NCBI GenBank assembly: GCA_000708835.1 | Contig: DF237281.1 | Coordinates: 1 to 64,000, forward strand | DNA length: 64,000 nucleotides | Origin: Klebsormidium nitens | Taxonomy: Eukaryota > Plantae > Klebsormidiophyceae | Direction: 5' to 3' | In this document: piece after piece, positions 1 through 64,000 of the stretch | Numbering within the stretch: the first letter of the stretch is position 1 | How the letters are laid out: each line of letters begins with the position of its first letter | Notes under the pieces: model-generated | What the model saw: only the letters and a program-made list of their open reading frames with translations | Database searches by the model: none | What the model was told of the DNA's origin: nothing | Translations under genes and position numbers: made by a program

Positions 1-159
1 GCAGGCATGCACGAATGCTGTTGCACAGGTCTGACTTTTGTTAAACAACTAGTCAAGCAACAACTGGTTTTGTACCACCTTCCCTTCAAACAATCCAAAC
101 AGCCAGTTGAAAGCAATGATGCAGAAAACATTTTTAGCTGTTGTTGCCATATCACTGAC

Positions 160-379
160 CTTGCTGGCACTTGGCGGAGGCCCCAGCAATAATGTCTCCA
201 ACGTGGAATACTGAGACTCCAAGTTTGAGCAGGTCCTCCTTGTCACTGCGTGCAACCTGTCTGGCACGCCTAAAACCCTTTCCGTCCGCCCAAAAAGCCT
301 CTGCATACGGCTCATACAAAGGATCCAAATCCCTGAGGAAGGCTGCAACATCATCCTTGCTCTCCCATGAGCTGTCCAT
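160..379 (-). CDS. Probable first coding exon of a gene continuing off the left edge; SAM (sterile alpha motif)-like N-terminal module
   Basis: ATG at 379. The exon reads MDSSWESKDDVAAFLRDLDPLYEPYAEAFWADGKGFRRARQVARSDKEDLLKLGVSVFHVGDII, with a SAM-like pattern (W..DVAAFL, Y..AF, DL..LGV..H). A G|GTCAGT donor follows at 160/159. Downstream exons lie outside the window. Confidence 0.4.
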
Positions 380-2059
380 CGTGTGTCAAGCGCTGGTGAT
401 CAATCGCTCCGCAAGGATGATGTAGCAGTGCTCAACATCGTGGCCCTTGAAACCCTGGATCACTATTACGGTAAGGCTGAGATGGCCGGCCGGGTCTTTG
501 TCGGGTCCGATCGGAATGGGAATGGTTCCAGAGTGTCCGGTAACGGGCCGATGGAGCCCGTTTGAACAGCGCGTCCCCTTATGGTGCATAGCAGATACCA
601 GAACGCTGGGGCCTTGGTGCCCGGTAGACTGACCGGGCTGGGTTGGGTGGGAACGCAAGGTCGCGCCAACTGCGGCGCCGCCATGATCAATCATTGGCAT
701 GCACGCAGCACCAGGCTCAGCGCGGCGGCCCCGCCGCCCCGGCTGCCAAGCCCTAAAAGTTAAAACCCTCGATATTAGCCGCTGTATTCTGAAGCCCAGC
801 TTACTATTGTGTAAATAAGCAGTAAAAAATGCTAAACCGCGGTGCGGTGTGAATGTTCGATTTTGCGAGGTACAGGGGAGGCGCCGTGCCGGATAGGTTC
901 CCGTTTCTTATTTATTTACACCCGGGATTGTGCCCTATAGTCAGATACAAATTTGCCAATCACTTAAATACCTTATGATTTTCTCTGTACGTTAAAGACT
1001 GTTACTCGACATATTCAGGCGGCCGTGGGACCGCACTTCCAATTCGGTGCGACACTGCTTTTGCACGCGAGCAACACGCGGGTGAGGAATGACTGCGCGT
1101 AGCAATAGCGGTACTCCACGTGTACAATCGTCAGTGTGTTAAATTGTACTCACGATTGTCGTTTGTGGTGTGAATGGGGGCCCCTACAAAAAAGGCTCGA
1201 GCATTCTCATACCTGAAAGCGGCCAAAAGTGGCCTTCGATGGATAAATCGAGCTTATTATGAGTGCATGATACCAGTCTGGAGCGCCACTTCGCCCAATT
1301 CCGAAACGTTTTGTACCGGTACCGCCAGGGTAAAAGCACCAGCTCGTTTTTCTAACCAAAAAACCGAGGTAAAAATGGGGGAAACGGGCCATGAAGAATG
1401 TTCACAGTGCACGTACTAAGGGATATTCCGATTTGCAGTGACAGCATGTCCCATCATGCCTGCATCAGCGAACGGCGGGGCGGTTGGTTAACAAAGTTTT
1501 CCGAGACCATGAAAATGAAACATGTGCCAAGTCCAGTTGCCGGTGCCCAACCTCAACATGAATTCAAGTACAACCGATGATCGTGCTGTATGCCGACAGA
1601 ACGAAGCTCATCATGGCTTCTGTAGATCCAGTTCAGTTCTGCACGTTCGCGACATGTATGCATACACAGAGTTCATGGTCATGCATGTAACTAGTTGCAC
1701 TCAAGCTAGATTCGGAACATATGCAGATTGGCTTACACAGCGTAGCATAGAAGTCGCACTGATTGTGCAGTTTGCCATGCTGTAGCAAGTTCAACTCTTT
1801 GTTCTCAAATCAATCTACCTTCAGTTCGCTTCACTCCCACTTGCATTCTATCAATTAAAAGGTTTGACTATTCTTGCTCTAAGGAAGAACAAAGCACCGA
1901 AAACAGTGCGGGCCACCTCTTCGGGACCCCTTATGGCCCCATCTAACTACTCCACAGGACTAGAACAGACCACCTATGTCCAGCATTACATAAAGCACTA
2001 AGCGGATGTGCCCCCCAATAAACATCATCCATTAGACCGACCACCTGTATTTCCATCCC

Positions 2060-5000
2060 CTACAAATCACCCGAGTCAAATACGTCATTGTAAACCCCCT
2101 GTAGCTGCCCGCAGGTCTTGACATCTACCCCCATGTCTAACAAGCCTGACATTGCCGCCAGGAACGCCGTCTGGAAATCCGCACCAACCCGAGTGTTGTT
2201 GGACGTCCGACTGTCTGTAAATGTATCGTCGAGGTTTGGGCCCGCCACGAGCGCGCCGGTCACTAGGCCGAGCTGCGGGTTCGGCAGCCCTGGGAAGTAG
2301 CCGTTGAAGAAGTCGCACGGCTGGTTTGCGTCCGCCGGGCACGACGACTCGCGGTCCGGAATGCGGGTAGGCCGGTGGTAACCCTTGTTGCCGAACCCGA
2401 CGACATAGCTCCAACTGTCGGGGTACAGGAAATTGTCGCCCATCATGTACCGCATCTGGCCCAGGGCCCAGCACTTGAGGCCACGCTTCTGGTCCGTGTT
2501 CGTCTTGTTTGAGGTAGAATAGATTAGGGCGAGGAAGGAGGCCGCGGCGGCGTTGGGCAGGGGCGCGTCCTTGGTCCACGCGAGGGACAGGTCGGTCGAC
2601 CTGCAGGGACGGACGGGAGCACTTGGATCAGCTTTTGAAGGTTTTCGAAGAGCCTTAGGAATCGTCGTGATACACCGCTTTGCGTTCTGGACATGTAGCC
2701 CGGAGCTGACACGAAACCCCAAGATATCTGATGTTTGTCGTCCGCTTTTATTTCAGAGCAGGGATGCCTAGAGAAAGGACGAAGCAGAGAAGCAGGACGA
2801 CACGCAAGAGGATTTTGATCGGATTGTCAGGCTGGCTCGGAGCAATGCCACCCAAACAACTCAGATGCTTGTCCTTCATCTCAAAGGGTCATACATCCAA
2901 GCAGAACGAAACCACTGCCATACGACACTGCCATACGACACTGCCATAACCTCAAGTCCTCTTTCCCAGCCTCTCGTAAGCGGTCAGCAGAATAGCAGAA
3001 AACTGCCGCGCTGGATGCTTCTGAACATTGCATGAGTGCAGGCACTCACTGCACGGGCATGAAGGGGCAGTCGGGGTCCTCCATATCCGTCAGACCATCG
3101 CAGTCGTTGTCGCGCCCGTCGTTGCAGTTCTCCTCGAACGTTACCGCGAACGGGTCGGTAAGGATCACTGGGCCGGTGGCCCCGAGCGCGGCGTTCTTGA
3201 GCGCGAGCTGCGCGGCGACGAGCTTGGCCTCCTTTGTGGTGTTGCGGTCGGGGGTGCAGCCGTCGAAGACCAGGAACGACTGGTTGTTGAACGTCTGGAT
3301 GTTCTCCTTGATCATGTTCTGGTTCTTGACCGCCTGGGACGCCAGCTGCTTGGCCGCGAGCTGTGGGGAAAAGGACGGCTTCAGAAAGAGCTCTCGTCGG
3401 GGGCCAGTCTCAGGAATCTGTATGCCTTATATGACGGAAGTGTTTGCCGTGCACCATACTCTTTGAAGACCCGATTGAAAAGCAGACACGCTGTCGATGC
3501 GGCCAGAAAACCGGGCACCAGCGTCGAGGCAGATGATCACTCCGGATAAGATCCCTTCCTAACCGAGAAGACTTTAGTTGACTGGTCACAGACTCGGCTC
3601 GCCTTCCTTCAAGCGTAGAAAGGCTTGCGCATGCCCCGAATTCCAGAAAGTCACCATTGCGGAACTTCGAGATGTGGAATCATCCGTGTTCAGCAACGCC
3701 GTCGAAGCCCACCATCAAACGCCTTCCCTCTCAACAAATGACCAGATGCCGTTTCATTCCGGCAAACATCAAACGGCTTCCCTTTGCGCACTGTCACCCA
3801 GAAGCTTCCGCTGATGCTGAACAATACCCAGCATCCAGTCACCCTGACTAACGTACGTCTCAAGGTTTGCACGCATTGGACAGCCGGGCCAGCGCGCTTA
3901 CCACGTCGGGGCTGATCTTGGGCGGCGTAAGCTCGACCCAGGCGCGCAGGAAGGTGCGGATCTGCTCGTGGTACTGCGGCAGGTCGGTCACCCGGGCCAG
4001 CACGCTGGCGGCCGCCCAGACCGCGGTGTCGTAGTTGTACACGTAGTAACCCGCCTCCGTGTTCGCCTGCGCGCCCACTGCCTCGCGCGCCAGGTGCTGC
4101 GTCATGTAGAACTGCACAGGCACATCGAGGAAGATTAGGGTTTAGGAGTTTAGGTTAGGTTTGATTTTGGTTTCGGATCGTCCCCGCGGGCGAAGTCGGA
4201 GCGACAAGGAAGTGCTCAGGTTTTTGCACGCCTGTTGCAGTGGGGCGTGACTGTGGAATGACGTTCCCAAAACAATCGTCTGCGGCCGTAGGTCTCTCAC
4301 CAGACTTGTACTAATCTGCTGAAAGATTTCAAGTTCACTCCATGAATACCATGTGCTGTTCACTGTATCGCGCGCAGTCAGGTGCCGCTGATGCCGGTTG
4401 AGGTCAAGCTCTCAGAATATTTCCTGAGCTTTTCCCTGAAAACCCACTGGGCCCCGTAGCTTTTGAAACAAACAAACACGTCTCACAACGACCTTGTAAC
4501 GCACCTGCGCGTCCCCGAGATACCGCTCCTGCCCCGTCGCCAGGAACAGCGCCACGCCAGCCCACGAGAGGTCATCCAGCACCGTATGGCTGGGGTAAAA
4601 GTCGACGGGCACCGTCGTCTGCACCAGCTTCTGCTCCTGCTGCGCCAGCACGTTTTGCGGCAGGTTCAGGAACGGCGACACGTCGACGGTTTGGAGAAGC
4701 CGCCTGTTGCTGGGTGACACGTCATTTTCGAGGAGGCGTCGCGCGGGGAGCGTGGGTTCGGGCAGAACCGGGGCTGCTGTGACTACTGCTTTGACTGTGG
4801 GAACGGGCGTTGATGGAGCGGGCGTTGGCGGGGGCGCGCACGACGGGTCGAAGAAAGGCCCCACGCCGCCGACCATGACGTACAGCCCGTTGCAGCAGGC
4901 CGCTTTGTCATCGAAGCGGGTCTTCGAATCTGCAGAGGAAAGAAGGGAGCCCGGTAAGGTTTTGTTGCGGCAGGCTGCATGGTCAAGATGAGACCTGCGT

Positions 5001-8000
5001 GGTTAGGCGTGGTAAGGCGGGAGAGCAAAAGCTTTGAAATTCTAAAATGAGACTAAAATGCTAAAAACACTACAGGGACCAGCGATAGAAGAGCACACTC
5101 TAGCAAGACGTACTTGGCACTCCAAGCTGGCTTTTTCAGCGAGATTGTGCTCACTGCCGCTGGCCCAAATCAGTAACGCCTGCCGACCACCAATAAGAGC
5201 AACCACTTACAAACTAGGAATGGCTGATGAAGCTGCTTCACATTGGGCAGCACGACAGACGTCGAAAGCGCAGGATTTAATCGACTCGGAAAGGCGCAAC
5301 TCGAGACTGAGGCACTCACTGAAATCGGCGCACTTGGCATCCTCGAAACCGGGGAGCGCGGACGGCAAATTGATGCAGCGCTTTCCCGCAAGGTCGGCAA
5401 CCCAGCACGTGGATAGAGCGGTGTCTCCGCACAAGCCCCGGCCGGGGCTGTCGCTGTTGATGGCCCCTTTGGCCACGAGCGAGTTGCAGCACGTGAGCGC
5501 CGAGTCGAACTGGTCAGTCGCCCCTGCACAAGGGACAGGAGCGTTCCGGTGAGTAACAGCGACACGTTGGAACAAAGGGACGGGTTGACAGGAAACGTTC
5601 GTCAAGACATTGCTTTGCTAAGACTCCACCGAGTCTGTCGGGGAATGCATCTAGGTGCGGTTACCAACACCAGATGCTTGGATAAGACACTTGGAGTTCT
5701 TTGACTGACCGAACCTGGAACGAATTGAACACAAAAATTTCGAAACTTTGTCACTATAACCACCACCAGAAGACTCTTGCTCTCCAAGTGACAAAAGAAC
5801 CTGGGCATCTTACCAAATGCAGCACACTGCGATCCAGAAGTCGAGTTCAGCTGGACGCAGGAGCGCGAGACGGTGTTCGGCACGAAGCAGGTGGAGGGGC
5901 CCAGGGCGCAGACTCCACGTCCGGGCGCGGAGGCAGTGATTGCCTGGCTCTTGGTGAGCTGGTTGCAGCAGGACTCGGGGGTGGGGAAGAAGTCCTGGCC
6001 GAGACCGGTGCAGCCCTTGCCGGTATCCAGGCTGATGGTCTGGGTGAGGCAGTCGCGGGTCTGTAGCTGGGGGACGAAGCACTCGAACTGGCCTTCGGGA
6101 AGGGCGCATGCGCCCTGCAAATGAGGAGGGGACAAGACTTGGACATCTGGCATTTTTGTTTGAAGAAATCAGCGACTGTCTCCTTCAAAGTGGCATGGAC
6201 TTCGTACTAGGATCAGTAACGGGAATGGAAGAGTGGCAAGGTTAGACGAGAAACGAGGCTTAAAAAGCGGTCGTTGCAGGTGACTGGTGAGACTAGAGTT
6301 TTGTGAGACTAGAGTCTTGCAGGCTCACATCCTCCTTCCAGATGAACTCTGCTGAGACAAGCTTCGCTAGCTAGGAAGTGGACCAACGTGAGCAGCATCC
6401 TTCCGGTGCTTCAGCTTGATGCACACCAAGTCAGCTGAGCTCTGGAACGAATGGTCACCTGGGGAGTCGTCTGGTTCTGCCACACCCCTGCCGAGCGCAT
6501 GAATGCGCAGCAGCTGCTGCGGCGCGTGTAGACCGGCGCCGTCTGGGCCGCGTTCAGGCACAGCCCCTCGTCCTTCAGGAACCCGCACGTGGCCAGCGGG
6601 AAGTCAGGCACCCAGCACTTGATCTCGGCGGGGTCCAGGTTCGCGCTCGCGGGGAGCGGCACGACAGGCACCATCTTCGCCTTGGACACCGTCGTTCCGC
6701 ACGGGACGAATGCGCAGTACGACTGCTCTTGCCCCGGGGTGGACTTCGCGAGCGTGAACAGGGTTTCGGCGCCCTGGAGGAAGCTGTCGGCCTGCTGCGT
6801 GTTGCCAGAGTTGCGCACGAGGACCGACGACAGCGCGAGGGCGGCCGCGCTCTCGGCGAGGAGGTCGACACCGACGTGCGTGCTGTCGAGGATGTACGCT
6901 TGGCGGGCTGTGCCGAGGTTAGGGTCATTCTGGAGGCGCGTCCAGATGGAGCCCAGCGAGGGGGCGTCACCCTCAGTGAGGTATTTGGTTGGGTCGCCCA
7001 CCTGGTCAAGAGGAAACTTGCGAGTGAGGTCTTGGCTTGAAAGCACAAGGCTTCTCTGGGCGAAAGCCGCGGTTCAATTGCTAATATGTCCAGATAATAA
7101 ACCACTATGAGGATATCATTTTAGGTGGCTACACAATGCATCTAATGGCACACAATTCAGGCAGGTGCTTCAGATACCTAGTCTGCCAGCTTGAGATCGT
7201 GGGAGAAGGAGTTCCAACTTATCAAACATGTCCAACGAAGACCATGGACGTCAGCCGGAATGGATATCACTCAGCTTTGCAAGAAAGCTCGCGAAGAGTT
7301 GTATCTCTAAAGTGGCACGATTTTCTGCTGCATCAGTATCCAAGGAAGAGAACGAGGCACGAAGCGCTGATGGTCGCACTGAGATAGATCACGGTACGTG
7401 ACAATATGCTGCTCAAGGGCGCATGTTCGGTCCGGAATAGCGCACCTGGGCGACGAAGACGGAATTGGTCGGATCCCAGTTGTTCAGGATGTAGGTCCCG
7501 GCTGCAACCACGTTCTGTAGCGACTGGTCGAAGACCTCCGCATCCTTGTAGCCCTGAGGGAACTCCAGCATGCTCCAGGCCAGGAGAGAAGCGCTGGTGG
7601 CCAGGGGCATCCCGTACTTGACCGGGTCGCTGCCGATAAGCCACCCTCCCGTGACGTCCTTCTGAGAAGCGGTGCCGTTGCTAATGGCGGCGATGTCTTG
7701 GAAGGAAGCCGCGTTGGTCCTCTGCAACGAAGAGGATCGGGTGTGTCAAACTCCACGTCCCGACCAAGCCACTGAGCACAGTGCACAGGTGCTGCAACCA
7801 ACTTCCGCCCCGCTTTCAGGACTTTATCCAACATTTAAGAGACCTTCAGCACTGCCCGCCGTCAAGTCGCCAGCTCAGACTCAAAGCCCTGAATCTTCTT
7901 TGCGAACTCACAACCCTCCCCAACCCTGAATCATCTCAGACCTGGTGTCTTGTAGGAGGGGCTCAACCAGACTTCTCACCAGCTGCGACAGGTAGCTCCC

Positions 8001-11000
8001 GGCCTTGAACGTTGCTTCCTTCATGTTGAAGTCGACGGGTACAGTGGCCCACAGCAAGACGACAGCGCCCAGCAACGTCAGTGTTCCCAGGAACTGCCCC
8101 CACGCGGCGGCTTTTCTGAAGGGCTTGCCGGACGTGAATGAATAGACGACAAACAGGAAGGGTGCGATGGAATTGTACAGCGCCCAGAACAGGGGCAGGC
8201 CGACGTAGGGCGAGAGGCTGACGTAGCGCGCACCGCGTCCGCCTGCCGGCGTGGTAGCTGTGCGCCAGATGGCCATGCCCACGACCTGGAAGGGGCACAG
8301 ACGCACTTAAGAAGCGATTGATGCGCTCAGCTTCTTGACTCTCTCGAACTGTCTGACTAAATGCGGCATCAGTTGGAAGTTCGTGCAGAGAGTCTAGGGT
8401 CCAGAGAACCTTCGTGCTACATTTTACGGCACTCTTTGCTTCTTGTACATTCCTCCTAAACTCGACTGCTGAGGAAGACACCCGTCGATCTAGGAAAATG
8501 CTAGCACTCAAAAGTCCCTGCATCATTGTCACCAGCTTGCAGCCCGCCTTGTACACCGTTTGTTAGCGTCCATAATCGCCTCGTACACCGTCCGTACACT
8601 GTCTTAGCAATTCCACGAGGAGAACACTCACCGCCAGGCAGAAGCCGAGCATGATGTACAGCACCGTGGGGTCCAGCACGCCCCCCACGTCCACCAGATT
8701 CTTCGCCACGAAGATGGACGCAAACCGCTTGTACCACGGCGCGCGCTTCGGGGGGAGCGGGCGGCTCTCTGAGAGGAGCGGCTCTGTTTCCCGGGGGTTG
8801 TTCACGACCACCGTCAGATTCACAGGGCCTCCGGGAGTCCCCACAACCGACACGCCACTGCTATCCTGGGACTGAAGCGGGCTGTACGGAGCGGGGGGTG
8901 CCCGTTCGCCGGAGGGCGTAGCCCCCCCCGGCTGAAACTCGTGCACCGAGGTAGGGGTGGCTCCCGGAGTGGGGGCATCAGCCTTCTCGACGCTCGCGTA
9001 GGTGACCCCCTCAAAAGGACGGGGCGGGGGGGCGTCCCGGCGGCGGCTGCTGACGCGGGAAAGGACGCGGTTGAACCCGCGCTGGACAGCGGCCAAGGGG
9101 AGGGCGAGCGCTGTCTCGGCGACCTAAGAGCAGATGAAGGACGGAGTTTTCTGGAGCTTTCAGAGGAGGTGCCACGTGAGTAGAAAAGGTGTTGCCCAAA
9201 AGGAGGTGCAGGGGACGCTCTTACGATGGATCTTTCATATAGAATCTTGAGGTTGAGGGATCAACTTTGGAGCAATGATTTCGTAGACCATGCCTACCAC
9301 TCCGTCTACACTACAGATCTTGGGGTTTAAAACACGACCCCAGGAGCCAGACAGCAAGAAGTCTTCTCGACATTAAGCACTGCCTCCGCTCGGGACGCCT
9401 TACCTTCTTCTCCGTGACCTTGAAGCCAACGCCGCCCTTGAGCCCGAACTTGGACAACAGCACGTTGATGACGGCCTTGGTGTAGGTGAACCAGAGGACC
9501 GTGTTGCTGATGTTGGCAAACCACAGCGACTTGATGTGCGCCAGCCGGTGGAAGTAGGTCTGGACAAGGAAGATTGCCAGGTAGTACATGGTGGCCCCTG
9601 CCGCAAACCAGTAGTTGATGATCACGGGGTTAAGGCCGAAACCCAGGGACAGGAACGGGATGAGGAGCGAGACGGGGGTCGCGATCACGTTCACGATGTA
9701 GCTCCAGGTGCCGTACGAGTACCACAGCTTCTGGAAGATGCTCAGGCGCCACTGCGTGAGGGGGCTGTACTTCCAACTGAAGAACACCTGCAGCAGGACG
9801 GAAGAGGCGATTTCGTCTCAAATGGCTTGACAGTGCCGAGATAACCCTGCTTTCAGCAAAAGCATCAATCAGCCAGTCGAATCTTGCAATGGATGATTCC
9901 AAGCAGAATCGTGCGGCATCTTCCACTGTACTTTAATATCCTCAGGGAAAAAGCTGTTTCCTCCAGGGCGCTCGCCATGCACAATTGGTGTCTGCGCAGC
10001 GTGAGGGCAAAGAAAGTGTTGCATCTAGTATCATGAAGAATCCGCAGCGCCCCGATTGCCAGATCGACGTTCACCTGCATGTGGCCCTTGCACCAGCGGC
10101 TGCGCTGCCGCATAACGTTGCGGACCTCATCGGGCGCTTCTCCTTCGGCAATGTAGTCCAGCAGGTATGAACCCTTGTAGCCATGCTTCTTGAGCTCCAT
10201 ACCCAGGGCGTAGTCCTCCGTAATGGTGTACTGGAGAGGTGACATTGGCATGGCGTCAGGAGGCAATCAGTGCGGCAAGAGGGAACAGGCGACTGCTGTA
10301 TTCCTTCAGGTGCCCCTCCTGCTGGTTGCGGGGCGTTCTCAGGTTGAACACGTGCAATATTGCCATAGACTGTGCGTAATTGCCTGACTGGAGACCTTGA
10401 GGGGTGGCCACCGAAGGCATGCCAAACATTGTGAGCAATATTTAGGGAAAAAAGAGAGTAGGAAGGACTCACAGTGGGGAAGAACTTGCAGTGCGCCAGA
10501 GGTCTGGCGCGGATGGCAAAGTTGGTCCCTGTGCACGCGATGTAACCCCAGGCGACGGCACCGGGTAGCCAGTACTCCCAGAACTGGAGGTTGATGTTGT
10601 TGAAGAGGTCCGCGCCAGGATGGATATTGTGAAAGGCCTAAAAGACAAAGGTAAGTTGTGAGTATCTGCGTTCCTATTGTACAATGTCACAGCAATTTCC
10701 CCAGTTGATGAGCAAGTTGACAGTTTCTAATATCAGGAAGATCTGAACCATGCCAAAGCGCCCAACGTTCCGCTACAGATGTTGAGAACACAGTGCTTGA
10801 CTTTCAAACTTACCTGGGGTGATAGGCAAAGAGCGTATTTGGGGTTTGTGAGAGGCTCCAGGATGCGCAGGAAGAAGTGCTTCTTGGCCACCATATCCGC
10901 ATCGAAAACCACAATGATCTCAGTCTCTGGGATCTTCTCCCAGCTGATCTCCTTTGTCCCAGGATACCGGTAACTGCAGGAGAACCAACAGCAATTGTGC

Positions 11001-13165
11001 TTATTTTCGCTTTCAAGGATAAGTACTTGGATCATGAGGATACGAGGGGAAGCAGCTGTAGCTATCAAAGCTTTTTAACACAACTCTCAGAACATCATGC
11101 TTAGTCAATCCTTTGAGCACACGGTGTGCAAACTTACTCTTTGTAGATTACGTTCATGAGGCAGTTGTTGAGGTTGCTAGACTTTCCATTTGTGTCCTTA
11201 GGAATCTTTTTCCGGCCACTGACATACTCCACGTCCCTGCCCTCAGCCGCCAGCTGCTCAATAAACACCTTTTTGGGCTCCTCATTGCCTGCGCAAACAA
11301 CCAAATGCCTCTTAGAACTCGCGAAGCTGACTACACAAAGAGCGACGCTTGATGAGAACCAAATCAAATTAGAAACTGCTAGGCAGTTGCTCTGGCTGCC
11401 ATTCTGCCTAAGCTAGATAAATTCTTTAGTAGGGTGTCAGTATATCACTGAAGCAGTAACAAACAGGCATAGACAAGACCATAAAGCATGGAAACCTGGG
11501 TCTTTGATAGGCTTACCATCATCGCAAAGATACACGGTCCTCTTTGCCCCCATTGGGAGATCAGCGTTTAGGGCCCCCATCACCGTTGGCTTTATGACGC
11601 TCATATCCTCCTTGTAACAGGGAATTAGAACCCGCACATGGAAACTGCAAGGTGACCAAACTGCTCATGAGCCTCCTACCATCTGCAGTACGTGCACAAG
11701 TGCCACCAGGAAATTGCTCACAAATACTGCCTGTCATCATTCAGGTTGCTCTTACTTCATCTTGCATTGCCACCGACATGTCGCTTGGGAAGGTTTTCGC
11801 ACGAACGTGGTACAATGATCGTATGGATATAGCAGCTCACTTGAAACGCTCGGTTGAATTCAGCCCTTCCTCCTCAGCTGGTAGCCCAGTGGCACTCCCT
11901 TTGGGAACAAGGCTGATGGTGAGGAGAATGGCATAGGGCAGAGTGGCAGAGAGCCCTAGGAACTCAACCACAAGAACCACGATTCCATACCTGTTGGAAA
12001 GAAAGGGCTCGTTTGACCACACCAAGTATGTGGGGTTGATGTTCAATCCCTGTCTACCATTTTGAGTTTTAGGGTTTAGATCACTCCTTTGCAGAAAGAA
12101 GCGACGTCTGAAAGATTCTAGCTCTTGACCTCGTTACTTTCTCGTGTACATTGCTGCAGCTGCATACAGAAGGCCACCTTGCAATCTTGCCCTTTCAAGA
12201 GAGAGTGGGGACATGTGTGGTTGGAGAGAGATTTTGCTGCCAAAAACTAGAGTTCAAACTTACGCAAAGACTGGGCCAGTCACGAGTGTCTTCGTGATGC
12301 GGACGTAAAAGTAGAAGGCGGCGGCACAGAGGTAGAAGATCAGGAGTAAAACTGGCACAAAGTTGACCTTGATGTGCAGTGGTGTCCTGACTGGCATCTT
12401 GTACTGCAATCAGCAAGCACAAAGTCTTTGAGGAGACAGGAGAGATGAACAAAGCCTTCAGGAACGAAGTGGAAAACACTCCTGCGAAGCAAATGGTAGG
12501 AAGCAGGTATTGCAACATGGAGCTTGGGACATTCTTAATCAGTAACAGAGCGCGGCATCCTGCATTATGCAGACAATTATCCAAATCCAGGTTTCACTTT
12601 CGTGTTAGGCAGTCTCGACATCAGAATGGACTGAAAGTGCAGTGCAATGCACACCTGCGAGAGGTACTCGGCAACAGCCTCTGGAGAAGCATTGGGGACC
12701 ATAGGCCTTGTAGGCCTTTCCTCCTCTTCATCGATCTCAGAGGTAGGACCATCGAAGGGTACTGCCGGCCTGTGAGGACCACAAAGTGACAAGACATCAG
12801 CGATGTCGGGAAAGGCTTACTTCAGCAAAGTACAGATGGGGCACTCTGTGCAGCTTGGAAACTGCACGGCTCGAAGGACCAGACAATAATCATATGCGCA
12901 GGCTTTTGTGTCTAGAGGCCTCACAAGGTAGCAGAACACTGGTAAGTGAAGCAACTCCTCATGTTACTGATTTTGTTCAGCACATTGCAGTCTTCTTGAA
13001 AGTAGTGGCGGCAGATCTGCTGGTTCGAAGGAGAGCCATATGACTCTGGGAAAAGGACCCGTTTCCATACCTTCCAAACCGGACATGGGGTCCATTTCCC
13101 CGAGGGGCATTCCTGCCATTCCTCTGGTTCATGAGCTCCAAATCCATCGCGTTCTGGCCTCGCAT
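2060..13165 (-). CDS. Bacterial-type GT2 processive beta-glucan (cellulose synthase-like) synthase fused to a C-terminal GH9-like domain; 20 exons, ~1750 aa
   Basis: Hand-built exons, all GT-AG and phase-compatible: 13165-13071, 12769-12655, 12403-12264, 11990-11841, 11644-11517, 11288-11138, 10973-10814, 10637-10473, 10230-10075, 9787-9404, 9123-8632, 8285-7980, 7721-7446, 7001-6459, 6114-5814, 5523-5320, 4929-4505, 4111-3902, 3360-3050, 2600-2060 (5253 nt, single stop TAG at 2062-2060). GT2 motifs: IPCYKE, LCDDG, GKSSNLN, FDAD, SPQAFHN, TED, QRSRW, FKVTEK. GH9 motifs: DVTGGW...VKYGMP, VGD, DLLAESAAALA, DDLSWAGVALFLATG, QMRYMMGDN, SYVVGFG, GALVAGP. Confidence 0.88.
2913..2948. repeat. Short intronic tandem repeat, 13-bp unit x ~2.8
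   Basis: cactgccatacga cactgccatacga cactgccata, inside the last intron of the fusion gene. Confidence 0.8.
4830..6625 (-). repeat. Four tandem ~63-aa six-cysteine protein repeats inserted in the GH9-like domain
   Basis: Spliced repeats: CWVPDFPLATC..C..YTRRSSCC..C, CFVPQLQTRDC..C..FPTPESCC..C, CFVPNTVSRSC..C..FDSALTCC..C, CWVADLAGKRC..C..FDDKAACC..C. Spacing C-x9-C and [FY]-x5-CC-x17/18-C is conserved. Confidence 0.85.
9404..12403 (-). other. GT2 synthase core of the fusion gene (TM1-2, catalytic domain, TM3-4, gating loop)
   Basis: Canonical D,D,D,QxxRW signature (DDG at ~11520, DAD at ~10900, TED at ~10215, QRSRW at ~10100) and an FxVTxK gating-loop motif at ~9410-9425. The layout is compact and BcsA-like, with no plant CESA RING finger or P-CR/CSR inserts visible. 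Confidence 0.92.
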
Positions 13166-13959
13166 TGCTAGCGGCCAGATCTGAGTACACTTTTGGGGTG
13201 TTGTAAAGCAGGCTGGAGGGAAAATGGCAATGTAAGGTTGTGCAGGAGAAGGTTTCAAAAGTCAGTAGGATAAAGTGCGAAAATGGGTAATAATACATGA
13301 TTGAAAGCAATGAGCCCAGACGGTTGATGCATTTGAGTACAGCTCAGGCTTCAGAAACGTAGTCTCATCTCTCATTTGACTTTCAGGATGCTTGCTAACT
13401 TATCAGTCAAGTTGTGGCGCAGTCTGTAACACACAAATCATGAGCACCTGGATATTACTCCAGCCGAGCGGCTCATTACTAAAGGACCTCAAGAAGAGCG
13501 GTCAAATGGCTCACCGTTGTTTTACTCCATCAATGCGACTCGCCTAATCAAGAAGCCTTGACAGCCACTATCCTCTTAAGCAGAGCTGAGGGAGTGCTCA
13601 GACAAAGATGACAACCCTGAGGCGCTAAACCCCTTCAACCTACTTCTCGACGCCTCAACTGACTCCCGCCTATCTCAGACTCCTCTTCAGCATTCGGCAG
13701 CACTGGCAGGCTGCATCTACATGGATTATCTCGATTCTCAACACTCCTTCAATGGCTAGATTGTTGCTTTTGCGACACCGGAATGCCAAGAAAACAAAGC
13801 TTTTTCTCCCTTCTGTCAAATTGAATCTCAAGAGGCAGGGTGGACTTTGCACTGGACTCAGAAGCTGAGAAATTGACCCGACTTTTTCCACAATGCAGCT
13901 GCTGAAGACTCCTCAGAAGAGCTCAGCTACGGTAGAGCTCCCTGCAGGCAGCAGTGCCA

Positions 13960-14973
13960 GTACCTAATACGGTACCTAGCTAGGTAGTACCCCTGACTTC
14001 TACTACTAGTCCTGATTGAATAGGTATGACCTCACGCAAATGTGATCACGACGCACCTCTTCCCAGGCGGCGCTCTTCCTGGAAGCGTGCGGTATCTAGC
14101 CGGGGCCACCAATCAAAGCTCTGGCTCGGTCCACGTGGATACCGGGTTGGTACCGGCACCGAGAAATCTGCATGTCTGTAAAGGTACCTAGGTATAGGTA
14201 CCTAATATTATATAAAGGTAGGTACTAGGTACGCAGTGCGCACTACGCAGTCAAATCGTGCGGTACGGTAACAGCGGTACCCATCCCCGACCGAGGGCCC
14301 GCCGACCCGAGGGACGGTGTACCGCCGGCGCAAAACCTTACCGACCAATCATTTCTTCCAGACTCCGCAGAGTTGATCCAGATTAGGTAACCAGGCCCGA
14401 CTCCCGAGTCCCGACTAGGTAGGTACCGGTATCATCGGCGACTCCCTCCAGCAGGCTGGCCAGAATCTTCGCGAGCCTGTCCCGTGTCCCGAGTCCCGAC
14501 TCCCTCTGTCATGTCGCAAGCGATCGGGACATTTCGAGGACATTTCCTCGGGGGATTGCTACAAACAAACACACTTCGATTCTACTCATTGGACGGTCAA
14601 CGTCAACCACCTTGACTTTGAGAACGATCTTGCAGCGCAGTTTCCTGGCCAATGAAATTCAATTGTAGTAATTGAGCGGGATCTACGGTACCATGCGTAG
14701 TCCTAGGTACGGTGTACCGCGTACCGTATTTGTGTGCACTGTGCTGCCATCTGGCCCGGTCAACCTCAGTGATGGATCATGACGTATGGAAGTTTCAGTT
14801 CCGTACGGATTCGAGGTCTCAGCTTCAGGTACCGTAGCCTGTAGACCGAGTACATACTACTACATGATACCGGGTACTAGGAATCTGGAGCCGAAGTTCG
14901 AACATTAGGTAGCTAGGTCAGTAGAGGTAGAGGCAGTCCATTCCATTCTTCCATGGCTTTTCTGGTCAGGTAC
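13960..14973. promoter_or_regulatory. GTAC-dense intergenic region upstream of the GT2-GH9 gene (possible SBP/SPL-binding CuRE-type elements), with a TATA-like tract at ~14205-14216
   Basis: I counted 21 GTAC 4-mers in ~1.0 kb, against about 4 expected from base composition. The function is inferred only. Confidence 0.4.
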
Positions 14974-15464
14974 CCTCTGGAGCAAAAAGGTCAAAGCACT
15001 GCCCTTGGAAAGTAATCAGGGGCCGTGGCAAACAATTTGTTTGCACTCCCAAGACTCGCATGTAATAAGCGGCACAATTTTCCCATTTTCATGAGCTGCC
15101 GCGCTATGTATCGACCGCCGCATGGCAATTTAGCCTAGCAAATGGATGGCTCAAATCCCTTCTGGAAACACAGTCCCAGCCTGCAGGCTAAGGGCTAATC
15201 CGTGCAGTTTAGGTAATGAGCATGAATTGCACGCGGCTGGCATGAGCATACATGAACATGCAGTTCTAATGTGTAAGCACCTATGCTGATTGCAATTCAA
15301 TCATCCGAGGCCCAGAAAACCAGTTGGAATGAAGAGCTCGATCGAAAGCACTGCATTTCCGGACTTTCAAGACTTGTTGACCATAGAGGTGAGTGCAATG
15401 GGGCGGTCGGCCAATTTTTGGCTGAACAAAAGCTTGCCGGTTAGACCTCAGCTTTCCAGGCGCC

Positions 15465-18400
15465 TCAAAATTTCGATTCCAATCCCAGCTCTTTCAACAA
15501 GCGCCGCCACCTAGGTGGTTCCTCGTCGAAAATATAAACAAGTGGGGAGACAAGAACGCCGCTCCCTCCAATCTGCAGGAGCACAAAGCTCGAGTCACTG
15601 AACCGCAGCACGACAATGGGGGAAAATATTCCAGCAAGCCATCAGGTATGCAATTCACTTCAAGCGGTTGGATTTGAGTCAAGCCAGCAGGCTTACCGCT
15701 CGCAGTTGTTGTACTGCGTCGTAGAGCCGCGGCTTTGGTACGATAATTGTGATCGCATAAAAGTTGTGGACGGCCTTGCCGCTGGCGGAGTCGTACGTGT
15801 ACACAGGGCTAATTGTCGGGCCCTGCACCACACGTGGGCCTAGCTCAAGAACGACCGGTATGATCAAAGAGCTCGATGCGAGTTTCCAATAATTGGTAGC
15901 TACATTCGATTTTGAGCGTCGCCGAAACAACATTGAAAGGGGCCTTTGAATCAATTGTGCTTTAGGATATTCTGCATCTCCCGCTGGACGCTGGTCTAGA
16001 AAGCCCATCATTCGTAAGCACCTGAATCATTTTTGGCCGCCACAAGAGGACATTCCCGGTCCCTGACTCAGAACCCAGCCTTGGTGCCAGCGACTTCGAA
16101 GTGGGCGACGCAAGGCCTCGGGCTTGTGCTAGGCAGCACGAGGAAGATATTTTGTGATGTACGTCCGAAGTGCTGAAGGTATATTGAAGACCGGGAGGCT
16201 TTCCCAAGTATTCCGCAGGGTCAATAAGCACCCTCAATGCAACCGGAATGACGAGAACGTCTCGACAAAAGACAGATCGAGTACACAAGAAGAGAAGCAG
16301 TGGCGGCGAATGCCTTTCACCTGAAGGCCCGGGAAGTCGGTGTGTTGGTGGATCTTCGAAGCGACGTCTTCCTCCGACTCTGCTCGAATGTTTGCGACGA
16401 CCTTGGCGAGCAGAAAGCAGATCGTCAGACCGGCGGCTATGCCGTGGCTTGAGGAACGGCTGCTCAGTGAATAAATCTTCTCGGATGAAACTGAAAGGCC
16501 ACACAACTAGCAAGGACATGTGGGCCTGTTCTCGACTCGGCAACTTCAGCAGATCGACAGAAGCAGATTCTGCAGAGACCCTGCCGACGAGTCTGCCGAC
16601 AGCGTGGGCTTCTCTGCCGTATTCTCACTGGAAGTGAAAACCTCTTGCGTTTTGCAGGTTTCCAGATAGCATCTGGACCCTCAACGTGAGCCGTAGCTCG
16701 TTTGCGCATGACCAGATTATTAAAGAGACAACAGCTGGCGGGCAACGGACGTCCGGCGCTCACCGAAAACTTGTCAGACGCCCGCAGGTGTGCTTCGAGC
16801 CTCTCGAGAATGTCTTTGACCGCCTGGATGACTCCGTCCCGCTCCATTAGAGATCGCCGGTTGGCCACGAGAACCCCCTATTGATTCACCAAGAAAAGAG
16901 TGTAAGTGCATAACTCGGTGTCTTTCATACATTCTTTGGAAGCTAGTAAAAGCCTGTGTGGAGGAATGCACCCACGTCCAACGCTTCACCTCAAGAAAGG
17001 GAATTCGTTCGTTGACAAAATGGGAACACGCAACAGCTCTCCGTGCAGGAACAAAAAAAGAGCGAATGACCCATCACAAGCTACCTTCAAACGGAAAACA
17101 TCCGAGAAAAGAGGAAGGAGGGAATGGAAAGTCTCCGACGAGCTTCCTTCGCCAATCACGAAGATTCTCAGACGAGGTGTGACGTCAGTTGTAGATGATT
17201 TGTATGAAAGACGTCCAAGCGCTGCACCTCGAGGGCAGCGAGCGTCTGCCGATTGTGCATCGCAGTGTTGGACGAGTGCAGGGAGAGGGATACGAAAACG
17301 TCTGAGAAAGTTCAGCAAAAGCACATTTCGGCTCCAAGCCCCTTAAAGCTTTTGGTACCCGCTCACGCCCTGCGAGTCGCTTGAGCCTCGTGAAAGAACG
17401 TAGTCCATACTGGCAGCTACTTGCCAGCGAAAGCGACGTCACAGTAGCGGGTCAGAACGCAGAGGAGTTCCGTGCATCTGACCGCCCCTTCCAGACTGCA
17501 AACCAGACGCAACTATAGCAATCCGTTGTTGCGAATCGCAGCAATCGCCTTGTTCACGTTGTTCGCCGGGTCTCACCTCGCTCGCCAGCACCTTGCCGCC
17601 GACCAGCTCGCGCAGGTTGTTCTCCCGCAGCGTGGTCCCGCTGCTCACCAGATCCAAAATCACGTCCGCCGTCCCCATCTGCGAGCGTCAGAAGACAAAT
17701 AGAGGCTTAAGCGCATTTTCCCCATGCAGTCTCTTACTTCGGACCTTCTCTGATCAGTCAGTGTGGGCTCTTCCTTGTAGTGACGAATGGCTATTTGGAC
17801 CCTGTTGATCGGGAAGAGGTTGGGCGCAAACAGTTTCCTGAACCGCAGGATCCAATCAGCCGTTGTCCTTCGTTTGCGCACATTAAAACTGCAAAGACGC
17901 AAGTGCGAATTCCTAGCGCCAGCAAAAACAGCCTGTTAGGTGCACGGTGCTCAACAATCTGGTAGGACTGAAACTCACCGCCGGTGCTGCTTCGAGCGCC
18001 CCGTCCGCCGTCAAGATCGCAAAGTGCTTGAAGCCCTTTTCACTCAGAAACTTTTGCCCGAGCTGCAAGGAACGATAGACAGCTCGTCAATTCGCCGACT
18101 TTCCGCCATCCAGCCAGGATGCCCTAACAAGCACGAGCCTTTTCTTTCTTGGACGAGGAACATTGCTTAGGATGCAATTATGAAGAGCGAATCGTGCTGC
18201 TCTGATGAGAACAACCTGGGAACAAACTGTATGTCAGGCCGCGCAAGCCCTTTCCTGTCAGTGACGTTAAGGACTCTCGAGACAAACCACCAGCATAAGT
18301 CTACCAAACAATCCGTTCCTGGTGCTTCACCTAGACATTTCCTCCCCATGCCCATAGATCTCCGTTTCAGATTACTTTTCAGCAACCAGCTTCATCGTAT

Positions 18401-21128
18401 CAGGCGCAAACCCTCGAACTCTGGCATAGGCCTCGCTGCAAGTGAGCAGGAGATGGGAGATTCCTGGAGAAGTTGGCGGATCGAAGAACAATCGTGAAAG
18501 GGAGGAAGCAAGCTTACATAGTTGTACCCAGTGACGACTCTCAGCGGGTTTTCTTCCGTCCATTGCGGCATCGCCGCAAGTTCTTCTAGGCTGTGGACTC
18601 CGCCGAACTCGCCGTAAGTTGGGACCTGGGGCCAGGAGCATACAAACGTGTCATTGCTTCCGCTGGATTTCACGGACCGAAAAAGGCTTAGGGGACTCGG
18701 ATGGTAATATGAATATCTATGTCGCATTGTTCAACAGGCTGCCCAGTCAATTGAATCCATACGAGAGGCAAGTTGAGGCAAATCAAGAAACAGACCCGGA
18801 GACACAAAAGTAGTTCGAGCTCCGCCGATGATGTTCAGGAAAAATGTTCACGAAAAGGTCTCGTCTTGGATATCTACTTCTCCAGTATCTGCCTGAAACC
18901 TCCTATGCATCAAGCAAAGACCAACACTTTGTCCATCTCGTCAGCAGCTCAAAGATGTAGACCTTCTGGCTACAGGCAGCCAATAAGCTCGTCAAGACAT
19001 ACCGCGACAGCCAAGTGACACCCGCCGAACCCAAGAGCATCGTGGATGACAACAAGGTCGTCATCTCCCTGCAGGCGCAGCCAATCCAGAGTTGGATGCA
19101 GAAAACAGAAGACCTTTGAAGATGAGCCACGGAAGTCGAACTGGAGCAATTTTTTTAAATATTGCTACGATCGGTCTTACGATGTGGGGGACGACCATTG
19201 ACCAGTGTGAGCTACCCGTCGACATCAGGAAATGTTCTTCGCTCGCACACGGATGCTCTCCTTGATAGCCCTCAAGAGACACCAGAGTCACCCGTGGGTT
19301 TGGCTTGGCTATGGACCTGCTGACCACGCAAAAGGTCTGTAGGGCGGAAAAAAGGTTCATCGTGCCATGTTCACAATCTAGACTGCTCATCCAAAGCCAG
19401 CGCTTTCTTCAGAGCGCTTTATTACTGTCGGACTGGGCAGCCCGTGTAAAGGCAGGGCCCAGCCGTCGGACTAATATTGCATCAGTTCTGCTTCAAGACC
19501 ATGTCTGCAACTCGCAGCTTCTCCCCAGAAGACGAGTTGCCTCCTCACCTCGCCATACTCCGAAACCATGTCGTATCCGACGATGCCAATGTCCACGTCA
19601 CCGGACTTGATCTTCCTCACCACGTCAGACGCCCGCTGGAACCAAACCTCCACATGCTCCAGCTGCGGCAGACCAATCATCCTTCAATTGTTTGCAGCAA
19701 TCCTACTTCAGCAATCTGAATTGTTGCATCAATCTTCAGCCCCGCTCCAATAAAGAAGGGGAGAAACTTTGTGCCAAGTGACAAGTCCTGGTCCTGTCGT
19801 TTGCTAGCTTACGGCTGATGGCTTTTCTGCAGCAAAGAACCGACTTTTCTTTGATAAGTCGCTCACATTTCGTGATGCCGAATAGGTGCAAACAATGAAC
19901 TGGGGTTCTTCTGTCAGAGATACTGATAAACGCAACTTGATTTTACATAAGGTATATGCAAGAACACTCACCTGATCGATGTCGGCAACGTATTGCCGAG
20001 GGTTGACTTTGCGGACTGTGAGTTGACAGTCCTGCATGAAAAGCATCCTAGGTTGTTGGGACAAAGGGCTATTGTTGAAACCTTGCTGTGCACACATGCT
20101 CCACCACAGTTAGTTCAAGAAACGCAGAAGCTCTGCAACCTCACAAACAGCTCAGCCAACGACAGCGCCTTGAGGAAATGCAGGAATCAACTGTGATAAG
20201 CTTTGAAGACGCTTCAACAGTCCTGATCAAGTCTCCTGCCTTTAAATCCTTAGGCATGACCAGGAAGACAAAGGAACAAGTTTAACACACTGAAAGTTTC
20301 TTACATCAAGCAATTGCAATGTCTCCTCTGCCATTCTCCCCTTGCTTGGAAGGGCCAGCCGAATGTTGGTCCTTGGTGCAGTGCGCGGGACTGCGGCTGC
20401 ATGGCATGGCAGTCGCCTTCAGCTTATATCAAAGACGTTGCATCTTAACTTCATGCTACATGTAGACAAGCCCTTGGTTGATCCGGGGCCTGAAATATTT
20501 TGAAGATCGCGGACTGCTTCCTCCAAAGCACTAAGCCAGATTGTCGCGGTCAGATATTTGCAATATTCTAATCTCTGGAGAGGCCTTCAACCCTCCGATG
20601 GCATGGTGGCATTCGGACCAGAGCATTACCAGTTCCTGCGATTACATCGCCCTTCCATTACGGAAATTCTGATCAGAGTCTCAATGGAGCCACATTGCTG
20701 TCCAGAAAATCATGCAGATGTGACCAGCGGCATTTATCTTTGCAAGCAACAACACAGACTGCCTTCTGCATAACTAGTCGGGAGACCAATTTCTACACAA
20801 TTCCCAGCCAATGTCGATGGATCCGTCATTAAGCAATGCGATAAAGCGACCACTTACGTGCTGTCTCCTGAGCCTGCTGCTGACTGATGGTCACTGTGCT
20901 GCATCGCCACACAGGTTGCCGGCCCTTTTGCTTGATCGCCCATTGTTGCCTAGTTGGCAGATCTTTCCTCAGCATCCTATTGCTGCCATCAGCCAAGCGC
21001 TCACATCCTCCCCACGACAAAGCTGGAGGAAACTCTGCGCTGCAGCCAGTATTTCTTGGTATGGCGGCCTCAGGTGCCCAATTCGTTATCCTGACAAACT
21101 GGGTTGAGGACAAGGCAGCCGCAGCCAT
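15465..21128 (-). CDS. hisG: ATP phosphoribosyltransferase (histidine biosynthesis, long form, plastid-targeted), ~12 exons
   Basis: The transit-peptide-like exon 1 (MAAAALSS...) is followed by [103 protein letters not shown] and [21 protein letters not shown]. Stop TGA at 15467-15465. Confidence 0.96.
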
Positions 21129-22296
21129 GCTTCAGCGCCGAAAGGAGATTCGCTGAAGCACTTAGCAGCGACAATGGTGCCGAGTATCTTACTCAAAAAG
21201 CAGCGGCAAAACCAGTTGCCACAAGCTGTTCCTTTTCCCAGCTCACATAATAGTTGCTACCACCAGCTGGTGAGCTCGCTCTCTAACATTGAGAATGTCA
21301 AAACGCTTCTTCTGCAGCAGGAAAGCACTTATGTTTTCCCCATTGGCATTGGCATGGAGCCACCTGTGACCTGGGGCAGCATGTCTCGAGATTCCATTTC
21401 CGCGCGCGCTAGATTCCCTTGGCGGCCGCGGCCTGTAAACTTGTTGAAGGTTCTAGTGCGGCGGCGTGTCCGGGCCGCGCCACATGACACTGACGCGGGG
21501 TCGCGGGCACAGCGCGCAGCTTCGCGAGCCGCACCTCGCGAAGGTGTTCAAGGTGACAAGGCCCACTGGCTTGAAGTTGCAGCCTGTCATGATGACAGGG
21601 AGGGCTCGGCGGCCCAGATGGCCACCGGCCGCGTCAGGTCCGAAATTAAGCCTGGTGTCGATCGTCCGCTCGTCAATTCGGCTTTGTACCATGTTAGGTT
21701 CAAGCATTTGCCCTAGCTATATAGGGTCGATACCAGCGGTCCGTTACCGTTGGTCCGTCGGTCGATACCGTTGGTCCGTTGCGAGCACCCAATCGAAGGC
21801 TTCCCTCCGGTGCCCGGCCATCTTAGTAACAGGACAAACGCGTCATGGCCTGCTTGAAGATCGATGGCCGAAAGGACATCTTCTTGCGAAATAAAGGCCG
21901 ACCTTGATTGCGTCGGATCAAACTTGCATTCAATATGACGCTCATGAGAGACGTAAGTAATTGAATAGATAGCTTGCAGTCAACTTCCGTATGCCACTGG
22001 CTGGCCTTTACATCTGTGAAGGCATTCGACGTTGATTCCTCTTGCAGCACATTTCAACTCTGTATGAACTTGCAAGGGCTTAGCAGACAAAGACCCAAGT
22101 ACGACGACCCCGTACGTGCAACACAAGCAATCTGTGTTTGACTTGTGAGGTAGTGCATCGACCATGTCCGTTACCAACACTACCATAAATTCGGAGGGGA
22201 TCAATGCGAGCTGATCACTTCCTTTTTTGACAGCAGAAGTCCCATCGTGTACATTAAGCACGTCGAAGCAGCATGCTCGCCACGAAGTCACCTCCG

Positions 22297-24690
22297 CTAG
22301 TCTCCTACATCGTCTGGCTTGACTTTCCCTTTAGAGGCCAAATGCACCATGTACGCCTGGAGGCAAAGAGGGAAATATTCAAGGTCAAATTGCAACCTCA
22401 ATAAATTGACGAGAAGACGCGATGGAAGCACTGTCACGTCTCTGGAAGAATGGGTGATCGACTCCGTTGAAAAGTCAGTCCTCGCGCATGTGGATCAAGC
22501 TCTGCATTCAAGCGCGCGCGTTGGGCGAGCGCTTTTCTTTCAATCCAGAAAGCGAAACGCTTTCGGATAAGGGCACCAATTTCATGAGCGAGCCCAGACG
22601 GCCTCCAATCGTACACGTTCTCCCTGGTCATGCTGAACGACGTTTCAGAAGCACACCTTAACAGGCCAAACAAAGAATGGAAGTGTCGTGACGAGCCCAC
22701 GAATCAGCAGCCCGCCGCCCTTGGGCTTCGTAAGCGGTCGGACCGAATGCAAACTAGAATAGAGAGGAGAATTAAAAAGCTTACTGCGTGGTGGGCGTAG
22801 CTGGGCTCGCCCTGCCGCTGATAGTGCTTGGCCATGATGGCCCACTCGACGGGGCCCCACTCTTCCTCATCGAACACCTTCCCGAGCGCCTCTTTGTAGA
22901 GCTGTGCAAAGACGAGACCGCTTGATGAAGATCGCAGAGGAGAGGAGTCGGACGGTTTGGTGGTCGAACGGCGACAAACGAAGGACGAAAGACTGTACGG
23001 CTTTCGTGTGCGGGTAACGGGTGGAAACAATTTTAAGGTCCAACGTCTCCACTGAGAAGATTTTAAGACTACGAGAGCCAGTTTAATTAGCTGGAGACGT
23101 ATACACGGCAATACTTCTTGGGGTCACCAACCTGAGTCGCGGCCAAGGCTAAGAACATGCGGAAACTTTAACTCAACCGTTTTTCCAAGGGCAATCAGAG
23201 CCATTGACCCCTAAGAACCGCCATGACAAAGTTTCACCGATGCAACTCATAAGCGTCTTCGAAGACGATGAACGACGAAGAGAGAAGAACGAAGGAGGGA
23301 CCTCCCGCATGCAGACTCTCTGAAAGGTCACCCGCCTAAGGCCTGATGATAAGCTACTTGCATGATTGTGACTTGTTTGGAAAGGCTTCGAGTCCCATCG
23401 CTCCTTCTGAAGGTATCGCTCTGAGGGAACCACAGACCATCTATTTGCAACGACAGAAAAGGTTGTGTCCTGCTTTGCCGGTAACTCGACTTCCACCGGA
23501 AGGAATGTCACATTGCGACGTGCATCGCAAGAAGCCTGCTTCTCAAACGCCCCTACAAGGTCAAAAGCTTCCCCAGATGGTGTCTTCTTTTGCGGCCAGA
23601 ACAGACTGGTCAATAGTTCGTTAAAGCCCCCAACCTAGGAGGACTTTGGAGTGACTGGTATGTGGGACTTGCCTACCAAACACCCTTCTTTAGGGGCTTG
23701 CCTTAAGAACCCAACCTGAGTTTGGGGCCCACTCTTTTGAATCTCCTCATCATTGATGTCAATCATGTACAATCCTATAGCTGGACGGAAAGCGGCGGAA
23801 AGTAAGCGCAAAAGTCAATAGTGAGCCCAGTAGAAGCGACCGTCATGCTCACCTGGCCGACGTTGAAAAGGAGCTCGGTTCCTGCAGGGTATGTACTATA
23901 GGAGATGCCCTGCCGAGGTACGTTCGCCCGTGTGCTGGAGAATTCAGCCAAGATAAGGTGTCAACATTGAGTCAGAGGAGAAGCTGGAAATGAACAAGCG
24001 CCTCGGCAGTTGTTTTCTTGCTCACAAGTACAAGCGGCCAGGACACGGGAAAGCCAGTTCGCAAGAGGCGCATTCGATTAGTTCGTTAGTGTTTGTGTCA
24101 GGGGGCTGGGGAGATGAGTCAGTTGAGAATCAGACGCTGAAGGATCTGGTACCGTATGACAATACTTTTCACACAAAATCTTCAAGTGCTCATTGCAATG
24201 ATCCAATAATACATTGGAAGAAGTTCCTAGGCAGCGCTTGGCTAGGCACTCAGTTGGCAAATGTATGGTCACCACGCGGGCTTGCTTGATGCTGAGACCC
24301 ACAAAGGGGGACCTGTGTAGCCACAACACCACCAAATCGATGGGAACTTTGAAGAACTTTTACGTAACCCGTACTCCTATGGAAACTTTGAAAGTATCAT
24401 GACCTTATACCTGACTTTTGCCCCAGAAGTAACTTGTACAGCAGCTGCTCGCACCACCTTCTGATGGACCTTTCAGACAATCCTTGACCAAAGTCTTTCT
24501 GGCGGATCCGGGAAAAAGAACAGCGCGGCGTTGGTTGCTGACCTGACGTTGCAGTACATGTAGCTTGCTGTGAAGCAGCCCAGCCCGAACCCCGTATAGC
24601 GCAAGATGTCCCAAAACTTCTGGATCTCGAAGATTGTCCGAGACATAATGTGGTCCGCTTTTTTCTTCCGTCTCTTTTCACTTGACACTC
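22297..24690 (-). CDS. Multi-exon conserved-looking protein, family not assigned; 5' exons uncertain
   Basis: Clean terminal exons: 22901-22785 (LYKEALGKVFDEEEWGPVEWAIMAKHYQRQGEPSYAHHA) and 22356-22297 (AYMVHLASKGKVKPDDVGD*), both GT-AG in phase 0. Candidate upstream exons are GSMALIALGKT (~23210-23178), VGDPKKYC (~23130) and SSEKRRKKKADHIMSRTIFEIQKFWDILRYTGFGLGCF (~24690-24550). Confidence 0.55.
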
Positions 24691-25429
24691 CTATACAGAG
24701 TTTATTAAAATGACGGACTTGCGGCAAGCTTCACTCTACATCGAGGTTTAGGAAGTTTCCCCCTCTGCACAGCTTGATGTTGACTCCTCCGCGCAACATC
24801 ACTCTAGTTAGCAATGCTCCTAAAGAAGCATCTGAACCGTCCTAGACGACCTCAAGCCTCTAGCTTTCGTTGTCAAGGGGTCTGCACCTTCTGAGGTACT
24901 CTTTGAGCAAGTGCAGACTTTCAGTGGCTTCAGCCTGCAATCATGTTGAAGGCGCCATCATGCTTTCTTGACTGCAGCATCAGACACCTGTAGAAAGTAC
25001 TGGGATCAAGGCTCAAGCCTCAAGGCTCAAGCTACGTGCTGGAGTTTCAAGTTCGCTGCAATTCCCAATTTTGAAGTTTGATTCATGAGCCTATATATTC
25101 ATGCTAGATATGATGGATAAGTGGCATTAGGCCAGCGGGCTTTATGACTCTGAGGAGCTTATCAGGCGAACTTTTGCCGGTCTCAAGCCGCAATTGCTCG
25201 GCCCGAAGAACCATAATAGGCTCTATATGAGGAAAAATAAGCACTCTCGTCATGCGCCATATGTGCTCCTGGATGTTCCCCGCAAGTTGAACTTGGAGAC
25301 TCGACTCAAGAACGACGTGAGAGAGACAACCAACGATCTGGAGGGGCAAAGGAGAGGGGACAAAGGAGACTCGAGAGTCGGGACTAACCCGTCAAGAGGC
25401 TGCCAGCTGGGGCGGCACAGCATTGGACC

Positions 25430-28400
25430 ATGTCTCGATCAGCCGTGCTGGGCACCAGGCAGCTCCTCCACCATCTCACTTCCAGCAACTTTGGCGATCA
25501 GCGCAGGCAACGCCACCGCATATCCGCCTCTTCCCCTGTCGCCCCTCGCGCTTCTCCTTCCCTCTCAAGCGCCACGCCTGGATTCTGCCCATGGAAGACG
25601 TGCGCCGGGTGCGGGGCGAAAGTGGGCAGGAGAATTAGAATGGGGCAGAGGGGATCGCGGCAGGTGGCGGGCAATGCGGCGCGGGTGCACGTAGAGGGTG
25701 CGCAGGAGAGCGTGTCGCAAAATCTTATGAGCGAGATGATTGAGTTCTTAAAGGTGGACTTGCCTAATCTGTTCAATGAGAAGGGCATCGACAAGAGCAA
25801 GTACGATGAGAAGGTGGCGTTCATTGACCCAATCACTAAGTACGACAACCTGAGCGGATACCTGCTCAACATCCAGGTGAGTGGAGGTTGTGGAGAGTTT
25901 GAAGATATGCGCCATGGTTCATTGTGTTGATTGGACGTCTCCGGCACAAAGTTGCAGGATGGAAGGATTCGTGAGAGCTTGACAACTTTTGGGGCACAGG
26001 TTCAGAGCTGCTCAGCTTCATTTTATCAACTCTCTGCCCCTCAATGTTGAGCCCCCACTTTCCAAGCTTCGTCCGTTTTGTTCCAGAGAAGCTTCTGTGG
26101 CTGGATTCTACCAGGCAGAGAAGATTGCTCGGACCACCAGTTTGGCACGCCCCTTTGGAAAACGACCTCACAAGTCCCGTTTTCTCTTCCAGATGCTGCG
26201 CTTCTTGTTCAGCCCCATCTTTGAGCTGCGGAACATCAAGCAGGTAAGCGGCTCGTCCTTATCAAGCGCAACTATGCTAAATCATGCAGAGGATTTCATG
26301 CTGGTTCACTTTTCTTTGTACAGTAGGAGCTAACAGTCTTTGCTTGCCACACAATGTTTCCTGGTTGCGTTTAGCCATTTCCGTCAAGTGACAACAACGG
26401 TCACACCGATGGAAAGATCAAGTCAGCTACTGTCACTTCGTGTTGAGATCATGGATCTGTCAAACCTGAACCTTTTAGATGCAGCTTCGTGACAATAGCT
26501 AGACAAACGTCAGCCTAAGAAGCCAACTTCGTGAGATTCTCATCCCTGCCCCTTGGCGTGTCGTCGCGCTCCACTGTTCACACATACCCCAAGCGTTGTA
26601 TGCCAAACACAACCGATCCTTTTTTGGGCATCTCCCAGTGGTCAACACTGCTACTAGGGACAGTTTTCTGGGTCCCACTTCGCAACTCTTTGCTCGTGAA
26701 CACCTTGCAAAGCACCTGTGCAGCTTGCCTGTTATCAGTCTCTCTTTCTCACCCCACGGCGGTCCCTCAGACAGGCCCTTCGGAGATCACGACGCGGTGG
26801 TGCATGCGGCTCTACTTCCGGCTCGTCCCCTGGGTGCCTGAGGTCGTCTTCACTGGTCGCTCCATCATGACCGTCAATCCAGCCACCGGCCGCTTCAACC
26901 GCCACGTCGTGAGTCAAGCAAACTTCGACCGTGTTCTTTTGTAGAGCGGTTTTGAGTCCACGTCCTTTCTACGCCCCGATGGCTGGGTCGACACTATCAT
27001 GTTTGAGAACGACCGGCGCCACCGAGAGACTCAAGTGACATGCCACGAGTGCGCAAAGTTGCGGTCACCTTGTCTACGCTTCAGGAGTGCCCACGTTTTG
27101 GGCGGCTCTATAGTTTGCAATATGAAGACAGAGGAGCTCACGAGGAAGTTTGCCGGAGTCTGCTCATTGACGGGCAGTTGATTATAACCGTCAATCCTGC
27201 AACCAGCCGCTTCAACCGTACACTGTCAGGAGGTCCCGCTGTCTGTCGGACTCGGGGCCCGAGGGCCCGAGATTGTGAGGAGAATTTCTGCTGGATTCTG
27301 AGAGACAGCTAGCAGTCGCTTGGTACATAACAAAGGGTCTGGCGCTGCTGGAGTTGCAATCTTTCGTTGTTACGTAGACAGCACATCAAGCCGGTGTCAT
27401 TGGGACTGGTTTCCTCTGGCAACGAGGAACCGACCGCAAAACAAGTTTCAGCTTACCTTGTAAGTAAGACCAAGACATGCGCCCAACTATCAAGTGCGAA
27501 TTTGATACAATTGCGCGATTTGCGAAATTCTGGTTCCGCTTCCCTGCTGATTGCGACCTTCCAACTTCTAGTTACGCTTCCCTGCTGATCCCGATCGATC
27601 GCTGTTTCCAAACAGGATATCTGGGACTCTATCCAGGACAACGACTATTTTTCCATGGAAGGCTTGCGAGACTTCCTGAAGCAGGTGGGCATTATCAATA
27701 CCTGTTTGATCGTTCCGCCGGCAACGCTCTAGTTTCGCCGCTCTGTTGGGACTTGATTGAAGCGTTCAATCGAAGCTCGAATCGTGCCAAGAAACTCCAT
27801 TCGCGTGCTCACATCTGGTCACCATGGAACGGATGAACAGATTTCTCGTCCAGGGTATGGGTTCGAATTCTGGTGAAAAGACGTTGTTGCTTCTTCGATC
27901 ATCTGTGGCGATATCTTTTGAGTTTTCAGGGCACGATTACTATCATAAACGCCCGCATCTCCTGTCAGTCGAGCAGCTCCTGAATCAGATCCTTGATAAC
28001 CCTTCAAGTTCGCGAGCCGATTTCGCGGCTCCTCAGGTTATTTGCCAAACCCGTTTGCCTCTGAGCGAAATTGCGCCCAAAAAAATACATTATTGGGTTG
28101 GTGTCCAGGTCTCAAACCTCGCCCAGACCCCTCGAGGCAAGCAGATTCCCTTCGACATACTGAAGAGAACCGCACACTACGAGGTGAGCCGGCCCCAAGC
28201 AATAGTCGCTATCTTCCGACCTCCCCGATTCACTCTTCTTTTCTTTGTTTTTTTTGCATGTTGTTTGAAAGAGCTTTGAGCTTTTCTATATCCTTATAAG
28301 TGGGGGATGTAAAAACAATATCCCGCGGGAACACGAGCGGGAGCTAGCCACTTGTTTACTATTCCCATCTGACTGTCTCCGCAGCCCTCTCGTGCCGACA

Positions 28401-30429
28401 CAGCTTTGAGACTATTGTTGTCGGGTTGCTTGCTGCGCACAGGGCGTGTTGTCGTTTCGATGTCAACTCGCTCTTGTTCTGCTGCTTCGGCCTTTTATGG
28501 CCTCACCTTCGAGATTGCTGCACACTTTTCTCGGAGACATTTGAGGTAGGCCAAGGGGAAGAATCACTCCGATAGCGTCACTGCAATCAAAACAATTTGA
28601 CAGGCCATCAAGTCTTTGTCGGGCTCAAGCGGGCCCTATTCATTTATCTCTATGCGGAAAGAAAGAAGAGCGCAACGCAACTTTTCTTGCCGGGAACCAA
28701 GCAACATGGTTGCTGACCGTTGAGTTGAGCATAGCGTATACAAGTCCTTGAGCAGAACGCGCGCCCGCTCCTTGCGCAGATCCGTCGCTACCCTAGTTTC
28801 CGCGTCCTTGAGGCCTCCTCGAGCCGCAGCATCGAAGACACGAGCAGCTTAGTGGAGCTCCGAAAGTGAGCCAACCCTGCCGGCTTTTTCTCGACTGAAA
28901 GAATTCCGACCTGTGGCCAATCTCTCAGCTTTCATAGACCTGCTGTTGCTGAAGAGCCGCTTGGTGAGGCGGCGGGGGTAATCTTGTGCAGCTTGTGCCT
29001 CTGCCGCACCTCGTATTCTTTTCTGCTGTATGGTTTCTCTACAGCGCATATAAGCGACGACTGTTGTCCTTTCTTGTCAGCGGTCAATAACGCGCTATAT
29101 CGTTTCAATTGCTGTCTTGCAATCTGTGATCGACAATCTATTCGCGAACTTTTATTGCCTTTTTTTGCCTGGGTCCCCGAAGCTAGGCCTGCAGACTGGA
29201 CAGGGTCCAGTGATTCCTTCAGCGGGTCGGAGACTCTGCACTCTGAATTGCCGCTTGAATTGCCGCTTTTTCTGACAACTGTACTATCAAAGCGGACCGT
29301 CGTTTTCTCGGACGCAGGCGTGTGGAATCGAGGTCGGATCAGGGCGCTCCATTGCTTCCGCTTCTTAGCTGGGTTCGTGGAGCGGAAGCCACGGCAGCGG
29401 TTCCAAGCATACCGGTGGAGGCGGTGTTCGCACCGGAAAGGTACCCTTCGTTTTACCGAAATATGAGTCGGCTGCCATAGCATGCGTGATCAGGGCCAGC
29501 AAATGGTTCCGAATGCATTAATTGCTCGCGATTGTTTCTTTTGCAACTATCAATATCATAGTTTCGTTATGATACTGTGGTTCGGGGCTTTGAGAAACAA
29601 GTGGTCAAGAGGGCGCCTGCCCCCATACTCGCCAAATTTGTTCCTTCACAGGTCTTCCAGAACTCATACGTTGTCGAAAAGATTGGCGATGAGTGCACCA
29701 GCCGCAGCATGCATTGTTCGCCCTTGACGTGAAAAACATCTGGGCCTAGTTTCATAGCAGAAATGATCGGATTGTCTACATCATTTCAACGTGAAAGGAG
29801 ACAAGAACTAGGGTTTATTGTGAACGCTCTCTGATTTTGGTTTCAACAGATGTAACCTGACAAGAAACCATAACCCATCCCGCTTCCCCACAGCATTTCG
29901 GACGCGTCCGTGGGCGCTGTGAGCGTCCGCGAGGTGGGCGCCTCGTGCGTCGCCGCCGTTCGATTCAGCGGCACGCCGTCCGAAGCGTTGGTGGCGAAAC
30001 TAGAGCGAGAGCTCCGGCAGGCGCTGCGGAAAGACGGCCTGGAAGCGGAAGAGGGTTACGCCGTTGCGCGGTACAGCTTTCCCGGAAGCCTGGGCTTCCT
30101 AACGGTGAGTTGATTCTCCGTAAAGAGTAGGGCCGATTGAAGTATATAGAATCTCGGTGAGGAGACGGCTGCGGCGGTTGTGCTGACTGTTGAGAGCGCT
30201 TTGACTATATTTGTGAACCCGACGCTAGTTTCCGTTTGGCATTCTACCTCCAACAAGAAGAACCCTGTTGAGAGAGCTCTATGGTGCTTGCAATGAAGTA
30301 ATCGGCATATCACAGGCGGCATCAGCGATCTGTCCATTAAGAGGCTGCTAACAGGGTCTGAATCCGGAGTGTGTTTTCTTGCAGAGGAACGAGGTACTGG
30401 TCTGGCTACATGATTACCAACTTGATTGA
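25430..30429 (+). CDS. HBP5: Chloroplast SOUL heme-binding protein with N-terminal SnoaL-like/DUF2358 domain (HBP5 type)
   Basis: After a transit-peptide-like start the exons read FLKVDLPNLFNEKGIDKSKYDEKVAFIDPITKYDNLSGYLLNIQ, MLRFLFSPIFEL, TGPSEITTRW...FTGRSIMTVNPATGRF, DIWDSIQDNDYFSMEGL, ILKRTAHYE-IRRYP, AAVRFSG...LRQALRKDGL...ARY and RNEVLVWLHDYQLD*. Stop at 30427-30429. Some central exons are unresolved. Confidence 0.88.
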
Positions 30430-30912
30430 CTTCGCCGGTCAACTGCATAGGTTCCGCAGTAGCCGCTCGTGCTTCTTGTATCGTCAGAGTGGGCTTCGTT
30501 TCTGGACTCAAACCGCTACCTTTCAGAAAGCGGTTTGAAAGCTACGTTCGTCCAGTCGCTACACTTCGACGCACTTTGTACTTCAGGAAGTTAACCGAGG
30601 AGCACTGTCTCCGGCGCCCATGTGCATATGGTCCATGCAGCTTATGTTGGATCAGATCGATCGATGTGCGCATGTGCACTTCATGTGACATGTCACTCAG
30701 CCTTGCACGCGTATATTATTAATTTTCAAAGAACTGGCGCAGAACTGGTGCAATCAGTATAACAATCAATTTCCGATTTGTGTGCATCATTGTGCACTAA
30801 ATTGATTATGTAAACGTCAACTTCGCCTCACTGAGTATACGAGAGTATATGCGATCATGCACCATGCAACCGTCCTTATGAATTTCTCATGTGCCAGCAG
30901 GCCGTCAGATAT

Positions 30913-31870
30913 GACTCGATTCGATTGAGAGATTATAGCTGAGTCCGTTCGGGGCCAGTGACCGTCGACAGGCAGCTATAGTGGACTGCTATCCTCTCCG
31001 AGTTACTCTCTTCAAAGTTGCTTTTCTCCTCTGCGTACTTGATTGTATGAATTCAGCTACAGCACCCTGGTCTGTACCGTTTTTGAAGCGCCTCAAATCC
31101 TTCCTGCCGTCTAAAGAAACAACGCACCTGGAAAGCTTGTCGTATATATCGTCATAATCCTCTACTGTCAATCGAACGCGAAATGTTTCTCGTCCTCCAC
31201 ACGAGTGGCATCGCAAACTTTACAAAATCTGCTTGCACGATCTAGACGGTCGTTCAAGTTGCCACCTCTCTGTCTCTACAGCTAAAGAATACCAAAAGAA
31301 TGGGAGCCTACCCGAAAGCTGGCCAAAATTAGCATTAACAACGGTGCAACTTGAAGTTGATCTAGATAACTTTCCCAATCGTAACTTCTCTTTTATTTTT
31401 GCGGAGAAAGTTTCATACTTCGAACCCCGTTGCTCTCGAAGATCAACCATGTACGCTAAGTGAGCACGCTCCGTTAATAGACGAACGGCCGACCGGCCAA
31501 CTTCTTGTACATCAACCAGTTGGACTAGGCGGCTCCAGGCTCCGACGGTTTCACAAACTTCGCATACCACCCCCCCTGGCCTTCCTCCCACATCGCTCTC
31601 CTTCCAAGCCAACCGGCCCGCTAACCGATCCGTCCCCAGACCTTCAACCGGGCCCTTCCGGCACACTTCGACACTCTCCGCCACCGCGCGCTGCACTCCC
31701 AATGGAAACCTTCCGAATTTCCCAATCCGATCGCCTTTGAGCACACCAACCTCCAATAGTACCACCGAAAGAAGCCTCTCAGAAACGCTCTGTGCACCGC
31801 CTCCATGCAGTCCCGGTCGCCGTTCCAACCCCACTCGACCCCCATATGTGCGCTGGCATGTACAATCTGT
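30913..31870 (-). mobile_element. 5'-truncated, decayed non-LTR retrotransposon (LINE, RTEX/L2-like ORF2 C-terminus)
   Basis: Across frameshifts the post-RT blocks appear in order: MGVEWG, EAVHRAFLR, GKFGRFPL, SLAVETERW, then the zinc knuckle RFCKVC...EDEKHFAFD* (last Cys codon now TGA at 31170-31168), then DLRRF..DQGAVAEFI. A degenerate (AATC)-like tail follows near 30913-30934. Confidence 0.75.
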
Positions 31871-32262
31871 AGGATCAAGCTAGGGCCGCAACGGAGTTAT
31901 TGATTGTGTATCGACATCCAGTGCACCGTCATCAAGCCGGCCACCTAGGTGATCCTTAGTACACTCTGTCTATGCACCGAGTATATGTACGGTCATGCAT
32001 GACCGTTGTGGCCGCCTGCTCATCCAATCAGAATTGCGCTCATGGGTAGCTGCAATATCGAGTCAGTCGGGCTTGCAGACGGTTGGCACATGGACTTGAA
32101 AGCACAAGCAATCATGGTACCAAGTCCCGACCTTCGATCGAAATGGTAACTTAGTCGATCATTCACTAGGTAAATCTAGTCGCAACAATCTGTTGCACAA
32201 CGTACCCGGCCGGCAGGACTGAGTTGTTGGAAACCGCGAAGTCTCGAACGATTGTTGGAGAA

Positions 32263-34286
32263 TCAGATTTGAGCATTGCCTACGTTGGAAGTCGGATGTT
32301 GGCTCTCCGCCACCACGTCTGTGTCCCGGATTACTTGCCTAGAGGGCAACACGACTGCGGCCAGCGGCTTATCTTCAAAACCCCCGCACTCATCAATGAT
32401 CATCCGGTTCACCCGCACGTCTAGCCACCCGTGGTGCCCGCTTATCAGCAGCACGCCCGCCTCCGCAAGTTCCTTCGGGTTCTGCAAAACGTTGTCCCTC
32501 CCGCTGAGCGCTTCAACTCGCTCAACTCTTACGTCCCGCGCTTTCAACAACTCGATCTGCTTCTCAATAGGTGCGGTCGTACTCGCTTCCAAGCCGGCAT
32601 GGACAGCAATGATCTTTGTGTATTCCCCCGTGCTGGGTCCGGGTTGCTCGTAGACCCAGAGGAGGTTTCGGAGGAACTCCTTGTGCATCTCGGGAACGGC
32701 TGCGATCAGGCCCTTGCGGTCGCCGTGCTCGACACCTGAGGAAAGATCGAGAAAGGATGGTCCTCATCACGTTGTGTGAAGAATGGAACTGATGCTGATT
32801 GACCACGTGATAGGAACAACCTCCAGAACTTCAAGTCCGATGCTTCAGAGCCACACATTCAGAATAACCGTAGTTGTACCTGTCGAGTCAGGCCTGATAG
32901 AGGGGGTAGTGAATGAGTCGACTTGAAGGTGTGTCCCACAGGCATCGCACCTCAAATCTCAGGGCGTGACGGAATGACATTGTACTGAACACAGCAAACA
33001 TGACAATTTGTAGTATCACAAAACCGGAAACTTCGACCAAGAGGAACAAAACTAGAGCAACGAGGCACACCTCCTTTCAGCGACTTCAATAGACCGACAA
33101 GTCAACTGGAGCTAGACGCAAATTGAATCAGCAAGACGCCTCACCGTAGCTCTTGAACGTTGGGGCCGAGTCATAAATGGAGCCCATGTAGGACATGCCC
33201 CGTTTGGCATTCGTTTTGTTCTTGGGCGTTCCAGCCCAGCGGCGCCCTTGCAGGTGAACCTCCTCAACGCCCTCCCCGTCCCACCAGCCCTCCTTCTCTA
33301 CCCGCTGCGGCTCTCTGGCAGCCAGCCCCTCCCAGGTGGACTTGTACGAGAAGCCCGCGGGAGGTGGGGGCAGGACACCCAGGAAAGCTGGGAAAACGAA
33401 GAGCAAGGAACTCGAATTAGCAGGCTAAAAAGTGCAAACTGATTATCACAGACAAGAGCAACACGTGTGGGGGAGGTGAAGTTTATTTGGCAGGGATAGA
33501 GGCATACCGATGGGTCTGATCCTAACTTTTTGTCAGAAAACTCTGCTCAAGACACTGAATGAGGCAGCACGTTGTTGGCCATCATCAAATTTTACACAAA
33601 TGCGCCCGCTTACATGATACTCCCAAAGGGCCCTTTTCCGCTGATTCAAGAATTCTGCAATGCCCAATGTCTATCTCCTTGAGGCGTCTTTCAAGGTGAA
33701 TTATCAAGGAAACCTAGTTGTAACTTGGGGGGGGGACTTAGGGCACTGATTCGTTTCTACATAGTCCTAATTCATCGCTTCGCTTCATCAAGTACTCACC
33801 AGCAAAGGAGAAGTCATGGTTGCCAGCCAGGAACACGTGCTTCTGCTTTGGGTACCGCTTATCCAGAAAGATGAGCCAGTCAAGGACGCCCCCGACCTGC
33901 GGCCCCCGGTCGTTGTAGTCACCAAGGAAGATCACAGTGGCGGTGTTAAATGCTGGCCCCAGCGACTTTTCCAAGTTGCTCCAAAGCTTGAGAAGCTTCG
34001 GGAGTTGCCCATGAATGTCCCCAACAGCTCTGCAGGGTGAAGGGTTGGGGTCAATTGAGGCTTACAAGATCTGAACCTGCAAACCCCGAGAGATCCTTCA
34101 ACCACTTGTCAAGCCAGCTGTAAGTGATACTGACGCATCTCTTCTTATGCCTTCCAGGCTGATGACAGGGCTCATGCGAGGCAATTGAAGTTGCTTGACA
34201 AAACTGAAAGGCAGCATTGGCAGAAGCCGAGGAAGAAGGGGCAGTAAGTATTGGAGAGCTCACATGGTCAGATCAGAGGCGGCCAT
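32263..34286 (-). CDS. RLPH: Rhizobiales/Rhodobacterales/Rhodospirillaceae-like PPP-family phosphatase (Tyr-specific RLPH type)
   Basis: A 23-nt first coding exon (ATG at 34286) splices to give MAASDLTIAVGDIHG. Further motifs are [20 protein letters not shown]...[27 protein letters not shown] and IIDECGG. Confidence 0.92.
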
Positions 34287-34866
34287 CCTCTAAGTTTCCT
34301 CCTGACCCTTTGCAGTAGCTGAAGCGAAGTGGAAACCTGAGGAAGGAAGACAGTTCCTCAGAGTCGAGTGGAGGGCTCCAAACATTCAAATTGAGACAGG
34401 CGGTTTGGAAGATTTGAATGCAGCAAATCTTTTGGATGAATGCAAGCTAGCCATCTTTTAAGTAGGCGGAGAGGGAGCGACGACGAGGCACAGGTGACTG
34501 GAACCACGTTCTGATAGTCAATGAGAAGAAGATGACAGATGCTGCTGCTTTTCAATGAAAGCGTCTGAACGTCTTCTGTGTCGAATGAGTTTTCTTTCAA
34601 GATAGGTTTAAGAGAAAGGGGGCTCCATCAAAATCAAAGGAAGTCTCACGTTTTGCTTGCTGCCCACACAGGACCACGCTCCCCACTGCTACAGCACTGT
34701 CGAGGCAAAGACACGCCTCTGCCCTCCTGCTGAAGGATCTCTTTGCTGAAAGTGAAACGAACATTCAAAGCGTCCTATGAGCCGGAGAGAAGGCGGCCTC
34801 CATTGCTCCAATGCTGCCAGCGTCGCATTGCAGAAGCTTCGTCGTTTGGCCCAAGGCCCCAAGGGC

Positions 34867-34917
34867 AAACCCTTAAATCCTTTGAGAAAGCCCTAAAAGT
34901 CCTCAACCCTAAACCCT
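34867..34917. promoter_or_regulatory. Cluster of telo-box/telomere-like motifs in the RLPH-TFIIIC divergent promoter
   Basis: aaacccttaaa, gccctaaaag and aaccctaaaccct occur within 50 bp. Confidence 0.45.
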
Positions 34918-35217
34918 TGAAGCTGGCGCATGCGCGCGCATACTCGTCAGCTTGAAAAATGCAATGCAACAATGGCGCACGTACATGCAACAGTTTTCCT
35001 TCGCGCCACAACTTTGACGGAGCCCCCTGATGTTGCTTTGAGCTGCAAGTTTGACACCAGCTCGGACATCCGCGAGCCTTTCCACAGAGCAATTTGATAG
35101 CCAAAACTTAACAAAGCCGGGCAATAAGCCAGTAGGAGCCGCTTGCATCCTACGTCGTGTTTGCAGTAACCTAAAGTCGCGCAAGCCAATGGACATTTGA
35201 GAGATAGAGCTAACTCC

Positions 35218-38200
35218 ATGATGGAGCAGGTCGTTTGCTTGGACACAACCGCACTGGTGGCGGTGCCGGTGTTCCCCAACTCCGTGCGGTGGTCCGAAGA
35301 GAATCTGCTGGCAGCTGCGGCGGGGCATCTGGTGACCATTTTGGTAAGTCAGCATTTCCCCTGCGTCCATGTTGTGGTGCAACACATATTTGTTCTCAGA
35401 AGGTGTTGCACCGCTTGTTCATCATCTGTTCAGGCTCGTAATTGCCCCCTCGTTGCCAGGACTGAATTGTATATACTACTCCATGGATTGCCTCCGCTCT
35501 GAGGCCCTGTATTCCCCACATTACAGTTTCGAGCCCCGCAAGTCTGATAGTATCATGTTGAAATGTTGGTGTGGTGCAAACTCTGTCCCAAATGTAGTTA
35601 TGCCCCTGTTCAAAATTTAAACAGAGCTCCGTGGCATCATCTATTGCGGCACCTTTCATTTCAGTACGTTGCATCAAGAAGCGCATTTCCACCACCGGCT
35701 TTGCATGTGGCAGGATCCGTCGTCATTGTCTGGCCCCCGGGGTTACATCACCCTTCCGCAGGGCCCAAAGCAGGACATTGGGGAGATCTCGGATGAAGGT
35801 ACACCGCCGCGAACTTACCATCTCAGCAGGCACTCAGTGAGAATCTTAAGACTGTGCGCATAGCAAGTTTGTGACTACATCATCAATGAGATCTCTGAGA
35901 AATGAGCTGTGGCAGGTCATTCTTATAAGATCCTCTGACAGCCAGTCTCACAGAGAGCCGACAAGCAGCTTCTAAGTTGCGGGTGTCCTTCTGAATGAAA
36001 TTGGGTCCAGAGCCCTGTCGTGGTTGTTTTCCAACACTTTCCCCTCCTACCCAGACTCGACGAAACCGTCCGTGTTCCCCCTCAAACTGCGCAAGGAGAC
36101 GCAGACGCACATCCGTAGCATAGACTGGTCGCCCCAGGGCTTTGCACCTGACGCTGGGTATGCTTCTGAGCTCCCTGATCACTCCTTTCATTGTGCTAGC
36201 TGCAGGTCGTATTGTTGTTGAGTATGTTCTGATTTGCATCCAAAGTGATAGACATGGTATGTTGCTCAGAGCTACTCTTCTGTCCACTTCAGACTTCCAG
36301 TGAAAACGGGAGGTCAGTGAGATATAGTAGAACAAATCGGTGATTGCTGATTTGAATGAATTGCGCCCACGAAAGTCACAGTCTCGTTGGCGCCTAGCGA
36401 CGAGCAGCATCGCTGAAGTAGGTGATTCCTTGCAGATCGTTTGCTTCTGCACTCGATTTATGCGTGTGTCATACTCTGCAGGTGTCTCCTTGCTGTGTGC
36501 ACTTCAGCCCATGACGTCAGGATCTTCCGCAGGCCAATATCTGAGCTAACGTCCGAATGGATAGAGGTCGGTGCCCCTGCCTGATTGCAAGAACATAAAG
36601 GTCGATCCCCAGATGCGGCGATCTCCAATCAAACAGCAACGATCCTTCTGAAGATATGTATCCGGAGTTCTTTGCTTGATTCACAATGATGATTGTATCC
36701 TGATTGCCTTTGACATGGTTTGTATCTTATTGGCATTCTAACTGGTCGTTCTCTTAAGATGATCTAGACAGAAAACTCAAGAAGTGAAACTGAAGATGAT
36801 GGCTGCGGTCCCGCTTCTTGCCTGAGCCTTGTTCTGATGTGCAGGTAGCAAACATCTCCGCTCTTTACCATGGGCACTGCACGGCCACAGGCTTTGCGGA
36901 TGCGGCTAAAAAAGCCCTCCAGTATGCTAAGGTGTGTGCGCACTGCATGGACTTCACGACCGTCTGTACCCGGCGAATCTTTCTCCTTGGCTGACCCTTG
37001 TTTGGCTGGACCGAACCTTCGCAAGGCAGGAATCCGATGTCAACGGCCTTTTAAAGGATCATAGGACGGATCGGAGCCGCAGGTGTGAAGTTGGTGAAGT
37101 GAAGTCGCTCATATTGAGCTCTCCGTTTGCCCTTAGCCAAAGGAGCCTACTGATCGTATGGCAGGGGCATGTACCTTCACTTTCAAGATCTACTCTTCCG
37201 AACAACTCATCAGCTCCCTCTAGTTGTGCCCTTGTCCACCTTTCAGCAGTATTCGATCATTTTCAAGCCACAAACAAGGCTATTTCAGCCATTTTCGTAC
37301 GCCTGCCCCAGATAAAGCTCGTTTGCCAAGTACGACAGGGTCAATCATAGCGACGTTCGATCGTTCTTCCTCTGCAGGAGGACACCGTGTCCGTCCCTGA
37401 AGCCACGTGGCAATTCCGCAGGGGCTGGCAGACCAAGCCGATGAATCAGCACAGGAAGCCCAAACCCAAAATTGAGCGCGCCCCGAAAGTGAAAAAGGAA
37501 AAAGCTGCGCCAAAAGCAAAGCAGCTGCCTATCACGAAAGGTGCGGTCGTTGACAAGACAAAGGGGGAAAACGCAGCGCTTGCGAGTGAGGAAAGTGAGG
37601 GTGCAAATCTGACAGTGGAGAAGACGGCTGGCGAGGCTGATGCTCGGAATCAGGGGGCCGGAGAAGGATCTGGCGGAGCACCTTCAACGACGGGTGTGGT
37701 GAAGGGAGACGAACTCCAGCAGGCAAACATGGAGACGGAGGTTGTGGGAAAAGGAGAGGAGCCACGGATTGCAGGGACGACGGCTGACGAGCCTGAGTCT
37801 CTCCTCAAGGGCGGGGCCACGCCGCCGAGAAATGTCCTAGGATTGGAGGCGATGGGGGAGCTGCATCGAGACGGCGATGGGAGTAGCGCGAGGGAAGAGG
37901 TAGGAAGGAGAGAGGGCCTGATACTGGACGAAGCGCATGCATCGGACGGTCCCATCGATGCGTTGGAGGGGCAGAAAACGGAGAAGCTGAGGTCGCAGGG
38001 AGGGACAGGGGCGCCGGGGTCGGGCGATCGTGAGACGGAGGATCTGCTTTTCGGGGAGAAGTTTCTGGACGGGGTCAGGTTGACGGACATGTTGATGGGG
38101 GCGGAGACAGGCAAAACGGGGGGGCTGGGGGAACTAGAAGGGGGTGCAAAGGGTCGCGAGGCCGATGGGCCTGGGGAGTCGATGGAAAAGCCGTCAGCCA

Positions 38201-41200
38201 GCGCAAAGGAGGAGGCGAATGCGCTGAAGAAGGCGGGAAAAGCAAGGCGCGCAGAGCAAAGTGGGAACGAGCGCGCCGCCGGACTGGTGGAGTCGAATGA
38301 TGAGCCTGACAAGACTCGCGGGAGGAGGGGCAGGAAGCGCACGAGGGAAATGGAATCCACAGGCGATGCCAGTCCCCGGGCGACGAGACGAAGGTCGACA
38401 AGGCAGAAGGTGGAAGGGGTGAAAGAGCGGAGCCAAGGGGAGAACAGCGGTGATGAGTCACGGGGGGTGGACGCTACAGTGGTCGCCGCAGTTGACAAGA
38501 GGGGGGGAAGAAAGAAGCAGGGAGGGCGTCCCACTGAGCAAGAAGGAGCGGCGGACTCAGAAAGGGCTCAGGGGTCTGCGGTTTGGGGTAAACCCGAGGG
38601 GGCGCCAACTGTGGAACGAGAGCCGGTGTTAGGAGAGGCTGGCAGTTCGGAGAAAGGTGGCAGGTCGGAGAAAGGGGGGGTAACCAAAGAAGCGGATCGG
38701 GGAGGGGATAAGGATGCTGTGGAAGCAGGGGGCGGCGGAGCGCCCCTTCGAGAACCGCTGGATGCAGGGACCGCAGAAGATCGGGGAAGAAGCGGTACGA
38801 GCGCAGACACGGCACTTGAAACCCTTTCGAAAACGGGTCAGGACGCCGGTGGTCCGGGGGGATCCCCCGACCAGCTGCCCGACGTGGCGAACACCTCATC
38901 TGAGCCTTCTCCCCCTACCTGGCAACTGGGATCAGTATCGGGCCCCGTTTTATCAACGGACGCGGTGGGAGTTGGCACCCGAGTGGAGGTTTTGCAAACC
39001 GAGGAAGGGTTAGCGGGGGCGTGGTTTGCGGGGATGGTGGTGAGCCTGGGCGCACGCAAGAAAGCGCAAGTCGAGTACGATGAGCTGCTGGAGAATGAGG
39101 AGACCGGGGAGAAGCTCCGGGAATGGATTCCGCTGCAGCCGGTAGCTACGGTCGGAGTCGGGGGGCTGGCAGCGAAGGTAAGGCTAAATATGACGGGGCT
39201 GGACTCGGGCCCAAGTTTTGAACGGGTTTTGCTTGTCTGGCAGCTCGTTGGAGTCCGTGCGATTCTGGCTCCGAGGAAGTGCACCGCAAATGTAGGGAGG
39301 CTGGCAGGGTGTGGTGCTATTTGGATGATTGAGGAAAACGTGGGGTCTGAAGTATTGAAGGTCTATCTTGGCGGTGGGGCAGGCTGGCAAGGGCAGTTTT
39401 CAGTTGCGAGTACATGGATTGTTATGGTTGTGGTCAATCTTGTTGACTTGGACGGCTGCGTCAGTGAATGCTCGTGGGATGTGTGGTCCATAGCTTTTGC
39501 ACGTCTTCAGATGACTTACTCAAGATTGCAAGTATTGCACTCTGGTCTCACCGAGCACTAGCCTGCGATACACTGAATAGGTGCTGAAAGCAAAGGGCAA
39601 ATGGAGACGTGTTCAGGTGGCTGTTAAAGAGTCGAACTTTAAGACAAGGACTCCTGTTTCGGCATCTGATATGATGGGATTCTTGCAGGCTGCTGGGAAG
39701 CGGAAGGGAGGCAAGCGGGTGAAGGTCACCCAACGCCGAAAGAAGAAGGACGACACCGCAGAGACAGCCCCAGCGGAGCAGACTGGCACATCTAAATCGC
39801 AAACTCGACCGAGGATCCGGCCAGAGACCTCACGGGTTGATAAGGCCGGTCAGGCTTACGCCGCAGGCGATTACGTGGAGGTCTTTATCGATGACGCGTG
39901 GTGGGAGGGGTTAGTGGTTGGTTGCAAGCCCGGGGGGCCGGCGAGCGTGTATTTTCCGGGTGACGGAAACGTGCAGATTTTCGAGCTGGGGAGGCTGCGG
40001 TTAGCGTGGGGGTTTAGGGGTTTGGGGCGCGGCTGGGCGCCCCTCGCGTCGACGGTTTCGGAGGAGGCCACCAAACCCGCGGCCCGAAGGAGGGTTACGA
40101 AGAAGGTTAAGGAGGAACTTCTGGAGGACGCCCCCGCAGAGCCCAGGAAGAAAGGGGTTAAGGTCGGCGGAAAGAAGGTTAGGCAGCGGAAGAAAGCTGC
40201 CGCCGCCGAGCCGCTCACGACCGGGGGACTGAAGCTTCCGAAAGTGGAGAACGAAGAGGAGTACGGGTTTGCGGCGTTGGGGCGGGAGGAGAAGGCAGCG
40301 CTGGTGCGCGAACACGAGAGACTGGCCGGAGTACTGTGCGAGAGGTTTAGGGTTTTGCGAGAGGGGGCGCCGGCGGAGGCGCTGCCGGAGTATCAGGAGG
40401 GGGAGCACCTCAAGGGCAGGGACAAGGAGATCTTGGAGCAGGTGGGCACGCCACGTATCGCTGACAGGAGAACGGAGGGGTCTGCTTGTTTTGAATGAAC
40501 GTTGCATGATTGCCTGCTGTCCCCTTCTGTGTTTACGGTGGTTCGTTCTTTACTTCAACCGGTATTTTCAAAAGTGGGGCTTTTCGATTCTCAGACAATT
40601 GAACTTCCTTGAAGAAATTGTAGTGACCGATCAGAAAGACGAACTCTACTACGCTTGCGTCGGCCGTGTTACATCATTACATATGATACGACCTTCCATC
40701 GGCCTTACTCCTGGATGATTCGATATGAAGCCGTTAGACAAACCCTCAAATCAACCTACAGGCAAAGTCGCTTCCAGTCTACGACCCGTCTTTACTTTCT
40801 GATAGGACTTGTTTTGCTGTGCTGTAAACGAAGTTTCGTCCTCTTTCCCAGGCGCTCGCTGAGATGGTGGCGCAGGAGGGCGACCAGCTTAACGCCGCCA
40901 GGCTGACCGTGAAGGAGCTGGTGAAGCTTGGTCGCCAGCACATCCGCCGTAAAGTGGTCATCACCAGGAAGCCGAAGCCTGAGGTGAAGCAAGAACCGAT
41001 GGTTAACGAAGGGACCGCGCTAGGACCAAGAAAGAGGAAGCGGATCAACTATGCAACGCTTGGGGGCGACGACGATCTGTGAGCAGAGCTATGTTCGTTA
41101 ACTTTTCTTGCTGCTGCAATCCAGCTTGCTCAAGTGGGAAGGTTTGCGAGTCTCCGCGTTTTCAACGGATGCCTGCGATCAGGAGAGAGGTTGACTTTTC

Positions 41201-44200
41201 TTGAAATCACTACGTGTAGTGTACACAACAGACTGACTTTTCAGGGAGTAAGGTGTGAAATGCTCAGTCAAGAGTAGTCTAAAGAACCAAGAGATGCTCG
41301 TATCAAGATTCGATCAGCTCCTGCTGATTATGCGCGTTTGTTCAGGGTTTTCTGTTGCGCTGATATTAGCGCTCTATTTATACCCTTAGCTCGTTTTGAT
41401 CGAGCAAGTTTACTTCGATCGCGTCAAAACAATCCCAACAAGTGCGAGTAAAACATGGAAAGCTTGGCTCTCAAGAACGATGGCCGGCTGATGTGCAGCA
41501 TTTTACTGATGAGGAATGGCCATTCTGACGGCCTGAATGGGGTTCCCTCGAAGCAAGAAAATCTGCGTGAGCATAATCCACACGACCGTGAACCAGATAA
41601 TTGACGTATGCACCTGAAAAATCTCATTTAGTGAAAGTTTTCCTAACAGAGCTTGACTCATACCTTATGTCTGATGCAGGGAAGACGAGCCGAAGGCGGA
41701 GTCCTCAAGGAAAGGGAAACGAAAGAAGCTAGCGCCAGTTGACGAGGACGAGGAGTTCCAAGCACGGTCCAAGCCCGAATCGGACAGCGACTCTGACATC
41801 ATCCTTGCGACAAAGACAGCGCAGAAGAAGGGGGGCAAGCGAAGGTCAGAGGCTGCTATCGCGAGGAACCGCGAGCAATCGAGGCAAAGGTACCAGAAGA
41901 AGCGCGAGGGAAGTAAAGGGGAATCGAAGCGTCTCGCCAAAGCCAAGACCGAGCACGCCCCTGGAAGCGAAGTAATCCCGGCAGCAACATTCGCCGCACG
42001 GAGCGACCTCTTGGCGGCACTGACAGTGGCATGGTCGCCCAAGTGTCATGGCGGGAGAACGCCAGGTGGCGCGTTTACAGTCCTTGCCGTTGGGTCTATG
42101 TCGGGACACGTGGCGCTCTGGAAAGTGGCCCAGCCGCTGGAGTATGGCGCGAGCAACGCGGCTGCGCCAAGTGTCGCATCTCTGGGCACTTTGCTGCCGC
42201 ACGACTCGTGGGTCTCAGCGCTTGGGTGGGCGTACCGGCAAGGCCCTGTTGGGATGGGCGAAGGCGCTCTGGAAAGTGAGGAAAGTGAGCAGGGGTTGGA
42301 TTCACAGGGCCTTCTGATACTTGGCACCGGCAGCTCGGATGGCAGCGTGCGGCTGTGGTCCGTAGCGATGTACGAGTCAGCCAGCGGGGGCGCGCCACCT
42401 GTCATCCAGCCGGCAGGCCAGGTGTGCGCGCCCAGCGGGGAGGTCGTCAGCAGCCTCAGCCTGCGCGTCGATGCTGACGTCATCAGAGTGGCGGCCGCGC
42501 GGGGGGCAGGGGAGCTTCTGATCTGGCAGGGCCCTGTCCCGACCAGGGGTAGCGTTTCCCAGGGTGGCCTGACGCCGAAAGTGACGTCAGCAAGGCCTTC
42601 TGGGCAGCCCCTGATGGGGCTCGGCTGGGCTGCAGGCGGGGAGGAGGTATGCACATGCAGCCAGGAGGGCGGCCTGCAGCGGTGGCAGCTCGACGGTGTG
42701 AATTCCCTCCTCCCGGTCACTCTGGAGCTGGCGGCCGGCGACCGGCAGTTCGGATTGTCGGTTCCCACCCCCGGACTCATGCGTGGTTACACCGGCCTGG
42801 CTCTGTCTCCGAACGGGCTAGCAATTGCCGGCGTGCGAACGCTTGCGCTCGGGGCGCTTGACACCATGTATCAAACCAAGGCCATGCGGGGAGCCTTGCA
42901 GCTGTCGTTATGTGGACGGGGTGGTATCAAACCCGGGCTCGGGAAGCGGCCTCGGGGGAAGCTGAGCGCGACCGCGGAGGCGGCGATCCAGGCGCTTGCG
43001 GCTGGCCGGGAAAAGCCCCTGGAGAAAAGAGACTGGCTCGACGAGTTTCTGACACCTGCTGACAGTACGGACCAGCCTGGGGAGTCCAGCAAAGCGAAGG
43101 GGAAAGAAGGCGAAGAAGACGAAGCGCTTGGGAGGGGGAAAGCGGTCGGGGAAGACTCCCAGGCGGAGGATGAACGGAGGCGGAGCGCTGCGGAGAAGCT
43201 GACGAGCGAGGTGGTTCGGTCGGTGGAAAGGATCCTGAGGTCGGGGGGGCCGGTGGTGCTGTGGGACGTTATGGCTGCTTTGAAAGAGGTTGGCGTCGAT
43301 GCGCTGCGGCAAGTGCTAGCCGTTGTGAGAAAAGCAGCCCGGGGGAAAGAACCGGGGCGCGGAACGAGCTCGAGCGGAGGGCTGCAAAGTGCTCGGGAGG
43401 CGGGGACCGGTTTGAGGAAGGACGCGGGGAGTGCTCGGCAGAGGGAGACGGAGAATGGAGCAGTTGAGACCCGGGAACCGGAACCGGAGCTTCAGAAAAA
43501 GGACCTGCGGCACGGTGAAAACCTAGCTGGTGCAGAGGATGGACTGTCACAGAATCAAGAAGGGGAAGCTGCCATACGGTTGCAGGATGAGAATGCGGCG
43601 TCGGTTGTGGGGAACGGTGTCGAGGGGTTCAGTCTAGAAGCCGAAGGGACGGCGAGACGGGCCTTGCAGGTGTTAAACGTGCTCCTGCTGAAGCTGGGTG
43701 CTACCCTTGATTCGAAGCACGGCGACGAAGACAGGGCCCTCCGACCGGAGCCTTCGGGCGGAGCCGGTACCGCAAACCATGTTGAACCGAGCACTACCCG
43801 AGGCGACACTCAAAGCGTGGGTTTGCTTCATCAGGAACTTAACCGCCAACTGGCAGCAAATCACCCGGGAGGAAATGCCTGGCAGGCAGAGCTACGGCAA
43901 ACGGAAACGGAATTGCGAATGCGGCTTGCGGAGTCGCTGCTGGCGCGCTTGAAAGAGAGCTCGGGCCCTGTAACGGGGACGACGGTCACTTCGGCGTTCC
44001 TGTGGGCGGACTGGGCGCGGGCCAAGGGGGCACCAGCGGGGCCCCGGCTGCAGAAGCTGGCCGATGACTTTTACATCGTATGCGGAATTAGGTGAGTTGA
44101 GAGGGGGATTCATTGTTTTGCTGACGAGTCTCGGGTCTCCTTTATGGTGAGTCTCTTCGCTTGGTTAAGTGTACAAGGTGCGGCGTTGATTGCGAAAGGG

Positions 44201-44705
44201 TAGGTCTACTCTAATGATAAGTGACGGCTTAAAGCTTTCTGTATTCCAAGATGGTAAGTGCGCCCTGCTTTTGGGAGTGCACACAGACCGTTTTGGGGCG
44301 GTGCTATTGCGACCTTCTACAGCACGGCACGTGTTCAGAGCTCTGATTGCATTTTGCACTTCGATGGACAGGCTCCCCTCTCTCGAAGAAGCCTCCGTTG
44401 CCCGGGAGGTCTGTCCCTTCTGCTCGTCCCCGGTCCTTCTCGACTCCCCCGACACCGCGCGCTGCTCCCAGGCTGGTGTACCGGGCACAAGCACCAGACC
44501 TGGTGTCAAGGGCCATAAGTTTAAGCGCTGCATGGTCACGATGCTCATCCAATCCTCGCTTGCCAGCTGGCAGTGCTCTTGCTGCCGCAGGATCCGCACG
44601 GACGCCCCGTTCGATTCTGGGCGGCAGCCCTTGTGCGGCTTTTGCGGGGTGCTAATGCACCGACCCCTGCCAGAGCCGTTCCTCCGGCCGGCCCTCTGCG
44701 GATGA
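35218..44705 (+). CDS. GTF3C4: TFIIIC-delta (GTF3C4/TFIIIC90)-like WD40 protein with two central Agenet/Tudor domains and a C-terminal zf-TFIIIC zinc finger
   Basis: N-terminus PVFPNSVRWSEENLLAAAAGHLVTIL and IRSIDWSPQGFAPDAG. Agenet repeats VGVGTRVEVLQTEEGLAGAWFAG (~38960) and YAAGDYVEVFIDDAWWEG (~39857). WD40 blocks VAWSP, LAVGSMSGHVALW, HDSWVSALGW, GTGSSDGSVRLW. C-terminal CPFC..C..HKFKRC..CSCC..CGFCG. Splicing around 40983-41680 is ambiguous. Confidence 0.8.
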
Positions 44706-46026
44706 ATCTTTCCAAAGGAAAACCTCTTGCCTGTTGGTAAAGTTCAGGCGCTGGGCGTTGAGTTGTAGATGCAGCAGCCTGCTAGGACAGTCCACAAGTT
44801 GTTATCTTTTGCGGTTCAGTCAAAACGAACCCCGTACGAAATTCCTGAACGACTCGAAGGTGTCCATAGAAGGCATTGATGTCGCATCCTTTGCATCCCG
44901 CAAACTCGAAGCAACAGAAGGATTTTACATGTGTGCCTACATGCATGCCAGCTTCACGTATGACTTGGGATGTGTACTTCCACGGTATGAGCCAGGCATC
45001 TAAGGTTTCAGAGCACGTAGGTTCCCCGACCATGTGAAATTGCAAGTGAACCGATTATTGAACTCAAGTCATGCAGCGCCTAATCAGGAACGTAGTTAGT
45101 GCGCGCCGTATGAGTGTTACATAAGGGCCATGTCATGATCATTCATTTTGGGCGCGAGACTCATGTTACATCCGAATGCAGACACAATATTTACTTTCGA
45201 GTTTGCAACCCATACGTATTGATTGGTGATGCATATATATACGATCGAGCATGCACGACCGCTGCATATGATCGAGTATGTACAAGAGCTGTTGCACTAG
45301 CTCAGTGGGCGGCAGGAACATAAGCTTGATCTGAGTACATCGAATCGAATGCAACCGTCCAGGTTACCGACGCGGACTCGTGGTCGATTGAGCTCGGATG
45401 ATGGGCCACGCTGACATAGATGTCGTACGCGTACTGGGGTCGGTGTCATTAAGATGCCATGTTATAGCAAGTTCTAAAAGCGACTCATGTAAGTGGCTTT
45501 TATCATGTTGAGTCTACGTTTCAAACGCTGATCTCAAGCCGATGCACCACCAAAATGTGCGCGGAAAGAATAGTTACTGAAGTGCGTGGCAATTCCCCTA
45601 ATTCAATCTTTGTGTATGTACACTTGGCTACTTCTAGACGGTCAAAATAATGTCAAATTGCGGCTCCAAACCAGGCAAAAGCACTTCGTATTTGCCGAGC
45701 AGGAACAGGTGGGCTCTATGCTTCATAGCATGGGCGTAGAAACTGCGTTGGTCGATGGTAGTCAGTATACAGGGTGGGCAAGGAACTGGCCACCTACTGA
45801 GTGGGTTACACCTCTTGCCACTATTAGAATCCTAATCAAGGCCTTCGCAAGACCAGAAAGTCTAGCTTGCTCAGACTCTATTGTACAGCCAATGCGTTTT
45901 TCGAAGGCTTCGGTGCAAATCAGATAGAATCACAGAAACCGCAACTAATCCCTTGGAAGTTCCATCCCTTGGAAGTTCCATCTATTAGTCACGCAAAAAG
46001 CTTTATGAAGGCCTGTACACGTTGGA

Positions 46027-47379
46027 CTACCTGGAGAACGCTTTGCTCCGAACGGCAAACCTCCGCGGGTCGAACGGCCGCAGGTCCACCAGACTGGACT
46101 TCCCGTCGACCATCAGCTCGGCCAGCGCCGCTCCGGTTGCCGGCGCGTTCAGGATGCCCCAACAGCTGTGCCCCGTCGCCACATACAAGCCCTCGACGCC
46201 CGGAACCTGCCCGATCAACGGAACGCCGTCCTCTGACATGGGCAGAAAGCAAGCCTGCTCTGCCGTCACTTCCGCGTCCGCCAGCTCGCTGCTCACCGTC
46301 GCTGCGACCGTTTTCAGGATGTCGGGCGCCCCTTTCCTGGGCAAGACCTGCTCCGGGTCGTCTGGGATGCTCAGCCCCTCCTCCGAAACGCCGCATACGT
46401 ACACCTCCCCCGTCGGCCGGGGGTACACTTCGGGCTCCAGTGACTGACCGCTTCTCGTCCGGTAGTTCAGGAAGAGACACGTGGCGGAGATCTTCTCGGG
46501 GTGCGGGGGCTTCAGCACGATGCTGTGCGCTTTCAGGCCCGTGATCGGACTCAGCTCCGAAATGACGCTCATTCTGCCGGACCACGGCCCCATCGCAATT
46601 ACAGCCGCGTCCGTCTCCACCAGTTCACCGTCCACAAGCACGTGCGACACCTTCCTCCCCCCGCTCGGCGCTTCCGACAGCTCAATCGCCTCGACCGCCC
46701 CAATTCGCAGCTTTGCTCCATACCGAGTTCTTGCTGCGTCAACCAGCGCCTGTGTGAAAAGCTTTGGATGCACTTGGCCAGTCGTGGGCTTTCCCCCTAT
46801 CGCCGCAGCGCCTTTTACCGGCCCGTCGACCCACGCAGGCAGCCCCGGCGCTCCCTTCGTTGCCCGCTTGATCGCCGCAGACTCTTGCACCGTCAGGCTG
46901 AGAGTGTCCACTCTTCGGTAGCCATAGTCTTGCCCTAGTTCCTGTGCTAATTGCTCGTGCAGCTTGAAGCTCGCCCGTGCCAACGGGCCGACGGGGCTCG
47001 AGTCGCACCAGTCCAGCGCCAGAAACCCGCCAGCTTTTCCGGACGAAGCACACGCGACCCCGCTCTTCTCCACAACGGTCACGTCAATTCCCTTCTTGCT
47101 GAGAAAGTAGGCGGTCGCCGCGCCGATTGCACCCGCGCCGCAGACGACAGCTGTCTTCCCCCCTGCATGCAGGGTGCCAGGTGTCGCATCATTGCTGGGA
47201 GCGGCCGCCATTGAGCGAGCGCCGAGGCTTTTATGGGAGCGAAGGTGACGCTGCTGCCAGAGCACAATTTGCCAGCGAATCTGCAATGCTGAGCTTGATA
47301 AGTGGCAGGCTGGTGTCCTGGTGCCTGGAAAGAATGGTAGACGAACGGCAGGTGGGCGCAATGCAGCTGAGCTGCTCAT
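46027..47379 (-). CDS. Intronless FAD-dependent oxidoreductase (DAO/glycine oxidase-like, TDA3 family) with N-terminal targeting peptide
   Basis: Single ORF with the Rossmann motif VVCGAGAIG, ACASSGKAGGFLALDW, QVHPKLFT, PEVYPRP and ACFLP...YVATGHSCWGILNAPATG. The first ATG (MSSSAALRPP) is at 47379. Confidence 0.93.
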   Translation of the reverse strand: MSSSAALRPPAVRLPFFPGTRTPACHLSSSALQIRWQIVLWQQRHLRSHKSLGARSMAAAPSNDATPGTLHAGGKTAVVCGAGAIGAATAYFLSKKGIDVTVVEKSGVACASSGKAGGFLALDWCDSSPVGPLARASFKLHEQLAQELGQDYGYRRVDTLSLTVQESAAIKRATKGAPGLPAWVDGPVKGAAAIGGKPTTGQVHPKLFTQALVDAARTRYGAKLRIGAVEAIELSEAPSGGRKVSHVLVDGELVETDAAVIAMGPWSGRMSVISELSPITGLKAHSIVLKPPHPEKISATCLFLNYRTRSGQSLEPEVYPRPTGEVYVCGVSEEGLSIPDDPEQVLPRKGAPDILKTVAATVSSELADAEVTAEQACFLPMSEDGVPLIGQVPGVEGLYVATGHSCWGILNAPATGAALAELMVDGKSSLVDLRPFDPRRFAVRSKAFSR

Positions 47380-47806
47380 GTTGGCGCACCGTTGACCCGG
47401 CAACTTCAACTTCAAGTTCAATTTCAAGTTGTTGGCAGCCAGATTGCGTTCGTCCCCAGTCCGATCGCCGACCAGGTTTGCTTGACCCCAGGTGTCTACT
47501 TAGCAGGCCCGAGCTGATACTTAGAGAGGGTTAAACCGCCGTTGGTAACCAAATTGGGTCAGCGAGCAGAAAGATGCTTGAAAGCTGAGAAGGTTGACAG
47601 CTGAAAGTTGCAGGCTGCAGCTCAGAATCGCACACAGACACAGCATCCGATCATGCAGGATCAGATTCAAGGGCGTCTTCGAACAGGAAAACGAGGGTTA
47701 GCTAGCCCGCCTCATCTCGCTCTGTCTGCGGCCTTTTAGTCTTTTAGAGACTGAAGTAGGCGCCTGCTTTCAACAAGAGCATTCGAATAGTGCCTAAACC
47801 AGTGCG

Positions 47807-48826
47807 ATGGCAGCCTGCAATGCAATGCCCCTTCAAGGAGACCGTTTTGCCTCCTTGCCGGACGAGCTCGTTGAGAACATTCTCTCAAGACTGAGCAGGG
47901 CAAAAACCAGGACTCGTCTCCTGGTTGTTTGCAAGAGGTTCAGAAGGCTGGCTGTCTCCTTGAATTGGGAGTTTGAGACTGACGGTGACGGCCAGAGGTT
48001 CATGGACTACATTCTTGTCAACGACATGGTCACTTGTAAACGATTGACGCTTCACATATCGGGCTCCATCACCAACTTGAAAGAAGTGCTTTTGATGGCA
48101 GTCATTTCTACAAAGGCAACTCTGGAGCACTTTGAGCTCGCAATCAAGCCCCCAGATGACAGTATGCCGGGACTAAGAGTGGCCTGCCCTATTCTTCGAT
48201 CCTGTAAGAAACTGAGATTTCTAGATATCAGTGTTGACATGCGGATGACCCACGGGGAAGAAAACCTTCGGTGCTATCTCGGAGATATGGACGAGTTACC
48301 GAATCTAAAATCCTTGACTCTACTCAGCACCGTGGGCAGTGCAAGTTCTGTGTCGAACCTATCCAAGCGGTTTCCCGTCCTCGAGGAATTCGAAGTGATG
48401 GGATTTTGGCCAGAGGGGACCTACCATCTTCATTCAACCACCTTGAAGTATTTGACTTGGTGTGGTTTTGTCATGACGGACGAGACAGACGAGAAGCACA
48501 CCTTTGTTCTAGAGTGTCCTGCCTTACGAGCCCTCACTTTCAACAGCTTTGAAGGCAGTCCCTCTGTGGACTTGCGCTTGGAAGGCCGGTTGGAGCACTT
48601 GTCGGAGTTGCATATAAACGTTGCCAGCTTGCCTACGTTTATGGATGTAGCACCTAGATTAAAGGAACTAGACTTGCTATGCAAAGATAATTCCGTTGAA
48701 ATCAATATTGGACAGATTCAACGTAATTTCAAGCAATTGAGAACATTAAGGTTCTACAAGGGGAAGAGGGATGACAAATCCAGATTTTCAGCGTCGTTAG
48801 TAGGCTTTTTGCAACAAGTAGACTGA
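47807..48826 (+). CDS. Intronless F-box / LRR-like protein
   Basis: F-box DRFASLPDELVENILSRL...LLVVCKRFRRL, followed by leucine-rich repeats (LEHFEL, LRFLDI, LPNLKSLTL, CPALRALT, APRLKELDL). Confidence 0.85.
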   Translation: MAACNAMPLQGDRFASLPDELVENILSRLSRAKTRTRLLVVCKRFRRLAVSLNWEFETDGDGQRFMDYILVNDMVTCKRLTLHISGSITNLKEVLLMAVISTKATLEHFELAIKPPDDSMPGLRVACPILRSCKKLRFLDISVDMRMTHGEENLRCYLGDMDELPNLKSLTLLSTVGSASSVSNLSKRFPVLEEFEVMGFWPEGTYHLHSTTLKYLTWCGFVMTDETDEKHTFVLECPALRALTFNSFEGSPSVDLRLEGRLEHLSELHINVASLPTFMDVAPRLKELDLLCKDNSVEINIGQIQRNFKQLRTLRFYKGKRDDKSRFSASLVGFLQQVD

Positions 48827-50090
48827 TTTAAAGACGTGCATTCTCAATGGCTCGGATCGACATGTCGGACCATTTATAGAGTGCCGATGCAGTAAAGGCA
48901 CTAGTAACTTGCCCCCTTGGTTGTTCTCATGTCGCAGCTACTAATGGGCCATAGGCTCTTCAGTCATTGTCATGGCATGAAGTATGAGTGTGTATCCAAG
49001 AGGTATCAGTGATCGAGGACGTCTATTCCAATCTCATGCAAGTATGCTGAGTCAACTCGCCATCGAGTCTCAATTGAGGCGTTTTTCGCATACTAACGGT
49101 TGCAATGATGACATGAAGTTGCGCTTCTGTGCCCGAGCTAGCAATTGCAGAGTCTCATACAATCAGCTGCGCGATCATATGCAACAGAGATCCTCTAACA
49201 CCATACGGTAATCATTGAAATGATAACAGTAAACCTTTAGCTGGCAGGCCTGGCGCCAATTATATACAACAATTGAAAGCTTGCGCATGAATCATTGGGT
49301 TTTGCGTAATCCGACCGGCCTTCAACCATGGTCGGGAGCATGCGTACTTCGCAGAATTACGGGCACTGGCATGTTACCCTTCCACGTTTTTGCGCTCGCG
49401 GATGGGTAGAATCATCTTTACAGTATAACATATAATGACGGGCGTCTTGTTAAGTTGAAGCGTATAGATTACCGCGTCGATCTACAGTAGCTACAATGTC
49501 GTAGCTAGTCGGAGCTCTAGTGCCCATACCCTACTTTGAATCGAGCTGGAATTGGCAATTGATGCATGCTAGGCGCCGGTCAGTGCATTGTCGAGGGTCT
49601 TCGGGGTGTGCGAGACCGATGTGGACTTTGGATATATTGGAAACGTTTATGTGCTCAGCATCACAATAGCTTGCAATGAAATCATAACGCAGTACTGACG
49701 GTGATCAAGCCAGTCGATGTTACTTACAAAGACAAATATGCAAGATGACTTCAAATTATGTTGTCGAACTCGGTTGAACGCTGAGCTCCTCCTACGCTTG
49801 CTTCTAAGCTCTAATCAGACAATTGACATCTACAAGCACCCCAGAAAAGACATTGTCCGGTCAGTTTGCGTCAGTCGGGAAATGATTAGAGTAGCGCCCA
49901 GATTATCAGGCGCCATTTAGGAGCCGACTTCCTCAACTAATGGGAAATGATCGAACGATGCTGTCAGACCCACTCCGTCACGCAAAACGGTCTTGTTTGG
50001 GGAATCAGCAAGTTCGGAGAGGCGTGTGGACGTTCCGTTTGCAATTGGAATCCGGTTGCGGAATTGATTTTGCCCGGAACGGGGCTCTGG

Positions 50091-53000
50091 TCAATCCAGC
50101 CAATCGTCCTCCTCGTCCTCGTCTTCCTCATCGTCGTCGCTGTCTTGCATGGCCTGCATATGTCATGCTTGCGAACGTCATGCTTGCCCAATACGTCAAC
50201 AACGAAACCGGACCGCAAGAATGCCTTTCCAAGCAAGAGCTGCTGATAAGATACTTCTATTAAGATTGTCAAGGCGACTCCTTACCTCAGATCAAATTAG
50301 ACTCGAGTCAAGCCTTGACATCCCTATTCTTGACGGTGTTGAGCAGTGATTGCAACTCAGGTCAAGCGCTCATACAACAAACATCCTTAATAGTTCCGGC
50401 AGAAGTCTCATGCACAACGTTTCTTGGCGGAGCCAGCAAGCCCGGTGTTAGCTGAAAGGCGGTCAAAAGCGCAACCGGGCACAAGCGGACGCGAAAATCA
50501 AAAACAAGACGGTCACGTACCTGCCGGATGGCGTTTGCACGTTCCAGAATCGAAGCGACATTGATGTCGGTGACGGGCCGGCTGGGCTTCTCCTCCGCCT
50601 TCACGGTTTCCGTGCGCCGCAAGTTGACCTGAAGCAAGAGGGACAAAAGATAAGACACCGTTTGCCGAATTGCTTAAAGTCTCGTTAGCATTACGTCTAG
50701 GGTCCACTAATTCGGGGGAGATCCTTCTGAAGACTTCGTCCAGCAGAAGACAAACGTTGAGTCTCGAGGTGGCCAGCCAAAATGCGGTGCCCACACTCAA
50801 AAAGAACACGGCACTCTTTACTGGTCAATGATCTCAAACTGTACGACAATCAGGACGTGTTCCTCATTTGATCCACTTTCCTAGTCACCGACATCAGCGT
50901 TCATGAAAGAGCCACGAAGACACTGTGGGCCAAATACGAGCAGCAACCTAGTTCAAACGCTCTTACTGAGATTCTGTGATGCCTTAAGAATGGAAACGTC
51001 TCTTGCACTTGGGGCGCCTCAATGGCAAACTTGGTGTGCCTAGCTTCCGATGCGATTCCGAAGCTGCGATTAACGTTCTCCCGGCAGCGAACCCCTATCG
51101 GAGACAGGCTGCTGACGTACAAGAAATTGGTCCGACCATCAGATACGATCCGCTTCCTCACCCCCTTCTTGATCTGTTCCAGCATCACGTTCCGGTCCCC
51201 AGTCGGCGCAGCAACGCCCCCACTCCGCTCGTCCACCCGTTTCAGCTTGCCCTTGTCGTGCTGCGCAATGGCTTGCATCAAATCGACCGGCCTGGCAGCA
51301 CCCCCCCGAGACGAAGACGGCCCCGTGATGGTAAGCGCACCAGGGGCCAGAGGAGGGGGCGGAGGTGGGGGCGCAGACTGAGAGGGCTTCTTGAACGCCC
51401 CCAGACTTCCGGGGGGCGGAGGTGGGGGAGGTTTGGGGGCGGATTTTGCTGTCGGGGGGACGGGTCCTGCCAGCCCACGAGGCTCGGCCGCTCCCCCCCC
51501 ATTTGTAGAACGGTCTTTTGGAAGGGACGTTTGTGTAGACAGCCCGCTCGGCCGGTACTCGTCCTCGGTCTCGGGTCGGGGGGGTGTCTGCATCACCCAC
51601 GGCCGTCGCAGGGGGGACGAGCGCTCAGGCGACGAGAAGGGGGGGGAGGAGAACCCTCCCGGCGACAGCTCGCGGGGGGGAGACAGGCGGCTCGACGAGC
51701 CCATCCTCAACGCTCCCCGCCCCGACGGGGCAAATGCCGGCCCTGGGGAATCGAGAACGCTGCGCGAATGCCTGATCGGTCGCGCGGGGGAGTCCATGAA
51801 TCGCCGCAACTGGCCAGGTTCGTGGAGCGGGGGAGAGGACGCCTGCGACCAGGGGGGGCTATCGATGTCCACCGTTTCGGGGGGGCTGTCGTCCGCCGGG
51901 CCTGCCCCCCCGGAGCTGCGCGAGAGCTCGACGGCCAGGGACGTAGCCGACGACACCGTGCCGAGCGCCACGGCTGCTCCCGTTTCGGGGGGGTGCGCCT
52001 GCTCCTCTAGTTCTTTCTGCATCCGCAGCAGCGCCTCGAGCCGCGCTTGCGCCTGCTGATACTCTTGTTGCAGTTTCACGAGCCCGGGGTTCATCGGGCT
52101 CCCCGGTGCGGAGTCCTCCCCCACTACAGGACTCCCCGGGACCGACGCCCAGGCTGCGAGACGCCCGTTCTCCTCTTTGTGCTTCGCCGCTGGTGCAACT
52201 TGTTCCTCGCTGACGTCTTTGCTGACACCTCTGATGACGTCCGCATGATCTGCTGGAGATCTTTCGCCCACCCCGGAAGGCTCCTCCTGTGCAACCTTAC
52301 CGGACTCTTCTTGCGGCCGCCCCTCTCCGTCGCATGCGCTTGCAACCCATTCCGCCTCCAAGTCCGAGAGCTTCCCGACAGACGCCTCCGCAACGCTCGC
52401 CTCAACTCCCCCTCGCTCGTCCACTAATCCTGCCGCGCCCCTTGTTTCGCTTCTTTCATTCGCAAGCGCTCCTTCGGCTTCTCTTCGGATCTGCTCACGC
52501 ACCCTTGCAGCCTGCGTCACCGAGTCGAACGATTCCGCCCGGGGGAAAGCATTTTCCGTCTCCCCGTCGCTCTTTCGCGGCGTCTCCCGTCTCGCCTTGG
52601 TGCTCCTTCGTCGCGCTCGGGGGATGGCCTGCGTTTGCGAGGCGGTTCTGCCGTTGGATGTTACGGCCTCGTCCGGGCCGGTCCGCTGGTCGAAGAGAGC
52701 GCTCTCTCCTTCTCGATGCACTTTGTCAGGCTCTGGAACATTCTTAGCGGCTGGCGAATCTTCTGCTACATCCCGAGAAGCCGTTCTTTCCCGACGCGGC
52801 TCCTGAGCATCTTGTTCCGCTTCACGGCCAGAGCTCTCGCCATTGGCTTCAACCAAGTACCCAGCCGTTTTCGCAACTTCGTTGACTTTCCCAATGGCAA
52901 CGATCTCGTCCTGCGCGACCCCCGTTCTCAACCCATTTGCCGGCGCTTTCAGCTCCCTCTCAGCGTTCTTAAAATGAGGCACCTGCGGCACGCTTCTCGA

Positions 53001-56000
53001 AGCGTCTCCGAGGGACGCGAAGCTGCTTTCTACATAAGGGGAGATGGTCCCCTGCGATGCCGGAGTCGGGGGATCCCCCTCGGACCGGGTTTTTGAGTCA
53101 CCGGGGACATAGACCGAGTACCGCTGGGAGTCCGGGGTTTTGGGCTCGTCCGGCACATAAACAGAGTAGCGCTGCGGCTGCTCTGGCAGCTCCGCAGGGG
53201 CGGGGCGCTGCGGTGGGGGGGTCGCAGCTGCCTTTTGTGAGTTGGAGCGAGAGTTGCGGCGTGACCTGCAGGCAAAGGAACGGGGGGGTCGAAGGACGCA
53301 CGAGGGCACTTTTCACTGGCCGCTGAGATCCCGCTGAGAACTGTCTTGCTGAGGCAGATGACTTTTCACAGCATACGAGTGTTATCGAAAGCGCTGCGTT
53401 GTGGTTGCCAATCGATTTAGAGACGTGACGTTCGGCTGGGAGTTCTGACGTAACAAGTGGACGACTCTGCGGTGCAAGTGAGAGATGTACGCCACGAAAA
53501 CTCCCAGCAGAGGCAGACTTTAAGAGAAGGGTGCTTAAAGTCAACCAACATGGAAGATGGAGACACGTATGGTACATGGCTTGTCCTGAGCGTGTGACCT
53601 TACAAACCCAGCCCCGAAAAAGTTCCTGTCCGGCAATTCTGTTAGAAGGCGGTTTCTGGTACCCCAGAAGCACGGTTTAGGAGTGGGTCCTCACCGGGAT
53701 GCCTGCCGGACGTAAGCCCCCTCGTTCAGGTCTCGTAAGCTGCGCTGCTGCCCTAGGTGCTTTGCCTTTCGCTGCACACAAAACGGTGCAGGCATAAGAA
53801 AGAGAAGCAGATAGGAAAACCGACTTGCACACTCCAATCTTCATTTTTGCGAGCGCTACAGCCAGTCAAGCAATGCTTCTGGCGCATTATGAGGCGGTCA
53901 TCAGTTTCACCCAAGGTTATTGCTTCTTGTAAGTGCAAACTTGAGGGGTCTTTCACGCATTGTGAAGGGTTATCGTTGGATGCTTTGCACTTCTTAATTG
54001 TGGTCTATCTATTGAAGGCACCTACTTGCATCCCAGCAGTCGAAACACACTGGAATCGATTTGGGCCATGACGGATGCCCCTTGGCAAATGCCCACCCCG
54101 TAGTGCGGTCACTGCCCCAATTCAATTAAGCCCAAAACCTGCTTGGAGGTGCCTGATGCTATTACTTCAAGCCATAAACGACCAGCCTTTGGAGACACTA
54201 CGAAATCATAGCCTTTTCTGAACAGTGTTCGTTCCCGCGGATATGAGTGTCATACAGGTCTTCTGAAGAAAGACAGGCTCCTGCGGATCCTCATATTATC
54301 ATATTCCTGCCTCACCCTCGCTTTCATGGCCTTCTTCTCCCGCTCTGCCTGCGCCAGCTCGGCCAGCGCCCACTCCCGCTTGAAGAAGTACGGGTCCGAA
54401 TAGCGCCGCAGGGCACCGCCGTCCGAGGCCGTCCGGTCAAAGCGGTCCAGCATGTGGAGCGGTGGGGGGGGCTGCGCTTTCATATATGCTTCGCTGATGT
54501 AAGGGGGAAGCTCTGAGGATGTGAACAGGGTTTGGTCCTCATGGGGGCTGGAGTGCCACTTGAGCCCTGAAGGAAAGACAGGTAGAGGGTTGATGGGTTA
54601 GTCCGACGAACACCTTGGATAAAGGGTGCTAAAAGGTTCACTATACGTACCATGCATGTCAAGGTAGAATACAACAGCCGCTAAGCAAAGCTAAGTGGAC
54701 TCCTTGGCTGGTTTATGGCTTGCATCGTGGTCTGCTGGTGTTTGAATCTTGAACCTACTGAACAAGACGCAATGGTTATGCCAGCCAGATGGATGTTTAT
54801 GAAGAATGCAAGAGACAGAGAATGGTCAACAATTGTACCAGTTCCGCTTCTCATCCTGGCCCTGATAGCTGTAAATGAATCTTGAACAGATGCAACAGAC
54901 CAATTGTGTCTGTGTCTCAAAGAGGATGTTTAACATGCGTGCGTCCTAGAGCAGATTGACCGTCTCAATGCACTCTTTTCTTCCATTGCCTACATTGCAG
55001 TTTTTTCCGCTCTCAGACCCGCTCCAAGCACCCAGCCATCTTCCGTTTACTTGTTTGCCCACTCGATGTAAGCATGACCTTGCTTCGCCCCAAGAAGAAG
55101 CACACCGTATCAAACACTTAACTCAGGTATCCATCTCTTGACTTGTTTGCGGCTTTTCCCTCTCAGCGGCTCCTTTATCCAGGAGTCTGTCAAACTTCTA
55201 CTGGTGGCTACGTGTGCTTTCTTACCGTCATTTGGAAGTAGCTGCCGTGTGTCCTGCGCAGTGAAGACGCGGATCTCCGCCTCCGGCATGCTCTCCTCTA
55301 GCGCACTCGCGCGCGCCGCCATGGCCTCACCGCGTGCCCCGAGTCGAGACGTTTCAGCATGGAGCTGGGAGAACATGACGGCGGCATAGCTGCAAAAAAG
55401 GGGAAACAAAGGGTTAATGTTTGGGCAAAAGAAAGGGTACTCACCACTTCCAATGCAGTGGCAAAGATGTGTTTGTTGGCATGAGGTAAAAAGTGTTAAG
55501 GTGAGGAAGGATGGCGCCATGCAATCGGGTGCAGATACATGCAATTCATGTCATTAGGACAAGGGCTGAAACAAAGTGTGGGTAAAAGTGACCCTCGCGT
55601 GCTGCATTCATTTACGAACAACGCAGAGTGTGCATCAATTGACAAGTTAGCAGCCCATTGAGTTTGCATTTTAACAACAGAAACTCAAGGGAACCCCGTA
55701 GAACCATACTCTTTCAGCGGAAGCCAGACGAGAGGGAAACTGGCTGTACAAGCGCAAGACAAAACATCACCAAAAAGTGTATTTCTGCAGCCGTCTCCAA
55801 AGACCAAAGGACCTCCATGTGCAGCGTGGAGTCACGTCCAGATCTGAACATAGAAACCAAGCAACTAGTTGGGACCAACATTCAGACACTCACTCGGACA
55901 GCTCCCCCAGCTGCCGCACAACTCCCACGAGGTCCGCAAAGTTGGCTGCTTCCAATAGCGCCCGGGGATCATCCTTCGGAGCCTGACGGTATATATCCGG

Positions 56001-56048
56001 CAAGGCAAGTGCCTGCTCCTCCTTCAGCCTCAGCTTAAGTAGAGGCAT
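50091..56048 (-). CDS. SCAR: SCAR/WAVE actin-nucleation promoting factor (ARP2/3 activator)
   Basis: Exon 1 (56048-55894) reads MPLLKLRLKEEQALALPDIYRQAPKDDPRALLE...LVGVVRQLGELS. The SHD continues YAAVMFSQLHAE and PPLHMLDRFD...LRRYSDPYF. A poly-Pro tract follows, then the VCA: LMQAIAQHDKGKLKRV, VMLEQIKKGVNLRR, VASILERANAIRQ and the acidic end DSDDDEEDEDEEDDWLD* (TGA at 50093-50091). Confidence 0.92.
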
Positions 56049-56668
56049 CCTGGCAGTCAGCTCTTCCCCAGATTACACAAGGTAAAGTGGTCAATGCAAC
56101 GTCTAGTGGGGCTTCCGCAGTCGTTGACAGCAATCCTCTATTAGTGGCTGCTCCCCTATACGAGCAATCTTCAAAGGAACTCAAAAGGGGAACCTCCTCA
56201 TCCTCAGACAGTGCTCCTGCTTGGCTGAAGATTAGCAAAATTTCGGAAGGTGAATCTGCCGCTTGGTTGGGAACCTAAAGCGTTTGCCCAACGTAGATTC
56301 TGCATTGCAAGTCCTCACATTCCTACGGGACTGGACTTGCCTAGATTGTTGCTCTCGCTTATGCGTCCATCGCAGATTACAAATGCAGATAGCCACTCAA
56401 TGTTCCAGCCTCCGAGCAATGCTTACAACACACCAAATTCACTGTCCCTTCTTCACCCAAGCTGCTTTATTACCCTAAGGCTATAGTAATACTGATCTCA
56501 TGCAGCTTCAACTTCAAGGCAACACGGTTGCAGCGTATGCGTCATTGCACAAAGCGATCGCTGCAACAAGAATTGGGGCAGCAACGGACTATAGTCCTGC
56601 CAAATGCTGGTTCCTCTGTGTCCTTTGCTTCTACCAGCAAAGCATGATGGACCGCGCAGCCATAGGTA

Positions 56669-56932
56669 CCGTACCGGCAAGGGAATTCACCACCTTTTTG
56701 TGTGAAAACTTAATTTCGTTCATCTTGAGGTTTCACCGGGCGCGTTGAGTTTATATTTTTCATTTCACACAAGCAGGTTTTTTGCTTTTTCCACGATCAA
56801 AACACCCCAAAATGATATAGATTCCAGAAAATGTTGGTTTCACCTTTTCACAGTCGGGGTGACCTTTAATTTTATTTTTTTCGCACTGACCCCAAAATAA
56901 ATAATAAAAGTTGAATTCCCTTGCCGGTACGG
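56669..56932. mobile_element. Non-autonomous Tc1/mariner-type MITE (264 bp, 21-bp perfect TIRs, TA target-site duplication)
   Basis: TA|ccgtaccggcaagggaattca (56669-56689) ... tgaattcccttgccggtacgg (56912-56932)|TA, with an AT-rich non-coding interior. Confidence 0.88.
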
Positions 56933-57975
56933 TAGATGGATCTTCTGGAGCAATGCAGCGAGCAACAACTTCATGAGCAATGACTCATGAGCAGCTGGCC
57001 GTAGAGTCACCGCTTGGACAGCATTGGACAGGCTGGCGACCATGTTTTACGTAACCCAGCAAAAGGTTCCGCGTTTCTTCGAGTTCGAATCGACTCAGCC
57101 CAGGGGGAAATCTTATAGAGAGCACAACGACGAGAGCGCTGGCTGAGCTTGACCAGACGTACGGTTCGAGTCTCTAAACCTCCTCCTTTCACCCCCGCTC
57201 TTCAAATTCAAGAGGCTGATGCATGGGCGTTCATTCCAACGAGATCTTCGTTGCAAAGCTTCAACACAAGCGCCTTCACAATGTTGCTATGTTGTTGTAC
57301 AGCTTTAGGTTGAGTGTTTCATTTTTACAAATGAACAGGCCGCTTCACATAGCATAGCATATCACATGCCCCACGCATTTGTGATATCCATGGGGGTGGT
57401 GGCAGTTCGTGATAAGTTGACGAGGTTGTGGAGATAGTTAGCGCCAATCCCGGCAACCTTGGCGCCATCTATAGGTGAGTTGCAATGCCAGCTTTGCTTG
57501 GTGTCAGCGCTTTGCAAAGGAAGGAGGTCCCTCCTTTTACTCGTCTTGTTTGCAATTGGAAGAGTTTGGTTACGTTTCACCCGCTAACATGTTGTCTGGA
57601 AGTTTGAGTGGTGGTGCTTGGGCCTGTGCTTTTGTTTCTGCACAGTTATGCATACATAGGCTCACGTTATTGTAACCAATGCGAATTTCAGTCACCGATT
57701 GGGCCACGACTTCAGATGATTCCAATGTTGTGCCTGGTGAATGTAAGCTCAGGCCAGATCTCAAACACGCTTCCTCATGCACGGCAAGGCCGCAATGTAC
57801 TGTTGGGGTTCCTCTAAGAGCTTTTCACTACATGGCGGTGCACCCAGGGACTTTGATCACCCTTGCATTGGAAGAAGTCAAACTCAGAGTCATTCAATTA
57901 CATTACACTGATGGCATCGGACACATTGAACTTTCACTTACAGGATCGTCCAAAGAAATTCTTTTGACCTCTCAG

Positions 57976-60900
57976 ATGGAACTTGAGAGCGAAGCCACCC
58001 CAGGACGGGGCCCCTTCTTCAGGGCAAGAAGCCGCCCCTCCGAGCCCTCCCCCGCCGCTCCCCTCTTCTCCTTCCCAACACCCGTTCAGACTGAGCCGGA
58101 GGATGACTTGCTCTCTGAGGACGGGCACCAGTACTCCCCCTCCGCAATCACCGAGCGACCGGAGCTTCGCCGGGCTGGCCGCCGGGGGCGCAAGAGCACT
58201 GGCTTCGGCGCTTTGATCGGTTCAGGGGGAGAGGAGGACATGTCTGTGTCTCCGGAACCTGAGCGGGCCAGGGAGTTTCGGGCTGGGGACTCTGTAGTGC
58301 CATTCGAAGGCTGGAGGGGAGCTGACGGAGGGCAGCGAACGCCAGGCAATGCCGCCCCCTGGCATGGAGACGATCATAAAGAGGCCCCCAGCCAACAAGG
58401 CACTGCTCGGAAGACCTCTTCTGAGGTGGCGGTCGTCCGGCACAGGGACGGAGCGCAGCACCAGAGCAGTCGGAATGCCTCCAAGCACAGAGTGCGCAGC
58501 GACAATGCGCCGGAGGCATATGCTGCGCTCCTTCGGCCTGCGCTGAGGGGCGATGCAGAGTTTGCAAGCGTCCTGGGGGGACTGCACGACCTGGCACAGG
58601 ACCTGGCGGACCGGAGGGGGGAGATGGCGGCTGCGCAAACAAGGTGGGGGTGCTCATTCCAGGTCACTCGATGTGGCAAATATGTGATAGGGAGTTTGGT
58701 GGGGCTTAGTGAAACGGCCTCCTGAGCGCACTACGTAGGCTGATTCAAAGTGCTTGGAAGGTTTCCGGTCAGAAACAAAAGGTTTTCTGGTCCGAGGATG
58801 CAGTTTAGAATTTAGGCAAACGCTACAGCTTTCCCCTCCTTATTGTGACCTTTCCAATTTGCCCCTCCACTCCCCAAGTCCATCCTCAATTCTCTTTCCT
58901 TTCTGTAATTGTGATCATTGATCGAGCTTCAGTGAAACAACTCAGAGGCCATACTCAGGGATGCTACGGTTCTTCCAAGTCTTCCTGAGATCCCCCAGCC
59001 AACCGACTCCCCCTTCTCGTCAGGTCCATCGAACGCCACCTCCTCGAGCACAAGTCCCGCGTGCTCCAATCCGAGGCCGCCACCTGGAGCCTCGTGTGGC
59101 ACCTGCTGGGCAAGCCGCTGCAGGAGATGCTCTCAGCGGGCCTTTTGCCGCCCACCTCGCAGCAGGAGGCGTGTGAATACGCCCTGCAAGACGCGCGCGC
59201 GCAGGCGTGCATGCGGGTGGTGCAGTGGCTGGAGGACCTGGCGGGGCAGCAGGTGGACCGGGACGAGAAACGGCATGGGGGGTACGCCGGGCTGCTGCGC
59301 CACAGCCAGGGGGTCTGGGTGCGCACCGCACAGGTGGGGGGGAATACTGACGTGATGTATACTTTGTAGCTTATACATGAAGGAATGAATGTGCTTTTGG
59401 AGATAACAGCTTGCTGGTGAGAAAGTCTCTGGGCTGGTGCTAGGATATGTTTCGCTAGTTGTCCCAAGTGGTCATTATTAACCGATGTCCTAGGTGTGGA
59501 GGTTTGGCTGCACGCGCTCTGCAGGGTGGGCCCGAAGGATTGCAAGGTCTGCGTAGTCCTTTCTTTTCCTTAACGTAGATTCCCTGCTTGACGTCAATAC
59601 CACTCTATTTCGAAGACAAGGACTGGCTGGTTTTCTCTCAAGGACAGGCATGTACCTTCCGAAGCTCCATTTCGCCACTACCGACCATCCCTTCCTTCCA
59701 TTGCCAGGCACTCAAATCCTCCCAGCGCCCCCCCTCCAACCTGGTCTCACACGTCGACCCCGACGCCCCCACCCGCGAGAACCTCAGGCTGCACCCCCAG
59801 GACTCGGAAGACGAGGAACTTCTGATGCGGGGGGTCTGGACGCTGCTCAAAGCCGGACGCCTTTCGGACGCACGTCAGCTGTGCCGAGATGTCGGACAGG
59901 CGTGGCGGGCCGCCAGTCTAGGGGGCACAGGGGATGCCGGGCCGGTGCCGTCGGTGGAGGGGTTTAGGGGTTTGACGGGAACGAAGCGGGCGAGAGAGGA
60001 GCAGGCGGCGGAGATTGAGGCGGGGCGGGGGCGCCAGCGGCGCTTGTGGAAGTGGACGTGCTTCTTGGCGTCTGAAAAGGTGGGCTGTCCGGTTGCCGAC
60101 GACCGACTCTTGTGTGGGGTTAGGGGGATGACTGAGGAAGGGGATACTCGTCCGTTTGGAAAGTAGTGAAGAGGCTCCTAATCTTTCAGAGCGCGTCCTT
60201 TTCCTCTCCGTTTTTTGTTGACCGGACCATGTTCTATATCAGAAGTGTGTATCCTGGCTGCCGCAGCACCCTTTAGTGCGTGGCCGGAAAGAGTCGGGCC
60301 TGAAATGGTCAACGAGAAGCTTTGGAGGGACCTGGTTCTGATGCACCCAAGCTCTACAAAAAGCTCACCTCCAAGTCTTGATTGTTTCCTCTCTTCTCAA
60401 TCCAATCAGGTGGGTGGCGAGGGCGGCGAGTCCAAGTACGAGGCCGCCGTCTACGGCGCCCTCTCCGCCAACACCTCCAAAATGCTCCCGGTCTGCGACA
60501 CCTGGGAGGCTGCCTGCTGGGCCCTGTTCCGGGGTTGGCTTGACTCGCAAGTAGACTCAGCACTGGCTGACGCGCACGCAGCAGAGGGCCTCACAGGGCC
60601 TTCTCCTTCTCCTGATGAGCTAAGCGGGAGCCAAGAGAAACGGAGTGCAATCGCGGAGGCGTACAAGAACTCGTCGGCGGCGGGGGGGTGGCCGGCGCCG
60701 GTGCTGGCACAGCAGCCGCAGAGCTTTCCGGAGGTGTTCGAACGGCTGCAGACAAGGTAGGGGATCATTGTCGGGGAGCTGTGATTCATCAAAATGGTCT
60801 TAGGGCAAGCTAGTTCCGCTTGAGTTGTTCCATCTGCAAAGCGACTCTGCATGGGCGATGCGAGGCTGAGTTGAGGTGATGTCGGGAATGACGTTCGGGG

Positions 60901-63900
60901 GCGAACTTGAGGGGATGGACAGAAGTTCTGGGACGGGTCTTTGGAAGCGGGCCCCCACGTTGATGTGCCAGAGAGTGTTCCTTCAGAACAAACGAAGCAG
61001 TTGAACCACATATATATTATACCCAGTGTTACCTTTTACCGAGGTAATTGCTCTCTTTTCAAAAACCTTTTGTGAAATCTGGTATGGTCTTGGATCGTCT
61101 TGTGATAGTAACGACAGCGCGGGTCTTGTCTTGCATTAGTTGTTGGAGTGTCCGGAAAAGTTCCCAATATTGGGAATGGTCCTCTTTCCGACTGCAGTCC
61201 TCAGCTCCCGGATTCGGTCCAGCGGGCGGGCAAGGATCAGCAGCGGATGATCCAAACGCTGATCATTCTCCACCGCTGGGGGGAGCTCGTGGACTGCCTC
61301 AAGCATTGGGTCGTCACCCCCACCGCGGAAACGGGCAGGTGGGCTCCCAATAGCCCTCAAGCAGGTTTTATGTGCGAACTGTGCTCAAAGAAGAATCGGT
61401 AGTCCACTACTAAAGCAAGAATAAAGGCACCGACGGTTGACTTGCGTAGCTTTTGGCTGTTCAAGAGGTTGCTTCACGTTCAATTGTGAAACCAGTATGC
61501 GGGTCTGGTTACTTGCGTCTCAGCTTCAAAACGAGACGGCTTTCAGCTTGCCTGGCCTATCAGCGGTCCCTGCCGCGCGACAGTATAATTCTCGTTTGAG
61601 TCGCTATACTTGGAGCAGGGCTCTATGACCCTGCCTTTCGTAACCTGCTCGTGGTTAAGAAGCCTGGTATTCGCAATGTCATATAGCATTGTGCGGATCA
61701 GCCATTAAAGGGCACTGCTGGTCCGCTGCAGGATTGGAGCACGTGTTGTTGCACTAGCGGCCGATGCTTTTGGCCCAGAAGACAACTACGCAGAAACCTC
61801 ACTGTCAATCAAGTTAGCAACCCCCACATTCAAGACGTCCTGACTTTCTGAACTTTTGCACAAGGAACTAACTCCGACGACTTTGGTGCGCAGGCCCCGT
61901 AGCCAGCCGGAGTTCATCCGGTTCGCGGCCCATCTAGTGCTGGCGCTACGGAAGGTGCTGCCGCCCGACGAGGACCTTTTCCAGGAGGACCTCCAGCGCA
62001 CCTGCAACGTCATCATCAACATGTGAGCGGGCGCGTTCTCAATCATGGTCGACTTGATGTCGGACGATAGTACTTTTTGTACAGCAAGCAAGTTCTTGGG
62101 CAGGCTTACTTGCGGAAAGCGGCCTGACGGCGGTTGGTTCTTCTCACATTATCCTGCGGTGGTTTTCAGCGCTGTCGGGGCCGCGGACTTGTCGCCCGTC
62201 ACGAAATGGCGGGTTTCGTTTTTCCCCAGGGTTTAGAAATTCACCTCTGCGGCAGCCTCACTAGTCCTCGTTGACCGTGTCTGTTTGTCGGGATGTGACA
62301 CGTAGGATTGCCGCAACCTCGCAACTCTTCTGTCGGGGATCCATTCGCGAATCGACGGGGACGCTGAGTAGAATGAGCTAATGTGTCAAAAGGGAAAGCG
62401 CACGGCGCTTCTCAGACAGCTGAAAGTCTCAATGTTGTTGTTTCGTGCATCGGAAGCCCAATTTGCAGCACTTGTTCCCGACCTTCCATCACCGCTTCTC
62501 ATCAGAGGGGCCGTGCATCCCTTGGTGACCTGCTCGTCCATAAACCCACTTAGCCCCTCCTCAATGTGCGGTCTCTACGAAGTTTCCCCTTGACTCATTC
62601 ATCTTTCCCACTCAGACTGCACAAGCTCTTTCGGGCTCTGAACTCCGAACTCTCTGGTCCTCAGAAAGCAAGGCTTCGCGTTTTCCTTCTAAGCTTTCAA
62701 CCCGAAGTGACTTCCTACTCCTGAATATTCAAAGGATTCTCCATTGTTCCAGGTATGCGGTGCAACTGGTGGCTGAGCAGCAGGAGCACTTGGTGGCCCT
62801 CTACGCAGCGCAGCTGGTGGCGTTTGCGCGAGTCGACCTGTACGCGAATCTGCTGGATATGAAACAGGGGGCCGGGTGAGGGACTCCGTGTCAACCAATC
62901 ATCTTCTTTGTTCTTTGATCCACTTGAAATCATCCACAAATTTCTGGACCGTTTGGACTGGTGGTTCTCCATGTGAAAAGGATCAGGGCCTAGGCATGGT
63001 GTTGTCGGTCTGGGGTTGCCAAGCCACAAGTTTTCCGGAGCGGAGTCCGGAAATCGTCAACCGTATCGTTCGATATGCTCCCCATCTGCAGTTAGTGAGG
63101 TTCCGCGAACTCGGGGAGGCATTTGTCTGCCTTTCCCCGGAACGTGACGAGTATCCAACCACCACAAGGTCTGACATGTTGGCAAACTGTATGGGCGAGA
63201 AAATCCTGTGAACCAGGTCGAGACTTCTTCTGGAAGTCGTGTGCCGATCTGCTCAAACGGAAGCCTCTCTTATCTGCAGATTGGAGGTGAAGCAACGGAT
63301 CTTCGAGGGGGCGCTGCAGGAGCTTGACTTCAGCGGAGAGGGCTCCGTGTGCCAAATACTGGACAGGTAAAGATTGTGCCGAAAAGTTTGACATCAAAAG
63401 GACGGGCGGAAGGCTTCAATCGAACTGACGAGCGGCAGGGTTGCAACACGAAGCCAGCAAATGAACTTCTCCCTCAGGACGGCTGCTGTCATGCCAAGCT
63501 CGTTGGACCGTTGGTATTGCGGTGTAGACGTCTTGCCTGGTGTATCTTCCCGATCAACATTTGGACGTATTTTGGATCGAACGAGATGATTCCTTAGACT
63601 TCTGAACACTTTCGTAACGCTGCAGAGTCTTGGTCGAGTCACGTGCTGACCAGGATCCCCCAGAAGGTGTTCCCGCTGCCGAACATTTGTCGTTGGAGGC
63701 ATTCCGCCGGACCCGCGCCATGGACTGGCTCTTCCTGCCGGTTCCGGTGCAATGGGCGGAATGCCGGCCGGAACTCACGGCGAAGGCCCTGCTGCACGGG
63801 TGAGTCGCATTGGCAAGGCCTCGTCGCAGTTGAGATATCGTCGAAGAGCGATTGACAGGGCCTTTGACGAGTTCACTGGCTTGAACACGGGACTCGGTCG

Positions 63901-64000
63901 ACGGTCTTAGCAGTGCAAGTTTGCGGGGCAGCGGACGTTGTACAAGGTCGCATGGAATGGTTTGGAAAACGCCTCATATTGCGAAGTACTTGTCACCTTT
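57976..64000 (+). CDS. NUP107: Nucleoporin NUP107 (Nup84 family), multi-exon, continues past the right edge
   Basis: ATG at 57976 follows a cag acceptor. Motifs: SEAATWSLVWHL, ACMRVVQWLE, HVDPDAPTRE..LHPQDSEDEELLMRGVWTLLKAGRL, GQAWRAASLGG, RRLWKWTCF, YEAAVYGALS...CDTWEAACWA, RFAAHLVLALR, LVALYAAQL, RAMDWLF. Confidence 0.93.

What the first reader, a model, noticed from the sequence alone, without database searches (positions are those of the whole stretch)
2060..13165. Bacterial-type cellulose-synthase-like GT2 fused to an extracellular GH9 barrel: a one-gene synthase plus glucan-binding module
Seen in sequence: the ORF track suggests two genes, but the last membrane-helix exon (8285-7980) has no stop. 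It already encodes the first GH9 helix (VPVDFNMKEATFKAGSYLSQL, matching the GH9 Y.Y.EAL.KSLLFYEAQR start) and splices phase 0 across a 258-nt GT-AG intron into RTNAAS...DVTGGW. All 20 exons join into one ~1750-aa frame. Inference: seven hydrophobic helices (2 before and 5 after the GT domain) put the GH9 part outside the cytosol, which fits its many Cys residues and NxS/T sequons. Established: bacterial bcs operons pair BcsA with a separate endoglucanase (BcsZ, GH8), plant CESA complexes use a separate GH9 (KORRIGAN), and tunicate CesA is a GT2-GH6 fusion. A GT2-GH9 fusion in an alga would be an independent version of the tunicate design. The polymer made (cellulose, mixed-linkage glucan or other) cannot be read from the sequence. 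I cannot confirm that it is undescribed; similar fusions may exist unannotated in other green algae.
Basis: partly seen in the sequence, partly recalled or inferred. Interest (0 to 1): 0.92.

Follow-up and report, generated by a model that had tools for sequence, protein, structure and literature searches.

The report
Cellulose-synthase-like gene fused to dead cellulase
One expressed algal gene joins an intact bacterial-type cellulose-synthase-like enzyme to an outward-facing cellulase-like (GH9) domain that has lost its catalytic residues; the same fusion sits unremarked in dozens of green-algal proteomes and parallels the sea-squirt cellulose synthase.

Summary
RNA contigs of about 6.0 kb from three independent studies run through both the GT2 exons and the GH9 exons. 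All four runs laid show the 7980/7721 splice (258-nt GT-AG intron, phase 0). My 20-exon model gives one 1800-aa frame.

The GT2 half keeps every processive-synthase motif (DDG, DxD, TED, QRSRW, FKVTEK). Its nearest solved relative is bacterial BcsA. The GH9 half is a true GH9 fold, but one catalytic Asp, the conserved His pair and the catalytic Glu are replaced. A colinear orthologue in a metagenome has the same replacements, so this is a stable pseudo-enzyme.

Hydropathy, and an AlphaFold model of a homologue, give 2+2+3 membrane helices. That places the GH9 part outside the cytosol.

The fusion is not unique. About 67 GT2-GH9 proteins from Ulvophyceae, Trebouxiophyceae and Chlorophyceae are in public databases as "hypothetical protein" or "cellulase". 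Only a few basal ones keep the catalytic residues. I found no paper that describes the architecture.

Earlier notes of this scan say the genome is Klebsormidium nitens, a streptophyte. Both halves of the gene nevertheless nest among chlorophycean copies, which suggests alga-to-alga transfer. The pseudo-enzyme reading was also noted by this scan on this same stretch.

Verdict: real, moderately novel, and a natural analogue of the tunicate GT2-GH6 synthase.

The parts
2060..13165 (-). Whole coding region of the fused gene: 20 exons, 5403 nt, 1800 aa, stop codon at 2062-2060
   Evidence: Model. The RNA contigs of about 6 kb fit CDS plus UTRs.
11138..13165 (-). Exons 1-6 (13165-12984, 12769-12655, 12403-12264, 12053-11841, 11644-11517, 11288-11138): N-terminus, TM1 (12358-12302), TM2 (11983-11927), start of the GT2 domain with DDG (11532..11287, split by the intron between exons 5 and 6) and the NGKSSNLN motif (11190-11167)
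   Evidence: GT..AG sites and frame read. Homologue tblastn. The end at 11138 is fixed by the RNA loose end. The donor of exon 1 is uncertain.
10075..10973 (-). Exons 7-9 (10973-10814, 10637-10473, 10230-10075): GT2 catalytic core with DxD (FDADM, 10906-10892), TED (10221-10213) and QRSRW (10107-10093)
   Evidence: RNA joints, refined. Pfam GT2 hits. Motif coordinates.
9404..9787 (-). Exon 10: TM3 (9688-9632), TM4 (9625-9569), amphipathic interface helix (9529-9446), gating-loop motif FKVTEK (9424-9407)
   Evidence: RNA joints. Hydropathy. Helix order in the AlphaFold model of the homologue.
8632..9123 (-). Exon 11: about 140-aa Pro/Ser/Ala-rich linker with no family match (inferred cytosolic), then the first half of TM5
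   Evidence: RNA joints. No Pfam match. Sequence.
7980..8285 (-). Exon 12, the junction exon: end of TM5, TM6 (8204-8136), TM7 (8090-8034) and the first GH9 helix (8042-7980)
7722..7979 (-). 258-nt phase-0 GT-AG intron that joins the synthase half to the GH9 half
   Evidence: The joint is seen in 4 of 4 RNA runs.
6459..7721 (-). Exons 13-14 (7721-7446, 7001-6459): N-terminal half of the GH9 barrel. The degenerate DAGD motif GGWLIGSDPVKY is at 7649-7614.
   Evidence: Pfam PF00759. PDB alignments. Family alignment.
4838..6620 (-). Insertion inside the GH9 barrel (end of exon 14, exons 15-16, start of exon 17): four six-cysteine modules, followed by a Pro-rich spacer
Evidence: Sequence. Homologues P0002, P0008 and P0033 align here.
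2063..4929 (-). Exons 17-20 (4929-4505, 4111-3902, 3360-3050, 2600-2060): C-terminal half of the GH9 barrel. HHR is replaced by PDR (2365-2336). The catalytic Glu is replaced by Arg in SNNTRVGADF (2212-2174). A Cys/Asp-rich CNDGRDNDCDG..DPDC motif lies at 3126-3067.
   Evidence: Pfam 62.2 bits. PDB alignment. Family alignment. Exon joins supported by homologue lengths and by locus L001.

Best explanation
This is one gene for a seven-helix membrane protein. Its cytosolic half is an intact, processive, BcsA-like family-2 glycosyltransferase. It most likely takes UDP-glucose and pushes a beta-glucan chain, probably beta-1,4 (cellulose), through its own membrane channel. Only a few residues after the last membrane helix, on the outer face where the chain emerges, the same polypeptide continues into a GH9 (alpha/alpha)6 barrel. 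This barrel has lost the catalytic acid (Glu to Arg), one of the two catalytic Asp (DAGD to IGSD) and the conserved His pair (HHR to PDR). It also carries inserted disulfide-type Cys modules. The barrel is therefore most likely a non-hydrolytic glucan-handling module built into the synthase. It could receive, hold or guide the nascent chain, or tether the synthase to the wall. This role is comparable to what KORRIGAN (GH9) or BcsZ (GH8) do as separate proteins, and to the mutated GH6 domain of tunicate CesA. Shown: the fusion transcript, intact GT2 motifs, GH9 homology, loss of catalytic residues, and conservation of that state. Inferred: topology, the polymer made, and the binding role.
For: Fusion: about 6-kb RNA contigs from three studies, and the 7721/7980 joint in four runs, give a single 1800-aa frame.

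GT2 intact: YLCDDG, FDADM, TED, QRSRW and FKVTEK are all present. The best solved relatives are BcsA (4HG6, 5EJ1) at E 1e-18 and Foldseek 4P00 at 5e-19. The best NCBIfam model is CelA, TIGR03030.

GH9 fold: three exon pieces score above the Pfam gathering score. The homologue model matches Eisenia GH9 at E 1e-13 with TM 0.65.

Dead active site: alignments to solved GH9s give YDAGDH->LIGSDP, HHR->PDR and NEV->TRV. A colinear orthologue, L001, at 43-83% identity per exon keeps the same replacements while also keeping DxD, TED and QRSRW. Most of the about 67 fused family members also lack the Glu.

Topology: hydropathy gives 2+2+3 helices, and the interface helix is not hydrophobic enough to span the membrane. 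The AlphaFold model of P0039 (pLDDT 77.8, pTM 0.77) has TM1-2, the GT domain, TM3-4, interface helices, TM5-7 and then GH9. The GH9 part holds 34 of the protein's 43 Cys and 7 sequons.

Both domain trees recover the same clades, which fits one old fusion.
Against: There is no biochemical evidence for the polymer. The score against the bacterial CelA equivalog model is far below its cut-off (94-164 bits against 699, on homologues). The second Asp of DAGD and the Arg of HHR are retained, so a non-canonical activity cannot be excluded. The topology rests on helix counting and on a model of a homologue, not of this protein. Binding of glucan by the dead cleft was not tested. The limits of exons 1-6 and 17-20 are predicted. 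The word share of 2063-4929 in spliced-only runs (0.50-0.55) is slightly above the 0.48 my model predicts.
Confidence: 0.7

Rival explanations
1. The GH9 domain is still a working endoglucanase that trims or releases the chain in cis (a KORRIGAN or BcsZ built into the synthase), using substitute residues.
For: Basal members of the family (the Ostreobium clade P0102, P0098, P0100, P0091, and P0041, P0113) keep DAGD, HH and the Glu. The ancestral fusion partner was therefore probably active. The window protein keeps the second Asp and the Arg.
Against: The proton donor Glu is Arg, the first Asp is Ile, and both His are gone. The same replacements are fixed in the orthologue L001. Different clades have lost these residues in different ways. 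That pattern is what relaxation of catalysis with retention of the fold looks like.
Confidence: 0.1
2. The synthase makes a polymer other than cellulose (mixed-linkage or beta-1,3 glucan, mannan, or a GlcNAc polymer). The GH9-like domain would then bind that polymer, or an existing wall component as an anchor.
For: Homologues score only 94-164 bits on the CelA equivalog model against a cut-off of 699. They also match PgaC and NodC models weakly. Related BcsA-like green-algal Csl families are discussed in the literature as possible MLG or other beta-glucan synthases (bioRxiv 10.1101/2023.01.31.526407).
Against: CelA/BcsA is the best hit by sequence and by fold by many orders of magnitude. The fused partner belongs to a family that acts on beta-1,4-glucan. 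The FxVTxK gating loop and QxxRW are of the cellulose-synthase type.
Confidence: 0.2
3. There are two separate genes (a synthase and a secreted GH9), and the joined contigs are read-through or assembly artefacts.
For: The raw ORF track shows separate blocks. Logan contigs are assemblies, not single molecules (caveat printed).
Against: The 7721/7980 joint is a canonical in-frame splice seen in 4 of 4 runs at the same depth as the flanking exons, with about zero depth in the intron. The first GH9 helix lies in the TM7 exon. No start codon or signal peptide precedes the GH9 part. About 67 proteins, including complete transcriptome ORFs (P0037, P0038, P0046), have the same order. The colinear locus L001 has it too.
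Confidence: 0.02
4. The GH9 part is cytosolic, because the amphipathic helix after TM4 spans the membrane and gives an even number of helices after the GT domain.
For: The segment at 9529-9446 is moderately hydrophobic. The positive-inside counts of the short loops do not decide the matter.
Against: This segment stays below the hydropathy threshold. In solved BcsA and CESA structures the equivalent helix is interfacial and the FxVTxK loop that follows must reach the cytosolic active site (established structural knowledge; fold match). 34 Cys in repeated six-Cys modules and 7 sequons argue for an extracytosolic location.
Confidence: 0.03

Closest known systems
Tunicate cellulose synthase CesA (GT2 fused to a C-terminal GH6 domain)
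   Same: Both are a single polypeptide with a bacterial-type processive GT2, then membrane helices, then a C-terminal cellulase-family domain whose catalytic residue is mutated and which is thought not to hydrolyse (PMC10334666).
   Different: The hydrolase family is GH9 ((alpha/alpha)6 barrel), not GH6. The host is green algae, not chordates. Here the domain carries inserted Cys-rich modules. In my GT2 trees, GT2-GH6 proteins (from metagenomes and the amoeba Leptophrys vorax; no tunicate sequence was in the set) form the sister clade, not the same clade. The two fusions are therefore separate events.
Bacterial cellulose synthase BcsA with the separate endoglucanase BcsZ (GH8)
   Same: The GT2 core, TED/QxxRW, the FxVTxK gating loop and the channel architecture are shared. 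BcsA is the best sequence and fold match. The synthase is paired with a cellulase-family protein on the outer side of the membrane.
   Different: There is no PilZ domain or c-di-GMP module and no BcsB partner. There are 2 rather than 4 helices before the GT domain. The hydrolase-like part is GH9, is fused, and is catalytically dead. The score is far below the CelA equivalog cut-off.
Plant CESA complex with KORRIGAN (membrane-anchored GH9)
   Same: The helix plan is the same 7-TM plan (2 + 5, C-terminus outside). A GH9 sits at the outer face next to the synthase. Plant CESA8 and CesA models match the fold (E about 1e-9).
   Different: The GT2 is not of the CESA/CslD type: there is no zinc-finger N-terminus, P-CR or CSR, and no CESA sequence hit at E<1e-3. 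KORRIGAN is a separate, active type-II membrane protein. Here the GH9 is fused after TM7 and lacks the catalytic residues.
BcsA-like 'CslP'-type GT2 of green algae (Feng et al., bioRxiv 10.1101/2023.01.31.526407; Nat Genet 2024)
   Same: These are described as bacterial-BcsA-like GT2 of green algae that cluster with the CesAs of oomycetes, tunicates, amoebae and red algae.
   Different: That paper does not mention a GH9 fusion. I had no CslP sequence, so I could not test whether the window's GT2 falls in that group.

Membership tests
Processive GT2 of the cellulose-synthase superfamily (BcsA/CESA-like) | Catalytic motifs D (DDG), DxD, TED and QxxRW | tested here: met
   YLCDDG at 255-260, FDADM at 333-337, TED at 422-424 and QRSRW at 460-464 of the model. 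Pfam Glyco_trans_2_3 scores 29.4 bits against 27 on exon 9.
Processive GT2 of the cellulose-synthase superfamily (BcsA/CESA-like) | Gating loop FxVTxK after an interface helix, and a channel-forming TM bundle | tested here: met
   FKVTEK at 592-597. There are seven helices plus interface helices by hydropathy and in the AlphaFold model of homologue P0039. Foldseek matches BcsA over about 600 columns.
Bacterial UDP-forming cellulose synthase catalytic subunit (NCBIfam TIGR03030 CelA equivalog) | Score above the curated cut-off (699.1 bits) | tested here: not met
   Homologues P0039, P0033, P0102 and P0083 score 94-164 bits. CelA is the best model but falls far below its cut-off. The window protein itself could not be submitted whole.
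Bacterial BcsA | C-terminal PilZ domain (c-di-GMP control) | tested here: not met
   No fused family member carries PF07238. Only the bacterial outgroup does. In the window, GH9 follows TM7.
Cellulose synthase (function) | Product is beta-1,4-glucan made from UDP-glucose | not testable with these tools
   This needs expression and linkage analysis.
Glycoside hydrolase family 9 (PF00759) | Sequence and fold of the (alpha/alpha)6 barrel | tested here: met
   Exon pieces score 42.5, 35.9 and 62.2 bits against a gathering score of 27.7. PDB GH9 hits are at 4e-11 and 1.5e-12. The homologue model matches 8IHY with TM 0.65.
Glycoside hydrolase family 9 (active enzyme) | Catalytic Asp pair in the DAGD motif | tested here: not met
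   GGWYDAGDHVKF of solved enzymes aligns to GGWLIGSDPVKY. The first Asp is Ile and the second is kept. The orthologue L001 has the same pattern.
Glycoside hydrolase family 9 (active enzyme) | Catalytic acid Glu in the ..NEV(A).DYNA motif | tested here: not met
   The Glu aligns to Arg (SNNTRVGADF). L001 has ATRVGAD. Most family members also lack it.
Glycoside hydrolase family 9 (active enzyme) | Conserved His-His-Arg before SSCP | tested here: not met
   HHR aligns to PDR (RIPDRESSCP). L001 has the same.
Tunicate-type CesA (GT2-GH6 fusion) | C-terminal GH6 domain (PF01341) | tested here: not met
   The C-terminal domain is GH9. GT2-GH6 proteins form a separate sister clade.
Green-algal GT2-GH9 fusion family (unnamed; public entries called hypothetical protein, cellulase or six-hairpin glycosidase) | PF13632 GT2, then TM helices, then PF00759 GH9 in one protein; placement inside the clade in both domain trees | tested here: met
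   The window groups inside the family in the GT2 tree, in the 22-row chlorophycean clade (100/99), and is sister to the Chlamydomonadales long forms (93/86, not starred). It does the same in the GH9 tree (99).

The most novel reading that the evidence does not exclude
The GT2-GH9 proteins could be the long-sought self-contained cellulose-making subunit of chlorophyte algae, which lack rosette-type CESA. In that reading the catalytically dead GH9 barrel acts as a built-in receiver that takes the nascent chain at the channel exit and controls its release or assembly into microfibrils. Nature would then have separated the 'binding' role from the 'cutting' role of the endoglucanases that accompany every known cellulose synthase (KORRIGAN, BcsZ). 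In addition, the copy in this genome (said to be the streptophyte Klebsormidium nitens) would have arrived from a chlorophycean alga by alga-to-alga gene transfer.
Probability: 0.3. Interest if true: 0.8.

Novelty: new variant of a known kind. Interest (0 to 1): 0.6.

Why it matters
Every well-studied cellulose synthase works next to a cellulase-family protein: BcsZ in bacteria, KORRIGAN in plants, and the GH6 domain in tunicates. Why a hydrolase is needed for synthesis is still debated.

This family provides a natural experiment. The same synthase is covalently tied to a GH9 domain that is apparently active in a few basal lineages (the Ostreobium clade) and catalytically dead in most others, including this gene. 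The two states can be compared directly.

The family also gives a concrete candidate for the enzyme that makes cellulose or a related beta-glucan in core chlorophytes, whose walls are built without plant-type CESA rosettes.

Finally, if the genome is Klebsormidium, it is a likely case of wall-gene transfer between land-dwelling algae.

Tried and rejected
1. Automatic exon chaining by codon log-odds and by maximal length failed in two ways. The first skipped the AT-richer GT2 exons and inserted two micro-exons (4387-4364, 3558-3490). The second over-extended exons. I rejected the micro-exons for three reasons. The direct joins 4505|4111 and 3902|3360 are in phase. They match homologue lengths (P0002 and P0008). 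The HSP limits in the orthologous locus L001 fall at those joins.

2. I rejected the donor at 4487 in favour of 4505, because all homologue alignments end at 4505.

3. Searching for the window's own annotated protein found no row marked as the window's own. I cannot say whether the public annotation of this genome has the fusion or splits it.

4. The representative search with one GH9 exon gave only 28 hits. Several of them (Ig-repeat proteins P0005 and P0024) matched only the Cys-rich tail and are irrelevant.

5. Pfam found nothing in the linker, the junction exon or the CNDGRDNDCDG exon.

7. The second run search could not decide fine exon limits. The share was 0.50-0.55 against a predicted 0.48.

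8. No related wall genes were recognisable among the ORFs next to the gene.

Full report
**1. What is there**

The region 13165-2060 holds one minus-strand, intron-rich gene. I laid Logan contigs of four RNA runs from four studies on 5000-10999. All four runs gave the same nine canonical joints, CT..AC on the plus strand.

In three runs a single contig of 5980-6030 nt covers every exon from 10636 to 5320 and continues beyond both ends. The loose ends map to 11138 and 4929. After shifting each joint to GT..AG, the ten RNA-defined exons translate into one open 995-aa frame. It runs from the GT2 core through the membrane helices into GH9.

Depth inside the 258-nt intron is about nil. The only unspliced material is a set of contigs at depth 3-15, against about 1200 for the spliced form, over other introns in run X1.

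**2. The rest of the model**

I read the remaining splice sites by eye against three-frame translations. I checked them with tblastn of homologues and with a colinear orthologous locus from a metagenome, L001.

The result is 20 exons, 5403 nt and 1800 aa, all GT..AG. Two micro-exons proposed by my first automatic chaining were dropped; the reasons are under Tried and rejected.

The donor of exon 1 (12984 or about 13071) and the 5' end remain uncertain. Contig lengths leave about 260-480 nt of 5' sequence and about 280-330 nt of 3' UTR.

**3. The synthase half**

The model carries these motifs:
- YLCDDG
- the NGKSSNLN equivalent of KAGNLN
- FDADM
- TED
- QRSRW
- the gating-loop motif FKVTEK

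Exon pieces hit Pfam GT2 families. I used the full-length homologue P0039 because a spliced protein cannot be handed to the tools.
- By sequence, the best solved relatives are Rhodobacter and E. coli BcsA (1e-18 and 1e-11). Barley CslF6 scores only 2e-4 and no plant CESA appears.
- By fold, the order is BcsA (5e-19), then plant CESA and CslF6 (1e-9 to 1e-8), then hyaluronan synthase.
- The best NCBIfam model is CelA, but at 94-164 bits against a cut-off of 699.

"Bacterial-type cellulose-synthase-like" is therefore right. "Cellulose synthase" is a likely inference, not a demonstrated fact.

**4. The GH9 half**

Three exon pieces exceed the Pfam gathering score for GH9. They match solved GH9 endoglucanases at 4e-11 and 1.5e-12. 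Those alignments show the following changes:

| Motif in solved GH9 | Window sequence | Change |
|---|---|---|
| GGWYDAGDHVKF | GGWLIGSDPVKY | first catalytic Asp is Ile, second kept |
| HHR | PDR | both His lost, Arg kept |
| NEV | TRV | catalytic acid Glu is Arg |

The domain is thus a GH9 fold without the canonical catalytic machinery. This agrees with an earlier first-stage note on the same stretch (s1-321861).

The barrel is interrupted by two features. The other is a Cys/Asp-rich CNDGRDNDCDG..DPDC motif (3126-3067). Both are also present in the Haematococcus and Chlamydomonas eustigma homologues.

**5. The junction**

Exon 12 aligns to P0039 residues 709-771 and to the transcriptome-derived Chlamydomonas euryale protein P0037 residues 494-597. 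In the AlphaFold model of P0039 (52-sequence alignment, pLDDT 77.8, pTM 0.77) these residues are TM6 (707-732), TM7 (736-762) and the start of the first GH9 helix (769-782).

The splice falls inside the family's conserved ...AQR motif (consensus of A1). A GH9 gene starting at exon 13 would lack its first helix, a start codon and a signal peptide.

**6. Topology**

Kyte-Doolittle analysis gives seven segments: 115-133, 170-188, 504-527, 525-543, 751-769, 790-812 and 828-846. The helix at 557-584 stays below the threshold.

The AlphaFold model of the homologue shows the same order: TM1-2, GT domain, TM3-4, two interface helices, gating loop, TM5-7, GH9.

The GT domain and the gating loop must be cytosolic, as in solved BcsA and CESA structures (established knowledge). 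Three helices then follow, so the GH9 part is outside. Of the protein's 43 Cys, 34 lie in this part, together with 7 N-x-S/T sequons. This is an inference.

**7. The family**

A profile-free scan of 1.84 billion representatives with one GH9 exon gave only 28 hits. One was a 1998-aa Haematococcus protein with GT2 and GH9.

Searches seeded with that protein, with Raphidocelis P0039 and with C. eustigma P0033 returned about 67 proteins that carry PF13632 and PF00759 together. They come from:
- Chlamydomonadales: Haematococcus, C. eustigma, C. sp. UWO241, C. euryale
- Sphaeropleales: Raphidocelis, Monoraphidium, Tetradesmus
- Trebouxiophyceae: Coccomyxa, Trebouxia, Myrmecia, Elliptochloris, Apatococcus, Symbiochloris, Botryococcus, Chlorella sorokiniana
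- the ulvophyte Ostreobium
- many metagenome contigs

Source names are "hypothetical protein", "cellulase", "six-hairpin glycosidase" or "endoglucanase". Complete transcriptome ORFs (P0037, P0038, P0046) show the fusion at the RNA level in other species too.

Motif columns show that only six members keep DAGD, HH and the Glu: the Ostreobium clade plus P0041 and P0113. All the others have lost the Glu, in clade-specific ways.

In a FastTree of 119 GT2 domains and an IQ-TREE (LG+C20) of 54, the family is one clade (100* and 99/96*). The residue-keeping lineages are basal when rooted on BcsA-PilZ. Some GT2-only members are nested inside. A GT2-GH6 clade is sister. The GH9-domain tree recovers the same main clades. 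This fits one old fusion to an active GH9, followed by repeated loss of catalysis and occasional loss of the domain.

**8. A stable state, not decay**

The metagenome locus L001 is colinear with the window gene over all exons from residue 69 to 1795 (43-83% identity). It has the same junction exon and the same dead GH9 residues (GGWLIGADPVRY, RIPDR, ATRV). It also has intact FDADM, TED and QRSRW. GH9 exons are conserved at 60-67%, close to the 72-83% of the GT2 exons. The gene is well expressed in every RNA study listed.

**9. Whose genome**

The tools hide the organism. Earlier follow-up notes of this scan on other pieces of the same genome call it Klebsormidium nitens. The two coded organism names of the RNA runs would fit the nitens/flaccidum synonymy. 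I did not verify this.

If it is true, the gene is the only streptophyte member I saw. It does not branch outside the chlorophyte family.
- In both domain trees it is sister to the Chlamydomonadales long forms.
- An AU test rejects placing it outside all 44 other family rows (p = 4e-5).
- The test does not quite reject placing it outside the 21-row chlorophycean clade (p = 0.057).
- The groups were defined after seeing the tree.

Alga-to-alga transfer is the simplest reading. Ancient paralogy with losses is the alternative.

**10. Comparison with what is known**

The layout is the tunicate one. Tunicate CesA is GT2 plus a C-terminal GH6 domain whose catalytic Asp is mutated and which "seems functionless" (PMC10334666). 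Here the hydrolase family and the host differ, and the GT2-GH6 proteins in my set form a separate clade.

Bacteria (BcsA + BcsZ) and plants (CESA + KORRIGAN) pair the same two activities as separate proteins.

The Zygnema genome papers describe BcsA-like "CslP" GT2s in green algae without mentioning a GH9 domain. I could not test whether this family is CslP.

Nine literature queries and four targeted readings found no description of a GT2-GH9 fusion. The library lacks most subscription journals, so this is absence of evidence only.

**11. Verdict**

- The gene is real, expressed and intact in its synthase half.
- Its GH9 half is a conserved pseudo-enzyme that most likely sits outside the membrane.
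- Novelty is moderate: the proteins are already in public sets and the design has a known analogue. The family as such appears undescribed.
- The family offers a clean handle on why cellulose synthases keep a cellulase-like partner.

Noticed in passing
P0114, P0117, P0119, P0120, P0122, P0125, P0126 (related proteins, not in the window): GT2 fused to GH6 (PF01341), the tunicate-type layout, occurs in metagenome and Logan contigs and in the transcriptome of the algivorous amoeba Leptophrys vorax. These proteins form the sister clade of the green-algal GT2-GH9 family. GT2+GH5 (P0151) and GT2+GH16 (P0156) also turned up.
   Followed up: partly
window 2060-13165 versus the family trees: If the genome is Klebsormidium nitens (a streptophyte, per earlier notes), both halves of this gene nest with Chlamydomonadales copies. 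AU rejects a position outside the whole chlorophyte family (p 4e-5). It does not reject a position outside the chlorophycean clade (p 0.057). This is a candidate alga-to-alga horizontal transfer.
   Followed up: partly
L001:1474-15025 and L002 (JGI metagenomes 3300060284 and 3300060285): These carry a colinear orthologue of the whole fused gene, at 43-83% aa identity per exon and GC 0.54. It has an extra intron inside the equivalent of exon 13 and no intron between exons 2 and 3. One HSP runs past the exon 19 end and overlaps the next. That may be an intronic copy of the exon edge, of the kind other notes describe for this genome.
   Followed up: partly
window 6620-4838: Four tandem modules with six Cys each (pattern C..C[FWY]VP..C....C....CC), then a Pro-rich spacer, are inserted in a loop of the GH9 barrel. 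They are shared with the Haematococcus and Chlamydomonas long forms and are absent from the short forms such as Raphidocelis P0039.
   Followed up: partly
window 3126-3067: A CNDGRDNDCDGLTDMEDPDC motif, resembling bacterial Cys/Asp-rich metal- or calcium-binding repeats, lies inside the GH9 part. It is conserved in Haematococcus P0008 (CYDGIDDDCNGLVDKEDTAC). It has no Pfam match.
   Followed up: no
window 7031-7371, 8257-8659, 9096-9431: Low-depth RNA contigs (depth 3-15 against about 1200) cover introns in run X1. Runs of study P1 hold 0.75-0.98 of all genomic words of the gene, so those libraries carry unspliced RNA or DNA.
   Followed up: no
window 2063-4929: The share of sampled words in spliced-only RNA runs is 0.50-0.55, against the 0.48 my exon model predicts. 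This could be sampling noise, unspliced fragments, or about 100-200 nt of exon that I missed.
   Followed up: partly
P0113, P0167, P0060, P0118 (related proteins): Some public models join the GT2(-GH9) protein to unrelated domains: kinesin in Elliptochloris, FGGY kinase in Chlorella sorokiniana, and VHA-F and midA in Scenedesmus. These are probably merged neighbouring genes.
   Followed up: no

What the first reader, a model, noticed from the sequence alone, without database searches (positions are those of the whole stretch)
2160..7660. The fused GH9 domain looks like a pseudo-enzyme: catalytic acid, one base aspartate and the conserved His are lost
Seen in sequence: GGWYDAGDH is GGWLIGSDP (~7624-7650; first Asp lost, second kept), PHHR is IPDR (~2350-2365), and the acid-catalyst motif NEVAxDYNA is TRVGADFQT (Glu to Arg, codon 2191-2189). 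Structural and aromatic blocks (SYVVGFG, GALVAGP, DDLSWA) are retained. Established: inverting GH9 enzymes need this Glu and the DAGD aspartates, and the tunicate GH6 domain is likewise reported to lack catalytic residues. Inference: the barrel may bind, guide or crystallise the emerging glucan, or scaffold terminal complexes, rather than cut it.
Basis: partly seen in the sequence, partly recalled or inferred. Interest (0 to 1): 0.8.

Follow-up and report, generated by a model that had tools for sequence, protein, structure and literature searches.

The report
Dead GH9 domain on algal synthase
A green-alga gene joins a cellulose-synthase-like enzyme to an outward-facing cellulase (GH9) fold that has lost its cutting residues yet is expressed and kept by selection, and most related green-algal fusions share this, so the fold probably does a job other than cutting.

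Summary
On the minus strand, eight GT-AG exons (7721-2060) encode an intact 936-aa GH9-like domain that ends a GT2 (cellulose-synthase-like) gene. Spliced contigs from four studies confirm all seven introns.

Alignment to solved GH9 enzymes shows these changes:
- DAGD is IGSD: the first Asp is Ile32, the second (Asp35) is kept.
- HHR is PDR.
- The acid Glu is Arg894 (codon 2191-2189).
- Further substrate-site residues are also gone (DH His, W313/R317/Y318 equivalents, Y420).

The domain is not decaying. An ortholog (81% aa identity) has the same exons and motifs, with dN/dS 0.18 (95% CI 0.13-0.23) over the barrel.

The loss is family-wide. GT2-GH9 fusions occur across Chlorophyceae and Trebouxiophyceae, and nearly all lack the Glu (Arg most often). 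A few (Bryopsis, Elliptochloris) keep the full catalytic set. Scaffold positions stay conserved, and no new conserved acid appears.

A clade relative folds confidently as a GH9 barrel. The window's own spliced protein has no reference, so it was not folded.

"Pseudo-enzyme" is well supported. What the barrel does instead (glucan handling or scaffold) is still inference. I found no paper describing the fusion. The closest analogue is the inactive GH6 domain of tunicate CesA.

The parts
7446..7721 (-). GH9 exon 1 (aa 1-92). Holds the degenerate DAGD motif GGWLIGSDP at 7640-7614: Ile32 at 7628-7626, retained Asp35 at 7619-7617.
   Evidence: Gene model. Pfam PF00759 44.6 bits, HMM 41-118. PDB alignments. 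Spliced contigs.
6459..7001 (-). GH9 exon 2 (aa 93-273). Holds VGDP...W (DH histidine lost) and the AESAAALA helix, then the start of the first 6-Cys module.
   Evidence: (37.2 bits, HMM 117-197).
5814..6114 (-). Exon 3 (aa 274-374): a Cys-rich module inside insert 1.
   Evidence: 95% aa identity to the ortholog over this exon.
5320..5523 (-). Exon 4 (aa 374-441): a Cys-rich module inside insert 1.
4505..4929 (-). Exon 5 (aa 442-583). Holds the last Cys module and a Pro-rich linker, then returns to the barrel (FYPS...DDLSWAG; the FY tyrosine is retained).
   Evidence: (HMM 201-242).
3902..4111 (-). Exon 6 (aa 584-653): barrel helices. The WD-motif Trp is replaced by Tyr (NYDTAVW).
3050..3360 (-). 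Exon 7 (aa 654-757): insert 2, with CNDGRDNDCDGLTDMEDPDC. It lies just before the loop that normally carries W313/R317/Y318.
   Evidence: (weak PF11617 hit).
2060..2600 (-). Exon 8 (aa 757-936 plus stop at 2062-2060). Holds SYVVGFG, IPDR (2362-2351), GALVAGP, TRVGADFQT with Arg894 at the acid position (2191-2189), and the conserved C-terminal CGQLQGVY tail.
   Evidence: (62.1 bits, HMM 320-440).
7981..8306 (-). Upstream exon with the last two hydrophobic segments. It ends about 20 residues before the barrel and ties the GH9 domain to the membrane part of the synthase.
   Evidence: ORF translations, hydropathy, splice junction read from the sequence.
9404..12385 (-). GT2 (cellulose-synthase-like) exons with intact motifs YLCDDG, VVFDADMV, TEDYALG, QRSRW and FKVTEKK. 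Exon borders here are approximate.
   Evidence: tblastn with P0115/P0187. ORFs. An X16 contig runs 2.9 kb 5' of the GH9 part.

Best explanation
This is the C-terminal, outward-facing GH9-fold domain of a GT2 beta-glycan (cellulose-type) synthase of a chlorophyte green alga. It can no longer hydrolyse by the GH9 inverting mechanism. The general acid Glu is Arg, one of the two water-activating Asp is Ile, and the signature His and much of the -2 to +1 sugar-binding set are replaced.

The barrel itself is kept by purifying selection and is expressed on the same transcript as the synthase.

The most likely mechanism is inferred, not shown. The barrel is tethered about 20 residues after the last membrane helix, so it stands beside the exit of the translocation channel. 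There it would act as a non-hydrolytic module that holds or organises the nascent chain or wall polymer, or the synthase array. In this lineage its former catalytic face has been rebuilt into a platform that carries four 6-Cys modules and a second Cys-containing insert.

Shown: residue losses, splicing and expression, selection, family-wide pattern, intact fold in a relative, intact GT2 motifs.
Inferred: outside topology, lack of activity, any binding or organising role.
For: - Residue replacements are fixed by alignment to solved GH9 enzymes and by block HMMs.
- The 936-aa ORF is intact across 8 exons. All 7 introns are confirmed by 100%-identical spliced contigs in 4 runs from 4 studies, and one contig extends 2.9 kb into the GT2 part.
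- The ortholog in L001 has the same 8 exons, the same intron phases and the same motifs (GGWLLGSDP, VPDR, TRIGADYQT). It shows 80.7% aa identity and dN/dS 0.159 overall; over the barrel core dN/dS is 0.177 (bootstrap 95% CI 0.133-0.231) with dS about 0.9.
- Family level: 45 of the 159 sequences tabulated (the 150 nearest representatives plus nine members of their clusters) carry Arg at the Glu position. Named GT2-GH9 fusions from Raphidocelis, Tetradesmus, Monoraphidium, Haematococcus, Chlamydomonas spp., Coccomyxa, Trebouxia, Apatococcus, Myrmecia and Symbiochloris lack the Glu. Bryopsis, Elliptochloris, P0084 and P0032 keep D, D, H, W, R and E.
- Tree: three starred clades (30, 8 and 14 rows) contain no Glu-bearing sequence. 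All 40 Glu-bearing rows fall in the remaining group.
- The columns lost in the degenerate set are the active-site ones. Scaffold columns stay conserved at 75-100%.
- No newly conserved acidic column was found.
- A clade relative (P0197 domain) folds with pLDDT 87 and pTM 0.92, and matches GH9 crystal structures with TM 0.91.
- GT2 motifs are intact.
- 31 of 39 fused proteins have three hydrophobic segments between the FxxTxK motif and the GH9 domain, as the window does.
- The domain has 34 Cys and 7 N-x-S/T sequons.
Against: - No biochemical data exist for any member.
- The second Asp (the Cel9A D58 equivalent) is kept. In the window and its ortholog an Asp (839) replaces the second His, so a non-canonical acid/base pair cannot be excluded without coordinates.
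- The window's own spliced protein could not be folded because it has no reference. The tool returns no coordinates, so cleft geometry was not examined.
- Loss of the aromatic and Arg sugar-binding residues argues against canonical glucan binding in the cleft, so the 'binds the chain' step is weak.
- The outside topology rests on crude hydropathy, homology to BcsA and Cys content.
- The polymer made by the GT2 is not established as cellulose.
- dS near 0.9 is close to saturation, though that would tend to raise the dN/dS estimate, not lower it.
Confidence: 0.6

Rival explanations
1. The barrel is purely a protein scaffold. It mediates lateral contacts that assemble synthases into linear terminal complexes, or it merely displays the Cys-rich modules. 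The barrel itself does not contact the glycan.
For: - Most canonical sugar-contact residues are replaced.
- Both large inserts sit on the former catalytic face, right next to the FY and W313 positions.
- The Cys-module exons are among the best conserved between the two species, e.g. 95% aa identity for exon 3.
- Former active-site positions vary between clades: R, T, S, W, Q, V or A at the Glu position.
Against: - Clades without any insert (Trebouxiophyceae, Tetradesmus or Monoraphidium type, about 500-aa domains) still keep the barrel.
- Arg at the acid position recurs in many lineages, and Pro/Asn at the R317/Y318 positions are fixed within the window's clade. This hints at a new constraint in the cleft, not indifference.
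Confidence: 0.25
2. The domain is still an enzyme, a hydrolase or transglycosylase. It would use non-canonical residues (for example retained Asp35 with Asp839), or act on another polymer, possibly a charged one that Arg894 could bind.
For: - Asp35 (second DAGD Asp) is conserved in 6 of 7 members of the window's clade with that region.
- Asp839 is shared with the ortholog.
- Purifying selection is strong.
- Some GH9 members act on non-cellulosic substrates; a glucosaminidase and a xanthanase are among the fold matches.
Against: - Asp839 is His or Gln in the other clade members.
- No acidic column is newly conserved in the clade or the wider degenerate set.
- The acid position itself varies (R, K, Q, A) within the clade.
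- The water-activating Asp pair is broken, and in most other clades both Asp are gone.
Confidence: 0.1
3. The GH9 part is a decaying remnant or an annotation artefact, with no function.
For: Many conserved GH9 residues are lost. Two large insertions interrupt the barrel.
Against: - The ORF is intact and all splice sites are canonical in two species.
- The spliced transcript appears in four studies.
- dN/dS is 0.18 with an upper CI of 0.23.
- Scaffold residues are conserved across two green-algal classes.
- A relative folds confidently as a barrel.
Confidence: 0.02

Closest known systems
Tunicate cellulose synthase CesA (GT2 fused to a C-terminal GH6 domain)
   Same: Both are a single polypeptide with a GT2 synthase followed by a cellulase-family domain that lacks a key catalytic residue and is regarded as non-functional as a hydrolase (PMC10334666). 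The GT2 parts are detectably related: GT2-GH6 proteins, including that of Styela clava, were hit at E 1e-51 to 1e-65 with 33-38% identity. According to earlier scan notes, stand-alone cellulase genes exist elsewhere in this genome (not checked here), which would resemble Ciona GH6-1.
   Different: - The hydrolase fold differs: a GH9 (alpha/alpha)6 barrel here, GH6 there.
- The host is a green alga, not an animal.
- The GH9 version occurs as a large, old family in which catalytically intact and dead paralogs both exist.
- The window's lineage adds Cys-rich inserts on the catalytic face.
KORRIGAN1 (plant GH9A1), the membrane endoglucanase of the cellulose synthase complex
   Same: Both are a GH9 barrel held at the outer face of the plasma membrane next to a cellulose synthase. 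[quoted passage not shown]
   Different: - KOR1 is a separate type II membrane protein. It keeps its catalytic residues, and its activity matters: the jia1 allele abolishes endoglucanase activity (cited in PMC8774047).
- Here the GH9 is fused in cis to the C-terminus of a bacterial-type GT2, and its catalytic residues are replaced.
Bacterial BcsZ/CMCax (GH8 endoglucanase of bcs operons)
   Same: Both are a cellulase-type (alpha/alpha)6 protein genetically coupled to a BcsA-type GT2 synthase (from general knowledge).
   Different: BcsZ is a separate periplasmic protein of family GH8, not GH9, and is catalytically active. No fusion and no loss of catalytic residues.
Chitinase-like lectins (GH18 pseudo-enzymes such as YKL-40)
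   Same: Both show a glycoside-hydrolase fold kept under selection after replacement of the catalytic acid, and reused for non-catalytic roles (from general knowledge).
   Different: - The fold and family differ.
- Chi-lectins keep their sugar-binding aromatic residues, whereas much of the GH9 sugar-binding set is also lost here.
- Chi-lectins are not fused to a synthase.

Membership tests
Glycoside hydrolase family 9 (Pfam PF00759), structural membership | Sequence match to the family profile above the curated cut-off, covering the barrel in order | tested here: met
   Exon pieces score 44.6, 37.2 and 62.1 bits against a cut-off of 27.7. A fourth scores 22.9 bits. Together they cover HMM 41-118, 117-197, 201-242 and 320-440 in order. 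E-values to solved GH9 chains reach 6e-13 and 4e-11.
Glycoside hydrolase family 9 (Pfam PF00759), structural membership | (alpha/alpha)6 barrel fold | tested here: inconclusive
   Tested only on a clade relative, P0197:567-1076, which is about 30-34% identical to the window. It gave pLDDT 87.2, pTM 0.92 and TM 0.91 to 3WC3/8IHX/1KS8. The window's own spliced protein has no reference and was not folded.
GH9 as an active inverting endoglucanase | General acid Glu in the NEVxxDYN motif (PROSITE signature 2) | tested here: not met
   Arg894 (CGG, 2191-2189) aligns with the Glu, and no Asp or Glu lies within 3 residues either side. The ortholog also has Arg.
GH9 as an active inverting endoglucanase | Both Asp of DAGD (Cel9A D55 and D58; PMC4221708) | tested here: not met
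   The motif is IGSD. The first Asp is Ile32 (Leu in the ortholog). The second Asp is kept as Asp35.
GH9 as an active inverting endoglucanase | Signature-1 His in [PLIVM]-H-x-R | tested here: not met
   I-P-D-R: the His is Pro838 and the next His is Asp839. Caveat: the loop is 3 residues longer and His833 lies upstream.
Pseudo-enzyme (non-catalytic homolog kept by selection) | Essential catalytic residues missing while the fold-determining residues are conserved | tested here: met
   In the column-by-column comparison of 40 Glu-bearing and 47 fused Glu-less domains, the lost columns are the active-site ones. Scaffold columns stay at 75-100%.
Pseudo-enzyme (non-catalytic homolog kept by selection) | Expressed and under purifying selection | tested here: met
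   Spliced contigs in 4 studies. dN/dS 0.177, 95% CI 0.133-0.231.
Pseudo-enzyme (non-catalytic homolog kept by selection) | Absence of catalytic activity shown biochemically | not testable with these tools
   Needs recombinant protein assays.
Tunicate-type CesA (GT2 plus C-terminal inactive GH6) | GT2 with D, DxD, TED and QxxRW motifs on the same polypeptide | tested here: met
   YLCDDG, VVFDADMV, TEDYALG and QRSRW are present. One transcript contig spans both parts.
Tunicate-type CesA (GT2 plus C-terminal inactive GH6) | The C-terminal hydrolase domain is GH6 (PF01341) | tested here: not met
   The domain is GH9 (PF00759), with no GH6 hit. It works like the tunicate protein but is not a member.
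KORRIGAN-type GH9A | Stand-alone type II membrane protein with a catalytically competent GH9 | tested here: not met
   The domain is fused to the C-terminus of a GT2, and catalytic residues are replaced.

The most novel reading that the evidence does not exclude
In core chlorophyte algae the synthase-cellulase partnership, known in trans from land plants (CESA-KOR1) and bacteria (BcsA-BcsZ), exists as a cis fusion. In this fusion the GH9 barrel was neofunctionalised long ago. Arg took the place of the acid Glu and the cleft face was rebuilt, in some lineages with Cys-rich modules. The result would be a non-hydrolytic clamp or chaperone that controls how the nascent glucan leaves the channel and assembles into microfibrils or linear terminal complexes. 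Paralogs that keep the catalytic residues (Bryopsis, Elliptochloris) would be the ancestral, cutting form. The family would then offer a natural experiment on whether hydrolysis or mere binding is what cellulose synthesis needs from its cellulase.
Probability: 0.3. Interest if true: 0.8.

Novelty: new variant of a known kind. Interest (0 to 1): 0.66.

Why it matters
Why cellulose synthases need a cellulase partner (KOR1 in plants, BcsZ in bacteria, the dead GH6 in tunicates) is a long-standing open question. So is which enzymes make cellulose in chlorophyte algae, which lack plant-type CESA rosettes.

This locus belongs to a widespread chlorophyte family in which a BcsA-like GT2 is fused to an outward-facing GH9 barrel. 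Most members, including this one, have lost the catalytic machinery under continued selection, while a few keep it.

That supplies matched 'alive' and 'dead' natural variants for testing whether cutting or only binding and organising is required. It also flags database names such as 'cellulase' for these proteins as probably wrong. In the searched paper library I found no description of the fusion or of its pseudo-enzyme state.

Tried and rejected
- **Folding or database-searching the window's own spliced 936-aa protein.** It has no reference, because the introns give stops in any window reference, and I did not type it in. The step was left out. A clade relative (P0197:567-1076) was folded instead.
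- **Metagenome scan with the last exon.** It gave only one 35%-identical locus (L003), which was of no use. The first attempt failed on a frame error and was corrected.
- **The look-up of encoding contigs for P0004.** No DNA was returned, and the contig starts at the ORF, so no N-terminal part could be recovered.
- **One-piece hmmalign of the whole domain.** The large inserts made it drop the N-terminal two thirds. It was replaced by three block HMMs.
- **Paper searches.** Searches for a GT2-GH9 or CesA-GH9 fusion in algae found nothing relevant. A search for Cel9A residue numbers found only an indirect citation (PMC4221708).
- **Organism identity.** It could not be established because run names are coded. 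Nearest relatives place it among chlorophycean green algae.
- **Decay or pseudogene reading.** Rejected on dN/dS, the intact ORF and expression.
- **A family-wide compensating acid.** Rejected because no acidic column is newly conserved.
- **Composition of 36-48 kb of the window.** Checked for repeats, with nothing notable.

Full report
**What is there**

The stretch 2060-7721 lies on the minus strand of a multi-exon eukaryotic gene. Reading the sequence and joining eight exons at canonical GT-AG sites gives an uninterrupted 936-codon reading frame. The exons are 7721-7446, 7001-6459, 6114-5814, 5523-5320, 4929-4505, 4111-3902, 3360-3050 and 2600-2060, and the frame ends at TAG 2062-2060.

All seven introns are confirmed to the base. 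Spliced, 100%-identical contigs occur in four public runs from four different studies. Depth is high over exons and near zero over introns. One 5,980-nt contig continues 2.9 kb further 5'.

Upstream exons (about 12385-7981) encode a BcsA-like GT2 with intact YLCDDG, VVFDADMV, TEDYALG and QRSRW motifs and an FKVTEKK gating-loop-like motif. The GH9 part is therefore the C-terminal domain of a cellulose-synthase-like fusion protein, and it is expressed.

**Check of the observation**

Three exon pieces match Pfam PF00759 above its cut-off, and a fourth scores just below it. Together they cover the profile in order. HMMER alignments to solved GH9 enzymes (3WC3/8IHx, 8U49, 1KS8, 1JS4) give these correspondences:
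- TGGWLIGSDPVKYG lies opposite TGGWYDAGDHVKFG.
- IPDR lies opposite (P)HHR.
- NNTRVGADFQT lies opposite (x)NEVANDYNA.

The flanking anchors have identical spacing, so the register is fixed for the Asp pair and for the Glu. Ile32 replaces the first Asp and Asp35 keeps the second. The two Asp and the Glu are the accepted catalytic residues of GH9 (PMC4221708, citing work on T. fusca Cel9A).

The His assignment is slightly less firm. The loop is three residues longer than usual and carries His833 upstream.

Also gone are the DH histidine, the Trp/Arg/Tyr trio of the WGSxRY loop (gap/Pro/Asn), the Tyr before the acid, and the Trp of the WD motif, which is now Tyr. My naming of these as Cel9A H125, W313, R317, Y318 and Y420 is from memory.

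**Is it decaying?**

No. A JGI metagenome contig (L001) carries an ortholog with the same eight exons, the same intron positions and phases, an intact frame and the same motif states: GGWLLGSDP, VPDR, TRIGADYQT. Amino-acid identity is 80.7%.

Nei-Gojobori dN/dS is 0.159 overall and 0.15-0.19 in every sub-region. Over the 450 barrel codons it is 0.177, with a bootstrap 95% CI of 0.133-0.231 and dS about 0.9.

**The wider family**

An exhaustive profile-free search with the last exon found 463 relatives. The nearest ones share the loss. Of the 159 sequences tabulated (the 150 nearest representatives plus nine members of their clusters), 45 have Arg at the Glu position. This goes together with gap/Pro/Asn at the WGSxRY positions and Gln, Pro or Ala at the signature His.

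A word search with the GT2 part of one fused relative returned full-length GT2-GH9 fusions from many annotated green algae:
- Chlorophyceae: Raphidocelis, Tetradesmus, Monoraphidium, Haematococcus, Chlamydomonas sp. UWO241, C. eustigma, C. euryale.
- Trebouxiophyceae: Coccomyxa, Trebouxia, Apatococcus, Myrmecia, Symbiochloris, Elliptochloris.

UniRef labels several of these 'cellulase'.

Every fused protein whose C-terminal block could be aligned lacks the Glu, which is replaced by R, T, S, W, Q, V, A or I, and most have also lost one or both Asp. The exceptions are Bryopsis (P0123), Elliptochloris (P0211), P0084 and P0032, which keep the full D, D, H, W, R, E set.

In a tree built with the diagnostic columns removed, the Glu-less fused domains form three starred clades of 30, 8 and 14 rows with no Glu-bearing member. 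All 40 Glu-bearing rows sit in the remaining group. The root is not inferred, so a single ancient loss is plausible but not proven. The window groups (99*) with its ortholog, Haematococcus, Chlamydomonas sp. UWO241 and three unnamed sequences.

A column-by-column comparison shows that the positions conserved in Glu-bearing GH9 but lost in the fused Glu-less set are just the active-site ones: D, A, D of DAGD; DH; W of WD; W, G, R of WGSxR; HH; the second G of GGP; E; DY of DYNA. Scaffold positions remain 75-100% conserved. No acidic column is newly conserved, either family-wide or in the window's clade.

**Fold**

The window's spliced protein has no reference, so I did not hand it to the structure tool. 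I folded the closest complete insert-free clade member (P0197:567-1076) with a 76-row alignment. It gave pLDDT 87.2 and pTM 0.92. Its best matches are GH9 crystal structures, with TM 0.91 normalised to 3WC3, 8IHX and 1KS8. So the barrel survives the loss of the catalytic set in this clade. The tool returns no coordinates, so the cleft itself could not be inspected.

**Anatomy bearing on mechanism**

- The barrel starts about 20 residues after the last hydrophobic segment.
- Between the FxxTxK motif and the GH9 domain there are three hydrophobic segments in the window and in 31 of 39 fused relatives. In BcsA, from general knowledge, that motif is cytosolic and precedes two helices.
- The extra helix, the 34 Cys and the 7 N-glycosylation sequons all point to an outside location. 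This is inference.
- The two large lineage-specific inserts enter immediately before the FY(206)-S loop and immediately before the W313 loop. These are aa 196-545 (four 6-Cys modules plus a Pro-rich linker) and aa 653-757 (with a weak MopE-like Cys motif). Both therefore sit on the face that forms the active site in canonical GH9.

**Interpretation**

I hold with high confidence (about 0.85) that the domain is a GH9-fold pseudo-enzyme maintained by selection.

What it does is inferred. I favour (about 0.6 including the above) a non-hydrolytic role at the channel exit: holding or organising the nascent chain, wall polymer or synthase array through a rebuilt catalytic face.

The rivals are:
- A pure protein scaffold (0.25). 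This is favoured by the loss of sugar-contact residues. It is opposed by retention of the barrel in insert-free clades and by recurrent Arg and Pro/Asn states.
- Residual non-canonical catalysis using Asp35 and Asp839 (0.1). This is weakened because Asp839 is not conserved beyond the ortholog.
- Decay (0.02).

**Comparison with what is known**

The closest analogue is tunicate CesA, a GT2 fused to a GH6 domain that lacks a catalytic Asp and is considered functionless (PMC10334666). The present case works like it but fails membership because the fold is GH9.

KORRIGAN1 is a GH9 in the plant synthase complex, but it is separate and catalytically active (PMC8774047).

Five searches of the paper library for a GT2-GH9 fusion or a cellulose synthase with a GH9 domain in algae found nothing. 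Absence from this library does not prove absence from the literature.

I rate this a new variant of a known kind: a dead cellulase domain on a cellulose synthase, here with a different fold, in a different kingdom, and as a large old family with both live and dead members.

**Limits**

- There is no biochemistry, and no 3D model of the window's own protein.
- The organism name is coded; chlorophycean affinity comes from relatives only.
- The selection estimate rests on one ortholog pair with dS near 0.9.
- The tree used the quick search and is unrooted.
- The topology rests on crude hydropathy.
- Notes from the scan that other GH9 genes exist elsewhere in this genome were not checked.

Noticed in passing
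Proteins P0214-P0220; relates to the window's GT2 part at about 9404-12385: The GT2 part of the chlorophyte GT2-GH9 fusions also retrieves GT2-GH6 fusions (33-38% identity, E 1e-51 to 1e-65), including the tunicate Styela clava CesA. A PilZ-type bacterial BcsA scores only E 8e-25. The search's length filter excluded short bacterial CesA, so nothing can be said about the donor of the tunicate gene, but the shared 'GT2 plus C-terminal cellulase-fold' architecture deserves a proper tree.
   Followed up: no
window 2113-2090 (aa 920-927, CGQLQGVY) and Cys800 (KCWALGQ) in exon 8: A C-terminal tail motif C-x(4)-G-[VLI]-[YF] follows the barrel. Its Cys and Cys800 are each 100% conserved in the fused Glu-less set, against 87% and 55% in Glu-bearing GH9. 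This probably marks an extra disulfide specific to the fused family.
   Followed up: partly
window 6459-4505 (aa 196-545) and 3360-3050 (aa 653-757): Both large inserts of this lineage enter loops that flank canonical active-site residues, so they sit on the former catalytic face. The inserts are four 6-Cys modules plus a Pro-rich linker, and a module with CNDGRDNDCDGLTDMEDPDC (weak PF11617 hit). The same inserts occur in Haematococcus, Chlamydomonas sp. UWO241 and C. eustigma relatives, and in P0003/P0004.
   Followed up: partly
window 8563-9096, minus strand: A long Ser/Pro/Ala-rich, probably cytosolic, linker lies between the FKVTEKK motif and the last three hydrophobic segments. Its length varies strongly among relatives: the whole span from the FxxTxK motif to the GH9 start runs from about 70 to more than 850 residues.
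   Followed up: no
L001:10870-12096 (minus strand of the locus): The ortholog contig carries an ARC6-like plastid-division gene (PF13355) just downstream of the GH9 end. This fits a photosynthetic eukaryote. The window has only 2 kb on that side, so synteny was not checked.
   Followed up: no
elsewhere in this genome (scan notes s1-267615, s1-351073, s1-351152): Earlier first-stage notes report other GH9 genes in this genome: one with a tandem 8-Cys C-terminal module, and intronless plant-type copies in a giant-virus-like segment. If real and catalytically intact, they would parallel Ciona GH6-1 beside the dead GH6 of CesA.
   Followed up: no
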